The notes under the pieces: generated by a model
The model's database searches: none
Told to the model about the DNA's origin: nothing
The model's input: only the letters and a program-made list of their open reading frames with translations
Shown: in pieces, positions 1-64,000 of the stretch
Numbering within the stretch: the stretch's first letter is position 1
Layout of the letters: every line of letters starts with the position of its first letter
Made by a program: the position numbers and the translations under genes
DNA from: Curvularia clavata
Lineage: Eukaryota
Assembly: GCA_023920165.1 (NCBI GenBank)
Contig: CP089279.1
Span: 682,001-746,000, forward strand
Length of the DNA: 64,000 nt
Direction of reading: 5' to 3'

Positions 1-1709
1 GAATAATAATTATCGCAACAATTGTTCACAAGCTCGAATACAATGAGGTGACGTTAAAGCTCCCCATACTCATCTGCATGTTAGTGGAGCTGCCCCTGTC
101 GATGCGTTTTCTAGCGTCGCTCACGAGCTAGTTCCCGAGGTACATATAGCAGTCATGCGGAGAAGTTCGTCGCGACCCTGATGCGAACGAGCTGTCTGCG
201 GATCCTCTTTCCCGCTTTTAGTGTAGAGGTCCTAAGCCTCGGGAGTTTGTTTTGGAGTGGTCCCCGAGATATGGCGAGAATGAAGCGGGGGAAGTCGGGT
301 GACCAACGCGATGGTGAAAAGAGCCTGGGTACTGTCGGCTTTGACTTACCACCAACACCGAAAGCCTGTACACAGTTTCTTCACGTGCCTTGTCTTGTTC
401 TTGTATAAGTAAAGAGAAATGGCATCTTAATCTCACAGGCGTACACAGCAGTCATTCCTTGTCTCACTCATTGCAATGCCTCTTTGAAATACAGTTATAT
501 TTCTAGGCCGTGAACTTTGAGCGGAATGTATCCCTCTAGAAATTTGGGCTTTGGCTAAACGGTATTCCAAAGACTAGTTTATTCTTACTAGCTCTTGTAC
601 CTCTTATAATTAGAAAGTGAGTATATGAGCGCTATCGGTTGCTAGCGCTCTATTACCATAGATAAAGACTCTCATTTTGATGTCTAAGAAATAAAATAAT
701 AACCTGGAAAGGTAAGCCCATCAACATGGATGCATATCCTGCGCAATCCTTACTCTAAAAAGCAACACTACATATCTGCACTGTTCTTTCGTGCGTGTCA
801 AGTATGGTGGCCCTACACTATTAGTATGTTCTCGAGAGCAGGGATTAGAGAATACACTGCATCCAGAGCTCTAGTTCCAAACAGATATATGTACAAGTTT
901 ACAGTATTGTATTATAGTACCAAAGTAAAGGTCGAGAGGCCACTTTGTGTATGGCGCTAAATAACTTGGCACCGCTTAGTCATGTGATAAGGCTTGGCCA
1001 TCTATGGAACCTGCCATGCAACGCTCCACTTTATCCCTTACTATCAAAAACGACCTCACCTAAACCTGTCTTTAAGAAGCCGAAAATAACTTTCATACAA
1101 ATTGTGGTAATTTCGGCTATATTTGCGCGTTGTGGAAATACGGAAGTTGGTAAAAGAAGCTCCGAGGTGCGTTCGACTTTGAACGCGATGCAAGCCACAG
1201 CCATCGAAGGCTACAGCAACATATCAACCTTCTAACTGTTTTGTAGAATAACACACGTTTAGAGAATTCAATTCTCCTGTAAAACCAGGATTTCTGGCAG
1301 CTTTATCGTGCAATAGGCTACAGTCTCTAGCTCGATGCGGTAACAAGGTATCCTGGTGAGTCCATACATTTCTTCAGTGTCCGGGATAAACTCTGGCTTT
1401 CTCTTAACCGCTCCGTCCGAGGGTCGACATCAGGCAAGAGAAGACCAGTGATCATCACATTCGCTTGCTCGCAAAGCCATAATCTTGGACATTTTGCGGA
1501 ATGTCCCAGCTGGCTTTGTCAGACACTACATCAAACAGAGCTTTAACTCTCTTAAACTCTACCAAACACGTACCGTATTTATGAGAAAACGTGTATAAAA
1601 CTACACGACGCTACATATGATGTTCCTGTCATACTAACATACCTACTCAGCTGCCGGCCCGCGAGTGTGAAGCGAGGCTTACTAGCTCGCTTCACCATCA
1701 AGTAAAGTC

Positions 1710-4601
1710 ATGGATGACGAAGATTTCCAAATGGGAGACGACTCGATAATCGTCTCCACAGAGCCAAATGGTGATCATGCACCAGAAACAGTTGTCCCGT
1801 CTGAAATCTTTGGAAATATCAAGGGTCCACCGTTATCCAAACAAGAGCAGTTACCCTTCCACAGTCCTTCCAAAGGCTCTTTTTTGTTGCAGCCAACTCC
1901 TCACCAAAGCAATCCTGGGTCCCACCAGAAGGCAAATTCCCCCAGCGGCTGGTCAGATAAGATGAGTGTGTCAAGGCCAAACCCAGCTCGACACGCAAGT
2001 CCGCAGGTCCGCGTGCCCCCCAAGCCACGGTCTTCGCTTGTTTATCGGACGTCAAAAACAGGCCTTGTTTATGACCCTCGCATGCGATTCCATGCCGAGC
2101 TCCCGGACATGAACATCAATCCAGATGACATACACCCAGAAGATCCCCGGCGTATCCACGCGATTTTCGAGGAACTCAGGCAAGCAGGGTTGGTATCTTC
2201 TAGTACTTCAGAAGAAGACCAGGATCATTGCTGGAGAATTGCATCTCGGTTCGCCACTAGACCTGAGATACTGCTGATTCATACTGAAGAGCATTACGAC
2301 CATGTGAAGTCGTTCCAACGTACGTCTTTCTTCATTGAGGGTCCATTTAGTTGAGCAATACTAATTTCTGAATTAGAAATGTCCGCTGATGAGTTGAGGT
2401 ATGAAGCTGAAAGGCTTGACTCAATTTATCTCAACAACTCGACATACGAGTGTGCGAAGCTTGCGGCTGGCGGTGCTATTGAGGCTTGCAAAGCAGTAGT
2501 ACAGGGCGCTGTACGTAACGCAATCGCCATTATCCGCCCTCCCGGACATCATGCAGAGAGCGATCAACCATCGGGGTTCTGCATCTTCAACAACGTTCCA
2601 ATTGCCACCCGGGTATGTCAGAATGACTATCCCGAGACTTGTCGCAAGGTGCTGATCCTTGACTGGGATGTACACCATGGCAACGGCATTCAGCATGCTT
2701 TCTATGATGACCCAAATGTGCTGTACATCTCACTGCACGTTTTCAAGAACGGAACCTTCTATCCTAACCTACCGGACGGCAACCTTGACTATTGCGGTGA
2801 AGGGCACGGTGAAGGGATGAACGTGAACATACCGTGGGCAGAGCACGGTATGGGCGACTCGGAGTACCTTTATGCTTTTCAGCAAGTCGTTATGCCGATC
2901 GCTACTGAGTTCAACCCGGATCTGGTCATTATCTCAGCTGGGTTCGACGCAGCCGAGGGGGACTTGTTGGGTGGTTGTTTTGTTACGCCTGCCTGTTACG
3001 GTCACATGACGCATATGCTCATGAGCTTAGCCCAAGGAAAGCTAGTTGTATGTCTTGAAGGCGGCTACAACCTCCGGTCGATCGCACGCTCTGCGCTAGC
3101 GGTGACAAAAGTCCTTATGCTAGAGCCTCCGGATCGCTTGCTCGATGACCTACCAGCGCCAAAGGACAGCGCAGTGTATATCGTCGAGAAGGTCAAACGC
3201 CAGCATTCGAAGTACTGGAAATCGCTGTATCCTAAACATGTGGAGAAGTCAGATCCTGGTTACCAGGACACATACCCCTTGAACGAGGTCATCCGAGAAT
3301 GGCAAAGTAAACGCCTGGCTGCAGCCCACTTGATGGTGCCCCTTCCTCCCCTTCAAATCAACAAAGCAGGCTTGGCGCAGACGTTCGAGCATAATGTTAT
3401 CGCTACGTGAGTACAATGCGCTCTCTAGGAGGATTCACGCTGACATGCGGCAGACCGAGGTTCATGGAGCCATTCCCCCTTCTTGTGATCTTCCATGACC
3501 CACCAAATTACAAGGATCATTCCGATCCCATCACCGGTAAAGGAGAGCTACATAATACATATCTGGTGAGTTCGACTGCAGTCTTGTGCTGTGAAATGAC
3601 TGACTCTGGACTGAAGACTGATGTTACCAAGAGGTACATTGACTGGGCCATCAGAAACGATTTCCAGGTGATGGATGTCAATATTCCGAGGGTGGTGACC
3701 GTTGAAGATGTGAGCTATCCAAAATCTTTGAATAGTAGAGCCCTGCTAACGTAAGCTAGCCGGACATTGGCTTCACAAAATCAGACGACTCCGCCGTTCG
3801 TGCGCAGCAAACACGAGAGCTGGCGAGTTATTTGTGGGAGAACTATATCGAGTGAGTCAGCAAAACAGTTGTTGCGGATATCTATTGACGGAAAGTTAGG
3901 CCGAACGAAGCCACACAAGTCTTCCTAATGGGTGTGGGTGATGCGTACACGGGGCTTGTCGATCTACTCAGCCACAACGGTAAGTTTCACTCCGTGGTAT
4001 TGAGGTTGCAAGCACTAAGTTTCCAGAAAATTGCACCGATCCCGATAGCCCGGTTCAATGTCTGATTGGATTTGTGTCCGACTCAACAATCCAGTCCATT
4101 AGACGGGCGACGGATGACACCATCGCCAATTGGTACCATTCGGTATGTAACCCCAGGATCCCAGGAATCTGACCTGTCTGACAAGTTTAGCACTCTATGA
4201 TATTCGTGAAGAACAGCCATTTCGTCTGGGACCCGAGCCGCTCACGTAAAATGCGCAAGAAGCTCGGAAACCTCATCAAGTCTCCCGTGGATACACTGGA
4301 TGACATGCTTCAGGTGCATATGGAGGACGTACAGGAGCTTCTTTTGGAGAAGAAGAGCGAACTCGAAGAGATGGACGACACGTCCAGTCGCACTGACGAA
4401 GGTCCGCCGACAACGACACCGATCGGACTCCAGAGTTCGCCTCTGCCGAACACTTCTTATAGCTCAAGGCGATTCGAGCCCAGCTCCCGGCAAGACAACG
4501 TCATCAACGCCCTGAAAAGCCCCAAGATGCCGGCGGTGGGCCTGTTTGCCGTGAGCCCCAAGACGTCAGGAACCAAAAGTCTGAAGAGACCCCCGTCTTA
4601 A
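1710..4601 (+). CDS. HDA1: Class II histone deacetylase (Hda1/Clr3 type), multi-exon
   Basis: HPEDPRRI, RPPGHHA, GFCIFNN, LDWDVHHGNG, SAGFDAA and LEGGYN motifs in ORFs 1710-2354 and 2379-3410. First intron 2320-2376, several short introns 3' of 3407, Arb2-like C-terminal region, stop at 4601. Confidence 0.93.
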
Positions 4602-6166
4602 GCCGATGTGGGACTTTTGGTGGTCAGCGGGGACGGGTGCCGCTAGCGTTCTGTTGCTCTTCTCTTGCATGAACAAGGCGTTTTCTTACTTTTCATAGGA
4701 TGGCTGTCGTACCTTTTTGTTGGGCATAGCTCGAGTATCAGCTAAACTTGTACCGGTACACGACTAGTTACTCTGCAAACTGGGGCCTTTGATGTTCTTA
4801 CTACTAATTTCGATGTTTTGAGTGGTTTTTCTTTTCATCAATTGAAGTTTGGGGCTAACTATGTAGAATACTGATTAGTGAGAGCCGATAGATCTGTGTT
4901 CGCCCACCATGTGAAGATGCCATCGCGCTTCCATAGCTCAATCCGCTTCCCCACATGCCTTCCTTAACCAGAAGAGAAGGATGGATACTACATCGGTGCG
5001 AACATCCGTTTTCGATACAACTACATGCACTTTGTCTGCTCGCTGATTACTCAGTATCCCTCGCCCCTCGCATTCCCATCGCCTCCCCGCTCTTTTCCCG
5101 TGTCTTCTCTCGCACCCGCATCTGCACCGCGAGCCGGCCCAAGCTAGAAACAGCATCGTGTTGCTGAGCTGAGAGTCCGCCACAAAACGATGGGCGTCAA
5201 GGCGATAGGCTGAATTTTCTTGGCGCCGCTTTTCTGGATACAAGGCGGGACTAGGCTCGCCTTGTACTGGTGGCCTCGAAGCTCATTCCTCAAAAATGCC
5301 AACTCAGCTCCTCCATCCCCACCCCACTTGCACGCCAGCTCGTGCACGGGGGGGTGCCCAGCCCAGCCCAGCTCACCGTAAGTCGCCAAATGGCAGTGCT
5401 AATTGCGTGCGCTCTTGGAAAGTGTCTTTTTGCGAGGGAATTGCTGTGCCACATTCTTGGGGATGCTTGCAACGGAATGAAGTTGCAACTACCTATGTAG
5501 GCGCGTATCGTAAGTGGAGACCAGAGATGCGAAAATAGTATACATAGCAATCAGCATAGGATTCTCCACCCCACCTTCAACCACAACTGCATGTCAAGCC
5601 GCCTTCACAAGCCTTGCTTCCTGCTGACCGCTGACGGGCGTGGCCCCGCTGTTGCCCGACCAGCTCATCCTGACGTTAACCGCAACGCCTTCAGCCTTGA
5701 GCATGGGCAAGCCTGCACGAAGCGGCATCGAGGCAGTGCGGCGATTGGCGCGAGTAGCGGATAACAAAGAAAGAGAGGGCTTACTATAGCGGCCGCCTAA
5801 AAAAGGGTGCTGGCCTATTGCCATGACTGGTACGCGAGAATGGGCGGCTGGCGGGGGCGGGCTGAGGGTTTTGGCGCGATAAGTTCTGGTAGGTTGGAGG
5901 ATGGGTGGGAATGCGTTGCTTTAAGGTTGGGGCGCACACAGGTTGCGAGTATAGGGTACTTTCTGCCACCCCCGCCGCTCGTTCTCCCTTCTGCATTGTT
6001 CGTCTTACCTTGACGTACGGACTTTTTGGAAATTAACTACTTTGTTTCTCTTACCGACTACCGAGATTGCGGATCGAATGCAGTTGGTCCTTGGATTTCG
6101 GGCCTGTTGACTGGACTTTGTATACTCTTGCAGCTTGCATCCGTCAGGTTAATCTAAAATTGCTTC

Positions 6167-7486
6167 ATGATGAGGCTCATAACGAGCACCGGGCTGGCAA
6201 TTGCTGCTAGTCAGGTTCTCTTCTCTTCGACTCTCGCACAAGAAACTTATGTCTCATCGAGTTCGCTGGCTTCAACAGCTTCTTCTGCTTCTGCTTCTTC
6301 GTCGGCATCGTCGACGGCATCATCACAACCAACGCCCTCAAAAGAGCCAACGGTCCATCTCATCAAAGCCGGTGCAGGTGGCTTCAAGTTTACGCCACAG
6401 GAGCTTCACAATGTATCGGTGGGCGACATTATAAGTTGGGAGTTTTATCCGCCCGACCATTCGGTTGCGAGAGCAGAGTTTGGCTCAGCATGTGTGCCGT
6501 ACGAAGACACAGGAAAAGACAAGGTCGGCTTCTGGTCTGGAACGCAATATGTCAACAATACAGATGAGGTTTGCGACCCCAAAGTATGCGGAGGTGTTTG
6601 GATATACTAACCTTTGACTAGCTTACCTACTTCAACATCACCATCAACTCGACGGAGCCCATATTCTTCTACTGCGCGGCACCAAACAGCTGTATCGGTG
6701 AGCACATGGTGGGCGCCATCAACCCCAACTCGACACAGACACTGGCTTCACAGGTCCAAGCTGCTGCCCAGGCAGATTTCCAGATAGCACCTGGTCAGCC
6801 GATTCCTGCAGAGGCTTCATCGACCCTTTCTAGCTACTCCGGAGCGACTGGAACACCCCCACCAAGCAACTATAACGCAAACCACAGCAGTTCTACACTT
6901 TCCGGTGGAGCTATAGCCGGTATCGTTGTGGGCAGTGTTGCATTCCTGGTGATTTGTGCGGCGCTTTTCTTCTTCGTGGGTCGTTCGAAGTCGCTGAAGG
7001 AAACGCTCAAGCAACAAAATGCCCCGAACAACGGGGATCCGCACATGAGCCAACAATATGGAGCTGGAGTGCCCTATGGCGACGGAGGACTTGCGTCACC
7101 TGGCTTCCAACCATCTCGTCCTGGATATGCGACGCCGCCGCCAGGTCAACAGGCCGATTACGGGTTTGGGTCGCCGCCTCAGTATGGCCAGCACAGTGTT
7201 AGTGAACAGCACCTAAGTGGGTGGACTAGCCCGACAGCACACCAAGGGCACTTGAGCATGATGAGCAACACCAGTGGCATGAGCCAACAACAGTAAGTGG
7301 TGAAGGGATATTTTTTTTCGGCTGTGGATAGTAGTTGCTGACGTCTTTCCCCCCCTCAGATTGGATCAATTAAAGTACGCGCACATGACGGCACAGGCAG
7401 CTCCGGCAGAGCTGCATAGTCCACCGCTTCAGCAACATTCTTTTTCGGCCGAGCTGGAGGCGCCTAGTAATGATAAGACGAGATAA
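6167..7486 (+). CDS. Secreted/membrane Ser-rich protein with cupredoxin-like domain and one TM helix
   Basis: Signal peptide, Ser-rich stretch, FTPQ..VGD.I.WEFYPPDHSV..C.P and FFYCAAPNSCIGEHMVGAIN motifs, TM GAIAGIVVGSVAFLVICAALFFFV. Introns about 6569-6621 and 7293-7359; stop TAA at 7484-7486. Confidence 0.75.
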
Positions 7487-8765
7487 GGAGGCAAGTGAAA
7501 CGAGAGAAGCATGTTGCATTTTGCATGGGCGTTTGCGTGGTTATTTGTTTGATTGTTTCATCTTGTTCTTGCCCAAAGGGGGAAACTAGTATGCGATACC
7601 AGGACCTCAGGTTGTAAGGCAATCTGCAGGAGTTAGTCTACCATGTGATGATAGGATTTTTAGAACATGTGCTCGCCGGTGACGGCCTTGGTTTGTGATG
7701 ATCGTGGGGACGAGGTGGGCCGGGGCCAATGTAAGCAGGTGCACTACCTGCTTGGGTAATTTGGGCATTCGGGCATGATGGTGCTACTAGTAGGGAGACA
7801 TGACTCTGAGCCAAGTAGGAAATTGCGGGCAGAGAGAAGGCCGTAGACGGTGGGTGCAAACGCTGCTGGTCAGCGGGTGACAAAAGGAATCTGACCATGT
7901 ATGTATGTATATGCATGTAACAAAAGGAGCTTATTGCCGACATAAAGGGTGCAGTTGGACGGTTACAATGGCCGGCAGGCAGCCCCGCATGTGTACAGAG
8001 GGCCGGCAGATGCGGCAGAGAAGAGCGGTCTCGACGGGGAGGCGAAGAAGGGTACAAAGGAGGATGGAGCAGGGCGTATTGTTTGGCATTGCCACGAGTG
8101 CAAGTCGAGTGTCGGCCCTTCTTGTGCGGCGCCCTATCACGCGTGGGCGAGGCGTTGTCGAGTGAGGTTGTAGGATTCTCCAACGTGCCTCTGCCCCGAC
8201 TACCCGAGGGGCTAGTGCGGACCGGGGTCTCGGACTTATCGCAGGGAAAGAACGACTGTGGTACGCATTAGCTAATCCAATCCGCAGGTGCCGTCGTGGC
8301 AGCCGCCCTGAGGCCACGGGCACGGAAATAAGGGCACGGCGAATGTGTCCGCGGACAGTCGGCGGCCAGCAGTCAGTCAGGGCGGACGAGCAAGAAGAAA
8401 AAAACTGGCGTCGTGGCATGTTAGCAGCAAGCAACTACTCGGGGGCCTGCTCCGAGCATGACTAGCAGGACAGCAAATGCAAATTCTGTGGCCCACTATA
8501 CCGGCTAGGGGGCAGCGGCAACTAACAAACCGTCGTCATCTCGTCTTCCGGAAATTTTGGCCTGGACATGTTCCCTCTCTGCCTAGGCGCCTCAGCCCTG
8601 TGTCATTGGGCAGTCGGCCGCGCCGCAACCAATTGACGGGCGCAAGCAGCCTTGGGGTAGGTAGTGCGGTAACAATTACTCGATCGCTTACAGGATAGGA
8701 AGCTGTAGGGCATATAGTACCGTCTGGTCGCCAGCCCGCCAGCCTACTGAAGCCTCGAGACGTCA

Positions 8766-8771
8766 CACGTG
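8766..8771. promoter_or_regulatory. CACGTG E-box (possible Pho4/NUC-1 site) about 240 bp upstream of the PHO80-like cyclin
   Basis: Exact CACGTG hexamer; a single hexamer can occur by chance. Confidence 0.2.
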
Positions 8772-9012
8772 CGCTGCCGCAATGGTTTGCACGCCAGCCA
8801 AGCCCTTTCTCCCATTCCTCGACCGGCATCGCTACCCTTGACCCAGGGCGGGCGCATCAAGCCTCTTTCTTGCCTCGCCAGGCTCGCCTTTCTTCTCCAC
8901 GTACGTTGCCGCCAGATCCTCTGTTTGGCCGACTATGATGCACACGCCAGTTGCCCGATATTGTCGTCTTCCTCCGCCCTAGCATTCCCGCTACCCGCGA
9001 CCCGCTACAGAC

Positions 9013-10322
9013 ATGATCACATCCTCACCCACCATCTCGCAACCTCCTTCACCCAACACGGCCTTCCACTCCTCCGCCCACCGCCCGTACCATGCCTCGC
9101 GACGCACATCGGCTTCCTCAACCCCACACTCGCCCCGTTTTGCCGTGACTGCCTCCGCTACACGGCGCCTTGACGCGCCGCCCACGCCCACGCCCGTCCC
9201 ACCCTTTCCCTCTTCACCACACGGCCGCAAGAGGAGCTACGCAGACCACGGCACCCAGTACACTCCGCCCGGCTTTCCCCCTACCTACCGCCCACCGCCC
9301 ATCATACCCGCCGACGTCCAAGCCCTGACCCACGCCGCCGCCAGCGAGCACGACCAAACTCGAGACGACGGTGAAGACGTCGCTGCCGCTACTACTACTG
9401 CTGCTGCTCCACCACATCCCACCAACACACCTGCGATCCCGCCCACACAGCGGGGCTCTGCCCCCGCCGAGCCGGTAGTCACGGAGCCTCCGGAGCCTCA
9501 ATTGCAGGAACCTCCGCAGCCTGCTGCGCCTGCCCATCATGCATTACCACACAGTCCGCCTGTGTCGCGCGAGAGTATGCCTCCTGGAGTAGAGTCCAGT
9601 CTGCCGGGTCCGAGTACCATCTTGCGAGTGCCGGCCTCGCCAGCCAAGAGAGCCCGCGCTGAGGAACCTAGTCTCAAAATCATGCCCATCCGGTATGAGC
9701 TGTGCGACGTCAAAGACCTTGGCGTGCTGATTTCCGACATGCTCATGGAGCTGGTCCGCTTGAACGATGGCTATCCGCTGCGGGACGGTACTCTGACCAG
9801 GTTTCATTCAAGGCACGTTCGCCCCCGGCTGACCGCACCTGCTCTTTGCTAACTTTTATTCTCCACAGAGCCCCGCCTGGCATATCCGTCCGCGACTACC
9901 TCTCTCGCCTCATCGTGCACGCTACCCTGTCGCCGCCAATTCTCCTCTCCATGGTATTTTATGTCGACAAACTGTGCGCCATGTACCCCGCCTTCACCAT
10001 CAGCAGCCTGACTGTACATCGGTTTCTGATAACGGCTGCCACCGTCGCGGCCAAAGGCCTGAGTGATAGCTTTTGGACCAACAGCTTGTACGCGAGAGTT
10101 GGCGGTGTCAGCGTCCGGGAATTGGCGCTACTGGAACTTGAGTTCCTACGAAGGTTAGATTGGCGCATCGTTCCCAAACCAGAGGTGCTCGTAGACTACT
10201 ACAAGGGCTTAGTCGACCGGGGGACTGGATACACAATGGAGAAGCATCCAGCGTCTGCCCCAGCCGCAACTTCAGCTCCTAACGTCTTACCTAACGGGTC
10301 GGCTACGGGATTGGGCACATAG
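9013..10322 (+). CDS. PHO80/PREG-family cyclin
   Basis: Pro-rich N-terminus, then cyclin box [57 protein letters not shown]. Exons 9013-9812 and 9869-10322 join in frame via a GC-AG intron. Confidence 0.88.
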
Positions 10323-11606
10323 TGATTGCGTGCACCGCCGCGGCGCAACGTCCTCCACGTTGCGTCGTTTTGCTACGAAGCCATGTGTGCGCTGTTGCAA
10401 CTCCTGTGTGTACCGCGAATGGGGGCTTCCCACATTTATGAGCTATCTCATCTCTTCGGCCTGAGCCGCCTCGTGGTCAACTCTGTATGGGAGTCTCAAA
10501 GACAGACTGGTCGACCGATGAGCTGGCGGCATGACTCGGCAGCAGGGCATGGTACAGAGCATGGCCACAACGTGGAGCCCTATAAGGCTCGCGGAAGGCA
10601 TGGCCGCATCCGACGCAGCTTCATGTATCCAATATGATTGATGGGTAGCCGTTGTACGCTTCCCCGCCCTATCACAGCATTTTCCACGCGTTCGTCACAG
10701 TATGCTTGCAAGTACCGGCAGCAGTCTCCGATGCTGCTCTGATCGAATTCGGAAGTATGGGCGTGAAGAAAGCGTTGCATGTGCAGCGTGGCCGGTGTGA
10801 TATAAGCCTGCTGGCCTATAGCATTTATGAGGGAACGAGTGCATGCCACGTGCAATGGAAATGAGCAGCCGTATTATTGGATAGATAGTATCAATCATGG
10901 AACAAACCCCTCTTTCTGTTAGAGCACTTGGTGAGCGCACCGTGGTCGAGCCGCTAAAGGTATCCCGTGAGACGTGGACGAATAACATGCACGAGCTGAC
11001 CCTAGTCAGTCGACCGCTTCCCTTCGAGAATAGTGAGGCCTTCTAGTTGGCCCTGTGAACGTGCTATCGAACATGCCTGTGACGGCAGAGAGATGCAAAC
11101 CTAAGGGCGCAGGGAAAGGGTTTCTCCAAGGACAAGATGTCAACAACATCGGCCTAGTAGCGACCCTGACCTGACCTGACCTCTGGTCGTCAAGTGAAAC
11201 CGTTGTTCCTCCATCATCCCACCCCCCGCCCCCACCACCACTCCACGCGTGTCCTGTCACGAAACCACACCTGAGAGGTCGTGTGCCTGCGCATCCCTCA
11301 AGATCCTCGCGACCGAGGAGTCTCCATCACGCCCTGCGCCAAACGCGTCTTGCTCGAGATCTTGGAGCGGTAGCCGTTGCGACTTTGAATACTATGAAGG
11401 TCAGTTGGTGATTGTCAAGAGGGCGCGCCTCGCTTGCTACCAGTCTGACCTCCCCCGGCATGGCCAGAAACACCACCCCCGCGTGCCCTGCCAACAGCGT
11501 CGCAACATGCTCCTAGAATCTGCCCCGGTTAATTGACCACGCACTTACTTGCAACAGAGTTGGATGTAGTCTTCTCTCTCTCTCTTCACAGTGCTATGCA
11601 TAAGAG

Positions 11607-14110
11607 ATGACCTCTGAATACGCCCGCTGGGATGCTAGCAAACGCCAGCGTGATAGTCAATGGGGGGCGCGGCGCTCCGAAGCATCCTCGGCCTCTTGTG
11701 CCCTGCCATATGCCTTCCCGGCTGAGCCTTTCCCTCAGCTCCACGACGACTTTCAGCAGCTGCAGATCACAAAAGCCTCACGAACACGGACCACGCCCGT
11801 CGTCACCCGCACCCGCATCTCGAGACATGGCTCCCAGCCGAATCCGGTTCGCCCTTCGTCGAGTGGAGGCGAAGTCCACATGGTCCCGTACCAGAAGTTC
11901 TCGCCCTCTCGTCGCGCCGGCTCATACTCCCACCCGACACCCCTTGAAGACTTTCGCAGGATGAGACGATGGCCGCCAAAGGGATACAGATTGGAGGATG
12001 CGTTGGACCCAGCAGAAGCCGAGGATCTCATTTGTGCGGGGGCATCTACTTTCAAGGGATACCGTGATGCGATACCAAATGCGCCCGAAGGATACAACCG
12101 CTTTTATGCAGTCCTGGAAGCTGAGCATCAGAGTCGAACCGACCGCGCACCTTTCCAGCAGCAGGCATACCGGGATATCTCGCTCAATATGACGGGCACG
12201 AAAGACGACCAGTTCCCCTGGCTGTCTCATGAGTATCCATGCATGGCTTATGCATTTGGAAAGAGCGCAGGAACCACGACGCTGAACTACTGGGTGAGCA
12301 AGTCTGGAACAAGTCATGCACCCGTCAAGTTTGCTGGCGACGTGCAACCACGGAAGATCAAGCTCCTACAGATCCTGGACAGGCTGCGGAAGCTAGAGAG
12401 CGGACTCAATGAAGATGTCAGTCAACTGCCACGCGCTGGGTATTTTCCTTTTTTTTGGTTCGTTACCCTAACTTTGCTCTCAATAGGATCCGGAGGAGAT
12501 GTACCGTTATTTGTATACTACCCTCATCGAAGATCCAGAACGATACGATGAGCAGCGCCGCCATATCCGGATTGATCAGCAGATTACAGATCTCATTACT
12601 GTATTGAGCAATCCGCAATGGATAGACTTTTCACACCCGAAAAATCAGGTTGTAGCAAAGTTCTTTGACTCGCCTGACCAGCGCAAGAAGCAGGATTTCT
12701 TCCATCAGCTGTTGCTTTCTGTGGAGCTGTACCTCCGCATCCATTCCAAGCACCACTCGGAAAAATCTAAGCGCAAGCTGATTATGCAGCTTCCTCCTGT
12801 TATTACATGGGATCTAGCTGTTGCCCAGCGGTGGCTTGAGAATATGGAGATCACCAAGACGCGGACATCGTCTACTCAGAGCACATTCAGCTTTGATCTG
12901 AAGAGCAAGGCCAGGCAAATTGAAGCTCTGAGGACCTTTGCTGCGACGCTCAAGTGGCCCAACATGGATGAGATCGAGTACATCCTAGAGGAGGGGGATC
13001 CGAATGAGAAGGCAGTCGAGGACAGGTCTGCGGATGCTATGTCGTGGTTTTCAGGCATAGTCTTGCCAGGTCGCACACTCCCGTGGCTCATCATGAACAG
13101 CTTGATCGACTGTGATCAGGATACCGGTGATTCGCTCAAATATCTTACGCACATGCACCAGGCATCTGGATTTCAGTACCGAGCCAACACATATTGGTCA
13201 TCCCAATGTATTGTCGGCAAGGTTCTCGGAGCTGCACGTGGAGTGAAACAGATTGCGGGTTGGATCGGGCCGTGCATCTACACTCCCGAGCTCAAACGGA
13301 CAGAGTGTGTTAAGATTAGGCAACTTGAATCTCCAGACCCACCTCTTGTGCCGGTTGATGTGGAGAGTATGGATGATCGTACGAATCCCCTGGGGACGAT
13401 AGAGGACAGCTATCCGATTGAGGACTACGACATACCTATGCCAGACACGGAAGACGTCACTGACCTGATACGAATGGAGAAGCTTCGTTTTGTGCCCATC
13501 AAAGAGCGATCCGAAGGAACCAGGAGTGCCTCGGGTCCGCCAATGGTCTTTGATGCGGCCATCTCTTTTGCATGTGGTGGGGAGAGCTGGCCGATGAAGC
13601 TACGCTACGATGTCAGCTTCATCAATGCTTTCCCTTGCCACCAAGGGCCTCATGGTACGTAACAAAAACACTCCCAGGACAGCCGCCTCAAACTGACTTT
13701 TGCTAGTGCTTTTTTACGACTTTTCTTACAAAGCTATCAAAATCGACGAAGGCTTAGTAGACATCCAAGACTGGGGTCTTCAATCAGGCCGCACGCCTCG
13801 ACCTACCTCATCCAAATCATCACCTGGCAAAAAGGCCTTGGCACTTATGAATGAGCAGAAGAAGAGCGCTCATGAGCAGGTTATGAAGGTACTGGCTATT
13901 GAGGCCCTGGGTGTGAGTGATAACGAGGTATTTGCCCGAGCCTGGTGCGCCCACCATGGACACAGTGCTATCGTGGCGAACATCAAAGAGACGTGCATGT
14001 CTTGTGCTATCAGGGAGGCGTATGCAGCCTGTGTTTCGGTGGTTATTCTGACGGAAGGCGGTGTCGTCAAAGAAAACGACACGGACGTGGGTGTACTTAG
14101 TGATTTTTAA
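11607..14110 (+). CDS. Conserved-looking fungal protein of unknown function, 3 exons
   Basis: Three consecutive long ORFs joined by GT-AG introns (about 12417-12486 and 13656-13706). Globular composition with C-terminal ARAWCAHHGHSAIVANIKETCMSCAIREA. Confidence 0.75.
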
Positions 14111-14991
14111 GCGCAGGTCCTGGGTAGGCAACGGCGAACCTCTGACCAAGGTTGAGGACTTCACGGACTGGCGTTTTGGCATGCATTTACAGACTTGTTG
14201 AGGGCTTGCTTTGATGCAACGCCAACAACTACATGCATATCTTGTTCGTCTAAGGTATGGAAGAGAGGTGTACTGCTTAGGCGGAGTCGACGAACATGAC
14301 GGGTGCGAGGCGGAATTTATGACTAACGACCAGCTCATGGGATTACGGCGTAAGCTTTGATACTTGTAGAACCATAGTGAATGTACACATTCGCTCTATT
14401 TGGGGAATTAATCAACGGTAGAGTTTGATTGTCTTCATTCAGTGAGACCCATTATGAATCGAGGTTAAGAATTCACAGAATTCTGTTTGGTTTGATTCTT
14501 CAGAAACTCGACGGCGTATGTGCATAGCCGGATGTACATGAAGCGAGATAACAAGGGTGCACCAATGAACGACCCAGTCACGTGCTGATAAGGCATATCA
14601 ACGCCGCGCTGACGTTTGCGCTGGAGTGCGGCCGTCTCATCTCCCAAACTTACTTCATTCACGGCCACACACTGCCACGCTGCGCAAAGGAGCTTTTTCG
14701 ACCTGACGAGATTTTCGCGCTACTTGTGAAGCGATCGCGGCCTTGATGCATAAAATGACGTGCAGTCAATGATACCAACTTCTTCGTTGCGTCTTCTCCG
14801 CAGTACTCCGACTCTGAAGTTGTGCTTTTCCCCAGTGAAGCATCCGTCATTGCCTCTCGCATCCTTGACATACGCCCGAGCAACCGCCACTGGCCCTTTT
14901 CATATGCGCCTGCACAAGAGCTGTTAATCTGCGGCAATCGACTGTAACACGCACCTCTCGCCAATCATCCGCTCCACTCTCACTCGACACA

Positions 14992-17900
14992 ATGGGCCGT
15001 TCAACGATTCCTTCCGCGCTCAGCGAGCTCGCCAACCCCAACACGCTCGAGACACAGGTCGCAGCGCTTCAAAATCTGAAGAATGAGATTGTCGGACATG
15101 GGCAGAGAAAGGAATTGGCAGTTACACATGGTATTGTGAAACCACTCGCTGGTTTACTACGAGCGGAGGCCAGAAAGGGCGGGAAGAGGAGAAGGAATGT
15201 CAGAAATGGGGACAGCTCTGGCCTGTTCGGTGAGACCACTGGATTGGAAGACTGGACAAGCGAAGATGAATTGAGGTTTCAAGCCACGCTTGTGGTCGGC
15301 AGCCTTGCGAATGGTGAGCGCGCAACACGAAAAGATGATGCGAAGGAGCACCTTGACTGATATATAAGACATATAGGCGGACCAGCGTTCGTCGCGCCAT
15401 TACTAGCAGGCAATGTACTACCTCCACTACTCGAAGCGCTGCGGCCGAGCGAAACGCCCTCCAAACTCGTTACCGCGACCATAAAGACGCTCAATCAGAT
15501 TGTCGACGCTGTCGCCCAAGAGAAGCCGTGGCCGGACATTTCAGACTCGTCAACGTCATCTCTATCCTCTGCTGTTAATGAGGCTATATACACAAGACCG
15601 GCTGTTGAGAGTTTGTCTGAGATTCTGGCGCAATCGGGAGGCACCATGAAGGTCAATCAGCAGATCGAATCAGCAATCCGGCTGATTATGAAGACTTGCC
15701 GGGAAGAGAGCCACAAGAGACTCCTAGTTGACAATGACGTACTTGATCTTCTCGCTGAGAAACTTGCGGCTGTCGCAGTTCTGGACGATTGCATCCCAGT
15801 GCCAGACGCAAAGCGGTCGAGTCTTGAGCAGTTTCCTTGCGCGTCCTTATCCGATATTCTGGAGGCGATCTCGGCCATTATCAAGGACTCTCACTTTTAT
15901 ACCGCTCGATTCCTCTATTCACAGCCGATGCAGCAGCTCTTTGGCTGGCCAAAGGAACGCTCTACTACAGCTTTCGAAGGAAGCAACACCTCGCAACCAG
16001 CTTCATGGGACAGACTGATACCACGAGTTCAGACCATGGCAAGCAAATCGGATCCGTACGTTAGGCAATGGCCGGCTCTTGGTGCTTACTCCTCTGGCGC
16101 TGGAGACGACTATTCTCGCCTTCCGAGCATGGAGTCGATACAGCACAATTCAAGCAGAAGCGCCATCTCGGATGAATCCGAGTCTCCACTCTTCATATGG
16201 CTCATGTATGTGGCGCGAAAAGGGGAGGATAGAGAGCGCCTCTCTGCTTGTTGGCTGCTGGCATTGCTAAAGAAGTTCGGCGAGCGATGGCCGCTAAATG
16301 ATCCATCAAAAGCAACACGCGAGCGACATTTCTCGTATCTGGTCATTCCGCTGGTTGAGAAAATGATTGAGGATTCAAATCCAACATCAGAGCAAGCGAA
16401 GAAAGTGAGCACTATGGGTAAGGCAGCCAGAGATGAACTGCGCTTTGTGCTGGAGCGCTCACCCATCGTTCTTGCGGAGCTGGTTACCGGAAACAAGACG
16501 CTTCAGACGGCCGCTGTTCATTCACGGACCTTGCCAACTCTGATACAGATTTTGAAGAAGTCGTTCGACATACCGGCGACGTCGTCAAAGCCTCTCTGGC
16601 AACCCAAACCATCATCTCAGGAAGTCAAGGAACCCAATATCGACCCTGCCTCGTCGACCCTGGGTCGACCTGGACTTAGCCTAGACGTCCTGCACGCCTT
16701 CAAATACCGAGAAAGCGCTCTGCTGGCACTAGCAGCAATGGCAGGTGATCAAGATTCGCTGAGAAAGATGGTAATCGAGATGGGCGTGGCAACGCACATC
16801 ATAGAAGCTCTCGTCCCGTACAACGAGAACAGCGAACCGGGCACGTCGCCTTCACCAAAGGACGGTAACCCTGACGCTGTCTTGATTGCTGCATGCAAGC
16901 TCACCCGGTCACTATCAAGATCAGTCAGTGTTCTCCGGACGAGCCTCATCGACCATGGTGTGGCGCAGCCAATCTTTGAGCTCTTGACACACGCAAATGT
17001 CAAGGTGCAGATTGCAGCTACTGAGGTCATTACTAACCTGGTGCTGGATGTATCACCTATGCGAACCGTAAGCAGATCTAGACGTTTTTTTGCTTCCAAG
17101 CTGACAACAAGCAGGAAATTCTCGAGTCTGGGGTTCTAGGCACACTCTGCGAGCAGTGTCGATCGGCTAACTTTGATCTCCGTTTTGGGAGTCTCTGGGC
17201 CCTGAAGCACTTGTGCCTTGGACTGCCTCATGCTATGAAGATACAGTGTCTAGAGGAGCTGGGGGTAGGCTGGCTTGTACAAGTGCTCAACGGAGAGCCC
17301 TCAAAGCCTGCCATGGGAACACCAAACGCAGCAGGAGAGCAAGTCGATATACTTAATGCAGTTGATGAGCCGCATATGGATGTAGACGATGAGCTAGGTT
17401 CCGAAGATGACGACGATGCGATGACCGAAAGCATACCATCAATGCGTCGACACCAACGGCACGGCTCTCGATACACCAGTGCGACCAATATTCGAGATCG
17501 GTTACAACAAATCAAGAATGACGAGCAAGACCACCGACTCAATAGCGAGCGCGACGACATTCGCATACAAGAACAAGCCCTTGACTTTATCCGCAATTTT
17601 GTTTCTGAGGATAAGGCCTCTGGTGAGATGATCGACCACTTACTCAAGACCTTTGGACACAGCCGCTTCTTCGAGATTCTTGACGCCAAAATCCGGCCCA
17701 AGAACTCTTCCTCCGCCTCATCATCACAGTCACAAGCCAGCCCCAGCACCCCCAGCTACTGGCAAAGCAGCAGCCAACGCACGCCCTTTTCCTCGTCCAC
17801 CAGCCATCTCGGTCAGACGAACTGGGCCGCCTACCCAGCTTCCGAGCTCATCCTTGCAACAATCTTCATCCTCATCCATCTAGCTAACGGCCGGCCCCAG

Positions 17901-18326
17901 CACCGCTCTCTGCTCATAGCCCAAACAGCACTCATGCAACACGTGCTCCCGCTCTTTGCCCACCCCCGCCGCGACATCCGCGTAGCCTGCGCCTGGATGC
18001 TGCATAATCTTGTCTGGGTGGAAGACCACACCGATGAAGCAGCGACGCGTGAGCGCGCACTTAGTCTCCGTCAACTCGGGTTCGAAGAAGGCGCTAAGCA
18101 GCTCAGTCGCGATATGGATCTCGATGTGAAGCAGCGGGCGATTGTCAGCGTAGAGCAGTTTGAGAAGCTGTTGAATGGTGGAGGTAGTGGGCGCGGGACG
18201 TATGCACCAGGTGGTGGCGGGTATGGTAGTGCTAGTGGTGGAGGGGAAGGTGCAGCGGGGATGGGAAGTATGGGGAGGGGATTGAGCGGGCTTCATGGAT
18301 GGGGGCATCGGGATCCTAGGGGTTGA
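14992..18326 (+). CDS. Armadillo-repeat protein, ARMC8/Vid28 (GID/CTLH complex)-like
   Basis: LQNLKNEIVGHGQRK and ACKLTRSLSRSVSVLRTSLIDHGV motifs typical of ARMC8/Vid28. Introns about 15314-15376 and 17068-17114. Confidence 0.85.
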
Positions 18327-18672
18327 AGGGACGATTCAATGTGGAACTAGTATCACTCTTTTCCCCCGTCTTTCCACTTGCGTAGATGGAGGTTGAGACT
18401 CTACGTTTATACGTATTCGTTTCGTCTTTCTTTTCTTCCTTTGATATCATGTTGTTTGTTCGTTTATTCTCATTCGTACGTTAGGATCAAGCAAGCACGC
18501 GTGTGTACAGTATAGAGAATGTGAGAACGGGACGGGATAGCGCTTTTTGGCATTTCTTTTCTTCATTCATACTCAAACAATTTGTAACGGCATTGATTGC
18601 CAAAGTTTTCCTACACAGAAACCCTAGACGTATATATGAACAATATCTACTAAAATCTAACCGCAAGCTTCT

Positions 18673-20010
18673 CTATACCCACTCCTTTGGCTTCCTCAAC
18701 ACCTCCAGTAGCCGCTCTTCTCTGCTGCCCTTTTCAGGCGCATGCATGTACTGCCACCTGGCGGTGAGCGGCAAGCTCATGAGAATACTCTCGACTCTTG
18801 AGCCTGGAGTGTTAAGACCGAAAGCTGTACCGCGATCATGAACAAGGTTAAACTCTACGTATCGTCCTCTGCGAATCTGCTGCCACTGCTTCATTTCGGG
18901 GGTAAATGGCATATCTTTTCTCCTGTTGATGATGGGGATGTAGGAAGGCAGGAAGGCGGAGAGACAGTCTTGGACAAAGGAAAAAAGTTGTTCCTGGTCT
19001 TTCTCTGTCTCGTCGAGGTCGTCGAAGAAGATGCCGCCTACACCACGGGTCTCACCGCGGTGCTTGTTGTTGAAGTACTCGTCGCACCATTTTTTGAAGC
19101 GCGGGTAGTATGCTTTGTCGTGCTTGTCGCAGGCTTGCTTGATGGTGCCGTGGAAGAGGATGGCGTCTTCATCGTAGAGGTACGAGGGTGTGAGGTCGCA
19201 GCCGCCGCCGTACCACCAGGCATTCGTGTTTCCGAATTCGTCGGCCGTCTCGAAGTAACGGTAGTTGAGGTGGACGGTGGGCGCGTTGGGGTTGTGGGGG
19301 TGCAGGACCATGGAGAGGCCGGCGGCGAAGAAGGCAAGAGAATCGACGTCTGGGTCAAGCGCCTTGTGGTTCACACGCATCTTTTGAATTGCTGCTCGTG
19401 GCAGCCGGCCGTACACGACCGACGTGTTGACGCCGCCCTTTTCGAAGACATTGCCGTCTTGCAGCACACAGGTAATGCCACCGCCGCCTTCGGGCCGGTC
19501 CCACGTGTCGATTTTGAATTTTTTGCCGTCGACCTTTTCCAGCTCAGCGACAATCTGCTTCTGGTGTTGTTTTATGAATTGCTCCATTCGCAAACGCATG
19601 GGCGATTTCTCAGATACGCCATTCTCACGCTTGAGGAGGGCATCTTTTTCGGCGATGGTGGGTGTGTCGGTCTTGATTGTGTCATCTGTCCACTAGGAAT
19701 GGGTTAGTAGGGATTTTGATGAATGATTTTCGACATCCAGACCTACCATAGTATACACAAGAGCTCCAATGAAGGGTACAAAGAGCAATCTTATCCTGTT
19801 GGGCCATTTGCTGGGTTCGGGGTTGCGCCATTCTTCCAGAGGATCCGGCTTCTCCGGCTTGCTGCTTCGGGGAAGATCTATGCGGCGGGCCTGGGAGGAA
19901 TGCAATTGTCTGCTGGGAATCCGACTCGTGCGTAGTGTGCGTTGCAATGTATAGTTGTGTGGAAGCTCAAGAGCCCGCGGAATGCGGAACGAGGGTCGGA
20001 AAGGACGCAT
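18673..20010 (-). CDS. HEM13: Coproporphyrinogen III oxidase (aerobic), with N-terminal presequence and TM exon
   Basis: [35 protein letters not shown] and [20 protein letters not shown] motifs. ATG at 20010; intron 19746-19693 joins exon 1 in frame to the 18673-19599 ORF. Confidence 0.95.
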
Positions 20011-21080
20011 GGCGGGCGGTGGCTGGCAGTAGACTAGAGTTGAACCATGAGAGAGGAAAAAAGAAGAAGAATTGAGTTTTATTAGAGTTGTAAGCACAGT
20101 CACCTATGCTGACAACTGGTCGCGCATCACACCATGGTGGGCGCATCGTCGGTGGAGCGCCTCGGTACTAGCGGTATCGGTACCTGCATAGTGCAAACAC
20201 TGCAAACACGTCGGTAACCAGGCTTTGGTAAGCACCACGGGGCTAGCGATGCTCGGACGTTTGCGTCATGTCTCGGGCCCCTGATTCGAGTCCCGCCGGT
20301 ACCCTGCACTCTGTACAGGACTGCTTTTTTGTTGCCTGGTGTCTTGTCGATTTGAAGAGACAGATGGATGATGTCTCGTATGACGTCCTCATACACCTGG
20401 GAAAGAAGCATTTCTTAGTGTCTATTGACGTCGAGTGATGGAAGGGACACGTCGCCTTGAGCGGCTAGACGTTGGCCATGATGGCAGCCAGCGCGGCTAC
20501 AAACGCGTCGGGCTGACGCAGGACACTCATAGCAATCGACTGTGGATATCGCGAGGGAACACTGCAGTGAATACCGAGTACCTATGAGTCAAGAGCAGGC
20601 AGATGGTCCCGTACCCAAGTACCCAGGTACCCAGGTCATGGGAGCTGAGCAAGTGACTTGGTTGGGGCGAGGCGGTCAGCACAGCCATCCAGGCGAGTCA
20701 CACCCCGGGCTGTGGCAGCAGAAGGGCGATGCTGCCATGACGAAAGGGCTGTGACAATGGTGTTGCAGGCACAACGGGCACTTGACTGGCGAGTGAAATG
20801 CTGGTCGTCTGGTGCGTGGCCAGTGACCTTGGGCTGGTGCTGGTGGCTGCGGGCGGTGGTTGGTTAGGTAAGGCGGCGGGAGTGATTCGCAGGTAGTAGC
20901 CCCGCTCTGCTGCCTGTGCTTAAGGTTCCCACACCGCACCTACGCCCTCCATCCTACTTACACCTCCGCCACACCCAATCTCACCACAACCAACTGCACT
21001 GCACCCTCGCGCAACACTACATAAAGCCTTGACCCCCTCAGACACACATACAACACCCGCTAGCCTTAGCAGCCTCCAAG

Positions 21081-21554
<474 letters not shown>

Positions 21555-23422
21555 GCAGCTCGCTCCATCCCGCATTCCCCTTATCTATCGGCTGTCGAGA
21601 CAGCGGCGAACTCTGGCGTTTTCGGTTTATGGGTTTCTTTGATATTCATGGCAACAGTATACCGGGCTAGGATGATTGATTAGTATTGATAGCAGACGGC
21701 TGGTGCAGCGGCGATTCTCCCAGCACCCTAGTCCAGTTAACTACTACCAGGGTCTGGGAGGGTGGACAAAGCAAAGCGGAGGCGCCACGGAATGGCACGG
21801 AAACAAGGCCCATCTGTGCAAGCAAGGTTCGCCGCCATGCAGTATGGTGGCCAGGCAGATGGGCGTCCTCTCGAGATGCCCGTGTAGTTCGATTATTTCG
21901 CTCTAGCCAGAATGTACCAGACCTGTTCTCACTTGATTGCATGCACAGAATCTGTTCTACTTTGACTCTGCGTCATCCCTTGCATATCCTCGTGAATGTA
22001 CCGTCTCGTACCTGACAAGGCAGCGTGACCTGCGGCTCATCCGGTCGTGCCTTTGAAACCCATGACGACATGGCTCACATGATAAGGAGCCGCATGCACG
22101 ACCCCCACCATTGCCACACGATGTTCACATAGCACAAGCATGCAAGGCACCGGGATGCCCTCAGCCAGAGAACGCAAGAAGGTTCCCGTGAACATTAGCA
22201 GTTCAGTGACCAGGCCGCCTGCGTGGAGACACCCGCATCCCGACGGCAATCGTGGGGAAAGCTACAGCGCCGGTGGTGAGCACGGGCCACAAACCACGGG
22301 AAATGCAGGGCGCAGTGGATCACGTTTTCAGCCGACGCAAGCTTGGGAAGAAGTTTATCGCAACCACCCCAACAAACACCGGATCCTACTAACGACCCTG
22401 CATTTCTGAAAGTCAAATAATCCATTGGTTCCCGCTAGAGAGAACTCATCTCAGAAATCGCCTAGTACTACACCTCTTCTTCCCCCGTCCCCTCACATAC
22501 AACCATGGCGCCACAATATATAATTTCAAAGTACGAGCCTTTCTTCTTTTTTTCCCCTCTGTTTTCTTTTTATTTCGCTTTTCTAAACAAAAAACTTCTT
22601 ATTCCGCGTGCTTCCATTCACTCACATTTTTTACTAATCCAAATAGACGACTGGATCCCATTTTCGCTATTTCAATTGGCCTCGCGGCAGCATTCACACG
22701 TATCAATCGTGAAGAGAAGGAAAAGGGGAGATCGACGCAAAAGAGCTTGGATGTGCTGAGGAGGAGGTGGAGGTTGGCGTGGGCAAATGGTGTAGAGAGT
22801 AAAAAGGTGTAGAAGAAGAGACGATGCATGTGAAAGAGTGTGATACGACATGATACTCCTGTTTTGTGTCCTCTCTAGAGAGAAAGAGTAGGATCAAAGA
22901 AGTTCACGCAGAAGCCAGTCCTGGGGAAATGTCAAGATGACGACCAGGATCTCAGGCATGCAGATCATGTACCATGACAGAAAGGACTTCCTGGAATGAG
23001 TCCAAGGGAAGAGACCTAGCATCATGAACTACAGATATTTCCAAAGACGCTGGAAATCTCAATCGTTGGGCAGAATCAGAGTCAGTGCAACAAATACATT
23101 CAGCACTTGTTGCACACTACAAAAATCATTGCCTTTTTATCGGTACATGTCTTGCTAGCACTATCCGTGTTTCTCTCTTTACCTGACGTCAATCTCGGAA
23201 CCAGGAAACAATAAGGTTTGGCCTGCTGAGTGAGCATCAACGCTAAGCTGACCCCGGTAACATTGCTCACCGCAACATCCATCCCTATATCTTCTATCTC
23301 CCACAGCTGGTAGGATCGAAAATCAGAACGAGTTCACCTACGAAGACAAACTATTAACATAGGAAATAATTTTCGGCAGTTCATTTACAAGTATTTGGTA
23401 CTAACACTGTCATCAAGTCCTA

Positions 23423-24895
23423 ATGAGCACCCTCGCAAATAACACTAACCCACTATGGTGGAAAGATCCTGGAATCCGGAAGCTCAATTTCCTCCTATTG
23501 ACGTCTTATCTTGGTGCAACAGGCGACGGATATGTCAATTCACTCATTTCTAGCCTCATCGCAAACCCCAGATATCTCTCCGACATCAAAGGACTTTTAG
23601 ATACCAGGGTCTTGGGACTTGTTGTTGCCTCTCATTCCCTAGGCTGCATTGCCGGCTTCTTGCCAGCACCATGGGTCTCCGAGCGATATGGTCGCCGAGC
23701 CGGTATCCTTGTCGGTAACATTGGCAGGCTTGCCGGATTCACAGGCCAAATATTCTGCAGAACATTTGAGCAGTTTCTTGCAATGCGCATGCTGGTCGGC
23801 TTTTCGAGCATGTTCAACACCATTTCATCGTCGGCGCTGCTGGTTGAACTTGCACATCCACGCCAAAGAGCCGTAGCTGGCGCCCTTTTCAACACATGCT
23901 ATTTCCTTGGCGCGGCCATAGCGGCGTGGACGTCATATGAGTCTTTGAAGATCCAGAGCGCGTGGTCATGGAAGTTGCCGGTTGCTGTTCAGCTCTTCTG
24001 GTCCGTGGCTCAACTTACGTTTTGTGCGTTCTGCCCAGAGTCACTTAGTTGGCTTGTACGGCATGGAAAAGAGGAAAAGGCCAAGGCAATTATGGTTCAC
24101 TATCATGCGAATGGGCGTGAGGATGACGAGCTGGTTTGTTCGGAAATGGCACGCATGAGTGCGGCGGTTAATGAGGCGAGGCAGACCACAGTGACTGGAT
24201 GGCGAGCTCTAGTTTCTACGCCCGGGAATCGCAGACGTCTTGTACTATCCATGGTAATTGCGGTATCAACACAGTGGGTCGGAAATGGCATCATTAGCTA
24301 CTATTTAGCACCTGTCTTACGGACCGTCGGCATCACAAACTCTTTTCGGCAACAGAGTATCAACGGTAGCCTGCAAATCTACAACTGGCTATTGGCTATC
24401 TGTGCAGCGCTGCTCTGCGAGAAAGCAGGCCGACGCCGTCTCTTCTTAACGTCGACAAGTACCATGCTTCTATTCATGGTCCTCGTTACTATTTGCTCGG
24501 CTTTATACTCGACTACAGGCTCAGCTTCCGCTGGATACGCAGTCATTGTCTTTCTCTTCTTGTTTCTTGGTGGCTACGTCATTGGACTCACGCCTATCCC
24601 CATTCTCTATGTCAACGAGATATGGCCTAGTCATCTCAGGACAAAAGGTACCAGCGTCTTCTGGGTCACGCAGGCGGTCGCAGTTTGCTTCAACCAGTTT
24701 GTGAATCCTGTGGCGCTAAGCAAGATTGCATGGCGATACTACCTGGTTTATGTGGGTGTGCTGGTGGCAGTCATGAATTTCATCTTCTTCTATGTGCCAG
24801 AGACTAAGGGGCTCTCGCGCGAGCAGGTGGGCGATATGTTTGATCGCCCGAGGCGCCATTCTATTGAGCTTGTGGATGTCAGGCCGGAGAGCTAG
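23423..24895 (+). CDS. MFS sugar porter (lactose/cellobiose permease-like), intronless
   Basis: 490 aa, about 12 hydrophobic segments, YGRR, ELAHP, PES, AGRRRLF and VPETKG sugar-porter signatures. Confidence 0.9.
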   Translation: MSTLANNTNPLWWKDPGIRKLNFLLLTSYLGATGDGYVNSLISSLIANPRYLSDIKGLLDTRVLGLVVASHSLGCIAGFLPAPWVSERYGRRAGILVGNIGRLAGFTGQIFCRTFEQFLAMRMLVGFSSMFNTISSSALLVELAHPRQRAVAGALFNTCYFLGAAIAAWTSYESLKIQSAWSWKLPVAVQLFWSVAQLTFCAFCPESLSWLVRHGKEEKAKAIMVHYHANGREDDELVCSEMARMSAAVNEARQTTVTGWRALVSTPGNRRRLVLSMVIAVSTQWVGNGIISYYLAPVLRTVGITNSFRQQSINGSLQIYNWLLAICAALLCEKAGRRRLFLTSTSTMLLFMVLVTICSALYSTTGSASAGYAVIVFLFLFLGGYVIGLTPIPILYVNEIWPSHLRTKGTSVFWVTQAVAVCFNQFVNPVALSKIAWRYYLVYVGVLVAVMNFIFFYVPETKGLSREQVGDMFDRPRRHSIELVDVRPES

Positions 24896-25151
24896 GGGTA
24901 ATAGCGTCTATGAATTAGAGATATCTGGTATGATGTATCGCCAAGAGTCAATCGTCACACATGACATGATATCCCAACGACGCTTGTCCTACTGAGCTAA
25001 CATGTCAAAGGAACTTCAGCACATCAAGCCATTCCAGGTACTTGATTATAAAGATTCTTTCTCTCTTATATCTCTCTTTCTCTATGACCATTACCGCTGT
25101 CAAACTACCCCATCGGATTGCTGGTCACTTCTACCAACCGATAGTGCATCT

Positions 25152-26030
25152 TCAACTAAAGTTAAGGTTTACCGTGCCTCCTGTGTTTGTCATCCCCGGA
25201 ATCACATTACGGCCTGAAATATTCCCATTGAACACAGCTCCATGATACGAATGCGTTGGTTGATTCTGGTTCTTCGATGCGGGCCCCTGGTTGGACAACT
25301 CAATCTCCCTCTGCAGCCGTGCAAACGCGTTCTTCCGGCCTTCTCCGTATATCAGAGACATGTGCACATTAAAGATGCCTAGCAACGAATATGCCAAGTC
25401 TTCGTCGCGCTTCGTCTCGCGCTGTCCTACCCAAGACATGCGCTCATCAACGCCAAATCCATCAAGTGGATTCCCTTGAAGAGCTTCGAGCTTGATATTG
25501 GTGATACTGTGGAGCTCGTGCAATAGAGTGTATTTGTCGCCGAGTAGCTGGCCTTCGGCTGAAAAGAAGTTGACCGATGCGGGTGCCACCAGCTCTTGAA
25601 GTGTCCAGCCTCTCTTGAACCATCTACTTTGCTGGAAAGCAGGATACCAGTCTTGCTGGGCGGGTGGTCCACTGGCTGGGGTGTTGGTTGAAACGTCAGC
25701 CAAGTAGACGTAGCATCGAGCAGCGTCGCGGTACCAGGCAAACATGGAGTTGATGGCCTCGGTGAGTTCTGCACTGCTCGACTTATCGATGCAGCAGGTG
25801 TCTATCCAAAAGTAACGAAGGCCATGCTCGGCAGCCTGGTCTGCGCAGAACTGAAGCTTCCGGTAGCCTGCCTTAGAAGTCCCCGTTCCTTTCTCCAGAT
25901 CAGCCAGAGTAACCTCATCGCGGTCTGCTCCCCATGTATGGGACAAGATGGCGTAACGGGGGATGGCGTCGCCTATGAACTCCTCCAGGATATAGCTGCC
26001 ATCATGAGTGTCGCGTCGCAGGAGGCGCAT
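25152..26030 (-). CDS. HET-domain (TIR-like) protein with a C-terminal putative amyloid motif
   Basis: MRLL start, YAILSHTWG, WIDTCCIDKSSSAELTEAINSMFAWY, SRWFKRGWTLQEL and DLAYSLLGIFNVHMSLIYGEG are HET-domain motifs. Ends in SYHGAVFNGNISGRNVIPGMTNTGGTVNLNFS*. Confidence 0.93.
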   Translation of the reverse strand: MRLLRRDTHDGSYILEEFIGDAIPRYAILSHTWGADRDEVTLADLEKGTGTSKAGYRKLQFCADQAAEHGLRYFWIDTCCIDKSSSAELTEAINSMFAWYRDAARCYVYLADVSTNTPASGPPAQQDWYPAFQQSRWFKRGWTLQELVAPASVNFFSAEGQLLGDKYTLLHELHSITNIKLEALQGNPLDGFGVDERMSWVGQRETKRDEDLAYSLLGIFNVHMSLIYGEGRKNAFARLQREIELSNQGPASKNQNQPTHSYHGAVFNGNISGRNVIPGMTNTGGTVNLNFS

Positions 26031-26258
26031 GCTGGAAAGAGCAGAATCAAACGATCACTTCTAAGATTACAAGGAAATGCAAAGTGTACGAGGTAGACAT
26101 GCATTCGAAACCACAGGTCATTTAACCGCGCAAGGCTGAGGCTGAGGCTGAGATTCGCTTGACACGTCGTAGTTGTCACAGCTACGCATCCTCCCAATCC
26201 TTCTACCCCTTACCACTACTTGATCACCAGATTCTACCACATCACCATCATATCATTG

Positions 26259-28805
26259 ATGGCCAACACGTTTTACGGTTCCTGGAATGCCAATAACGCG
26301 ATCCCAGCTCCACAATGTATGGCTGGTGGGATCATGAACTTCAACTTCGGCTCCGACCGACCTGGCAACGATGGGACGCGTTCGCATCGCCAGCTCGAGC
26401 CTTTCTCGACGGTACCATTTCCACCGGACCCAGACTTTGTCGATCGACCTGAGATACTCGGGTGGCTGCACAAGATGTGCGTGGGAAATGGTAACCGGGC
26501 AGCGCTGGTGGGTTTCGGTGGGGTAGGGTACGTATGTTGTTGTCGATGTCGACGTTTCCTGTTGCATGGTCCAATATTGACATGTAATAGAAAATCGCAG
26601 TTGGCGATACAGTTCGCCCATAGTATTCACGATGCCAGCCCACAGACATTTGTTTTCTGGGTGCATGCCAGCAGCCGCACTCAATTTGAGAAGGCGTATA
26701 GAGAGATCGCGGACCGTTTACAGCTGCCAGATAGGAACGATCCCAATAAAAACGTACTGATGCTAGTGAGCAACTGGTTGCGAGATAAGGCAAATGGACA
26801 GTGGTTCATGGTGCTGGATAACGTGGACCAAGAAGACATCTTCTCCTCGCCACGGAAGCGCCGACTAGATGAGGCGAATGCCGACGCGCAGACTTCTTTA
26901 GACATTTACCTCCCCCAAAGCCGCAATGGATCGATACTGGTCACGTCAAGAAACAGAGATGCGGCGGTGGAGCTGGTAGGTTCCAATAGGATCAAAGAGG
27001 TGCTCGCCATGGACAAGAAAGAAGGTCTCCAACTGCTTCGCAAAAAGCTATGTCAGCCGCCGTCCAAGGAGAGTGCTGTAAAGCTGCTGTTTACGCTAGG
27101 TCATGTACCTCTCGCCATCACCCAGGCATCTGCGTACATCAATCGACGTGTGCGTATGTCAATCACAGAATATCTAGACGGTTTCCACAGAGACAACAAG
27201 GAACGAGAGAGGCTGCTCAGCTGGGATTCAAGCGATTTGCGCCGAGACAAGAGCGCGTCGAATTCTATTTTAACGACATGGCAGATGTCATTTGAGCAGA
27301 TTCGACACGAGCGACCGTCAGCGGCTGAGCTGTTATCGCTAATGAGCTTTTTCAATTCCCGGGGCATACCGGACTGGATACTGCGGAAATCCAGAAAGAA
27401 ATCTGCGGGAGCAGCTGCTCGAAGAAATTCCCGTAATGAAGGAGAAGATGAAGACGTGGACAGCGAATTGAACGAGGACCTGGACATTCTGCGGGCATAC
27501 TCACTAATATCAGCGACTGCAGAAAATGACTCGTATGAGATGCACCCTCTAGTGCAGTTCTGCATGCGAGCCTGGCTATCTTCTTTTGGCGAGGTTGATC
27601 GGTGGCACCATGAGTTTGTGGTTCTAATGGACCAAGAGCTGTGTCCGCCGAGCCATGATAACTTGGTGAGATTCTCGCAGTTATTTCCCCACATAGAACC
27701 GGTATTTAACAGCACACCATCTAAAGAGACGCTAAGAGCATGGGCAAGAGTGCTGTGCGGCACAGCGGTTTATGTTTCCAGAAAAGGACGCTTCACTACT
27801 GCGCAACATGTAGTAGAGAAAGCACTGTCTGTCACAGAGAACGCCCTGGGTTTCAATGATGACTTTACGCTTGGTATCGCAGCGGTCTTGATGCATATCC
27901 TAGTATGGCTAGACCTTCTCCATGAGGCAGAAGAGATTGGTCAGCGAGTGCTACAAGGGTACCAGGAGCTAGGAAAGCAAGACCTTTTCACATTCTGCGT
28001 CGCTAAAGAGCTAGCGAAAATAATGAGGGAACAGGGCAGGTACGAGGAGTCGAAAAAGCTTGTTCAACAAATAACAGAGTCGCACAAAGAAGAGCGTAAT
28101 CCTTTCATATTGGGTAATCAAGCTGGTATATTGAAAGACCTAGGCCAGTTAGAGGAGGCAGAGAAACTCTTCAGGCAAGCGATGGAAAGGTGTAAGGAAC
28201 AGCTAGGAGAGCATCATGCCGACATGCTCTGGCTTACGTCTAGTCTAGCAAGAGTGCTGTCAAAGCAGGGTCGGTGGCTAGAGGCAGAAACGTTTCTTCG
28301 GCAAACATTAGAAGTAAGCAAGGAACGGCTAGGAGAGCGTCACCCCGAAACACTGGAGAATATTCTCTTTCTAGCAAAAGCACTAGAACATCAAGGCCAA
28401 TTTGTAGAGGCAGAGAAACTCTTCTGGCAAGCGATAGAGGGTTTTGGAGAGTTAGCAGAGGATGATTTCAGGACACTCTTCGCTATGGACGAGTTAGCAA
28501 CAATGCTAATAGCTCAGGAAAGGTACGAGGAGGCAGTGCAGCTAGTACGACAAGCACGGGAAGTGTATAGAAACATAGACGAACCCGGCGTTCCAACAAC
28601 ACGGTGTGCCAAATTCCTTGCTTATCTTCTGCTGGACCTCAATCAACATACAGAAGCAATGGAGCTATATCAACAAGTGTACAGTGGGTACATGTCATGT
28701 TGTGGACCTGAGAACCCACAAACCATAAAGTGTTACGAAGATCTCGCAACACTGCAACAACAGATGCAGCAAGCGGGTTCAGATGAAGTAACAGTCTCTG
28801 TCTAG
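26259..28805 (+). CDS. Fungal NLR-like protein: short N-terminal motif, NB-ARC-type P-loop NTPase, TPR repeats
   Basis: First ATG 26259. VPFPPDPDFVDR, Walker A GFGGVG|KSQ split by intron 26528-26590, Walker B WFMVLDNVD, ILVTSR, GHVPLAITQA, MHPLVQ, then TPR units such as LARVLSKQGRWLEAETFLRQTLEVSKERLGERHPET. No N-terminal effector domain. Confidence 0.92.
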   Translation: MANTFYGSWNANNAIPAPQCMAGGIMNFNFGSDRPGNDGTRSHRQLEPFSTVPFPPDPDFVDRPEILGWLHKMCVGNGNRAALVGFGGVGYVCCCRCRRFLLHGPILTCNRKSQLAIQFAHSIHDASPQTFVFWVHASSRTQFEKAYREIADRLQLPDRNDPNKNVLMLVSNWLRDKANGQWFMVLDNVDQEDIFSSPRKRRLDEANADAQTSLDIYLPQSRNGSILVTSRNRDAAVELVGSNRIKEVLAMDKKEGLQLLRKKLCQPPSKESAVKLLFTLGHVPLAITQASAYINRRVRMSITEYLDGFHRDNKERERLLSWDSSDLRRDKSASNSILTTWQMSFEQIRHERPSAAELLSLMSFFNSRGIPDWILRKSRKKSAGAAARRNSRNEGEDEDVDSELNEDLDILRAYSLISATAENDSYEMHPLVQFCMRAWLSSFGEVDRWHHEFVVLMDQELCPPSHDNLVRFSQLFPHIEPVFNSTPSKETLRAWARVLCGTAVYVSRKGRFTTAQHVVEKALSVTENALGFNDDFTLGIAAVLMHILVWLDLLHEAEEIGQRVLQGYQELGKQDLFTFCVAKELAKIMREQGRYEESKKLVQQITESHKEERNPFILGNQAGILKDLGQLEEAEKLFRQAMERCKEQLGEHHADMLWLTSSLARVLSKQGRWLEAETFLRQTLEVSKERLGERHPETLENILFLAKALEHQGQFVEAEKLFWQAIEGFGELAEDDFRTLFAMDELATMLIAQERYEEAVQLVRQAREVYRNIDEPGVPTTRCAKFLAYLLLDLNQHTEAMELYQQVYSGYMSCCGPENPQTIKCYEDLATLQQQMQQAGSDEVTVSV
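27960..28750 (+). repeat. Degenerate ~42-aa TPR repeat array of the NLR
   Basis: Recurrent LA..L..QG...EAE.L..QA.E and LGE.H units; recurrent DNA words such as gaggcagagaaactcttc and ctaggagagc. Confidence 0.75.
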
Positions 28806-31800
28806 CTGACACAACGTACCTCCCAACAATAGCAATCTGCGAGGGTAGTCCAAGTTTGAAATTGCATATATCGTAGTACCTATTTTTCCAAGTATTTCAA
28901 GATTCTGTGGAGTTAATACAATACATAATCGCATCAATGTGTCTCTTCAAAAATCTCTACATTGCTTCGAATTCCATTTGAACATTTTTCTTGATTGATG
29001 TGCGTCGTGGTTCAGCAATTGCATTACCAATTCAACTCTTATTAACGATATCATGCATGATTGTCTTTCGCAGTATACTACATTAAGGAGGCATCCTTAC
29101 GAAAATACAAGTATCGTTTTGATCTTGGTGGAGGTACTAAGCATTTTCAATGTGTCTTCACTTCGCATATTCACGTCACCCAACCAGACCTTGTGCCTCA
29201 AACCGAATCCGCTCTCAGCAAACCCAATGACATCTGGGTTCAGTTATGGCCATCTTCTAGTAAGGTGAGAAGCGATGTAACTTGGACTAGTCTCTAGTCG
29301 CAAGGGTTGCGACACGTACGAGCAACATGACGTTCTTTTTTGTGGTTGTTTCACTTGGTAACATCCAATTTTCTGTCGACTCTATAGTAAGCCGGCATAT
29401 CCAGCAGGTGGAGTTGAAACAACATTACTCCAAGTTACAGACAGATGTTAAGTATTTACTCTTCCCATATGGTTACGATGACCTTAACGAACAAGAAGCA
29501 GAGTGTGCTGTTTGGAAAAGCTACTTGTGCTACAGTAATTGGATAAGAGCGTCAAACCGAAAAAATTTACTCATCCTACAGTATTTGGTGATAGACGACC
29601 TGAATGCTAGCCTGGGCAACAGATCGAATACCATTCAAGTAGTTCTTTGATGCCATCTCGGTATAGTTCACAGAATCCAGGCGTTGCTCCAGGATTTGGA
29701 GTTTGTTCCTTAATTCACTGCGCGTTGAGGTCTACCCAGAACAGCTTTCTATCAATGAGTTCATGAAAATTCCTGGGCATAGTTCGTTAGCCTCTAGGAG
29801 CTGAAATATTATTTGTTTCAATTCATATAGTCTCATGTATTGTACGTAAAGTCTGTATATGTGATAAATTTGATGGCCAAGTACATGATGAATATTCTGT
29901 ATCTACTTATGAGCTTAATATGATCTACAAAAGCTATATATGTCTTGAAGAATTGGCCAAGGTACACATAATACGCACATTTTATCTGACGTGTCATTGC
30001 AGTTGCGTAGTCTAATTTGCATGTTTGTATTAGAAAAAAAAAAGTAAGCTTCTCACTCTATCACAATGAATATTTCTCTTGGTATTAGGTACCAGCATCT
30101 CCATCTTTCGTAACGAGCCCCATCAATTATCTGCTCCTCCAGAATATACTCTACCCAGCATACCATCCCTACGTTCCCAACCTCCACCTAAACAGCTCAC
30201 TCTGCACGCCCACAAGTCTCTACAATCACGTGCAGCCTCAGCTCAAGCCCAACCACACTCCCAACCCAAACCCAAACATCACCTTACCGCATATTCCCCT
30301 TCCGGTCTCTCACTCCTCTAGTCTCCCAGTAAAAGCCGCATCGCCGGACGCATTCCTCACCTCTCTCACTTCACCGGAACGACGTAACGAACTAACCCCA
30401 GAAAAAACCACATATTATGTGCGTGACCCCCACACCAGCCTTCTTCCCCCCACAGAGACCAAAGGGCATAAACGCACCTAATAGCCCTAAAAAGGATACC
30501 AAAAAGCAAACACCAGTCATCACCGGGCCACATGGAGAGCCAAGCCAAGCAGCGATAGGAAAAAGCAACGTACATAAGAGTATCCAAGAACGGAATTTTC
30601 CCTCTGCGGCTCTGAAGCTCCGTCAGTCAGCCATTACATTGCTTTTTACCGGTGACAAGTTTCCTTAGTGGGGTTTTTCATTCCTGTTTTTTTTCAAATG
30701 CCCTATTGCCTACACCGCACTGTACCAAAGCCCTAATACTCTTAGCGTTTTCCCTAAACATGTATGTAGGTAAGCATTAACCAAACCTCGGTGTATTTTT
30801 TTTGTTTCTACTCGACGTTGCAAGAAGCAAAGAAAGAAAAAGTGTCCTTGGGCCAAAAAGGAATCCCGAAGCAAAGTATTGGCGCCCTGCCCCCCTCCAA
30901 AAAAAAGCGCGTGGTCGAATTTCGTTCTCACACCGCTATGTCATGCGTGTCGTCACCGTGCCTAGTGCCTATGTTACTTGATGTATTCGAACTCTTACAC
31001 ATGACTGATTTTTTTTTTGCTTTACTTTGGGCTAGTAAACAAAGAAGCTTTCTAGAAAAGTCCTAGGTATACATACTTAGATCCCAGATCCTAGTCTGGC
31101 ATGTGTCTGTAAGGCAGACGGTTGCTTTTCCACCAAGCCCACACCCCAACCCTGGCAACTCGTGCCTACTTTTGCTTTCCTTTTTAGCAACGACCACATG
31201 CGGTACATGGACATACCGACTTCTTCTATTTTGCATGTTGAATCGAGAGATCGATTGCGATGATGCATGCACGGACAGACGGAGGGACGGAAGGGTTGAG
31301 GGCAACGGTGAAGGGGACGGACGCGGACGGGTGTACCTGGAAGAGAAAAGGTTATGCGGTGAGCGCAAGGTGAGCTGGGCGGATGTTTACGGAAGAAGGG
31401 ACAGGAAAGGGGTAAGAGGGAAGATTGTGTTTTGCTGAGGTTGAGTTGAGTGATTGAACAGAGAAGTGAAGGGATTGGGGACTGGACTTGGATAGTATGT
31501 AGTTCAGATAGATGGATAGAGCTAGAATGAAAAAATGAGAAACAAGATGCCATTGACGTAGGTGTTGCAGCTAGTTACTCCAGCCGTTTCCACCTCTCCA
31601 TCGGACACTTTTGCTCTTTCTACCCGAGAACATTCTCATTCCCATGTCCATACCTCCTACAATCCTTCTTTGCATCATCTTGTTTGTTTATTTGTTCACA
31701 TCTCAGCAACACATGTCTCTTTTCCCCTATTCTCCTGAGCCGTTGCCAAAAAGAGAGATATCTACGCTCAACTATTCTTCCTTGCGTTTTAATTAACCAT

Positions 31801-34800
31801 CTTTTTTGGCGTTGTAGGCATAAATTGTCCGTGGACGAAGAAGCAAAACGACTACTTAGCACAGGGAAAAGCAAGTGTAGTTAAAGCTCCCCATGGCAAC
31901 AGGTCACCTGTTTAGCTAAAGTTTGGTACACCCAACGGCCTTTGTGGTAGGTGACCGCAATTTACACTCCACACGGACATTTATCGAATCCGATGGGCGG
32001 CATCAACACAGGCCATGTTATCATGCATGTACGATCGGAATTTGCATCCGAAACTTTCATGGCCTCTGGTTCTACGTATTGGCGGTGGGTAAAGCGCAAG
32101 TGAGATTGTGAGATGCTTGTTTCTTGTTATCGTAAGTTTACAGTGGCATGATCCGAGTCACAGTGCCGTTTTGGGTCAAGAGTAAAAGGCAAATGCATCT
32201 ACAGTGGATGACAAAGCATCAATAATTATCTCGTTTCGAGGTATTGACTTGTCCTTGCGCTGGGATCGAGATGGGAAACTCTTTCCCTCCTACTAGGCTT
32301 CCCTGATATGCAGGTCTCGCGGCCATTGTGACCTCTCAGCAGACAGTGCTCGCCAGAGCTTCCTGACCGACTACTCCATGTCATGTACTTGTTGACAGCG
32401 GTCAGTCCCGACAGCCGCATCCCCGTCGTGTAGTGTGTCAACGTCTCGAGACTATTGCTCTATACACAAATAGTCAATCATGAACTAAGCCTTCAACTCC
32501 AACCCCAGCACGGGGCGCTGGCCGGCATCCGCGGCCGCTAACTGTACTGGCTACAATGCACCCTTACATAGACGATCCCGTAGGATTACCGTTGTGCCGC
32601 CAAGCGAGGCTCGATCCTGTTATTCCCGCGGCGTGGAAGCGCGAAAATCTACTGTACAGCGGCTTAAGATAGCAACATGGCAGTCGGCACAACGTCGGCT
32701 TTGGCTTTCACCCCACGCCGGTCCCAGTCCCCCATGTAGTCAAAAGCCGACTCCGATTCAAAGCGACAAGACTTTGGTGGGCTCCACAGGGCGGGCGTGG
32801 GGTGAGGGCGGCCGCAGCCACAGTTAGCAAACCATTAATGTTCAGCGCGCCGGCAATTGGTCAGCGTCATAACGTTTGTTAAACGTAAATTCGAGGCACA
32901 TTCCGTTGTCGGTGACGCATAGTCTACCATTCGCTGATGCCGGAGTCGCGACCGTGGCGGTAACTTGGCGTCAGAAGCTTAGTGCAAAGTGCGGCAGCAT
33001 GGCGCATCTTAGCGGCTTTGGCCAGCCTAGGTCGAGATTTCGGACGTGCATCCTTCGCTTGAGCACAAAGTGGGATAATGAAACAAGCGGAATCAGGGTA
33101 TGATACGAGCCTTGACGACGAAGTCGGCGCATCGGAACGGGGCTCGCAGAGCAGCCGGGAGGCGGACCATGGGACTAAGCACCGCCGTGCATCCTCCTAT
33201 TCCTGGCAGAGAATTCAAGAAAGTGGTAATCAAACTTGGCAGGGCGTTCATGTCCGCGGGCTGCATAGCGGCCATGATGCGAGAAAGCATGAGGCAGGAG
33301 AACGCCAGTGGTGGAGAAAAAGCTATTCATGTAGTGCCACCGTCGAGACCTTGAACGCCAGCGCTCCCACGCTCCACGGACGCGTACTTGCACAAATTCT
33401 CTTTTCCGCTAGATGGATTTGAGCCTTGAAATTTTACGGCGAAACGTAAGAGGCGCGGGCCAAGGGTCGGGGTCACATGAGTGGCTTGCGGGTTCGCTCG
33501 CCAAAAAAAAAAGTCTTGACAACGCTGTAAACGGTCAGTAACAAGGTGGGTGCAGTTTGCGAGCGAGAGCGAAGAGGGGCGGCGACGAGGGTGGGAGGGG
33601 GTAGAATCCTATGTACCAAGTACCTGCAACGGCAGCTTTATAGCAGAGCCACTCAGACGCATGTTTGCTAGGCCCGTGGAGCAAGTCGGCATGCCGTTGA
33701 GTTCGCAATCACACCATACTATGCGGGAGCTGGATTGAGTAAAACCGTCCATCTCAAAACAGCGTGCCAGGCCACGACGGTCCCGCTTGGTGACGATGGC
33801 GTGCAGGGGGAGCCCGGAAGACCAGATCGGGTACGCCACTGGCTAGCGAGCCGTAGGCTGTCGCAGCTGAGGGGTTTTGTACGGGTGGACAAGTGGTGCA
33901 GCGGGACGCAAGCCCATTCGCGGGCTCGGTAAGCGAGTCATTGAGAGCAAATACCGTGCGCATAACGGTTTCGGTCTGCTGGTTCATTGTACGAGTTTGC
34001 TGTGAGGTCGCATAGCCAAACTCCAAGATATGGTGTCAATATGTCTATTGATGACGGCTTGCCTCTAGCTGATGATGCTGAGGCAAGGCACCCTATCGGG
34101 ATGCATGATGCACTACTCTGCGGCAACACGTAAGCGGGGCTGATGGTCGCCCTTCCGCGAGCGCGCACTACCTGATCTGACGACGATCCATATCAGAGGC
34201 GTTGGGAGCCTTGCCATGGAGCGTATCACACCCTGAATTGTGGCCTGGTTTGAGTTATCAATGATGGTAGGTGGACGAGTTGCATGTCGACTGGCATGTT
34301 TCACAGCATGTGCTAGCCCATGGCACAAGACGCCTGTATGCCCAGTTGATACACAAATCACGACCTAGAGTGGAACCGGTTGACCGTTTGCGCCAGTGCC
34401 TCCACGGCCTCGCCACCCACGACTGATCGGTATGCCGGGCACACTAGCGATACGACATCCTCGATGGGTCTCTATATCTCTCTCCCTTTCTGTACGTAAC
34501 ATGCGTAGATAGGAGAGTTAGTTTGCTGTATGCTGCAGCATGGCTGTGCAAAAATTCTCCGAGCCGTCGAGGTCGACTGTTATTTGTTCATTTGGCGCTG
34601 GGCCTTGTGAATGACTTGCAGGTGTTGGTGAAACGGTTCCGGAAGCGCAGTGTGATGAGCCAGCCGTGGGCATATCGAATCAAATGCAGACGCGACGTGA
34701 CGGGGAGAGGCGAGAGGCTTTGGAGGGCGGGACAGTGTCTACTGTACTGCGTGTCATCCTTCCACAGCCGCATCGGCAGGACAATTGTCGCGCGGCATTC

Positions 34801-36964
34801 TCATGGCTTACTGTGCATGCACACACTGTGTAGCCATGGATGGTTCATGCAGGCATACGTGCTCACAAAGGGCAAGTCGACGACTCCGCAATTCACAGTC
34901 AGTCTTGCAGCGTGAGCCATGGTCCACTTTGTCAAGGCAGCCTCTCCCCAAGCGCTGTGCTATCAATGAGCTATCTACCCGCTGTGCGACGGTCAGGCTT
35001 GGCATAGATGCTAGCTACCGACGTTGGCCCACTATCTGGAGATGGGTGAGGCCTCCCAATCTTGGTGTGGGCGTGCATTGGGGACATCTGGCCATGTGGA
35101 GCCAAGACGAATCAGACATGTCAATGTGTTCACGCAGAAGCAGACATGGAGTATGGTTGTCGGGCCCGCTTTGCAAAAGACGTACGAGGGGGGGGGGGGG
35201 GGGGGTAGTGGCTTTGCCTGTAGTGGGCCTAGTGTGATTGCCGCACATGTATAATTGCCTCTTGCTATAGTCGGGCTGAGACGGGGCCTCTTTGCTGTCG
35301 AGCGTGGTGGAGTAGTTTGTGGCCTCAGCAAAGAGGGCAGGCAGGTAACAAGGCGAGTCCATGGCAGAAAGTAGGAGACGGTTGGTGGTGCATGCCGACA
35401 AAGGTCCAATGAGCGTTTGGACGCCAAAAAGACGGACAGAAGCGTGGTCGATCAAGGGAGAAGAAAAAAAGCACAACGCAAAAGGTGCAATTGAGTCTAA
35501 TGGGTGGGTTCCGAGAAACTCAGCGGTGAGCGGGGACTGGAACGTGGGGATTGGCAAATGGCAAGGCCGGGGCGGTGGTTAGCATGAGAAGGGCGGAGCG
35601 CTGTCGCGGCGCAAAGTTTATCAAGGCTGACGAGCATCAGCGAAGGCATAGCCTGGCGAGGGGGGACGGGACAGGCGGCAGGGCGGGCAGAGAGGGTTTG
35701 TGGTGTTGTTGTTGCTGCTGCTGCTGGTGCAGGCACAATACGAGGGATTCGAGGCCAGGCTTGGCTCGGTTTGCCGGATGCGCGGCCAAGGCGTCGGCTG
35801 GAGAGGATCGGAGAGAGGGTTGGGCCGGCTGCACGGGGGCTGCTGCAGTGCTTTGATTGAGGACACGGCAGCCGACAGCAGCCGCCCTGGGCCTGGGTGT
35901 CGTGGTTCTCGCGCCCACGCCCGTTCAGGTTCAGGCTGTGGTGCTGGGGCGGGCAGGGAACAGGGAAGAATCTGCAGCTAGCCATGGGCGGGGGGTGGCC
36001 GGGGGCCCGTGGGCGCTGAGGTTCAGGTACATCTCCCGCGGTGGAGCGCATGAGTTTCGCAATCAGAGGGCGTAGCGTAGCGCCAGAGGAGGCGGCGCGC
36101 GCAGGCGCGAGCAGGGCCTGGCTGGTCATTTGGAGAGGGACGCAGCGAAAAAAATCGAGCCATGATGCGGCTTGGAGTAGGCGGGGGCCCAGCCGTCTGG
36201 CGCACCGGCGCGCCGCCTGAGGGCAGCAGTGAAGTGGGCCGGCATGGGCAGCCGAGACGATTCGCTATACAGCAGCAGAGTGGTCGTCGTGGTAGTGGTC
36301 GTGTCGTTCGCAGGGCAGGGATGGCTGACGTTGGCTGGACTGGACTCGAGGCAGTGGGCCAAGCAGAGAAATAGCGATAATCCACTCTTTCCCTCGCCCT
36401 CTGTCGCTCCCCTCCCTCCACACCCCGCCCTCAGCATACATACACAGACTACACACACATACTCAACGCCGCTACCAGCTGCCCGACTGCACGCTGCCCT
36501 ATTCTCTCTGCTTGCCCTGCCCTGCCCTGCCCTGCCCTGCCGCCCCTGACGCATCCCCCGCCTGCCGACAACAGCGGTGCGCAGCTTGGCTCGCGCTCCC
36601 GTCTGGTTGGACGATAGCCGGACGGGCCCTATCACCCTCGACAGCAGCCCTCTCTCTGCCAGGCCTTGGACGCCGCCCTCCCTTGGTTCTGCCACCAGAC
36701 CCCTCACCCCAGGAGGCCACCGCTCATTGGCACCCGCGACCCAAGCCTTATAGTCGCACGCCTGTCTCTGTCTCCGACTTTTCATCTTGCCAGCTGCTCC
36801 CGTCCACCTTCGTTTATCTCCGTCGATCCGCCGTGGGACCCTCACCCGGCCCACTATTCCTTCCTCCTCCTCCACCACCTCTCTCTCCCACTGCTACCAC
36901 CACCACCAACATTACTCGCATTGCTGCTACTACTGCTGCTGCTGCACCCCCACCGCCCGCCGCC

Positions 36965-38704
36965 ATGGACACAATGCACGGCTTCACCTCCTTCGTCAAC
37001 CCCCAGGACCTGGAGAACCACGGCGCCGCCGACTTCCAGGACTCGCTGTGGCAGATGCGCCTCGACGCCCATGCCTTCCCCCAGCCCTACGACACGGGCG
37101 TCCTGGCCTCGTCCGGCGACCGCACAAGCAGGAAACAGGACTCGGCCCTCGACCTGACCTCCTTCTCCACCCACTCGTACCCGTGCATCCGCCCCGAGGA
37201 CGACTTCACCTCGTTTGTCAATACGGCCCAGTCGACGCCCACCTCCAACACACCCTCACCACACGAAAACTTCATCTTCAGCAACGCAAACTCGCCGGGT
37301 GACTTCAAGAGCGAGCAGAGCCAGACCAGCTCGCCAGAGACTTGCAACGACTCCCTCGCCAACGACAGCTGGCCCGCCATCCACATTCCCCAGCCAGTCA
37401 AGCAGCCACTTGTGTCGATTGCCCTCGACAAGAACAAGAACCGCGCCGAAACTCAGATCAAGACCACCGTCACACTAGACCCCCTCTCCCCGCACTACCA
37501 ATGGATACGCTTCCCCCGCCAGAACCTCGCAAAGCCAAAGCAAATGGCCAGCACCGAAGAGGTCGAGGCCAACGAGAAGAACAACTGCACCACCCGCCTG
37601 CAGCTGGCTCTTGTGCTGGCTACCGCCGTCGAGAAGCCAGAGGGCTTGGAGCGTGCCTTGCGACGTGCGCGGGGCGACGAGCCCACCCCGCGCCGTCCAC
37701 GCGGCGTCGCCATCACTGACATTGCCAAAGAGGACCGCTGCCACCCGCAAAACGGCGGTGCCGTCATCATCTGCGAGGGCTGCAAAGAGCGCGAGGCTAA
37801 GCGCTTCAACCGCAAGAAGAAGCGCGAGGCCGACGACGAGAAGGAGTGGTCGAGCTACGAAGACGACCGCATCATCATGATCAACGAAAAGGAGTTCAAG
37901 CGGTGGCAGGACAATGACAGCACAGACTTTTCCGCCGCTGCGAAAAAGGTCGAGTTCGTCATGCGGATAACATGCTACTGCAGGCACCAAGAGGACAAGT
38001 CGCCCGTTGGCTACCGCGTCATCTTCACCTTCAAGGATGCCGCCGACAACTTGCTCGCCCAAGAGATTTCTGAAATTGTCCAAATCACAGACGACCACAA
38101 GAACAAGGAAAACCCGTCCGAGGCGTTGAGCGCCCTGACCATTCCCACAGGCCCTCATGAGGCCATGCCCATGCAGTACGCCGTCCCGATCCCCGAGTAC
38201 TCGCCTACCGTCTGCAGCAGCCAGTACTCATTGCCCACGACGCCCATTGTTCCCCAGGGCCCGGGCCTGCCCCACTCGCAGAGTGTATTCTTTCCCCGAG
38301 AGGCTCAGTACTCTCGCATGATGAACTCTGCCATGACGGCTCAAGCCACCAACCAGACTGGCATGAATTTCTACGGCAATGCCATGGCTGCCCCTCCTCC
38401 AACACAGCAATACGCCAACCACCAGCGAGGCGCAAGCTACTTTCAGCCCGCCATGCTCAGCCCCACCGGCGACCAGATCCCTCAGAACGGCTACCCACTC
38501 CAGCGTCCTCACTCGCTCGACAGCTTCCCTCAGACATTCAACTTCCAGTTCCCTACACAACCATCGTATCCTCAAGTCTATTCTTCACAACCACCATCGC
38601 GCGCCACGTCGCGACCAGCATCGCCAACATGGGACCAAGGGCGAGGCGCAAAGAAGATGCGCGCCCAGCCTGGCTTCATGTTATACGAGGACTTTGAAGA
38701 GTGA
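36965..38704 (+). CDS. Putative transcription factor with Spt23/Mga2-like DNA-binding region
   Basis: First ATG in good context (gccATGg) at 36965, strong C-ending codon bias. RAETQIK, LAKPK, ICEGCKEREAKRFNRKKK and MRITCYCRHQEDK..GYRVIFTFKD resemble the Spt23/Mga2 N-terminal domain. Q/P/S-rich C-terminus. Confidence 0.75.
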   Translation: MDTMHGFTSFVNPQDLENHGAADFQDSLWQMRLDAHAFPQPYDTGVLASSGDRTSRKQDSALDLTSFSTHSYPCIRPEDDFTSFVNTAQSTPTSNTPSPHENFIFSNANSPGDFKSEQSQTSSPETCNDSLANDSWPAIHIPQPVKQPLVSIALDKNKNRAETQIKTTVTLDPLSPHYQWIRFPRQNLAKPKQMASTEEVEANEKNNCTTRLQLALVLATAVEKPEGLERALRRARGDEPTPRRPRGVAITDIAKEDRCHPQNGGAVIICEGCKEREAKRFNRKKKREADDEKEWSSYEDDRIIMINEKEFKRWQDNDSTDFSAAAKKVEFVMRITCYCRHQEDKSPVGYRVIFTFKDAADNLLAQEISEIVQITDDHKNKENPSEALSALTIPTGPHEAMPMQYAVPIPEYSPTVCSSQYSLPTTPIVPQGPGLPHSQSVFFPREAQYSRMMNSAMTAQATNQTGMNFYGNAMAAPPPTQQYANHQRGASYFQPAMLSPTGDQIPQNGYPLQRPHSLDSFPQTFNFQFPTQPSYPQVYSSQPPSRATSRPASPTWDQGRGAKKMRAQPGFMLYEDFEE

Positions 38705-41010
38705 ACATGCTGCATGACACGATAGTACGACTTATGAGACACACACAAAAAGGCATGGCACCATGCATATAAGCGGGCATATGAGCGGCGTTTTTTTTCA
38801 AAGGGCTTGTATTGTAATACGTGGGTTGACCAAATCTGGGCGGGCAAATTCATCATCATTCATGATACGGCTCCTTCTCCTGGTGCAGCCCCTGGGCCAC
38901 GACGCCTCGGGAACATGACCGGCACTTCTTTTCTTGCAGGGAATCAGTTCATGGGTATGGGGCTTCGGCCAAATCATTTTCTTTGGAGGAAAGAGAAGGG
39001 GGTTCGGCCTCTTTTTTCTTTCTCTCTTCCTCTTGATTCTTACATACAACACTTTTTTTTGTCTCTTTCTCTCCGGCATCTGTCTATCTTCTCTTGGCTA
39101 CCCATGAGTTTTGGGTTGTGTTTCGATTGGACGGATGGACTGTTTCCTCCGGAAACTCATTGAGGCATAGATTTCTTGAGATTTTTTTCTGAATTTGCGG
39201 TTACTTATTACGAAGGGGTTTTCGGATAACTTATGATTTTAATTTTTAGACTATTTACCTTACCCACCTGTTTTTTTTTCCTTCTCTTGGATAGCAAATT
39301 CTAGTTGCTGCTATGCCCTTTGGTGGCATGATGAGCTTCTTCTTCAATACTCTTTCTCGCTGCGTGAATTATGGTGTCTCTCTTCCTCCGCTGTCATTAT
39401 CACACCCAAGTGCCGTGTGGTGTGGTGTCCACTCTGTCGGTGCGGATACGTTTCACCGAGCCACCTTCCCTTCGTGGGGCCTCGCCCCTCCCCCTCCCTC
39501 CCTCTCCCCGCTCTCCTTCCCTCTTTTCCTTACTCGATTCACACAAAATATACCGTGCCCTACTCACATAATACGCTCTCTCATAGATATCATCATCGCA
39601 CATGATAACGTGAGGTGGCGCCGGCGGCGTCTTGCGTGATCCCCCCGTCAGCTTGGCCTAACTCGGGCCCTGCGCAAGCTTACCTAGGCTATCGGCATCG
39701 GTGGTGATTGCTTGGTCTAGATTTGGGTTTGGAATGGTCGGCGAGGAGAGGGCATGGGTATGGGCATGTGAAGGGTATGTGGACAGGTCCGAATCGCTGC
39801 TCGCTGAGCAGAGATAGCGAGGATAGGAAGGAGGAAGTATCATACGATACCATTCTGTCTTATCCTTGCCTATCCTTCTCTCACCATCCCTCTCTCTCTC
39901 TCTTTCGTCTCGTTGTATAGGTAGTCATGGCGTGCATGCGTCGTCGTCATCCTACATCTCCCCTTTCACTTCCCCTCCTTCCCGCACCGCTCCGTACCGC
40001 TCCCTCCACCCTTCCCCCCTTCCCCCGCTATCACATGAGATGACTTTGTGTGGCACAAACCTGTATCCCTACATATGCACTGTACGTTGCCCTGCACCCC
40101 TGCCTGTCAGCTGTCTATCTGTCTCTTTTGCCCCTACATACGTAGGTACACATGAGATACATACGTACGTATGTATGTGCTCAAACAAGCGGTCGCACAG
40201 AGCGTGGTGCCTGCGAGGGACCCCGAGGCTGGGTTCGTGTAGCATGTTTGTGTAGCGTGTTCGTGTTTGTTCCAATTCAGCGAGGAAGAGGGGTGAGGGG
40301 GTAATATGGGATGGATTGACTTGGTAGTTATGAAGTAATGGATTGATATCGACTTCATTTATTCGCTGTATCGAGCGAGATGAAGTTGAGTGGCTCTGAA
40401 TAGGACTCACGATGCTACTACCTACCTTGTACGTGATTGTGAACGAGGTTCAAAAACGCCATCGAGTAAAACACTTTATAATATCAATGGTTATATGTAC
40501 GGCGAACTTATGAAACAAGGCATCGTATCCAAAGACTATATCCACAAGGAACACACACACAAACATCTCGTGTAACCGCCATGAGCTCATCCAAGTCGTT
40601 GCGAAATACGTAATCAGTCCTGATATGGCCAAAAAAAAAGAGATAAAAACTCGCTGACACATAACGGCGTAAGAATAACGTTACCGAAACCGCATCCATG
40701 TACATGAGAAAGAAAATTGACGAAGGAAAAGAATCAATCTACCCACCATCATCAAAGATATGGGCAGATGACCCACAAAGGCCAGGCCACTACAGCAACC
40801 ACGACGACTCGGTGCTGCCAGTGGGTTCACAAGGCGAAACCGAAGAGCCAACGCCAGCCCACCACCGGGAGAGCGAGCTGCAACGGCCCGAAGCCGCCTC
40901 TTCACGTGTCGGTTACGCCTGCTACATCTGCCCATGCATGGCTCGAGCATGTGCGGTGCACGGCAGACACAAAGGATGGTCGCACAAACCCAGGGCCTCC
41001 TTCGCATAGG

Positions 41011-42968
41011 CTAAAATCCTGCAGCACCCGCCTTTCTGTACTCCTGAAAGTTGCTGACAGGGGGAATGGAGGGGTCTTCATGACGCCGAACCTCCTCTTC
41101 CCACTTCTCTTCTTCCTGGGCGTGTGTGGCTTCGAAGGCGGCGGATTGACCCCGGTGGAAGTAGAGCGGCGCGCGCTTGAGCAGAGCTACCTCTTGCGTT
41201 ACGAGAATGTGCTTGACACTCGATCCTATTCTTTTTGTTAGAGAACCCACACATACACTCGCCATTTCGGTTCGACAGCAAATACGTACCAGGCGTCTCG
41301 TACTTGGCCTGTAGGAGAAGCTGATCCACAATGTGCCGCAACCCGCGCGCACCTGTCCCCATTTTACTCGCTTTCCGTGCAATCTCACGCAGAGCGCCGG
41401 TTGTGAAGCGCAGCTCGATGTTCCTGAGATACGACTTGTGCTCTTCCTGTCGGATGAGGCTGTCTTTGGGCTCGGTGAGTACGCGGACCAGCGCGTCTTC
41501 ATCCAGAGCTGCCACTGCACACACGGTAGGTATTCGGCCGATGAGCTCAGGTATCATGCCAAACTTTTGCAAGTCCTCGGGCTGTACATGGTCCAGCACG
41601 TTGACCTTTTCTTCCTTTTCGACTCGCCTGATGCCAAATGGGTTAGGCACCTCGGTCTTTGGTGGGACAAAAAATGGCGAGTCCTTTCGGAACAGCTCGG
41701 CCTCTGCACCTCTCAGCATGACACCATCGGCGGCTGCATGTGCGTTGGACGACCGTATCGACGCGCCGAAGCCCATACTGCTCTTTGACTTTCGGTCGAG
41801 GATGATCTTGTGGAGGTTGGAGAATGCTCCAGTACAGATGAAGAGAATATTATCGGTTCGGATGTTGAAGACCTCGCCCTTGCTGGCTCCTGGTCCAGGA
41901 GGCTGAGGTGTGTCCATCCTGCCGGTGCCATGCGACCCGCCTGGTCTGTTTGCGCTCTTCTCTGGTTTGGCTTGCACCTGAACCGTAGTGCCTTCAATGA
42001 TCTTGAGCAGCGCTTGTTGGACGCCCTCTCCGCCCACGTCTTTGCCATACGACATCTTTGTACCAGCGATTTTGTCAATCTCATCCAACACAATGATGCC
42101 GTGCTCGGTGGCTTCAATGTCATAGTTTGCAGCAGAGAACAGACGAGCTACACACGATTCTACATCATCACCAATGTACCCAGCTTGGGTAAAGGTAGTG
42201 CAGTCGGACATGGAAATGGGAAGGCCCAGTGTCTTTGCAAGTGTCTTGCACATGAGTGTCTTTCCTACACCTGTTGGGCCGAGTATGAGCACATTGGACT
42301 TTTCTATCAACAGTGGACGCTCGCTGGTGTCGAGCAACGAATCGGGGTCGGCCGGGGATTCCGACGCTGGTCTATACGATGGGGCTTCGCCAAACGAGGG
42401 GGGACTATGACTGTGCAACTCTACGGTGGATTGCTGGCCTGGGAACTCATCTAGTGTTTCTTAGTCGCATGTCAGGCTTGGAAATACAGATGCGGCTGGG
42501 GATTGAGCCAAGATGAGATCTGGAGCTACCTTCTACTGGATGCCGGAAGACGGATGCCCTCCTCTGGGCCTGAGCCTCGAGTCTCGCTTGCTCTTGCTGC
42601 TGCCGCTTGAGCTCCTGGATACGCAAATGGTGCTCGTGGACAGCTACACTCAAGACTATCTTGGCGCGATCCTGGTCGACTACGAACTGGTCCAGGTGCT
42701 GCCGGAGCACCTTGGGCGTGATGTGACTGGCGCCTACATTACTCGCGTTACCAAGCGGCCCTCGTGTTGGCTGGTCTGGTTCGTAAAAGGACGAGTAGCC
42801 CTGGCCGCTAAAGTCTGAGCGATGGAACCTCGACGACTTGCGCGTATGCGGCTGCGATAGCGACAGACGGGTGCCGCGCGAGATGCTGTAGAGGGCAAGG
42901 TAGGAGGCGCGTGCCTGCGGGGAGACAGCCAGCGGGAGAGCTCGCTGGATGGAGCGGGAGAGCAGCAT
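41011..42968 (-). CDS. clpX: Mitochondrial ClpX AAA+ ATPase
   Basis: Arg/Ser-rich presequence, LDQFVVDQDRAKIVLSVAV, EKSNVLILGPTGVGKT, QAGYIGDDVE, DEIDKI, DVGGEGVQQALLKIIEG, TGARGLR. Introns 42529-42451 and 41289-41226. Confidence 0.95.
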
Positions 42969-43563
42969 GGTGAGAGAGGAGGGCGTGAGAGCACTTCACA
43001 TGACTGGGAAGCGCGTAGGGTATATAAGCCAGGTCACGAGGCTATGCAATAGTCCCAAGACGGCAGTGAGGTTAACCGTGGTTGAGCCGCCCGCGAGCCT
43101 CTCCCCACCCATCGAGCTGAGATGCGGGGAAAGCTCTCCACGGCCGCCGCCCGATAAGGGACAAGCGGACATGGCCAAGCGCACCCGTCCAGCGCCATCG
43201 CCCAAGGCCAGCGCGAGGCCTGCTGCAGTTAGGCGTCTTCACAAGGGCTAGGCGATTTTATGAACATCCGAAAAATTGTGCGTAAATCCTGCCGGTAATG
43301 TTGGGAGTGGTGGCGGGGGCGCGTTGCCTCTTCTAGTCACCAGCAAGCTATGACGTTGGAAAGACAGGTTAATCACCATTGTGTTGAGAGCTGCTCTCTG
43401 TAAACGGGTTAATGACCCCGCAAAAAGGAAATGATCTCTCCTGCACTCGCCCTGCAGGGTTACCTTTGCCTTGACGACTCTTCTTTCAAAAGCCACTGAT
43501 CCAGACAGCAAACTTGTCATCTGTACAATCTGCGCGTTGCCATTGACCGTCTCACCACACACC

Positions 43564-45942
43564 ATGGAGCTCACCGACGCTTCAGCAAACTCGACTATGA
43601 GCGAGGCACCAGGGAAGATCCCCAACGACGGAACAGGTATGAAACTTGTCGTGCCGTTGCGTGTCAATTGACTAATCTGCTCATGTGTAGGCATTATCCA
43701 GCTCGACGGCTATCTCGAGCCCTTCAAGGACGCGCTCAAGAGCCGCTTCTCCAAGGCGCAGAAATGGATAAAGACAATCGACGAAACAGAGGGTGGCATG
43801 GAGAAGTTCTCGCGGGTACGTGTCTTGCTCATCTCACCGTGGCCACATCACTCACGGCCTACAGGGTTTCGAGAAATTCGGCTTTAATGTCCAGCCCAAT
43901 GGCGACGTCGTATACCGCGAATGGGCCCCGAATGCCCTGCGTGCATACCTGATTGGCGACTTCAACAACTGGGATCGTGATGCCACGCCCATGACCAAGA
44001 ATGATTTCGGTGTCTTTGAGGTGACGGTGCCCAACCAGAACGGCCAGCCCGCCATTCCCCACGACTCCAAAATCAAGGTACGTCGACGCTTATTGAGTAG
44101 AAACCAGGGCTGACAGAACAGGTCTCGTTTGTGACCCCCAACGACCATGCGCGCCAGGAACGCCTGCCGGCCTGGATCACCCGAGTAACCCAAGACCTCA
44201 ACGTATCCCCCGTATACGACGCGCGCTTCTGGAACCCGCCCCAAAAGTATGTGTGGAAGAACCAGCGGCCGCCAAAGCCAAAGAGTGCGCGAATCTACGA
44301 GGCCCATGTCGGCATATCCTCGCCTGAGCCAAAGGTTGCGACATATAAGGAGTTTACACAGAACATCCTCCCGCGCATTCAGCGTCTGGGATACAACACG
44401 ATACAGCTCATGGCAGTCATGGAGCATGCCTACTATGCCAGTTTTGGATATCAGATCAACAGCTTCTTTGCTGCCAGCAGTCGCTATGGTCTTCCAGACG
44501 ACTTGAAAGAGCTTATTGATACTGCGCATGGCATGGGCATCACAGTGCTGCTGGATATGGTCCACAGCCACGCTTCTAAGAACGTGCTGGATGGCCTGAA
44601 TATGTTTGATGGAAGTGACCACCTTTACTTCCATGAGGGTGGAAAGGGACGCCACGATCTGTGGGACAGCAGACTGTTCAACTACGGTCACCACGAGGTC
44701 CTGCGCTTCCTTCTCAGCAACCTGCGCTTCTGGATGGAGGAGTACTGTTTCGACGGCTTCCGCTTTGATGGTGTTACTAGCATGCTGTACACTCATCACG
44801 GTATCGGAACGTAAGTATAGCGTATCTTTTGTCACTATAGATACTAATTCCTGCAGGGGTTTCTCGGGCGGTTACCACGAATACTTTGGCGACTCTGTAG
44901 ATGAAGAGGCGGTCGTGTACCTGATGCTGGCCAACGAGCTGCTGCACACCATCTACCCTGACTCCATCACCATAGCAGAAGATGTCTCTGGCATGCCCGG
45001 CCTCTGCGTACCACTCTCGCTGGGTGGAATCGGGTTCGACTACCGACTAGCCATGGCGGTGCCGGACCTCTATATCAAGTGGTTGAAGGAGAAGCAGGAT
45101 ATTGACTGGGACATGGGCGCTCTTGTCTTCACTTTGACAAACCGGCGTCACGGCGAAAAGACAATCGCCTATGCCGAGAGTCACGACCAAGCGTATGTTC
45201 ATTCAAATGTGTGTACGACTACACTGACATAATATAGGCTGGTGGGAGACAAGACACTGCTCTTCTGGCTCTGCGATGCGCAGATGTACACAAACATGTC
45301 GGTTCTCACAGAGCTGACTCCTGTTATTGACAGAGGTCTGTCGCTGCACAAGATGATCCGCCTGATCACGCACGGCCTTGGAGGCGAAGGCTATCTGAAC
45401 TTTGAAGGCAACGAGTTTGGTCACCCAGAGTGGCTAGACTTCCCACGCGAGGGCAACAACAACAGCTTCCACTACGCCCGCCGTCAATTCAACCTTCCTG
45501 ATGATGATCTCCTCCGCTACAAGTTCCTCAACGACTTTGACAGCAAGATGCAGTGGACTGAGGAGAAGTACGGCTGGCTCCACTCGCCGCAAGCCTACGT
45601 CAGCCTCAAGCACGAGGGCGACAAGGTCATTGTATTTGAGCGCGCCGGCCTCCTCTGGATCTTCAACTTCCATCCTTCCAACAGCTTCACCGACTACCGT
45701 GTTGGTGTTGAGCAGGAGGGCACATACAGGATTGTCATTAGCACTGACAGCAAGGTATTCGGTGGCCACGGCAACGTGGACGAGTCGACTCGCTTCTTCA
45801 CCACTCCGTTTGCCTGGAACAACAGAAAGAACTTTTTGCAGGTCTATATTCCCAGCAGGACCGCCATTGTAAGTCGTCTTTTTCGCAGTGGAAGTGATTG
45901 TGCTAACGAGAACAGGTGCTTGCGCTTGAGAACACTTTGTAG
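43564..45942 (+). CDS. GLC3: 1,4-alpha-glucan (glycogen) branching enzyme, GH13
   Basis: [51 protein letters not shown] and [14 protein letters not shown] motifs. Multiple short introns; stop TAG at 45940-45942. Confidence 0.96.
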
Positions 45943-47920
45943 ATTGATATGGGGAGCGAGTAGAATTCTGTTGTTAGCTAGAATGGATAACTAGATGTAA
46001 TATGAAACAAAAGCTTTTGCCATTAGCCTTGTCGTAGTGTCATTGATGTGTGAGAGATAATCAAATTACTAGTGCCACTCTGTGACCAAAAGCTCTGTGG
46101 TCAGTAGTGTCGCAGCTGTTGGGATAGAGGGTTGTAATTTAGCGCTATTGCCCTTAGAATCGCTAGAACAAATGTACATGATCCATTATCACGTGACGTA
46201 CCCGCGTAAAACCGCCTCAAACTCGCCAGCTTGCAGTCTCCATCACCAGAACAATATTCATTTTGTGAAAAACATCTTGTAATTCTAGATATATCTGCAC
46301 CTACTACCATGTCTCTATGTGCTGAGAAGTGCGTTTTTATCAGTGTTGGCAAGTGGCTGCACTTGTGGTAGACAATTTTTTCTCAACTTTGTCGGTATAG
46401 TCTGAGCATTACGTTTACTATCTTTGATTTTCAGTTGCGTGTTTATGTTTTTCAGATGCGAAAGGATATGTGAGTGCAGTGATGGACTGACTGCGATGAT
46501 GTGACGGAAACGGTGGGTTATGTGCACCGATTTGAAAAGGCTTAATTAATTGAGCGCTCATTTCGTGAATGCAGCCACCCTGGTGATACTGTCCTTTCAG
46601 ATGCTTTCTGAAAAGATAGCGTAAGGGTGTTGGATCGACCGATCAGCTGCCCAAGTCAATGGTGAGAATGGGGATGCAGTGGGCATGGGTAGGAGTCGAA
46701 GTTGTCAAACGTCCAGATTGACGTTGGTCGACTTGTGGCAGATACATGAGATTTTGATAATGGGGATTCAGCATGCCCGAATATTAGTTGAGGCTGCTCA
46801 ACATTCAGGGTTGACAGTGGTCGACTTGTGACAGGTACGTAAGACCTCAGTGACATGCAAGAATCACTCGGGTGAGTGGTAGCGTTGCAGAGCTGCCGTA
46901 ACTATGACAGATAGGTTCTGCCTCCTATTAGGAGAGAAGACGTGCTGGCAACTGCAGAAAGCGTGATATACTTAGCATCGACAACTTTTCCATTAGTTGA
47001 TAGATCTTTTTTCGCTCTGTACACTAGTGTAAGTAAAGCGAGTCCATAGAGGAAGTATGTGCCACCTTTACTTAAATGCCACTACGGGCTAATTCAAAAC
47101 AATTGACCCATATTTTAATCAATGGCTCGACTGAAATTGGTCAAAGACTATCACAGATGAATTTACTTGAGCCTTAGCCAACGTGGTATCGAAGAATGAA
47201 CTTTGTTTCTCAGATTTGAATAGTCACTTCTCTCACAATTAGCACACTGAGTCTCTGCAATCTTGACCATATCTGTATCTCCCCTACTATTGCATCATCG
47301 GTGGGCTCGTTGATAGGGTCTACATCGGTGCCTAGATAGAAACTGACTGTGTTCACAGAGCTCATTCCCTGTTGTTTATTCCAAGTCAAATGAAAAACAT
47401 CCCAAACTTGCTATTCCGGCTGCTCCGAGAGAACTGAGTCTCATCTTTTGGAATCAACCTTCAGACGCCAAGCAACCTCTGTATCTAGAGCAGCCCTATT
47501 CCAGCGAGGCAAAGTCCACTTTGACCTTGGAGGAAATGTGGCAGAAAATATATATGCATGCCAGGACAGATGTCAGAATCATGACAGATGGTATTCTTTG
47601 ATGTAATAGCAGGTGCAAAAATGGATCATGTGTGATCAGAGAAAATTGCACCACGGAATCGTATGCAACACCAAATTGGAGTGGATAGTCAGCAACATGA
47701 ACACAAATTGAGTCTTTAGCCTAGCATAATTCTTCCAAACCTTGCACGTCCATGCACCTCAGTTGAGGGGTGCGTTGGAGTTAGGTTATGTTAATGGTGC
47801 TGGGGGTTATCCGACAAAGATCCGTGCGCTTAGCGCCATCCGGTTGTTTGAGCAGGAAAGAGCTTCACAGCTCCTTCCACCACATACCCTCCACACACCA
47901 CGCCCAACCAACGTCTCACA

Positions 47921-50694
<2,774 letters not shown>

Positions 50695-51815
50695 ATGGGC
50701 CTCGATGGTGGGTGAGGAGTCGGCCAATGTGTTCAGGGCAATTCGCTGGTAGTTTCACTTTGTACAAAAGATACACCTCCGAATATTCGAGATTATGAGC
50801 GAGTGTCCTGACGTGCGTGGCTTTCTGTAGTCTATGTTACATGAAGAATCAGCTTTTCTTGTTCAACGAATGATGCTTGTGGTCCGTTATCAGTTGTGCT
50901 TTCACGGCTGTTATTAAGGCGTGTGTGACTAACAGTTTCATAGCAACTTCCTTTTCGCAGCACGCGTCCCTGTGTGCAGGATCCAGCGTCTGGTTCAGAG
51001 CTCTATGGAGGAGTTTTCTGCAAACAGCATTGGCTTGTAGAGAAATCAAAACAAAACATACAACACGCACTTCGACACACTGTTTTTATTGTGCCAGATA
51101 GTATGTTTTGTAAGACAGGCTAGCAAACTCGAGGGTCGCCTAAAGCGAACGGCTACAGGTATATCACGTGAGCGCTTCTATCTAAAGCAGCTTCCAATTC
51201 ACTAGTAATACTGTCGACCTGACCAAGGACAATGGACTCCACTTGAGGCGGTCGGACTTTATATGACACGGTCGGGCTTTACCTGAGAAGGTTGAGTTTA
51301 ACCTGACTGGTCATATGCTGCTACAGGTGATTGCTGAGCAAAGATGCAAGCTTTGGGAACCAACTGCTAATCAGATCAGTCACTCCAGGTCTCGACATGC
51401 CCCTGTTCTCTGGGCCTAGGTAATACAGTTTGCGCAGTGAGAGCGCGCTCTAACTTCACACTCACACTCACCGTGTTGAGGTAAAGCACGGTCCGTTTGT
51501 CACGCTGCTGCCTCGTGGCGACGACATCAGGGTCCATGGGCACCTGCTAGAAGATATCAAGACCCCCACCTGCCTTCTCTCACCTCTTCTTATTTTCCCT
51601 CCACCTCCGCCTCCCACCTCTCGTCTCTTCGCAAACTGCCTCGTATATATCAAACCCCTTCCCATTTCAGGCCCAGACCTCTGGGCCAAAGTTTCAAGAC
51701 CCTGTTTTCAAGGGTCACATCCAATGCCAGCGGCGATCTTAAGGGCCGTGTCGATTGGGATAATGCCGAACTGGACAATGTCCACCAAGCTGCTGTCCTA
51801 CTTCTCCGCGTCACC

Positions 51816-52249
51816 ATGTCGACGTGTAAGCCCTACCCTTCCGTCGTCTTTTCACGCATGTGTGGACCCTTTGCTAACATCTATTGTAGATAACAACTTT
51901 TCTTTCAGTTTCGGTGGCTCGGTAAGTACCCCTTCTACTTGCCTCATTGTGTTTGACTAATGTTTTCCTAGGGTGGTGGCCGTGATGGCCGTGGAGGCCG
52001 TGGTGGAAGAGGAGGAGGAGGAGGAGGAGAGAAGAAGAAGAACGACGTGCGGTGCCACCGGTAACTTGTTCCCTTTCCCTCTTCCCTATCTTTTTTTTTT
52101 TCATATCTTGAGCTTGTGCTAACGGTCTTACTTGTAGTTGCTGTGGCCGCGGCCAGCTTTGCCGCGACTGTCCATCTGGGCTTCAAGCCCTCCCCTCCAC
52201 CCCCGAGACCGTCCAGGCCATTGTCCTGGCCCTCGCCACTCTTGCCTAG
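51816..52249 (+). pseudogene. RGG/zinc-knuckle gene copy 1, degenerate (His-to-Gln in knuckle, early TAG)
   Basis: Exons 51816-51825, 51890-51921, 51972-52060, 52138-52249 give MSTYNNFSFSFGGSGGGRDGRGGRGGRGGGGGGEKKKNDVRCHRCCGRGQLCRDCPSG..LA*. Same intron positions as copy 2. Confidence 0.55.
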
Positions 52250-52809
52250 CCCGCCGCTGCCGCCACCACCACCACCACTAGCAGCAGCAGTAGCAACAAC
52301 AATGTTGCGGCCGATGGCCCTACCACCTCTGCTGCCCTCACCCACAGTCCCCCCTACCGCCTCCGCCCACCTTCATGACTTGATGTTGAAAGACGAAATA
52401 CAGCGGTGATCCTTTTGTGACGGGAGGGTTTTGGGGGCGTTTCTCTTTGAAAAAAGAAAAGATCTCGATTTAGAGAGTGAAGCTTCTTGAGAAATTGAAA
52501 TCTTCTTCCTTTGACTATTCTGACATGTTAGCTTCCATTTAACGGATGACATCCACCTCAGTCTTGGTAGTGACAGTCTTTGACTTTCGGCCCCTCTCCT
52601 GGGGCGCGTTTGGCGAAATCGTTCCCTGCTCTTAGATATGGTGTACAGTCTCGGTAGAAGAAGCCGCTGCCGCCGTGCAACGTCGCGGTGGCTGACATCG
52701 CCGTGCCTGCCTTGATGGCAGTCGCTGGCTGATGGACCCACTAGGCTATTAAAGGGTTTCTATCGCATGCCCGCTCCATTTCTTCTTTTTCCTTCAGGTT
52801 TTTTTCATC

Positions 52810-53433
52810 ATGTCGACGTGTAGGTCACGACCACATTTCCCTACCCTCGAATGCCATTCTTTGGATTTCCCGTCACCTCTCTTTACCCTTCCGTCCTCTT
52901 TTCACGCACGTGCATACCCTTTGCTAACATATATTGCAGACTACAATATAACAATCGGTGCCGGCTTTGCCGGCGGTGCTGTAAGTACCCCTTCTACTTG
53001 CCTCATTGTGTTTGACTAACTTTTTCCTAGCGTGGTGGCCGTGGTGGCCATGGTGGACGTGGTGGCCGTGGAGGCCGTGGTGGAAGAGGAGGAGGAGGAG
53101 AAAAGAAGAAGAAGAAGGAGGTGCGGTGCCACCGGTAAGTCATTCCCTTTCCCTGACCTTTTCCTCTTCCCAACCTTCTTTCTCTTCCTAACCTTCTTCC
53201 TCTTTCTAACTTTCTTCTTCTTCCTAATCTTCTTTCTCTTCTTAACCTTCTTCCTCTCCTTCTCTCTTCCCTCTTTTGTCTATATTTTGAGCTTGTGCTA
53301 ACGGTCTTTCTTATAGTTGTGGTGGTCGCGGCCACATTCGCCGCGATTGTCCGTCAGGACGTGATGCGACTTTCGAGGCCGCTGTTCAAGCAGCGGTCGA
53401 GAGAGCGCTCGCTGGCCTGGCGGGCAACACCGC

Positions 53434-53525
<92 letters not shown>

Positions 53526-53608
53526 ACACCACTGCCGCCCCCGCCGCCCTCGCCACCACCCTCGAGGAGGGTCTGGTCAAGAAGGAGGAGTCTGAAGATG
53601 AGATTTAA
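52810..53608 (+). CDS. Small RGG-repeat + CCHC zinc-knuckle protein (148 aa), copy 2
   Basis: Exons 52810-52819, 52940-52980, 53031-53134, 53317-53608, all with GT..AG ends and CTAAC branch sites, splice in frame to MSTYYNITIGAGFAGGA-(RGG)n-EKKKKKEVRCHRCGGRGHIRRDCPSG..poly(S/N)..KKEESEDEI*. Confidence 0.75.
53161..53250 (+). repeat. Five tandem 18-bp units (TTYCTCTTCCTAACCTTC-like) in intron 3 of copy 2
   Basis: Units start at 53161, 53179, 53197, 53215 and 53233. Confidence 0.85.
53436..53527 (+). repeat. (AGC/AAC)n trinucleotide microsatellite encoding poly-Ser/Asn
   Basis: Directly visible run of cagcag/caacaa. Confidence 0.9.
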
Positions 53609-54844
53609 TTTAAATAATAACAATCAATTAATGAAAGGTTTCGTTATACTTGCTATCCTATAACTAGTGAAAGCTAAAAAATAACAGCATACAAAACCAC
53701 ACTGTAGTATAGGTAAAGCTACCACTATGAAAAGTAGTGGTAGTTGTCATAGTCGATTATCGTAAACTCTGTTCTTAGCACCTACAACTATACTTGGAAA
53801 ATTAGCTGTAGTTGTCACGTTGATATATTACTGTCTTTGCAGCGTATGTGAGCTCATTTTGAATTTTTAGTTTTGCTACTTGGTTGCGGGAGAGTCTCAT
53901 TATGTACTTCACCACTCTTGGTAGTGAAACACCAAAAACGCGTTTTTGGTTTCTCAGATACATGAGACAGATACAAGTATTTTTAAACAGTGTGATACTG
54001 GATTTTAGTAATTGATGAACGGAAATTGCTACCAATTTCCGAAAGAGCAGAAGACTGAAAAAAAGCTTTACAACTGGTGTACAGAAGAACGAGTCGAGTG
54101 TGTGGAAAGGCAATGATGCATACACCAGGAGATACACCTTGGACCTACTTCGAAGAGGAAGACACTATCTCCCTTCCATCCACGTACTCCTCCCACGACA
54201 CAAAACATAATTCCAAGAGAATGGTTCCTGGGGCTTCTAGTATGTACAAATCAATCCAATGCATCTAGGCTTTGTGCAGCACTGAGCGTGAATGGAGTGT
54301 GGTGACAACCTAAATATTGCCCGTGAGGAAACCTCTAAGTGTTTGGGTAGACGACTGATACATTAGCAAGTCTAAGCGTAAGGCATGCAGCTTTTGTTAA
54401 TTTGTTTAAAGTAATATCTCTTTCTCGAGCACTTACCCCCTTCTACGTGCGCGCGCCCTCCCCTTGCGTGTGACTACTTTATGCATGCGCAGTGTAACGG
54501 CCACTTCAACTTCATGTAGTTCTACCATTATGACTGAAATTGAGACTGTACTTATAGCTATCGATGCTGCAGAAGCTTACACTAGCAACGCGCACCTCTT
54601 CCGCCGCGAGGTCAAGATGATGAGTGATGAGGCCGTCATATGTCTCCAAACTCAAATGAAGCACGGACTGTGGTGGTCCTAGAAGGTATGTTAACGTAGG
54701 CCGTTCTTGTCTGCTTGACGGGATCGCGACCAGGAAGCAGGGTGATATCGTGACTAAAGCATCTAGGTCATTACCTGTTCGAATATAGTCGGTTGGTTAC
54801 TAAGCCTACATGTCTCTTTGGTGTTCGGAAAAGAATTGGTAATT

Positions 54845-55686
54845 AGACAGGCAGCACCGCCTTGGCGTCATGGACGGTGGAGCTGGTCCAATTGTTTTGA
54901 AATGGCATCGACATGAGCCTTTGCAGAGTCTGACAAGGTCTCACGAATGAGGTCGAGCAGCCAGTATCTCGAGTGGCGTCTAACTCGCTAGTAAAGCTAC
55001 GTACTGCTGCAGGCGTTCAGGTTTGGCTTGTTCACGCCCCTGTGGAGTCCTGCGAGGCCTAGCCGCCTTCGGCACGAGGCTCAATGTTATTATAATTGTT
55101 GTGACTAAAGTAAATTTAGCACAGGACCTGATTAGGATCGTGCACGTGGAGGTTTAAGGAGAACATACCCAGGCGGCTGGTTGCACAAGCGAACAGTAAC
55201 TAGCTATCCCCACCACAGTCGTTCCTGTCCTAACCAACTAAGTCTTGGCGAAGAGGCCTTGAGTAATAGGGCGTGATCGTGCAGAGGAAGTGGATAAGTA
55301 TATGACGACACCGACGGAGTTGTGTTTTCATAGTCACGCTTGATGTAAGTGTGGTATAGGCTCACGTTTCGCTGCCTTGAAGTTATTGACGATGGTATGG
55401 AGCCGATCCAAACAACATCGAAAAGTGTCTTTGGAGCGGTGGTAAGCTCTGGACCCGAATTTCGCTGGTTTGCCATTCGAGAAGTAGGACCGGAGCGTGG
55501 GGAGGAAGTGGACAAATACGGGGTAAGATTTTCCGTCTTCACTTCAACTACAGTCATTTACGCTCGCAGGCTGCTCGACCTCATTCGTGAGACCTTGTCA
55601 GACTCTGCAAAGGCTCATGTCAATGCCATTTCAAAACAATTGGACCAGCTCCACCGTCCATGACGCCAAGGCGGTGCTGCCTGTCT
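54845..55686. repeat. 118-bp near-perfect inverted repeat (54845-54962 / 55569-55686) around a ~606-bp spacer
   Basis: AGACAGGCAGCACCGCC..GGTCGAGCAGCC is the reverse complement of GGCTGCTCGACC..GGCGGTGCTGCCTGTCT; one mismatch seen. Confidence 0.95.
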
Positions 55687-57143
55687 TTCTCGGCAGCGCA
55701 ACAACCTAATCTTATACCACACTTCCGTTTACCGTGACCGCGAAAGCACAACGCAAATGCACGGCTCGTCATATCCCATTGCAAGGCCCTCAAGTGTCGA
55801 GGTTGTGGTGGCGGATAATTTGCGCGCAGGTCTCGGCCATAGTCAGTTCTTCTTCTGGAGGTCACTCAATCAATTGAACCTATTGTACGTGTTTGGAGCA
55901 AAACACTATAATGTGATAGAGATTTCGTTTCCTGGCATGAAGAGTATCAGTTAAAGTTCGTATGCATTGAGGCTGTCAAGTGTGTCTTCACTCACGTGGT
56001 CAAGCAATTACCAGTTAGCCTGCTTGGAAAGGGGTATTACCACTATCTTGACTTAGCCTGCTCAATCCATGCCGCTCTCTTGAGTGATGAGGACCTGCTG
56101 CTCGCCTGCTCTATCAACACAATAATAGACAACTGTGACAACTACAGCTACTTTAAAAAACGGAGATGTGGGTGCTAAGAACAAAGTGAAGATAATCGAC
56201 TGTGACAATTACCGTTGCTTTTGACAGTGTAGTTTTGCAAGTCACTATCTCCAGCTGCACTATTTGTAGGAGGGCAAGTACGCTAGGAGGGGAATAAAAT
56301 GGTACTAATGATTATTTAGTTGAGCAATCGTACTTTGTCAGGAGATAAGAAAGATGTCTATAAACGTGATTCGTCTATCATGTCTCAGAGTTTTGTATTT
56401 GACACAAAACCAATTATTGTTCATGATGGGAAAGATCTTCATCCGCATGGTGCAAGCATGAATTGAAATTTGAAGTACAACCTAGTCCCTCATCAATTGA
56501 GTTTCGTAAGTCTGCGTGAGGTAAACAAGAAAGTCTAACGATGCCGAGGACTTTTACAAAGCTCCCTCCATTGTAAAGATAACCACCCAAGAAAGGGAGC
56601 TAGGATTAACGAGTGTAACACAAACGTGTAGAATTCTATTCTGAATATTTTGGTACGTACACCCTTCATTCACTCAGTTCTTTGATATTTGCAGATCAGA
56701 GAATCCCATCCACCGGAGCAACTGTGACCTTAGTGTAATATTTTCACCCGCCTTCGACACAGCAAGATACACAAATGTTCCATTCATTTTCACATGTCTT
56801 AGCTAGCAGAATTGGCAAAGTAAAACCGAAATTCAAAACCGACTCACATATATTATTAACACAGTAAGAGGTAGCTATGACAACTACCGCTATTTCAAGA
56901 GTAGAGTCGTGAGTGCTAAAACATAGTAAACAGTAAATGTGGCAACAATGGCTACTTTCAAAAGGGATGGATTTGTAGGCTGCCCTTTTCCGGTTTCACC
57001 AGTCGTGGAAGAGTTAGGTTCACGTCTTACAAAAATACACATGAAACATGTGCAAGTATTTACAAACGTTGAGTACTCATAAACATAGCGGTTCAGTCCT
57101 ACAACGCTACAGGGTATCTATATAAACACAGAATCATAACTCG

Positions 57144-58362
57144 TCAAGCCCTCCATCCACCACCACTTCCTCCACTGCCACTGCCTCCCCTCGCAGCACC
57201 CAGGAAGCGATCTCGCAATGACCCCCGATTAGCTGCAGCATTACCCGCAGGTGAACTCCTCAAAAAGGAACTTTCGTCAAGAAAGGAGCTGCTCCCATCA
57301 ATACCAAAGCTACTCCTGCCATTTCCCAGATCGACACCCAGGCTGACCCTTCCGGCTGTGGGACGAGCACCAAGCATCATACCACTAGGAAGGCCGGAGC
57401 TGCGACGAACCGAACTACGTCTACCACTTGAGCGGCGGCGAGTGGAACGAGTGGAGCGTCTGGAGCGAGCAGAGGCCAGACCAGGCGGGAGCGCGGAATT
57501 GTCTAGGTCACTAGAGTCCTCAAGCTCAGAATCCGTGTGTTCGTAGCTGCCCGCCTCGGGAACGTCGTCGTCGAGGTCACGTTCATCCTGCAGCACACCA
57601 GCCATTTCTGCCTCCTCCATTTCGAGCATATGCGATACTTCGGCCTCCATCATGCTGCCTTCGATGAAACTGTCCTCGTTGAATGGTACCGTGCTCTCTT
57701 CCTGTGCCTCGCCGCTGACTTCGCTTCCTTCTTCCTCCTCGTCTGCACTGCTGCTATCGACTCCGGAGGACGAGTCACTCATGCTTTCTTCTGCTTCTGG
57801 TACTTCATCGTCCAAGTCCCGTTCTTCTTCGCCTAGACCGGCCTCTTCTTCCATTTCGCCCCTCTCACGCTGCTCCTCGTTGGCAGCCTCTTGCTGTGCA
57901 GCGGCTAGGTCCATCATGACTTGCTCTCTGCGTGCCATCATTTCCTGCTCCTCCTTCTCGAGTTCCTCATCTTTGAGCGCTTGCAGCGTTTTTGTCACAC
58001 CAGGAGGACGCAACCATCCAGCCCCAAAACGACGGACATTGAGTTTTCGCTGGGCTATTGTGTTCTCGTCGGCCGTGAGACTGGAGAGTAGCAGATTTTG
58101 GTTGTGGTAAGGAGCCTGATGCGAGCCTGGGCGACGCTGGTTATGTGATGTATTGGGCGGGGACTGCGACTGCGTGTCTTCGAACGCTGTATGTGGGTTA
58201 TGGAGGGAGGGCCATAGACTTGCGTCCTGTTTGTTTCATTAGTTGGCTATTTTCTATATTCGACGTGCTTCTCAGACGTCAACACTCGGCGTTCTGTGCA
58301 AGCATCAGACTTTGAAAGTACAAACTTACCGGACGCGGCGCGATCATAGGCAAGGAAAACAT
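57144..58362 (-). CDS. Apc15/Mnd2-like anaphase-promoting complex subunit
   Basis: MFSLPMIAPRP|DASLWP..LTADENTIAQRKLNVRRFGAGWLRPPGVTKT, then acidic ERDLDDEVPEA repeats. Intron 58329-58227. Confidence 0.8.
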
Positions 58363-59325
58363 GGCGAGGATGGCGCCCAAGCCGGCGGTATGCTATGGTT
58401 GGAGTAGATTGTGAGCTTGAGAAGAACCAATTGCGGTTGTTAGTCGCGTTTGGACGCGTTTGGTGTTTGTGGTGGTCTTCCCCGCAACGTCAGAGGGTGC
58501 GCGCCATCCTGGACAACCACGAAAACCAGAAACCAACCAAAAGGAGCTGACGTACTCTGTACTTTGTGCAAAAACAACCTATTAACACAGATAATATATG
58601 ACTGTGACAAGTATCTTTACTTTCAAAAGTAGATTTATAAGTTCAAATAATAAATGACAGTGACAACTACGGCTACTTTTGGAAGTAGTGGTCATGTTGA
58701 GGTTGTCGAAGAGCAACTCGCAAAACAGAAGAGATAAATTGCGAAAAGATACGACTATATCTAGACAGTAAAGAAGTCGACTTGAACAGGCTATCTGAAA
58801 AGACTTGAACTGCTATCTATGGTGAATTCAATTATAAGGTAATTGCTTTGATGAGTTGCAAATCACCGTCTATTTAGGTTGCCTTGCTGACCTGAAATGT
58901 TAAATTGACGGCCTCATAAATCCAGCCAGACCTAATGAAAGCGACAGATGATCAATCCAAGTATGAAATTCAAGCTAGTAAGAAAAAATCAAAACTGCAT
59001 AGGTTTTAGTCCATGGGATAGTGCAAAGCGATGTGGAGCTTTTAAGTGGTGTAAGAATAGCGAGCAAAGCACATCACTGTGTAAACGGCTTGAATGTCCC
59101 TAACATGATTGAATACCTTGTGGTTAGAAAGAACAGATTGTCAACCATTTTGGCAGACTTGGTAGGAGCATAAATTTAAGACGTGGCAGTTGAACTGCTG
59201 TATATGACATTTAGTAAATTGCGGCTTCATCACAACGCAAACAATCTTCGTGTATATTGTCACAGTCACACGTTTGGAATGATATTTGATTTCCCTTGTA
59301 CTTGCCCCAGCAGTAAATACAGCGG

Positions 59326-59950
59326 TTAGTGAGTCGCAAAAATGTTGCGTGTGCGCAGGTGGACTGGTGTCTCTCCCTTGGGCGCATCTGGTATCGTCTT
59401 CTCTAGTTTCTGCAAAGAATGAGCAACGGAGGTATTGCAAAGGCGGGTTCGGACGTACCAGCTTATCGAATACGCACTTGTTCAGCTTGCGCTCTTCCGA
59501 CCGGCAGTTCCAGAGTTGCTGGTTGTGGTTCTCTAGGCACTGCCAGTGGGTGCGGAACTGAGACAGACAGTTCTCGTTGATGTCCTTGATACTGCCGCAT
59601 ATGTCAGCGACTCAGCTCATGCTCTGTTGCAGCTCCAATTACGCACACGCTCGCAGCACACCTGGTGACCTTGCGGCCCTCCTTCATGCACTCGAATTCA
59701 CCCCGGCCATTGGCCTCGGTCTTGCACATCATGTAGTCATCGTTGTAAGGCTTGCATCGCGCCCCGATAAAGTACGAGGCACTGAGGAGCGGCGCAGAAC
59801 TGGCTCCGAGCTCTTGGACCTTGGGGATGTCGTCAGGTAGAGGGGTGGTGTCGATGAGGGCTTTCTGGTTGAACCTGAGAGGGACTGATTAGGCTACGAA
59901 GCTTGTAGAGGGTTACGGAAATATATTCACCTGGGCTGGCGCGACGACAT
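59326..59950 (-). CDS. NDUFA8: NADH:ubiquinone oxidoreductase 20.8-kDa subunit (NDUFA8 family, twin CX9C)
   Basis: Spliced by eye: MSSRQPR|FNQKALIDTTPLPDDIPKVQELGASSAPLLSASYFIGARCKPYNDDYMMCK..ECMKEGRKVTRCAASV|IKDINENCLSQFRTHWQCLE..WNCRSEERKLNKCVFDKL|..HLRTRNIFATH*. Not in the ORF track. Confidence 0.9.
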
Positions 59951-60401
59951 GGTGAATTTGCGGTGCCAATGGCGGGCTATCGGCTTGTGAATTGAAGACG
60001 ATGCTCGTCAGGTCGTCGCGGTAGGTGGCTTGGCGGTTCACTAAAACTGGCAGGGATGTGTCCGGCCGCCGCCTGTGCCTGAACCTTTGTCGACCAGAGA
60101 GACAAAACAATCTCCTGCACTTTCGCGCCAACATCCCAACTGCAGCTTTGCGCCTGCATCCCAACTGCACTTTTGCGTAGCCGCGTCTGAAGCTCATCAA
60201 CCGGTATGCTTGTACATTGAGTCACACTGTCTTTTTCTCTGGCGTGAGCATCTCTGCAAGCCTCCCATTCGCGTTCCTAGCCGCGACCGAAACTAAACAA
60301 CTGAGCGCCCGACAAGCCGTAGCTTCGAGATATTGTCATTCGTTCGCTGAATCTACACGCAAACTTGAACCGGCACGCGCACATCGCACGTATCCTCCAA
60401 C

Positions 60402-61750
60402 ATGTCTTTTAGCTTTGGAAATCTTGGGGGTGGAGAAAAGAAGACGGGTACTTTGTTTGGAAGCACCACGGCACCATCTGGCGGTCTCTTTGGCCAGTCG
60501 CAACAACAACAACAGCAGCCTCAGCAGTCGAATAACACGGGCTCTGGTCTATTCGGATCCACAGCACCAGCCCAAAACAATACCACGAGCTTGTTCGGTT
60601 CGACACAAGCGCAGCAACAGCAGAACACGAGTCTCTTTGGTCAGCCACAACAGCAGCAGCAACAGAACACTAGTTCCAGCCTGTTCGGACAACCCCAGCA
60701 ACAACAGAATGCTGGCTCGAGCTTGTTCGCCCAGCCACAGCAGCAGCAACAGCAACAGCAACAGCAGCCAAATATGAGCAATAGTCTCTTTGGCGCCTCG
60801 CTCCAGCCTGCCCCCATCCTTAACAGTGTGCAGGCGCAAAGCATCCAACAGCAACGCGAGGGACTCCCACAGCTGCGCCAGTCTTCAGCACAGCCTTTCG
60901 CTGGTTCTACCATGACAGGTCACAGGGAGAAGTCGGTCGTCGAGCAGATACGGATTCTCAATAACAAGTGGGACCCCGAAAACCCCGAATGCGTCTTCCA
61001 GTTCTATTTCTACAACTCGGTCAAGCCAGAGGAAGTGCCATTCTATGGGCCAGCGCCAGGCGAAGACGAGAGAAAATGGGAGGAGGCATTGTCAAAGAAG
61101 CCGAGCCCAGGTGCCATCCCTGTACTGGCACGCGGCTTTGAACAGGTCGGAGAGCGTATACGACAGCAAGCTGCGGCCGTCACTGCGCTGCGGACACGTC
61201 TCCACGAGATCAACAACAGCCTCTCGTTGCTCAAGGACGCACATGAGCTCACGGTAGCGTCACGTATCACTGAAGCCAAGCGGAAGCACATTGTCTTCAC
61301 CCAGCGAACATTGGCCCTCGCAACCAAGGTGCAGATCTTGCGCAACCGAGGATACGTCATGGATCCACAGGAGGAGGACTTGAAGAAGAAGCTCATTGAG
61401 CTGGAGAAGCAGACTTTTGACCCTGTACTCGGAGGGCGGCAAGAGGAAATTTGGGCGCGCATGTCCGGCGTGCGTGAGCGTGCGCGGTTACTGCAAGAGG
61501 AGACGGAGAAGCTGGGCAAGGCCATGGATAAGCAGCAGAATGGCGAGTTGCTTTCAGAGGAAGACCAAAAGGCCCTAGAAAAGGTGAGATACCCACCTTT
61601 AGCAGGCAACGGACTACAAGCTAACAAGGTTCTCAGCTACTCAAAGACTACGACCGTCAACTCGAACACCTCAAGAAATGGGTCGATGACACACGAGAAG
61701 AGTATGACGAGTGGGAGGCATCAAAGCAGGCGAGGCCAGCAAAGCGATAA
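60402..61750 (+). CDS. NUP57: FG-nucleoporin Nup57/Nup54
   Basis: GLFG/SLFG repeats with poly-Q, then KWDP..CVFQFYFYN, W.EAL..PVLARGF and LATKVQILRNRGY. Intron 61584-61636; stop 61748-61750. Confidence 0.9.
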
Positions 61751-62155
61751 TTTCATAATACACTCGGTGCTTTGGGCATATAAGATTGATTGGAGATGTG
61801 AGGGCTATATTGTGACAAGTCGGGCGTTGTGAGATACCAAGCAGCGGATGCTTAGAAACTAATGATGTTCTTCACGTCCTGTGAGCAATGCTGCCATTCT
61901 GCACACTACCTCTTCTGATGCCCGTTTTGGAAAACACTCAAAATAATGGAATCTTTTGCATTTGGGATATCATTACATTCGCTGGCCAGTACGTTCCGCC
62001 GGGCCTCTCGTCTGCCCTGGTATTGTTACAAGCGCATCCTTGGCTGCATGCGCATTTATGATACAGCTGCCGATCGTATTTCAACTCTCTCAGCCTTCAA
62101 CTATATAGATTGGATATGTATACGGTCGTAATATGCGGCATAAGGTTCGTTCTGC

Positions 62156-62439
62156 TTAGAAGAGCTTCGAGACGTACTCGACGAGATGAGGCGCTGCGGT
62201 TGATTAGCTCAAATTGCGCTTGCACAGCTCTCCACGTAATTTCTTACAAAAGTACAGAACAATCGCGCTGGCTGCAGTCCACTTGATATCTGACATGGTC
62301 TGCGCTTCGGCTGCAGCAAGCTCCTGCTTGGAAGGCTGTGGTGGTGCTGCACCGATTGTCAGTGACATTCCGTCCCCGCACCAGCAATCTCGCGTTCTCC
62401 TCTTGCTATTCGACCAGAGCGTGACTAACCTCCGAACAT
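62156..62439 (-). CDS. TOM5: Mitochondrial outer-membrane translocase subunit Tom5 (48 aa)
   Basis: Exons 62439-62430, 62346-62248, 62193-62156 give MFGAPPQPSKQELAAAEAQTMSDIKWTAASAIVLYFSPHLVEYVSKLF*, with canonical splice and branch sites. Not in the ORF track. Confidence 0.88.
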
Positions 62440-63581
62440 TGTGTGATGATGTGGGTTTGATACAAGAGTTTTGCGAGTTTTGAAGTTTACTTGATCAGAT
62501 CGTGTCGCAGATGACGTTCTCAAAGTACGTGAGTATGCAAAAGTTTAGGACCGTCGGAGTTTGGGCGCCGGATGCTGCCGACAAGGTAAAGGTCACGTGA
62601 AGATATGCACGATGCATTTGCATTGACAGACTTGCTTTGCTTCTACCAAGCTCCTTTCCTCCTCGCCTGAATGATCGACAGGAACCAAACTTTACAGCCA
62701 GGCCCCTCGAAATCACGCCTATACGTTGTGTTTAGCTCCGATGGTGTCCTCGGGACTGAGGACGAGCGGCCTAAATCTCACAACATCAACCAAAGAAACC
62801 AGCTAGATGCCTCTTCTCGTAACCGCATGTACTTATCTCCTGTTCTTGTATTCATAATTCGTCTCAAAGCACCAAATATTTCCTGGACCGTCTTGACCAA
62901 CTTTGAAAAGAAACATCATCTCCGTTTGTTTGGTGCTTTCTTGGCTACCCCTGTCTGTTAAATCTCTCGCCCTGTCTCCTGTCAGCAAGCTCCCTGTCTA
63001 ATGTACATATACGGAATGGGCCAAACGATCGACCTGCCCGGTAAACAAAGCAAGTTCTTACCGATTGTTTGCAATTTATTGAGTGTCCGCCTGTGATGGA
63101 GGTACTTGTATTTGCCACGCGTATCGCATCATAAAGACTCTACTGACAGCGACCAACTGTTCTACTCTTCCAACAGCACAAGCCGACATTCTCTGAACTT
63201 TAAACAAACCTTGCATAACTTGGAGCGCCGACCTAATATCCAGGGTTAGTTAGCATTGATCGCCATCCCGCCCTCAACAGTAAACGATTGTTTCGTCGCT
63301 GACATGACGCCACTATGCTGCGCGGCTCCAACCCGAACTGATCATATTGCGCACATAAGCCTCTCTAGACTATTGGTCCATTCCACACATGGGGGGATGA
63401 TCTTCATGCCCCGGCTTGCTCACTAGACCCTATGACGCTAATGGGTATGCCGGGGGTATCTTTTAGCTTGGAGTCGCCGTCCGCCTGGAGGTATATTGTA
63501 TTAATATACCGTAGTCGGTCTTACACGTTCCGTAGGACCCTCCTTATTGCCACTCGGTGCTTGTTGTTGCAGTGGTCGGAG

Positions 63582-64000
63582 ATGCTCTATCTTACAACTG
63601 CCCTGCTGAGCGTCTACTCGACGTGCGCGTTCGCACTGCATGCTCCATATGCTCACGAACCTGTGCACATTGCCGCTCGTACAGAGCCCCATGCTCATGC
63701 ACATGTGAAGCCCAGGCAACAGGATACTTCCAAGACGACATGTGCCCCTTATTGGATGGAAGACATCAAACATCAGGGCATTGCCAGTTTCAATCCTAAC
63801 CCGAATAACTACACCGTCTTTCGAAATGTCAAGTCGTTCGGCGCAAAAGGAGATGGAGTAACGGACGACACTGCGGCTATTCAGCGCGCCATATCCGAGG
63901 GCAACCGATGTGCGCCTAACTCTTGCTCAAGCTCTACTACGACCCCAGCTGTTGTGTACTTTCCAGGCGGAACATACTTGATATCTAATACCATTTACGA
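63582..64000 (+). CDS. Secreted GH55 exo-beta-1,3-glucanase, 5' part only (runs off the window)
   Basis: Signal peptide MLYLTTALLSVYSTCAFA, then YWMEDIKHQG..YTVFRNVKSFGAKGDGVTDDTAAIQRAI..STTTPAVVYFPGGTYLIS. Confidence 0.9.
   Translation, partial: MLYLTTALLSVYSTCAFALHAPYAHEPVHIAARTEPHAHAHVKPRQQDTSKTTCAPYWMEDIKHQGIASFNPNPNNYTVFRNVKSFGAKGDGVTDDTAAIQRAISEGNRCAPNSCSSSTTTPAVVYFPGGTYLISNTIY

What the first reader, a model, noticed from the sequence alone, without database searches (positions are those of the whole stretch)
25152..28805. HET effector and effector-less NLR share a terminal motif: candidate amyloid-signalling immune pair
Seen: the HET protein ends AVFNGNISGRNVIPGMTNT-GGTVNLNFS* (about 25152-25250, minus strand). 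The neighbouring NLR starts MANTFYGSWNANNAIPAPQCMAGGIMNFNFG (26259-26351). Aligned, 10 of 29 columns are identical with one gap (F-x-G-x5-N-x-I-P-x4/5-G-G-x2-N-x-N-F). In both proteins the motif lies outside the folded domain behind a polar linker, and the NLR has no effector domain of its own. Established: this is the layout of fungal NLR amyloid signalling (NWD2/HET-S, PNT1/HELLP, sigma/SesA-SesB), where an N-terminal NLR motif templates the C-terminal motif of an adjacent effector. Inference: here the effector is a HET/TIR-like domain rather than a HeLo-type pore former. By eye the motif does not resemble the HET-s/HRAM two-repeat, PP/RHIM or sigma consensus, so it may be a little-characterised or new motif family that activates a TIR-like enzyme by amyloid clustering.
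Basis: partly seen in the sequence, partly recalled or inferred. Interest (0 to 1): 0.92.

Follow-up and report, generated by a model that had tools for sequence, protein, structure and literature searches.

The report
HET effector paired with motif-sharing NLR
A fungal immune-type receptor and the neighbouring cell-death (HET) protein carry the same short glycine/asparagine-rich tail, the hallmark of prion-like "amyloid signalling", here coupled to a HET effector, a pairing not reported in the papers searched.

Summary
A 292-aa HET-domain protein (25152-26030, minus) and an effector-less NB-ARC/TPR NLR (26259-28805, plus) are transcribed divergently, 228 bp apart. Both carry a ~26-residue motif, F-x-G-x-I-x-G-x-x-V-I-P-G-x-H-x-x-G-G-T-x-N-F-N-F, at the HET C-end and the NLR N-end. 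The two window copies alone are weakly alike (shuffle p about 0.004). At family level the homology is clear: a profile built only from HET tails finds 40 NLR N-termini.

- The pair recurs in one metagenome locus and, by consecutive accessions, in four named Pleosporales genomes.
- All-in-one HET-NB-ARC-TPR relatives lack the motif.
- Full copies of the motif lie almost only at NLR starts or effector ends.

The motif is not HET-specific: it also ends PNP_UDP and SesB-like hydrolase proteins. It is probably the uncharacterised PF01048_015 motif of Wojciechowski et al. 2022, known there from PNP_UDP pairs.

The HET coupling appears new. A 2012 search for HET/STAND pairs found none, and the 2022 survey marks one such paired NLR "noasm".

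Amyloid formation and HET enzymology remain untested. Verdict: a new variant of a known kind, of good interest.

The parts
25152..26030 (-). HET effector gene, 292 aa, single exon (the stop codon is 25152-25154)
   Evidence: ORF; Pfam HET 2.1e-14; more than 100 homologues of about 300 aa
25290..26030 (-). Folded HET domain, residues 1-247, with invariant E146 in the WTLQE stretch
   Evidence: AF2 pLDDT 72-96 over residues 1-250; invariant columns in A1; weak TIR-type fold matches, Z up to 4.3
25248..25289 (-). Polar linker, residues 248-261, not conserved
   Evidence: No conserved columns in A1; pLDDT below 50
25155..25247 (-). C-terminal motif YHGAVFNGNISGRNVIPGMTNTGGTVNLNFS (residues 262-292)
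   Evidence: Motif HMM 46.9 bits; invariant F267, G273, V276, G284, G285, N288; an identical 160-nt contig in an RNA library covers it (X23)
26031..26258 (.). 228-bp divergent intergenic region, presumably a shared promoter
   Evidence: Coordinates; L001 has the same head-to-head layout with about 265 bp between the starts
26259..28805 (+). NLR gene: exon 1 26259-26527, intron 26528-26590, exon 2 26591-28805; 827 aa once spliced
   Evidence: ORF; sequence; P0121, 827 aa and 98% identical to the unspliced ORF; a contig of run X24 skips these 63 nt
26268..26351 (+). N-terminal motif TFYGSWNANNAIPAPQCMAGGIMNFNFG (residues 4-31)
   Evidence: Motif HMM 32.7 bits; 36 of 120 NLR homologues carry the motif at the same place; 10 synonymous-only codon differences in 33 codons against L001
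26352..26399 (+). Polar linker, residues 32-47
   Evidence: Variable in the NLR N-termini listed; absent from all-in-one relatives, whose match starts at about query residue 48-52
26400..27581 (+). NB-ARC nucleotide-binding module from PFSTVPF to DUF7779, with the P-loop split by the intron
   Evidence: Pfam NB-ARC 7.3e-4 on the unspliced ORF and DUF7779 5.8e-8; PF00931 precomputed for P0121; invariant GxGGxGKS in A3
27942..28694 (+). TPR sensor repeats (approximate limits)
   Evidence: Pfam TPR_12 1.1e-47 and TPR_10 4e-33

Best explanation
This is a two-gene fungal NLR/effector module that signals through a shared terminal motif.

Shown here:
- An NB-ARC/TPR receptor lacks an effector domain. 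A stand-alone HET protein is encoded head-to-head beside it.
- Both carry one copy of a conserved ~26-residue G/N/T/V-rich motif, at the receptor N-end and the effector C-end.
- The motif family sits almost only at those two kinds of termini. It is linked to NB-ARC and NACHT receptors and to HET, PNP_UDP and SesB-like effectors.
- Relatives exist in which HET is fused directly to the NB-ARC without the motif.

Inferred by analogy with NWD2/HET-S, PNT1/HELLP and PUASM:
- A ligand bound by the TPR array triggers NB-ARC oligomerisation.
- Oligomerisation clusters the N-terminal motifs, which fold together into a cross-beta (beta-arch) nucleus.
- This nucleus templates the disordered tail of the HET protein and draws HET domains into a higher-order assembly.
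- Induced proximity then activates the TIR-like HET domain, as NB-ARC oligomerisation would do directly in the fused form, and the cell dies.
For: - Anatomy.
- Motif homology across the two protein families: the HET-only HMM finds 40 NLR N-termini among 120; the 32-sequence alignment A2 is clean.
- Conservation: motif invariant against a variable linker; 74 of 120 HET homologues and 36 of 120 NLR homologues carry it.
- Pairing: L001 has the same divergent pair. Four of 5 named HET/NLR pairs have consecutive accessions on one contig. Eight more HET/NLR hit pairs share contig lengths of 8-46 kb.
- Alternative architecture: 19 of 80 HET loci are HET-NB-ARC fusions without the motif.
- Terminal position: of 98 hits among 1.84 billion representatives, 12 are repeat proteins with partial matches and the other 86 carry one full motif. 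Of these 86, 48 lie at N-termini and 26 at C-termini; the remaining 12 are near-terminal or sit in read-through gene models.
- Same motif on a PNP_UDP/NLR pair with consecutive accessions, and on DUF676 and PNP_UDP proteins.
- The tail is predicted disordered in the monomer (pLDDT below 50 for 251-269 and 278-292).
- The mRNA probably includes the motif-coding 5' end: a contig of run X24 lacking the intron reaches 26227, upstream of the ATG at 26259.
- Ten synonymous-only codon differences in 33 N-terminal codons against L001.
Against: - No fibril, prion or cross-seeding data exist for this motif.
- No amyloid predictor such as ArchCandy could be run.
- Two prolines are conserved inside the motif (G-P-I and V-P-G). 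That is unusual for an amyloid core unless they sit in arcs.
- The window's own NLR copy is a divergent member (8.9 bits to the HET-tail profile).
- In one of 5 named pairs the accessions are not consecutive (Alternaria sp. RS040). In Curvularia kusanoi the listed HET and NLR locus tags are 43 apart.
- HET enzymatic activity is unknown: the review table reads 'ND'. The fold link to TIR is weak here (Z up to 4.3; no Foldseek match at E up to 0.001).
- Run X24 is of unknown type, so the intron-less contig could be DNA of a relative.
Confidence: 0.75

Rival explanations
1. The shared motif is a homotypic docking tag that does not form amyloid. It would fold into a small ordered beta-structure, such as a beta-hairpin oligomer or a strand added to the NB-ARC ring. 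It recruits the effector to the activated NLR stoichiometrically, with no templating or prion-like propagation.
For: The conserved prolines and the fixed length (25 residues on effectors, 26 on NLRs) would suit a defined fold. No amyloid evidence exists. Effectors carry a single copy, not the double repeat of HET-s-type motifs (notes single copies for some motifs).
Against: At 25-30 residues with a G/N/T/V/F-rich composition, terminal position and a disordered monomer, the motif looks like validated amyloid signalling motifs. The probable identity with PF01048_015 places it among motifs picked up by a pipeline tuned to amyloid-like sequences. No known fold of this size mediates such docking in NLRs.
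Confidence: 0.15
2. The motifs are an inert remnant of gene fission, or of fusion between a HET gene and an NLR. The genes stay adjacent by descent, and the HET protein is regulated independently of the NLR.
For: Fused and split forms coexist. One all-in-one PNP_UDP-NB-ARC model carries an internal copy (P0212).
Against: The fused HET-NB-ARC forms lack the motif, so fission would not leave two copies. The motif is held invariant while the linker drifts. The same motif recurs on three unrelated effector classes and two NOD classes, always at the matching termini.
Confidence: 0.05
3. The resemblance is compositional chance between two unrelated low-complexity tails of neighbouring genes.
For: The window pair alone has only 10 identities and a shuffle p of about 0.004.
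Against: Family-level profile hits reach 36 bits across the protein families. The pairing is repeated in other genomes. Hits are position-specific in a search of 1.84 billion proteins.
Confidence: 0.02

Closest known systems
PF01048_015 motif of Wojciechowski et al. 2022 (PMC9815663), probably one of the 'PUASM 1-2' motifs of the 2025 ASMscan paper (PMC12261475; this equation is my inference)
   Same: It sits at about residues 8-28 of NB-ARC/TPR NLRs with roughly 45-52-residue N-termini, and as a 23-26-residue stretch at the end of the adjacent effector. A Verticillium dahliae NLR start from my motif search (P0292) has PFSTVPF at residue 52. That equals nod_beg 52 of V. longisporum CRK42338.1, which carries PF01048_015 at residues 15-28. 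I also find the motif on PNP_UDP/NLR pairs.
   Different: It was reported only with PNP_UDP, plus one HeLo-like row, in Sordariomycetes and Leotiomycetes, from a handful of pairs, without a consensus in the text and without experiments. No HET-linked pair appears ('PF06985' occurs 0 times in the readable supplements). Identity with my motif is inferred: the profile and FASTA files cannot be read here.
NWD2/HET-S (HRAM) amyloid signalling of Podospora anserina
   Same: Two adjacent genes, an effector-less NLR with an N-terminal motif, an effector with the homologous C-terminal motif, and an existing all-in-one counterpart.
   Different: The effector there is a HeLo pore-former with two 21-residue repeats, and the NLR is NACHT/WD. 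Here there is one 25-residue copy on a HET domain, and the NLR is NB-ARC/TPR. The HRAM pattern (hydrophobic at 5, 8, 10, 16, 18; G at 19) does not fit, and Pfam PF11558 does not match.
PUASM (FxGxGxQxxGxGxF) PNP_UDP/NLR pairs, validated as amyloid and prion (PMC9815663)
   Same: An enzymatic effector rather than a pore-former, a single motif copy, and a motif that opens with V-F-H-G in both the tested PUASM peptide and many HET tails.
   Different: PUASM has a shorter core with a conserved Q and no V-I-P-G...G-G-T-x-N-F-N-F half. None of the hits to my profile shows the PUASM pattern.
Bacterial BASS motifs coupled to TIR2 effectors (Dyrka et al. 2020, bioRxiv 10.1101/2020.01.06.895854)
   Same: An amyloid-type motif joins an NLR to a TIR-family effector encoded next door, and all-in-one forms also exist.
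   Different: Those are bacterial, from an unrelated motif family, and the effector is a canonical TIR_2 domain, not the fungal HET domain.
All-in-one HET-NB-ARC-TPR and HET-NACHT-WD (HET-E/D/R) fungal NLRs
   Same: The same HET and NB-ARC/TPR modules: 15 of the 120 closest NLR relatives carry HET at the N-terminus, and 19 of 80 HET loci continue into NB-ARC.
   Different: There HET is covalently fused. Residues 1-47 of the window NLR and 250-292 of the window HET protein have no counterpart in them.

Membership tests
Fungal two-gene NLR/effector amyloid-signalling architecture | Homologous short motif at the NLR N-terminus and the effector C-terminus | tested here: met
   The HET-tail HMM hits 40 NLR N-termini among 120; alignment A2; window pair Smith-Waterman 42, shuffle p about 0.004
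Fungal two-gene NLR/effector amyloid-signalling architecture | Genes adjacent, and the pairing recurs in other genomes | tested here: met
   Window genes 228 bp apart; L001 has the same divergent pair; consecutive accessions on one contig in 4 of 5 named pairs
Fungal two-gene NLR/effector amyloid-signalling architecture | The NLR lacks an effector domain of its own | tested here: met
   Only 47 residues precede PFSTVPF/NB-ARC, and no Pfam domain lies there
Fungal two-gene NLR/effector amyloid-signalling architecture | The same effector/NOD combination also exists as an all-in-one NLR | tested here: met
   19 of 80 HET loci are HET-NB-ARC fusions; 15 of 120 NLR hits carry PF06985
Fungal two-gene NLR/effector amyloid-signalling architecture | The motif forms amyloid, behaves as a prion-forming domain and cross-seeds between partners | not testable with these tools
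   Needs ThT, EM or ssNMR and Podospora GFP-fusion assays
Fungal two-gene NLR/effector amyloid-signalling architecture | Predicted beta-arch propensity (ArchCandy or the BASS grammar) | not tested
   No such predictor is available here. By reading only: V/I/F/T stretches separated by G, P-G and G-G
HRAM (HET-s-related amyloid motif) | 21-residue unit with hydrophobic residues at 5, 8, 10, 16, 18 and G at 19, usually two repeats on the effector; Pfam PF11558 | tested here: not met
   Pattern as given in PMC4518210. The motif's hydrophobic positions do not fit in any register I tried by hand. The effector carries a single copy. 0 of 32 peptides hit PF11558 at E up to 10, filter-limited
PP / RHIM-like motif | G-hydrophobic-Q-hydrophobic-G core; Pfam PF17046 | tested here: not met
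   No conserved Q in A2; 0 of 32 peptides hit PF17046
Sigma motif | About 40-residue motif; Pfam PF17106 (NACHT_sigma) | tested here: not met
   0 of 32 peptides hit PF17106. P0194, which carries PF17106, is not among the 47 rows hit by the HET-tail HMM
PUASM | FxGxGxQxxGxGxF, found only with PNP_UDP | tested here: not met
   Pattern. It is absent from A2 and from the hits read
PF01048_015 (minor PNP_UDP-associated motif, Wojciechowski 2022) | Match to that profile; NB-ARC/TPR NLR residues about 8-28 and a PNP_UDP C-end | tested here: inconclusive
   The positions, the NOD type and a Verticillium member agree. The profile and sequences are in files that cannot be read here
HET domain (PF06985), TIR-like | Pfam HET match | tested here: met
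   2.1e-14, 54.5 bits against a cutoff of 22.5
HET domain (PF06985), TIR-like | TIR-type flavodoxin-like fold with a conserved glutamate | tested here: inconclusive
   VIA-align best Z 4.3, with 17 of 50 rows TIR, ThsB or SEFIR. No Foldseek match at E up to 0.001. E146 is invariant in A1, but its equivalence to the TIR catalytic Glu was not mapped
NB-ARC/TPR fungal NLR | NB-ARC with an intact P-loop, DUF7779 and a TPR array | tested here: met
   TPR_12 1.1e-47 and DUF7779 5.8e-8. NB-ARC scores 19.3 bits, below the 23.5 cutoff, on the unspliced ORF. PF00931 is precomputed for spliced P0121. GVGKS is restored by the 63-nt intron

The most novel reading that the evidence does not exclude
This would be the first fungal case in which a HET (TIR-like) death domain is fired by prion-like templating rather than by covalent fusion to an NLR. 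The motif would also act as a shared 'bus': one family of ~26-residue tails links NB-ARC and NACHT receptors to three enzyme classes (HET, PNP_UDP, SesB-like hydrolase). A single activated receptor could then seed several unlinked effectors in the same cytoplasm, and effectors could be swapped between receptors simply by carrying the tail.
Probability: 0.5. Interest if true: 0.78.

Novelty: new variant of a known kind. Interest (0 to 1): 0.68.

Why it matters
HET is the most common death domain of fungal incompatibility and NLR genes, yet how it is activated and what it does biochemically remain unknown.

HET was thought not to take part in two-gene amyloid signalling. Daskalov et al. 2012 searched for HET/STAND pairs and found none. 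The 2022 survey seeded its search with PF06985 and lists no such pair. It labels OAK96859.1, an NLR paired with a HET protein, 'noasm'.

A stand-alone 292-aa HET protein with a detachable activation tail gives a simple experimental handle. Seeding the tail should switch the enzyme on, which would allow a direct test of the proposed TIR-like activity.

The finding also extends a barely described motif to a large Pleosporales family, including the plant-pathogen genera Bipolaris, Alternaria, Curvularia and Stemphylium. It shows the motif is shared among three effector classes.

Tried and rejected
- Whole genome: none is held for this window, so genome-wide counts of motif carriers were not possible.
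- Complex prediction: 3 copies of the NLR N-end with 3 copies of the HET tail gave 'no answer' (score 0.00, mark 0.34; controls not folded). This counts neither for nor against binding.
- Foldseek of the HET model against the PDB: no match at E up to 0.001. VIA-align gave only weak, TIR-enriched rows.
- The metagenome locus scan was seeded on HET-domain words, so 79 of its 80 loci were other HET architectures. Only L001 had the pair.
- A region search with the Fusarium NLR N-end (P0223, residues 1-45) returned 3 proteins, including the query itself, and did not reach the NLR12 or PF01048_015 carriers.
- I considered NLR34 and NLR12 of Wojciechowski 2022 as identities for the motif. NLR34 sits mostly on Fusarium NACHT proteins and on Tuber proteins. 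NLR12 is mostly on NACHT NLRs and maps to PF01048_022/NANBNtm_020. Neither fits.
- Motif strings were not found in the readable supplements or in any paper text.
- The HET C-end codon comparison was out of register and is not used.
- Parts of the stretch without contig cover are not interpreted.
- Earlier scan notes held nothing on this genome or motif.


Full report
**1. What is there**

The minus-strand ORF 25152-26030 encodes a 292-aa protein whose only Pfam match is HET (2.1e-14). The plus-strand ORF 26259-28805 starts 228 bp away on the other strand. It encodes an NB-ARC/DUF7779/TPR protein (TPR_12 1.1e-47).

The 848-aa ORF reads through a 63-nt in-frame intron (26528-26590, GT..AG) that splits the P-loop. 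Splicing gives GVGKSQ. It also gives the 827-aa protein P0121, which a public record assigns to Curvularia clavata (98% identity to the unspliced ORF).

Only 47 residues precede the conserved PFSTVPF...GLGGVGKS start of the nucleotide-binding module. The receptor therefore has no effector domain. The upstream neighbour, 23423-24895, is an ordinary MFS sugar transporter.

**2. The observation**

The two termini read as the finding states. A local alignment gives 10 identities in 26 columns with one gap, score 42. Shuffling either peptide reaches this score in 78 and 68 of 20000 trials. On its own the pair is suggestive, not decisive.

**3. The motif is a conserved family on both sides**

The HET protein has thousands of relatives, and the best 120 were listed.
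- 74 of the 120 end with F-[HNY]-G-P-I-S-G-[RH]-Y-V-[VI]-P-G-T-H-V-T-G-G-T-V-N-F-[DN]-F.
- In a 26-sequence alignment the HET domain is conserved and the next 20-35 residues are not. The motif again has invariant F267, G273, V276, G284, G285 and N288.

Of the 120 best NLR relatives:
- 36 start with the same motif at residues 3-8 (one at residue 53).
- Most of the rest are truncated gene models, or all-in-one NLRs with an N-terminal HET (15) or PNP_UDP (3) domain.

An HMM built from 68 distinct HET tails, with the window left out and no NLR sequence included, gave 41 rows among the 120 NLR proteins. Forty are at the N-terminus, at up to 36 bits. The window's NLR is a divergent member at 8.9 bits.

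A joint alignment of 32 motifs is gap-poor. Its consensus is V-F-x-G-x-I-S-G-x-x-V-I-P-G-x-H-x-T-G-G-T-x-N-F-N-F-G. The NLR copies are one residue longer.

**4. Pairing elsewhere**

A six-frame search with the motif profile covered 80 metagenome loci holding HET relatives, plus the window. It found four hits: the two in the window and two in L001. In L001 the HET gene (5829-6746, plus) and the NLR (start 5564, minus) have the same divergent layout.

Five HET/NLR hit pairs from named genomes that share a contig were looked up. Four have consecutive GenBank accessions:
- Phaeosphaeria sp., KAH7396964/63
- Stagonospora sp. SRC1lsM3a, OAK96860/59
- Setomelanomma holmii, KAF2030384/83
- Bipolaris oryzae, EUC48962/61

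I take consecutive accessions on one contig as adjacency; this is an inference from how such accessions are usually assigned. The fifth pair, Alternaria sp. RS040, is not consecutive.

Eight further HET/NLR hit pairs share contig lengths of 8-46 kb. In Curvularia kusanoi the listed HET and NLR locus tags are 43 apart, so linkage is common but not universal.

**5. Two architectures**

Of the 80 HET loci, 19 continue on the same strand into NB-ARC. In these, the NLR match starts at about query residue 48-52 and the HET match ends at about residue 245-260. In the fused form both linkers and both motifs are therefore absent. This is the 'all-in-one versus two-gene' duality that Daskalov 2012 and Loquet & Saupe 2017 describe for validated amyloid-signalling modules (passages).

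**6. Where else the motif occurs**

The A2 profile was scored against 1.84 billion representative proteins and gave 98 hits at E up to 0.001.
- 12 are long repeat proteins with many partial matches. I regard these as unrelated.
- The other 86 carry one full copy: 48 at an N-terminus, 18 of them visibly followed by PFSTVPF...GLGG.
- 26 lie within 14 residues of a C-terminus.
- 12 are read-through gene models or near-terminal cases.

Of 29 effector-type carriers, by upstream sequence:
- 9 are PNP_UDP-like
- 7 are SesB-like/DUF676
- 6 are HET
- 7 are unassigned; one of these, P0268, is really an NLR start

Pfam confirms PNP_UDP_1 in P0253, P0285 and P0322 (P0319 falls below the cutoff), DUF676 in P0255, HET in P0093, and a NACHT NLR with the motif at its start in P0304. 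A PNP_UDP protein and an NLR of Zalerion maritima that both carry the motif have consecutive accessions on one 63-kb contig.

The motif is therefore a general NLR-to-effector coupling module, not a HET-specific one.

**7. Is it a known motif?**

None of the 32 motif peptides matches Pfam's HET-s, PP (Ses_B) or sigma models. Only two unrelated families appeared, at E above 0.1 (HMMER's filters limit this to roughly E below 0.1).
- The motif has no conserved Q, which excludes the PP core and PUASM's FxGxGxQxxGxGxF.
- It does not fit the HRAM spacing given in Daskalov 2015.

In Wojciechowski 2022 I read sections 19, 24 and 61 and searched the readable supplements.
- The effector-primed search started from HET among 19 domains.
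- 'PF06985' occurs nowhere in those tables.
- OAK96859.1, which is my P0184 and is paired with HET protein OAK96860.1, is listed as NB-ARC TPR, 'not-clustered', 'noasm'.
- An Alternaria alternata entry of matching length, OWY45267.1, is labelled the same way (identity with P0138 is inferred from species and length only).

The same paper has a minor motif, PF01048_015, described as 'only present in four pairs' with PNP_UDP. It lies at about residues 8-28 of NB-ARC/TPR NLRs whose NOD begins at 45-52. My hit P0292 is a Verticillium dahliae NLR start with PFSTVPF at residue 52. That matches nod_beg 52 of V. longisporum CRK42338.1, which carries PF01048_015 at 15-28.

I therefore think the family is the same. 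I could not prove it, because the profile and FASTA supplements cannot be read here.

On the literature:
- Daskalov 2012 states that no HET/STAND pairs were found (passage).
- Passages holding the search terms in the 2023, 2024, 2025 and 2026 papers listed mention no HET-linked amyloid motif.
- Text searches for motif strings found nothing relevant.
- For bacteria, BASS motifs next to TIR2 effectors are described.

**8. Structure and expression**

AlphaFold2 with alignment A1 folds residues 1-247 confidently (mean pLDDT 82). It leaves 251-269 and 278-292 below 50, as expected for a flexible tail.

Foldseek finds no PDB match at E up to 0.001. VIA-align's best rows are weak (Z up to 4.3), but 17 of 50 are TIR, ThsB or SEFIR domains and several others are nucleoside 2-deoxyribosyltransferases. 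This is compatible with the published remote HET-TIR link and does not establish it.

Laying public contigs on 25000-27200 gave two results.
- One contig of run X24 (type unknown) covers 26227-26528 joined to 26592-26886. It skips the 63-nt intron and starts 32 nt upstream of the ATG.
- A 160-nt contig from an RNA library (X23) is identical to 25150-25309, the HET motif region.

Together these are a hint that both motif-coding ends are transcribed.

Against L001, the first 33 NLR codons show 11 identical, 10 synonymous-only and 12 non-synonymous positions. That fits coding constraint on the N-terminal motif.

**9. Mechanism**

Shown: the anatomy, the motif homology, the recurrent pairing, the terminal position and the alternative fused architecture.

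Inferred by analogy with NWD2/HET-S and PUASM:
- Ligand-driven NB-ARC oligomerisation clusters the N-terminal motifs into a cross-beta nucleus.
- The nucleus templates the HET tail and thereby assembles and activates HET domains.
- Activation by proximity is what the fused HET-NB-ARC-TPR form implies. It is also how TIR enzymes are known to work; that statement rests on established knowledge, not on a test here.

The conserved prolines and the lack of any biophysical data are the main reservations.

**10. Verdict**

Two corrections apply: the motif is shared with other effector classes, and it was probably catalogued already as a minor PNP_UDP motif. The HET coupling and the large Pleosporales family appear unreported. 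This is a new variant of a known kind.

Noticed in passing
window 26528-26590: A 63-nt in-frame intron splits the NLR P-loop (GVG|KS), so the unspliced ORF stays open and looks like an intact 848-aa protein. L001 and many relatives have an intron at the same place, which explains why many database gene models start just after it.
   Followed up: yes
L001 about 5430-5470 (minus strand): In L001 a second short intron with in-frame stops lies between the motif and PFSTVPF. This probably explains why many metagenome gene calls are 40-100-aa fragments holding only the motif.
   Followed up: partly
P0212 residues 363-387 (Dactylonectria estremocensis, 1201 aa): A PNP_UDP-NB-ARC-TPR model carries an internal, NLR-type copy of the motif between the effector and the NOD. 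It is either a true all-in-one protein with a retained motif or two adjacent genes merged by annotation.
   Followed up: partly
P0125 and P0204 (Alternaria rosae, locus tags J4E91_011130 and J4E91_011127, one 127-kb contig): Two NLRs carrying different variants of the motif (A-I-P-A-P-x-C-G-P-G-G versus V-I-P-G-T-H-T-A-A-G-G) lie three genes apart. This may be a cluster with effectors in between.
   Followed up: no
P0304 (460 aa) and P0327: The motif also starts NACHT/NPHP3_N-type NLRs, so it is not restricted to NB-ARC receptors.
   Followed up: partly
window 23423-24895 (+): An MFS sugar transporter (Sugar_tr 1.6e-81) lies immediately upstream of the HET gene's 3' end. It looks ordinary, with no evident link to the pair.
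   Followed up: no
window 26058 and 26227 (run X24): Contigs of X24 stop at 26058, with an adapter-like loose end, and start at 26227, leaving the central ~170 bp of the intergenic region uncovered. This would fit short 5' UTRs of about 28 and 32 nt for the two divergent genes, but contigs cannot prove transcript ends.
   Followed up: no
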